Shown one piece after another: positions 1-12,066 of a DNA stretch of 12,066 nucleotides. Position 1 is the stretch's first letter, and every line of letters starts with the position of its first letter. Below the pieces are notes generated by a model. The model searched no databases. It worked only from the letters and a program-made list of their open reading frames with translations, and was not told the origin of the DNA. Made by a program: the position numbers and the translations under genes. The DNA is from a virus (Duplodnaviria > Heunggongvirae > Uroviricota > Caudoviricetes). Location of the stretch: the IMG/VR virus record IMGVR_UViG_2531839374_000009, positions 1-12,066 of that record. One strand, written 5' to 3'.

Positions 1-195
1 GAGCATACCTGGATGATTGAGAAAGCTGGAATAGTGGTCCACAAATACCCGCGCAATCCGTTTACCGGAAACCGCATTTTTGCTCTGAGCTGCGGCGACA
101 ATCAGTTCGGGCAGGATTTCACGTTGTACGAAGCGCTACGCACAGTTGATCGCCTTCTTTACGGAGAAAATTTTATTAAACAGGCTGAGTTATAA
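1..195 (+). CDS. 3' end of a hypothetical protein (5'-partial; frame open from window edge, stop at 193-195)
   Basis: Frame-1 ORF open from nt 1; co-oriented with downstream operon; no recognisable motif. Confidence 0.35.
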   Translation, partial: EHTWMIEKAGIVVHKYPRNPFTGNRIFALSCGDNQFGQDFTLYEALRTVDRLLYGENFIKQAEL

Positions 196-236
196 CAGCG
201 GGTTTATCACCGGTTATTTTTAACGAGGACTCCGTT

Positions 237-479
237 ATGAGAAAACACACAGCAGAACAGGTAAACGAATTTCTGCAGGGATATTACTTCGATAACGAAA
301 TTAATCCCCGCGCCAGAAAAACACACTTCGAAGTAATGAAGTGCGGAATATTCAGCGTCCGCAACACCCTGTTTTGTTCAAAAGATACGGGAGCCAGCGA
401 GGACCTTAAAGAACTTAACCGGATGGCGAAACAATTAACGGATGGCATGGTTCCCGAACCCGCAATAATTACGGAGTAA
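237..479 (+). CDS. hypothetical phage early protein (80 aa)
   Basis: ATG with GAGGA ~9 nt upstream; compact spacing to neighbouring genes; no motif recognised. Confidence 0.5.
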   Translation: MRKHTAEQVNEFLQGYYFDNEINPRARKTHFEVMKCGIFSVRNTLFCSKDTGASEDLKELNRMAKQLTDGMVPEPAIITE

Positions 480-484
480 TCACG

Positions 485-670
485 ATGAATTTCAGTTATT
501 CATTCAGTGTACCGGAGTCGTTATTTGTTATCACACTGATTGCAGCCGCAATGTTTTTTGCCATCTGCATACTGACACTTATTGATACATGGCGGGAAAT
601 ACGCGACAGACGTCGCCAGAGAAAAAACGGGATGCATACAACGCATTCATTCAGCACAAAGAAGACGTAG
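485..670 (+). CDS. small single-pass membrane protein (61 aa) with Arg-rich C-terminus
   Basis: Hydrophobic stretch LFVITLIAAAMFFAICILTLI followed by REIRDRRRQRKNG; starts 6 nt after upstream stop. Confidence 0.45.
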   Translation: MNFSYSFSVPESLFVITLIAAAMFFAICILTLIDTWREIRDRRRQRKNGMHTTHSFSTKKT

Positions 671-766
671 AGCGTAAAGCACGCCGCCTCTTTAGTTAAT
701 TAACCGGTTTCGTTAATACACCGCTCACGCGGCGGGATTCGCACAATCTGAATAAGGGAAATAAAA

Positions 767-1192
767 ATGATTAATCCGACACTCACCCTCAAAGATAAAG
801 CCCTTGCGGGCGCAATGTTTTTACGCAACTACGCCGCAATGATGGCTGACACTGACAACCCGATGATGGTGCTGTCAGTGGAGCCTCACCTTATCGCCGC
901 AGACGCAATTGAACAGGTGGTACAGGAAAACACCTGTCTGAGAAATCAGCTTGCCACCCTTCAGACAGCAGCTGACCCGGCAAAGGAAAGTGCTGAACAC
1001 ACCTGCCACACCACATTCATCAAAGGGACCCGCGTATGTCTGAAAAACAGTCCGCAGCAACGCGGAACGGTCGTTGACACCCGCACCAGTAGCCCCGCAT
1101 TGACCGGGTTTTTCGTCCGTTTTCGATTTCCCCCCTTCGAGGAAGACCGCTGGGTAAAGACCAGAAACCTGGAAATAACCCCCGACAAATGA
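767..1192 (+). CDS. hypothetical phage protein (141 aa)
   Basis: ATG preceded by AAGGGA; stop overlaps next start (ATGA at 1189-1192). Confidence 0.55.
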   Translation: MINPTLTLKDKALAGAMFLRNYAAMMADTDNPMMVLSVEPHLIAADAIEQVVQENTCLRNQLATLQTAADPAKESAEHTCHTTFIKGTRVCLKNSPQQRGTVVDTRTSSPALTGFFVRFRFPPFEEDRWVKTRNLEITPDK

Positions 1193-1442
1193 AGCTGATT
1201 ATCCCTGCGCGACACCGCAAAAACCGGATGAAGCCAGGGGGAAAGCCGGAGCGGGCAGCAAGGGCGGCATACCGTCGCCTGCTGAAGGGGGACCGGTCAC
1301 ACGTGCGACGGCTGGAGCGGGTACCGCCCGCGTCATCAACGTCATGTACCGTTACCGGCTGTTAAGTCTGGACGAAGGCCGGACATGGGTACTGCTTAAC
1401 CATAACGAATACGTGAAGAGGATAAGACGATGTTACAGATGA
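1189..1442 (+). CDS. small basic hypothetical protein, apparently interrupted by a 1-nt frameshift near the CCC run at 1327-1329
   Basis: ATGA overlap with upstream gene at 1189; frame-1 part ends 1365; protein-like frame-3 continuation (ARVINVMYRYRLLSLDEGRTWVLLNHNEYVKRIRRCYR) ends in an ATGA overlap with the next gene at 1439-1442. Confidence 0.3.
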
Positions 1443-1929
1443 AATTTAAGCCCTGCTTTATTGACGCATTCCGCAACGGACGCAAGACCACATCCCTTCG
1501 CCCGACGGGTTTGATTGCTACCAGGCGGGCCAGGAGTCAGCAGAATATTTTCATGAAGACACCCTGACCCGCAACATCGTTCTTCCCGATTACAGCGCCG
1601 GCGGTACCCTGGTTTTTGAGGAGGGAACCACATTTACCCGCGCATCAGACTTTGCCGGACTCCTGAAAAGACAGCCCTACCGGCAGTATGACAACATTCA
1701 TCTGGTCACAGAAAACAAGAACGGCGAAACCGTGCCGTTCGCCGTGGCCTTCATTGCCGATATCGGTGTAATACAGGGCCGCCAGATAACCGATGAAGTG
1801 GCCGTCAGGGACGGCTTTAACCCTGAAAACCATCCCCGCGACGAACTCTTTGCATTCATGCGGGACACCTGCCACATAGAAAACCCCAAAAACGAACCTA
1901 CTGGCGGTACACCTTCACCCACATCGTGA
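1439..1929 (+). CDS. ASCH (PUA-like) domain protein, interrupted by an apparent 1-nt frameshift near the CCC run at 1501-1503
   Basis: N-terminus MKFKPCFIDAFRNGRKTTSLRP in frame 2 (ASCH-like F..F.d...G.KT.T.R pattern) stops at 1564; long protein-like continuation in frame 1 from ~1504 to stop 1927-1929. Confidence 0.5.
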
Positions 1930-1954
1930 TGTTGTCGCAGTGGAGGGCTGACGC

Positions 1955-2188
1955 ATGAAACCCGCCATTATCTGCATTCTGTGCGAGAGCACTGTCACCG
2001 GCGACCATTACCGCATCAGGGAACGCCACATCAACCCTGACCGTTCGCTGCTGGACAACATCACCGGCCCGGATGATGAACGCGTGATCTGCCTGAACGA
2101 CGGCTCGCAGTTACGCGTGCGCAATATCCGGCGCGAAATCACGCTCGAACCCACCCCATTCACACGCGGGAAAAAAACCGGAGAGTGA
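1955..2188 (+). CDS. hypothetical protein (77 aa)
   Basis: ATG with GGAGGG ~8 nt upstream; stop 3 nt before the dam start. Confidence 0.5.
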   Translation: MKPAIICILCESTVTGDHYRIRERHINPDRSLLDNITGPDDERVICLNDGSQLRVRNIRREITLEPTPFTRGKKTGE

Positions 2189-2191
2189 CGC

Positions 2192-3151
2192 ATGAAAGGT
2201 ATTCTGAACCAGCGCTCACCGCTCAAATGGGCGGGCGGCAAATTCAGTATCATGCCGCAGCTGCGCGAATATTTACCCAAAGCCGCCTGCCTGATCGAAC
2301 CCTTCGTGGGCGGCGGCTCGGTCTTCATGAACACGGATTATGACTATTACGTATTGTGTGACAGCAACCCCGCGCTGATTAATTTCTACCAGCAACTGAC
2401 GACCAACACCACGGAATTAATGGATCGTGCATGGTCGCTCTTTAAGGATGGCGGCACACCGGAAGCCTACAAACGCCATCGCGGGGCATTTAACACCATC
2501 GCGCTGGCCACCGACAGATTACGCGGCGAATCCCTGGAATGGGCAGCGCTGTTTCTGTACCTGAACCGCCATTGCTTTAACGGCCTGTACCGCACCAACC
2601 AAAAAGGCGAATTCAATGTGCCATTCGGCAAACACCGCATGCCTTATTTCCCCTGCCAGGAAATGCGCCTGTTTGCTGATAAAGCCAACGAGACCCAGAC
2701 CCGCTTTATTCACGCGGATTTCCGTACAGCCTTCACAATGCCGGCTGAGATCCGCCGTTTTTCTTCGGTGCACGGCGATATCGCCATTTACTGCGATCCG
2801 CCCTACCTGCCACCGGACGGTAAAGAGGCGTTCACTCACTACAACGGCCGGGCATTTACCCGCAAAGACCACCGTGACCTTGCGGCGCTCATGATGAACG
2901 CCTGGCAGCGTTACGGTATCCACCCGGTGGTCTCCAACAGTGACACCTCCGAAACCCGGCAGATCTATTCCTCGTTTGAGCTGCACACCCTGAGCGTTCG
3001 CCGCGCTGTGGCTGCCAGCAGCAGTGCACGCCAGCAGGCAAAAGAGGTGATTGGTGTTTATCCGCCAGCCCGTGAGGTCCGGATCCGGGATGTCAATGCG
3101 GGCTGGCTGTCTCACATTCCCGCTCCACACCCCACCACGGAGATCATGTAA
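2192..3151 (+). CDS. dam: DNA adenine (N6) methyltransferase, Dam family (alpha-class MTase)
   Basis: Motifs LKWAGGK, EPFVGGGSVF (SAM-binding FxGxG), LFLYLNRHCFNGLYRTN..GEFNVPFG and catalytic DPPY in Dam order; GGAGAG RBS; 319 aa. Confidence 0.9.
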   Translation: MKGILNQRSPLKWAGGKFSIMPQLREYLPKAACLIEPFVGGGSVFMNTDYDYYVLCDSNPALINFYQQLTTNTTELMDRAWSLFKDGGTPEAYKRHRGAFNTIALATDRLRGESLEWAALFLYLNRHCFNGLYRTNQKGEFNVPFGKHRMPYFPCQEMRLFADKANETQTRFIHADFRTAFTMPAEIRRFSSVHGDIAIYCDPPYLPPDGKEAFTHYNGRAFTRKDHRDLAALMMNAWQRYGIHPVVSNSDTSETRQIYSSFELHTLSVRRAVAASSSARQQAKEVIGVYPPAREVRIRDVNAGWLSHIPAPHPTTEIM

Positions 3152-3463
3152 TGGCCGTTATCTATATCGCTGGCCCCATGACGGGGAAGCCTGATTTCAA
3201 CCGCACCGCCTTCACCATGACGGCGACCCGCCTGAGGATGCAGGGTCATACCGTACTCAACCCCGGCAACACTCCCTGACGGGCTGAGATACAGGGACTA
3301 CATGCTTATCGGGAGCGCCATGCTGCACTGTGCCGATGTGATTTACCTGCTGGATGGCTGGGAGGACTCGCCGGGGGCAAAAGAGGAACACGCCACCGCC
3401 CTGAAACTGAATCTGATCATCTCCACACCAGAAAGCCGTAAGGAGGCCAAATCATGTTTCTGA
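3151..3463 (+). CDS. DUF4406-like (nucleoside 2-deoxyribosyltransferase-like) protein, interrupted by an apparent 1-nt insertion in the CCCC run at 3261-3264
   Basis: MAVIYIAGPMTGKPDFNRTAF...GHTVLNP in frame 1 (stop 3277-3279) continues in frame 2 as ..LPDGLRYRDYMLIGSAMLHCADVIYLLDGWEDSPGAKEEH.. (GWE.S.GA..E motif); TAATG overlap with dam stop. Confidence 0.55.
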
Positions 3464-4007
3464 AACCAATGGGGGGACCAGGTAAAGCACCGAAGCACGT
3501 CAGTGCCTGGACACAACAGGAAGACGAACTGCTTATCTCGCTTTATCAGGATCACAGCACATGGCAAATGGCTGAACGACTTCAGCGAACCCGCAGCGCA
3601 GTGATGCACCGGATTCTTTTTTACGTAATCGCGGGTTGATTGGTCGCAAGAGAAAAGCACCGCTGAGTGCAGAAGCCATCGCCTTTCTCACCAAAAACCG
3701 TCACGCAAAAACCGCACGGGAACTGGCCCGGAAGGTGGGACGCAGCGAGTGCACCGTGAGGTACACACTGCATAAACGGGGTTACAGCCTTAAGAAATGC
3801 GGCGAGAGCCACCATTGTGCCAGATACAGCGATCGTCTGACTGAGCTGGTTACGGAGCTACGCGACAGACGCAACATGACGTTCTGCATGATCGCGAAAC
3901 ACATCAACATCACGATGCAAATGCACATCAGCGATGATACGGCGTTTCACCTCTACAACCGCCGGACCGCCGCCGACGCCCTGTTGTACGAACTGCTGCC
4001 GAACTGA
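3454..4007 (+). CDS. putative DNA-binding protein with two HTH/Myb-like repeats, interrupted by an apparent 1-nt deletion in the T6 run at 3617-3622
   Basis: Strong AGGAGG RBS 8 nt upstream of ATG 3454; frame-1 part ends 3637-3639, frame 3 continues directly (..MHRILF / LRNRGLIGRKRKAPLSAEAIAFL..); repeat units WTQQEDELLISLY..WQMAERLQRTRSAV and LSAEAIAFL..AKTARELARKVGRSECTV. Confidence 0.45.
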
Positions 4008-4106
4008 GTGATCATCATGCACACACAAAAAAACCGCTTGCCATGCCGCAATCAGTCAGGTTACATTTCTGCTGCACCTCATAAAACGGGTGCCGGGATT
4101 GAGACC

Positions 4107-4148
4107 CCGCTGACAAACGTAGCGCACAACCGCGCCAGCGGTTTTTTT
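4107..4148 (+). terminator. candidate intrinsic terminator (GC-rich hairpin followed by T7)
   Basis: CCGCTG (4107-4112) pairs with CAGCGG (4136-4141); inner GCGC/GCGC stem; TTTTTTT at 4142-4148; ~100 nt downstream of stop at 4007. Confidence 0.35.
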
Positions 4149-4327
4149 GTGCGTACCGTATCGTCACACCTTTTTCGCATCAGAATTATGGTGGGGCGTA
4201 CAGGGCCGACTTCGGTCGGGCCGGGTTCTGCGTTTGCCGGTAGTCTCAACCCTGTACGTCTCACCACCCCGAGTTTGAGACCTCTGGATGGTGAGTTTTC
4301 AAAACTTACACACGTAGAGGCCACACC

Positions 4328-4558
4328 ATGGCAAACCGCAAACAACAGCGCGCATACGCTGCGCGTCGTCACATCCAGACTGAAATCAACCGCAGACTTT
4401 TCCGCGCCTTCCGCGTCGCGCATATCATGCACATCAATATGCTGCATGAGCGCAGTCACGCACTGTCAAACACCTATTCCGCCGCTGTTTTCAGCTATCT
4501 GGCGGATGATCTGCGCGGGCTTCAGCAGCTCATCCAGCAGCAAAACAAACTCCATTAA
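4328..4558 (+). CDS. hypothetical phage protein (76 aa)
   Basis: ATG with AGAGG upstream; basic helical sequence; lies upstream of the replication gene. Confidence 0.5.
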   Translation: MANRKQQRAYAARRHIQTEINRRLFRAFRVAHIMHINMLHERSHALSNTYSAAVFSYLADDLRGLQQLIQQQNKLH

Positions 4559-4630
4559 TTACGGTACCAGGTCTCTCCTGCACTTTGCGGCGGGAGGCCT
4601 TCGCACATCTTTAACAAAGCGAGGTGCAGC

Positions 4631-5020
4631 ATGATTGACCGTCATGACTTCGTAAAATGGGTGCGCACACAGGACACCCGTCTGGCTCCAAAACTTCAGG
4701 CAATGCTTGATTTCTATCTCCGTGCCCGTGCCAGCCAGGCACGCACCACAAAACCGGAGAACGCAGGCCCCCTTTATTTCATCGTGGACGACTGCTACCG
4801 CGTGGACTTCACACCACACGGTCTGGCCCTGTACACCCTGACGCCACACGGCAACTCCCTGCTGGCGTATTACAACTCCCCGGTCTCCTTATTTGCAGCG
4901 ATGCTGACGCATCGCACTGCTGGCGGCTGCGCTTCCCTGAGTGAATACACCACTGAGTTTAACCGCCTTTCTGCCCTCTTCTCGCAGGAGTGGCAACGCG
5001 TAACGGGATACCAGCCATGA
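4631..5020 (+). CDS. hypothetical phage protein (129 aa), translationally coupled to the replication gene
   Basis: GAGGTG RBS; stop TGA 5018-5020 overlaps ATG 5017 of the next gene. Confidence 0.55.
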   Translation: MIDRHDFVKWVRTQDTRLAPKLQAMLDFYLRARASQARTTKPENAGPLYFIVDDCYRVDFTPHGLALYTLTPHGNSLLAYYNSPVSLFAAMLTHRTAGGCASLSEYTTEFNRLSALFSQEWQRVTGYQP

Positions 5021-7509
5021 GTGAGTTTGCATGGAGCTGGAATGAACCGCAGCCAGCTATTAATCCGGATGACTTCGCGAACTTCAGCCGGTTGCCAAAA
5101 ACCGGACTGCAACACGTCATCCGTTACTACTTTGAGGCGGACAAAAAGGCCCGGGAAGAACAGGAAGCGAAGGAGGAAGCCTTTTTCGCACAATCCGATA
5201 CAGGTAAAAAACTCATGGCATCCCTTGAGGAAGCCGGGCAACGCGAAAGACTGATAAAAAACATCATCAGTAAACGCCAGGAAATAAAGCAAGACCCGGT
5301 GGCCCGTGCCTTTGCCACATTAAAGGCACTACCTGTTTATCTGCGTGAACCACTGAGCCGCCGCCTCTCTTTTTTGCGTAAGAAGCAGGAATCTGACCGC
5401 CAGAAAGGCAAAAAGAGTCGACCAGCAGAGGGCTACGCGCGCAGAACCCTGCGCAAAATATTCAAACGTCTGAAACGCACTGACGGACGCTGGCTGACAC
5501 CGGGTTATTGCTCCCTTGCCGGACGTGAACGCCTGGACGATTTGCTGTACCTGCCGCAGCTCAACAAACACCAGATACAGACGCTGGCCACCATGACGGC
5601 GGCAATGTTCAGCAGCACCTTCGAGACACTCTGCGATGGCTTTGGCGCCAGAGATGGCGAGCTGACCATGGAGGTGGCGCTGAAGGCATATCAGATGCTG
5701 GCACGCATGGCGCTACATCTGCACACCATGCCTCCACATTATGACGCACTGACAACAGACAAAGACCGGAAGAACGAACCGGACACGGAGCTGCTGCCGG
5801 GCGCAATCCTTCGCCTGACCTGTGCGGAATGGTGGAAACGCAAACTGTGGCTGTTACGTTGCGAGTGGCGGGAAGAACAACTCCGCGCCGCCTGTCTGGT
5901 TTCCAGAAAAACATCGCCCTATCTGAGCCAGGACGCGTTGAGCGAGTTTCGCGCACAGCGCGAGAAAACACGCGATTTCCTGAAAAGTTTCATGCTGGAA
6001 AACGAAGACGGGTTCACGATTGATCTCGAGACAGTGTATTACGCGGGAGTAAGTAACCCGGTTCACCGTAAGGCAGAAATGATGGCCACCATGAAAGGGG
6101 CGGAACTTATAGCCGAATCCCGTGGCGACAAAGCGGTGTTTCTGACTGTCACCTGCCCGTCAAAATACCACGCAACAACGGAGAACGGTCATCCGAACCC
6201 CAAATGGAACGGGGCTACCATGCGCGATTCCAGTGATTATCTGGTTAACACTTTTTTTAAAGCCGTTCGTAACAGACTGGACCGCAAGGGCCTGCGCTGG
6301 TATGGCATCCGCACGGTGGAGCCTCACCATGACGGCACCGTGCACTGGCATATGATGGTCTTTGCACATCCTGAAGAAATCGACAGCATCGTGACCATCG
6401 CCCGCGATATTGCCATTCGTGAAGACCGCCACGAGCTGGGCGATGACATAACTCCGCGCTTTAAGGCGGAGTACGTCGACGGTTCGAAAGGTACGCCGAC
6501 CAGCTACATCGCCACCTACATCGGAAAGAACCTGGACAGCCACTCCGTGGATGGCATTGACCCGAAAACAGGCAAACCGCGCATCGACGACGAATCAGGA
6601 AAGACGATGGCAGAAAGCGTGGAACGCGCCATCGGCTGGGCGCGCCTTCACCGGGTCCGCCAGTTCCAGTTCTTTGGCATCCCCTCCCGTCAGGTATGGC
6701 GTGAACTGCGCCGCCTTGCCAGCCAGATGGCACGCAACCCGGAAGGTCCGCAACGGCTGAAGGATGACGCAATGGATGCGGTTCTTGCTGCCGCTGATGC
6801 CGGATGTTTTGCCACCTACATAGAGAAACAGGGCGGCGTACTTGTTCCACGCAAAGACTACCTGATTCGCACCGCCTACGACCTCGCAGATGAGCTGAAC
6901 GATTACGGCGAACAGAGCGTACAGATTTACGGGATCTGGTCGCCACTCATCGGGGAATCCTCCCGTGTGTGCACGCACCCGGATAACTGGAAGCTGGTAA
7001 GACGTAAACCGGAAGCGGAAGACAGCACCCACGAAAATGGTTTTGACCTTCAGGGCGGCCCTGCCGCCCCTTGGACTCGTGGCAATAACTGTCCCGGCGA
7101 CGAAAAAACAGCCGGAACCGGCACAGAAAACAGGCAGCAGGAGAAACGTCTGACACTTCCGGAAAATGGCCTGACACAATGGTTGCAGGGATTGAGCCAT
7201 TACGAGCGGAAACAGCTCATCAGACAGCTTAAAAATCAGCCGCCCGCCACGGATACCGGACAAAATAACACCAGACCAGCATCAGACACCCCTGTCAGGG
7301 TGGAGGTTGTCGTGCCTGTCGACACCACGACCATCGCACAAATCACCCGCGAACTCGACGCGCTGGGTGTGCAGCTGCCTGACGCAGCCATTATTTCCGT
7401 GAGTAACGGTGCCCGCGTTCGCCCGGGCGACGGGCGTATCGCGTACTGGAGCGCCACAACCCGCCGCATCGTCATCACACAGGAGTCGTCAGCGGAGGTA
7501 AGATCATGA
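5017..7509 (+). CDS. rolling-circle replication initiator (HUH endonuclease), P2 gene A-like
   Basis: HUH motif in TVHWHMMVFAHPEE; tyrosine motif YIATYIGKNLD (Y-x3-Y-x2-K); ~830 aa; alternative GTG start at 4990. Confidence 0.85.
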   Translation: MSEFAWSWNEPQPAINPDDFANFSRLPKTGLQHVIRYYFEADKKAREEQEAKEEAFFAQSDTGKKLMASLEEAGQRERLIKNIISKRQEIKQDPVARAFATLKALPVYLREPLSRRLSFLRKKQESDRQKGKKSRPAEGYARRTLRKIFKRLKRTDGRWLTPGYCSLAGRERLDDLLYLPQLNKHQIQTLATMTAAMFSSTFETLCDGFGARDGELTMEVALKAYQMLARMALHLHTMPPHYDALTTDKDRKNEPDTELLPGAILRLTCAEWWKRKLWLLRCEWREEQLRAACLVSRKTSPYLSQDALSEFRAQREKTRDFLKSFMLENEDGFTIDLETVYYAGVSNPVHRKAEMMATMKGAELIAESRGDKAVFLTVTCPSKYHATTENGHPNPKWNGATMRDSSDYLVNTFFKAVRNRLDRKGLRWYGIRTVEPHHDGTVHWHMMVFAHPEEIDSIVTIARDIAIREDRHELGDDITPRFKAEYVDGSKGTPTSYIATYIGKNLDSHSVDGIDPKTGKPRIDDESGKTMAESVERAIGWARLHRVRQFQFFGIPSRQVWRELRRLASQMARNPEGPQRLKDDAMDAVLAAADAGCFATYIEKQGGVLVPRKDYLIRTAYDLADELNDYGEQSVQIYGIWSPLIGESSRVCTHPDNWKLVRRKPEAEDSTHENGFDLQGGPAAPWTRGNNCPGDEKTAGTGTENRQQEKRLTLPENGLTQWLQGLSHYERKQLIRQLKNQPPATDTGQNNTRPASDTPVRVEVVVPVDTTTIAQITRELDALGVQLPDAAIISVSNGARVRPGDGRIAYWSATTRRIVITQESSAEVRS

Positions 7510-7937
7510 CGCGATTTCACTGCACCATGCAGCGTCAGCAGTTCGACGCCGTTATGCGCCAGCGCACGCCAGCCATGACACTGAGAGGCGTAGCCACAAG
7601 ACCACAGCCCGGGGACGAACTGGAAATCACGGTGGCCAGCCCCGATCGCACCACCACAACCACCATCACCGACATACTTAACAGGCGACCGGGCAGTGAA
7701 TATCAGAGCTGGATAGTTGCCGTTCGTCCGCGCCGTTCACCGGAAGAGCCGGAACCACTCACGCCGGCCGGGAAAATCATGCAGAAGTACCACGAAGAGC
7801 AGACCCGCAAACACAATGTCGCGCTGGCCAGAACGCTGACTGCCGTCAATCGCAAGGCCGCACTGACGCAAAGGGTCTTTTTACCGCAGCGCCATTCATG
7901 CGCCAGACCGGCACAACACAGGAGAGATTCACAATGA
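7506..7937 (+). CDS. hypothetical protein downstream of gene A (positional analogue of P2 orf91)
   Basis: ATGA overlap with gene A stop (7506-7509) and with next gene (7934-7937); C-terminal half is low-complexity, possible undetected frameshift. Confidence 0.4.
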   Translation: MTRFHCTMQRQQFDAVMRQRTPAMTLRGVATRPQPGDELEITVASPDRTTTTTITDILNRRPGSEYQSWIVAVRPRRSPEEPEPLTPAGKIMQKYHEEQTRKHNVALARTLTAVNRKAALTQRVFLPQRHSCARPAQHRRDSQ

Positions 7938-8266
7938 GAGAGCAATTACCAGGCACCGTGCCAGCGCAGGAAATCAAAGAAAGTATCAGGCAACAACTTC
8001 ACGGATTTTATATTACTTATGATTTGTGGCTGAAAAACGGAGCAAATCCAGGCAGAATATTTTCGCGAAACTGTGGTTTATGCGCCAGCCTCTGGGATTA
8101 TCTCGAATTAACGGGTGCTGATAAAGAAACAGTACTGGAGCAATTACACGCTGATTTCAGAAGTGCCGGGCTGAATGAGGTGTTACCGTTTAACGAGAAC
8201 AAAGCTCATTACCATGCAGAAAAAAGACACAACATGTGCCATATGAATCCGGCGCGGATTGCATAG
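7934..8266 (+). CDS. hypothetical protein (~110 aa), first gene of the lower-GC cargo island
   Basis: ATG with CAGGAGAG RBS; clear GC drop relative to gene A; no motif recognised; alternative ATG at 7898. Confidence 0.5.
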   Translation: MREQLPGTVPAQEIKESIRQQLHGFYITYDLWLKNGANPGRIFSRNCGLCASLWDYLELTGADKETVLEQLHADFRSAGLNEVLPFNENKAHYHAEKRHNMCHMNPARIA

Positions 8267-8375
8267 GTCAGGGCGCAAACAGGGCAGAACGCCCACGCCA
8301 CAGCCAGTACCAACCGCACAGATAACCAGTCAGATGGCCGGAAATATCCGGGCGTTATTTCCTGAGTAAGCAGAG

Positions 8376-8396
8376 CCAGGGCGGAAACCGCCCTGG
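8376..8396. repeat. perfect 9-bp inverted repeat with 3-nt loop (CCAGGGCGG aaa CCGCCCTGG)
   Basis: Read directly from sequence; an adjacent 7-bp inverted repeat GGAAATA-N9-TATTTCC lies at 8340-8362; neither has a flanking T-tract. Confidence 0.6.
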
Positions 8397-8468
8397 ATGT
8401 AATCAGCAGAGAGTGTGAACCCACACCACATCACACTCCATGAAATTTGCATAATTTAATTATGATTT

Positions 8469-8497
8469 TTGCAACTCTCCATTCATAATGTTAGTAA
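8469..8497 (+). promoter_or_regulatory. candidate sigma70 promoter for the HTH-peptidase gene
   Basis: -35 TTGCAA (8469-8474), 17-nt spacer, -10 TAGTAA (8492-8497); AT-rich; ~50 nt upstream of ATG 8551 with AGGTGA RBS. Confidence 0.25.
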
Positions 8498-8550
8498 TAA
8501 TTAACCAATCTAAACCCATAAGAGCCACCATTGTTAAATTCAGGTGACGT

Positions 8551-12066: not shown

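What the first reader, a model, noticed from the sequence alone, without database searches (positions are those of the whole stretch)
7934..8266. Orphan low-GC ORF at the start of the cargo island
A ~110-aa protein with a strong RBS and ATGA coupling to the upstream gene, but with much lower GC than the replication module and no motif I can recognise. It sits where P2-like phages carry tin-type genes, so it could be an independent defence or anti-defence factor, or a third component of the downstream pair.
Basis: partly seen in the sequence, partly recalled or inferred. Interest (0 to 1): 0.45.

Follow-up and report, generated by a model that had tools for sequence, protein, structure and literature searches.

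The report
Truncated orphan phage accessory gene
The ORF is a real gene, but it is a nonsense-truncated and probably inactive copy of a small, uncharacterised protein family found almost only in phages (phage N4 gp3 is a member); it sits in the variable hotspot of a decaying P2-like prophage and is unrelated to the HTH-peptidase/PIN pair beside it.

Summary
ATG 7934 overlaps the TGA of the upstream 143-aa gene, AGGAG lies 9 nt upstream, and GC is 0.44 against 0.56-0.59 in the replication genes.

The ORF belongs to a phage-restricted ~105-aa all-helical domain family (PHROG 6418/2510). The family has 306 clusters in an exhaustive search and no Pfam, NCBIfam, PADLOC or PDB relative. Members are mostly early-region genes of virulent phages (N4 gp3, Phapecoctavirus, T1-like). 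Others are modules in lambdoid and P1-like prophage proteins.

It is not a third component of the HTH-peptidase/PIN pair. Among complete E. coli genomes, 28 of the 32 with the pair lack the ORF, and 27 of the 31 with the family lack the pair.

The window copy ends on TAG where 93 of 96 relatives have Trp, and homology continues 20 nt past the stop. About half of the last conserved helix is lost. Sister prophages carry other lesions: IS600 insertion, deletion, and dN/dS ~1. The portal gene here is cut by an IS110-family element.

Best reading: a decaying remnant of a horizontally acquired early accessory gene. Its family function is unknown. I guess host-takeover or anti-defence acting through a conserved Cys/Arg-centred site, and this is not shown.

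The parts
7506..7937 (+). Upstream 143-aa backbone gene (orf143, PHROG 14984, unknown function). Its stop overlaps the ORF's start. It is the positional equivalent of P2 orf91 but unrelated in sequence.
   Evidence: GC 0.59
7920..7924 (+). Shine-Dalgarno AGGAG, 9 nt before ATG 7934.
   Evidence: read directly from the sequence
7934..8266 (+). The 110-aa ORF, identical to WP_001209127.1. It is a member of the N4 gp3-like / PHROG 6418-2510 domain family and ends on an amber codon.
7934..7965 (+). Lineage-specific 5' extension (MREQLPGTVPA) that gives translational coupling. Lambdoid relatives start at the codon that corresponds to residue 11.
7966..8286 (+). Segment homologous (80-83% nt identity) to the family gene of lambdoid prophages and a P1-like phage-plasmid. 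The homology runs 20 nt beyond the stop codon.
8231..8233 (.). AAC target site where IS600 is inserted in four otherwise identical E. coli prophages. The IS is absent in the window.
8264..8266 (+). TAG in place of TGG. The lost Trp111 is W in 93 of 96 diverse relatives. It is a substitution shared by independent assemblies, so it is real.
8267..8286 (+). Post-stop remnant that still encodes VRAQTG(Q), the continuation of the family's terminal helix.
8287..8369 (+). 3' remnant of a ParR-like 'plasmid partitioning/stability' gene. It is in the +1 frame relative to the ORF and marks the left end of the separately acquired cargo block 8277-10242.
8551..10203 (+). Neighbouring HTH-M78 peptidase (8551-9695) and PIN (9652-10203) genes. 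These are context only and not part of the finding.

Best explanation
ORF 7934-8266 is a decaying copy of a horizontally acquired phage accessory gene.

**Origin.** A low-GC gene of a phage-restricted family was captured at the end of the early (replication) operon of a P2-like phage and fused to a new coupled start. The family is a ~105-aa five-helix domain and phage N4 gp3 is a member.

**Later events.**
- Microhomology recombination at about 8286/8287 replaced its native C-terminal tail with the 3' end of a ParR-like gene. That recombination brought in the HTH-M78 peptidase/PIN block.
- A TGG-to-TAG change then cut the protein inside its last conserved helix.

**State of this copy (inferred).** It is probably inactive or impaired, and it sits in a defective prophage.

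**Family mechanism (inferred, not shown).** The protein is an early-expressed, cytoplasmic, mostly acidic factor made for the phage's benefit. It would act in host takeover or counter-defence. It would act through a conserved site built from three inter-helix loops, around invariant C50, P85-F86 and R108 with N105, E96 and H103. That site would bind a conserved host ligand or protein.
For: **Shown: family and distribution.**
- PHROG 6418/2510 matches; 306 clusters in the exhaustive search, mostly standalone proteins of 100-110 aa.
- 219 phage records match, mainly Phapecoctavirus, N4-like and T1-like phages, with up to 4 copies per genome.
- In N4-like phages the gene is in the left-end early region.
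- Only 1 of 72,556 plasmids has it, and that one is a P1-like phage-plasmid.

**Shown: independence from the pair.** Pair in 32 genomes, family in 31, overlap 4.

**Shown: mosaic structure and junction.**

**Shown: truncation.**
- TAG stands where W is 93/96 and the next residue V is 87/96.
- The terminal helix spans residues 106-116 in a full-length relative, so 6 of its 11 residues are lost.
- The TAG is shared by L001, L009 and many assemblies.

**Shown: decay in the lineage.**
- IS600 insertion.
- Deletion of 8172-10269.
- Only 4 of about 225 contigs of this lineage keep the Trp.
- dN/dS is 0.97 within the lineage, against 0.34 for orf143 and 0.26-0.29 against lambdoid copies.
- The portal gene is cut by an IS110-family element.

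**Inferred.** The functional site is inferred from conservation concentrated in the loops 43-50, 79-87 and 102-108. Median pI of the family is 5.7.
Against: - AF2 still models the 110-aa form with pLDDT 94.5. This is driven by the alignment, but it does not show misfolding.
- The good SD and ATGA coupling are intact, so a truncated product could be made and might keep activity.
- The dN/dS of about 1 rests on only 14 substitutions.
- No experiment or annotated relative speaks to function. All named relatives are 'hypothetical'.
- I could not read model coordinates, so the convergence of the conserved loops into one site is unverified.
- H103 (84%) and C102 (57%) are not invariant, which weakens a Cys-His catalytic reading or a zinc-site reading.
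Confidence: 0.68

Rival explanations
1. The 110-aa product is a functional anti-defence or host-takeover factor as it stands. Losing the last half-helix is tolerated.
For: - Start, SD and coupling are intact.
- All invariant residues C50, P85, F86 and R108 are retained.
- The AF2 model is confident.
- The amber allele is found in S. flexneri, S. boydii and E. coli.
Against: - W111 and V112 are 96% and 90% conserved, and no other family member examined ends before them.
- Further lesions accumulate on top of the amber allele, such as IS600 downstream of an already amber copy.
- dN/dS is about 1 in the lineage.
- The prophage is defective.
Confidence: 0.2
2. It is a third component (sensor or regulator) of the downstream HTH-M78 peptidase/PIN module.
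For: Adjacency, same strand, and similar low GC of 0.44.
Against: - 28 of the 32 E. coli genomes with the pair lack it. They have ParM plus a ParR-like gene upstream instead.
- 27 of the 31 genomes with the family lack the pair.
- A ParR-gene remnant and a recombination joint lie between the ORF and the pair.
- Family members in virulent phages have no such neighbours.
Confidence: 0.03
3. It is a Tin-like lysogenic-conversion (superinfection-exclusion) gene that protects the lysogen.
For: Its location in the P2 gpA-gpQ hotspot, where defence genes concentrate (PMC9122126).
Against: - No similarity to Tin and no PADLOC hit.
- It is co-directional with and coupled to the early lytic operon. No promoter-like site was found on the + strand in 7300-8700 (weak evidence). 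P2 tin/old, by contrast, have their own promoter on the other strand.
- Most family members are in virulent phages.
Confidence: 0.07
4. It is a chance ORF or a non-coding region.
For: None beyond its small size.
Against: Strong profile matches, hundreds of homologues, and purifying selection across the family.
Confidence: 0.01

Closest known systems
PHROG 6418 / PHROG 2510 (unknown function), which include homologues annotated as phage N4 gp3 and phAPEC8_0041
   Same: - Significant profile match over residues 9-110.
- Same motifs: FY..Y..W, GLC.N, PFN, (C)H.N..R.
- Same predicted helical fold.
- Standalone size of about 100-110 aa.
   Different: - The window copy lacks the terminal W-V-x-x-(H/R)-hydrophobic half-helix because of an amber codon.
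- It has a lineage-specific 11-residue N-terminus.
- It sits in a temperate P2-like prophage, not in the early region of a virulent phage.
Family copies in lambdoid and P1-like prophages (for example WP_021527609.1, 158 aa)
   Same: 80-83% nucleotide identity and about 75% amino-acid identity over 7966-8286. These resemble the likely donor type.
   Different: They carry variable C-terminal tails or extra modules: DUF551 (PF04448), a Cys-rich tail, and dATP/dGTP pyrophosphohydrolase. The window copy lost its tail to the ParR-remnant junction.
P2 Tin (and Old), the lysogenic-conversion genes of the same hotspot
   Same: The same gpA-to-gpQ interval of a P2-like genome.
   Different: - No sequence similarity (BLASTP E 0.48).
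- 110 aa against 252 aa.
- Opposite transcriptional arrangement.
- The family is mostly in virulent phages.
P2 Orf91 (DUF3850)
   Same: Same kind of position: a small gene on the same strand as gene A, at the tail of the early operon.
   Different: No sequence similarity (no alignment at E <= 100). The direct positional equivalent of Orf91 is orf143, not this ORF.
Small early phage anti-defence or host-takeover proteins in general (functional analogy only)
   Same: - Small, acidic, early-region, and patchily distributed by horizontal transfer.
- Multi-copy or tandem expansions.
- Phage-restricted.
   Different: - No homology to any characterised example was found.
- The strong conservation of polar residues across hosts from Rhizobium to Escherichia is unusual for strain-specific inhibitors.

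Membership tests
N4 gp3-like domain (PHROG 6418/2510) | Significant profile or sequence match across the domain | tested here: met
   PHROG 6418 E 3.8e-31 and PHROG 2510 E 1.2e-27. 306 clusters by exhaustive phmmer.
N4 gp3-like domain (PHROG 6418/2510) | Conserved residues L22, F25, Y26, W32, G36, G48-L49-C50, F75, P85-F86, N105 and R108 | tested here: met
   All are present in the window protein.
N4 gp3-like domain (PHROG 6418/2510) | Complete terminal helix with W111-V112 (W in 93/96, V in 87/96) | tested here: not met
   TAG replaces the Trp codon. The helix spans 106-116 in the full-length relative. It is therefore a truncated member.
N4 gp3-like domain (PHROG 6418/2510) | Five-helix all-alpha fold | tested here: met
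   AF2 pLDDT 94.5 and pTM 0.83. BFVD hits are to uncharacterised phage proteins with TM 0.7-0.77. This is a prediction only.
P2 Tin | Sequence similarity to Tin | tested here: not met
   BLASTP E 0.48 over 42 residues.
P2 Tin | Expressed in the lysogen from its own promoter and excludes T-even phages | not testable with these tools
   The arrangement differs from P2. No promoter-like site was found (weak evidence).
Component of the HTH-M78 peptidase/PIN module | Consistent co-occurrence with the pair | tested here: not met
   Overlap in 4 genomes only, out of 32 with the pair and 31 with the family.
Known anti-phage defence proteins (PADLOC-DB v2) | Match to any defence HMM | tested here: not met
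   0 families at E <= 0.1.
Core gene of P2-like phages | Presence across P2-like prophages whatever their cargo | tested here: not met
   The orf143+ORF lineage is in 6 of 5426 E. coli genomes. It is absent from P2 itself and from the ParM-type prophages.

The most novel reading that the evidence does not exclude
The family (N4 gp3, the Phapecoctavirus paralogues, modules of lambdoid proteins) would be a new class of phage early effector. It has a fold without solved relatives and a conserved Cys/Arg-centred pocket. It could be a small enzyme, or a sponge or binder for a conserved host molecule, used for counter-defence or host takeover. Even then, the window copy would only be a broken example of it.
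Probability: 0.3. Interest if true: 0.55.

Novelty: new member of a known kind. Interest (0 to 1): 0.25.

Why it matters
**This locus.** It matters little. The ORF is a recombination and decay remnant in a defective prophage. This fits the published picture that P2 hotspots swap cargo quickly and leave small pseudogene scars (PMC13586616). It should not be counted as part of the neighbouring candidate toxin-antitoxin or defence pair.

**The family.** It is more interesting than this copy.
- It is a widespread, phage-restricted domain that often occurs in several copies in early regions.
- It has a confident predicted fold, no solved or annotated relative, and an invariant Cys and Arg.
- Phage N4 offers a tractable model through gp3.
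- It is a reasonable candidate for screens of host-takeover or anti-defence functions.

Tried and rejected
**Searches that gave no annotated relative.**
- Pfam, NCBIfam, PADLOC, and PDB sequence searches with the single protein and with a 97-sequence profile.
- BFVD returned only uncharacterised phage proteins. The afdb50 library was unavailable.
- Word-indexed homologue searches returned only 'hypothetical' names.

**Fusion partners.** The fused modules have only PHROGs of unknown function, plus DUF551, a dATP/dGTP pyrophosphohydrolase and DUF7415. None is informative about mechanism.

**Literature.** Searches for N4 gp3, the PHROG ids and the accessions found nothing on function.

**Collection scans.** The related-loci scan with the diverse alignment failed, and the genome-contig scan found no relative.

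**An error I corrected.** I first read as showing the pair in more than 480 genomes. One search corrected this to 32.

**Readings considered and dropped.**
- A zinc site or a Cys-His dyad is not supported, because C102 (57%) and H103 (84%) are not invariant.

**Frameshifts in neighbouring genes.** These are probably sequencing artefacts, so I did not use them as evidence of decay. The window differs from a complete genome by 12 single-base indels and 4 substitutions.

Full report
**Observation.** The ORF at 7934-8266 (+) is as described. ATG 7934-7936 overlaps the TGA (7935-7937) of the upstream 143-aa ORF (7506-7937). AGGAG lies at 7920-7924. The product is 110 aa. GC is 0.441 (GC3 0.432), against 0.56 for gpA and 0.59 for orf143 (profile). 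The window is the early region of a P2-like prophage. In order it holds a Dam methylase, the gpA replication endonuclease (PF05840, E 4e-129), orf143, this ORF, an HTH-M78 peptidase gene, a PIN gene, an Ogr/Delta zinc-finger gene and the portal gene. The ORF therefore lies in the gpA-to-gpQ interval, which Rousset et al. defined as the P2 defence hotspot (PMC9122126).

**It is a real gene of a phage-restricted family.**
- There is no Pfam, NCBIfam, PADLOC or PDB sequence match.
- It matches PHROG 6418 (E 3.8e-31) and PHROG 2510 (E 1.2e-27), both of unknown function.
- tblastn finds it in 141 phage records at E <= 1e-5 and 219 at E <= 1e-2. These are mostly Phapecoctavirus and other large virulent myoviruses, with up to 4 places per genome. 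They also include N4-like podoviruses of Escherichia, Erwinia, Achromobacter and Klebsiella, T1-like siphoviruses, Rhizobium phages and a Xanthomonas jumbo phage.
- In an N4-type genome the homologue is annotated as N4 gp3 and sits at 501-815 of the left-end early region. In an Achromobacter N4-like phage it lies upstream of the early RNA-polymerase genes.
- An exhaustive HMMER search of 1.84 billion representatives gives 306 clusters at E <= 1e-3. Most are standalone proteins of 100-110 aa. Some have two or three tandem copies, and some are embedded in longer modular prophage proteins.
- Only one of 72,556 plasmids has it, and that one is a P1-like phage-plasmid.
- Every name attached to a relative is 'hypothetical'.
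- Fusion partners are DUF551 (PF04448), a dATP/dGTP pyrophosphohydrolase with DUF7415, a Cys-rich tail, and PHROGs of unknown function.

**Structure.**
- With a 97-sequence alignment, AF2 gives pLDDT 94.5 and pTM 0.83. The model is all-helical: H11-34, H49-60, H64-77, H90-98 and H106-109.
- BFVD returns only uncharacterised phage proteins.
- Over 97 diverse representatives, C50, P85, F86 and R108 are invariant. L22, F25, Y26, W32, G36, G48, L49, F75 and N105 are at least 90% conserved. E96 is 90%, H103 84%, N87 84% and C102 57%.
- The conserved polar residues cluster in the inter-helix loops 43-50, 79-87 and 102-108. I read this as one functional site. I could not inspect coordinates, so this is inference.
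- The family is mostly acidic, with a median pI of 5.7.

**The window copy is truncated by a nonsense codon.**
- Close relatives continue ...NPARVAW-VRAQTGQ... past the point where the window has ...NPARIA-TAG-VRAQTGQ.
- blastn homology to the lambdoid copies runs from 7966 to 8286, which is 20 nt past the stop.
- The lost Trp is W in 93 of 96 representatives, and the next residue is V in 87 of 96.
- In a full-length relative the terminal helix corresponds to window residues 106-116 and is modelled at high confidence. Six of its eleven residues are therefore missing.
- The TAG is a substitution. It is present in a complete E. coli genome, in an IMG/VR contig, and in WP_001209127.1 from S. flexneri, S. 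boydii and E. coli assemblies. It is not a sequencing error.
- Versions of 143-144 aa that keep the Trp exist, but only on 4 contigs.

**Mosaic history.**
- The window segment 7966-8286 is the family module. Codons 1-11 are a lineage-specific start that provides the coupling.
- The segment 8277-10242 matches, at about 98%, the hotspot of a different P2-like prophage type. That prophage carries ParM, a ParR-like 'partitioning/stability' gene, the HTH-M78 peptidase and PIN between gpA and the portal gene.
- The joint lies at about 8286/8287 in a short stretch of microhomology. The last ~80 nt of the ParR-like gene remain, in the +1 frame.
- The ORF's native tail was therefore replaced when the pair arrived, and the amber mutation came later.

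**Independence from the pair.**
- The pair (8400-10240) is in 32 of 5426 complete E. coli genomes. Four are this prophage, and 28 have the ParM/ParR context and no ORF (which corrects my first reading).
- The ORF family is in 31 genomes, and 27 of them lack the pair. Two are the same prophage type with the ORF cut to 82 aa and followed directly by ogr. About 25 are lambdoid prophages or the P1-like plasmid.
- The 'third component' idea is therefore rejected.

**Decay in this lineage.**
- The orf143+ORF lineage is in only 6 complete E. coli genomes.
- In four of these, IS600 sits at AAC 8231-8233, inside a copy that is already amber.
- In the other two, 8172-10269 is missing.
- In the protein collection, the amber form is on about 25 contigs, forms cut at or near the IS600 site on about 140, the 82-aa form on 56, and Trp-retaining forms on 4.
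- dN/dS between the window and the cargo-less sister is 0.97 (11 non-synonymous and 3 synonymous changes). For the adjacent orf143 it is 0.34, and against the lambdoid copies it is 0.26-0.29. The counts are small.
- The window's portal gene is interrupted at about 11440-11448 by an IS110-family (ISEc20-like) element, so the prophage is defective.
- I do not use the frameshifts in neighbouring genes as evidence. The window differs from the complete genome by 12 single-base indels and only 4 substitutions, which looks like homopolymer sequencing error.

**Mechanism.**
- Shown: the anatomy and history above.
- Inferred for expression: the ORF is on the same strand as gene A and coupled to it and to orf143. 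No promoter-like site was found on its strand in 7300-8700 (a weak test). In P2, tin and old are on the opposite strand with their own transcript, and orf91 is the coupled gene. The ORF would therefore be made with the early lytic operon, not in the lysogen.
- Inferred for function: early-region placement in virulent phages, restriction to phages, and multi-copy or tandem expansion together point to a phage-benefit early factor (host takeover or counter-defence). I give this about 50%, and about 30% that it defines a truly new effector class.
- A Cys-His catalytic dyad or a zinc site is not well supported, because H103 and C102 are not invariant.
- A Tin-like defence role is unlikely. There is no similarity to Tin or Orf91 and no PADLOC hit.

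**Verdict.** This matches the recent finding that P2 defence loci are littered with small pseudogene scars of recombination, mostly from genes of unknown function (PMC13586616). Interest is low for the locus and moderate for the family.

Noticed in passing
window 8551-10203: The HTH-M78 (ImmA/IrrE-type) peptidase plus PIN pair gives PADLOC hits to RmrA models (E down to 8.5e-22) and to PDC-S70 (E 5e-4). It is in 32 complete E. coli genomes, usually downstream of ParM and a ParR-like gene in the P2 gpA-portal hotspot. It is a candidate toxin-antitoxin or defence module in its own right.
   Followed up: partly
window 8840: A one-base deletion (A5 instead of A6) splits the HTH-M78 gene into 8551-9015 and 8880-9695. 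The gene is an intact 381 aa in E. coli CFSAN029787. It is probably a homopolymer sequencing error, because the window shows 12 single-base indels against 4 substitutions relative to that genome.
   Followed up: partly
window 1098-3616 and 11360: Other single-base indels relative to the complete genome split further genes, for example the 184-aa DNA-binding protein at 3453-4007 and the portal gene at 11360. The same caveat about sequence quality applies.
   Followed up: partly
window 4074-4271: There are Rfam hits above the gathering score to isrK (4074-4148, 67 bits) and to C4 antisense RNA (4184-4271, 82 bits). This is a P1/P7-type antisense immunity element inside a P2-like early region. 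The mechanical 208-aa ORF over it (4008-4634) is probably spurious.
   Followed up: no
window ~11440-12066: An IS110-family (ISEc20-like) element, 99% identical to copies in more than 1,400 E. coli genomes, interrupts the 5' part of the portal gene. The prophage is therefore defective.
   Followed up: partly
window 8231-8233; L001 9835-11098: Four E. coli genomes (CFSAN029787, RMDEC332, RMDEC364, VL46) carry the same prophage with IS600 inserted in this ORF. The insertion has a 3-bp AAC duplication.
   Followed up: yes
L040 3501-3776 (Escherichia phage SusanneMuster_Bas79): The family homologue on the + strand is not annotated. An opposite-strand ORF (Bas79_0090) is annotated over it instead, which is probably a mis-call.
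   Followed up: no
P0074, P0054, P0044 and similar proteins: Some phage proteins consist of two or three tandem copies of the domain. Phapecoctavirus genomes hold up to four separate copies.
   Followed up: partly
window 7506-7937: orf143 (PHROG 14984, unknown function) is coupled to gpA by another ATGA overlap. It occupies the position of P2 orf91 without any similarity to it. It is found in only 6 complete E. coli genomes.
   Followed up: partly
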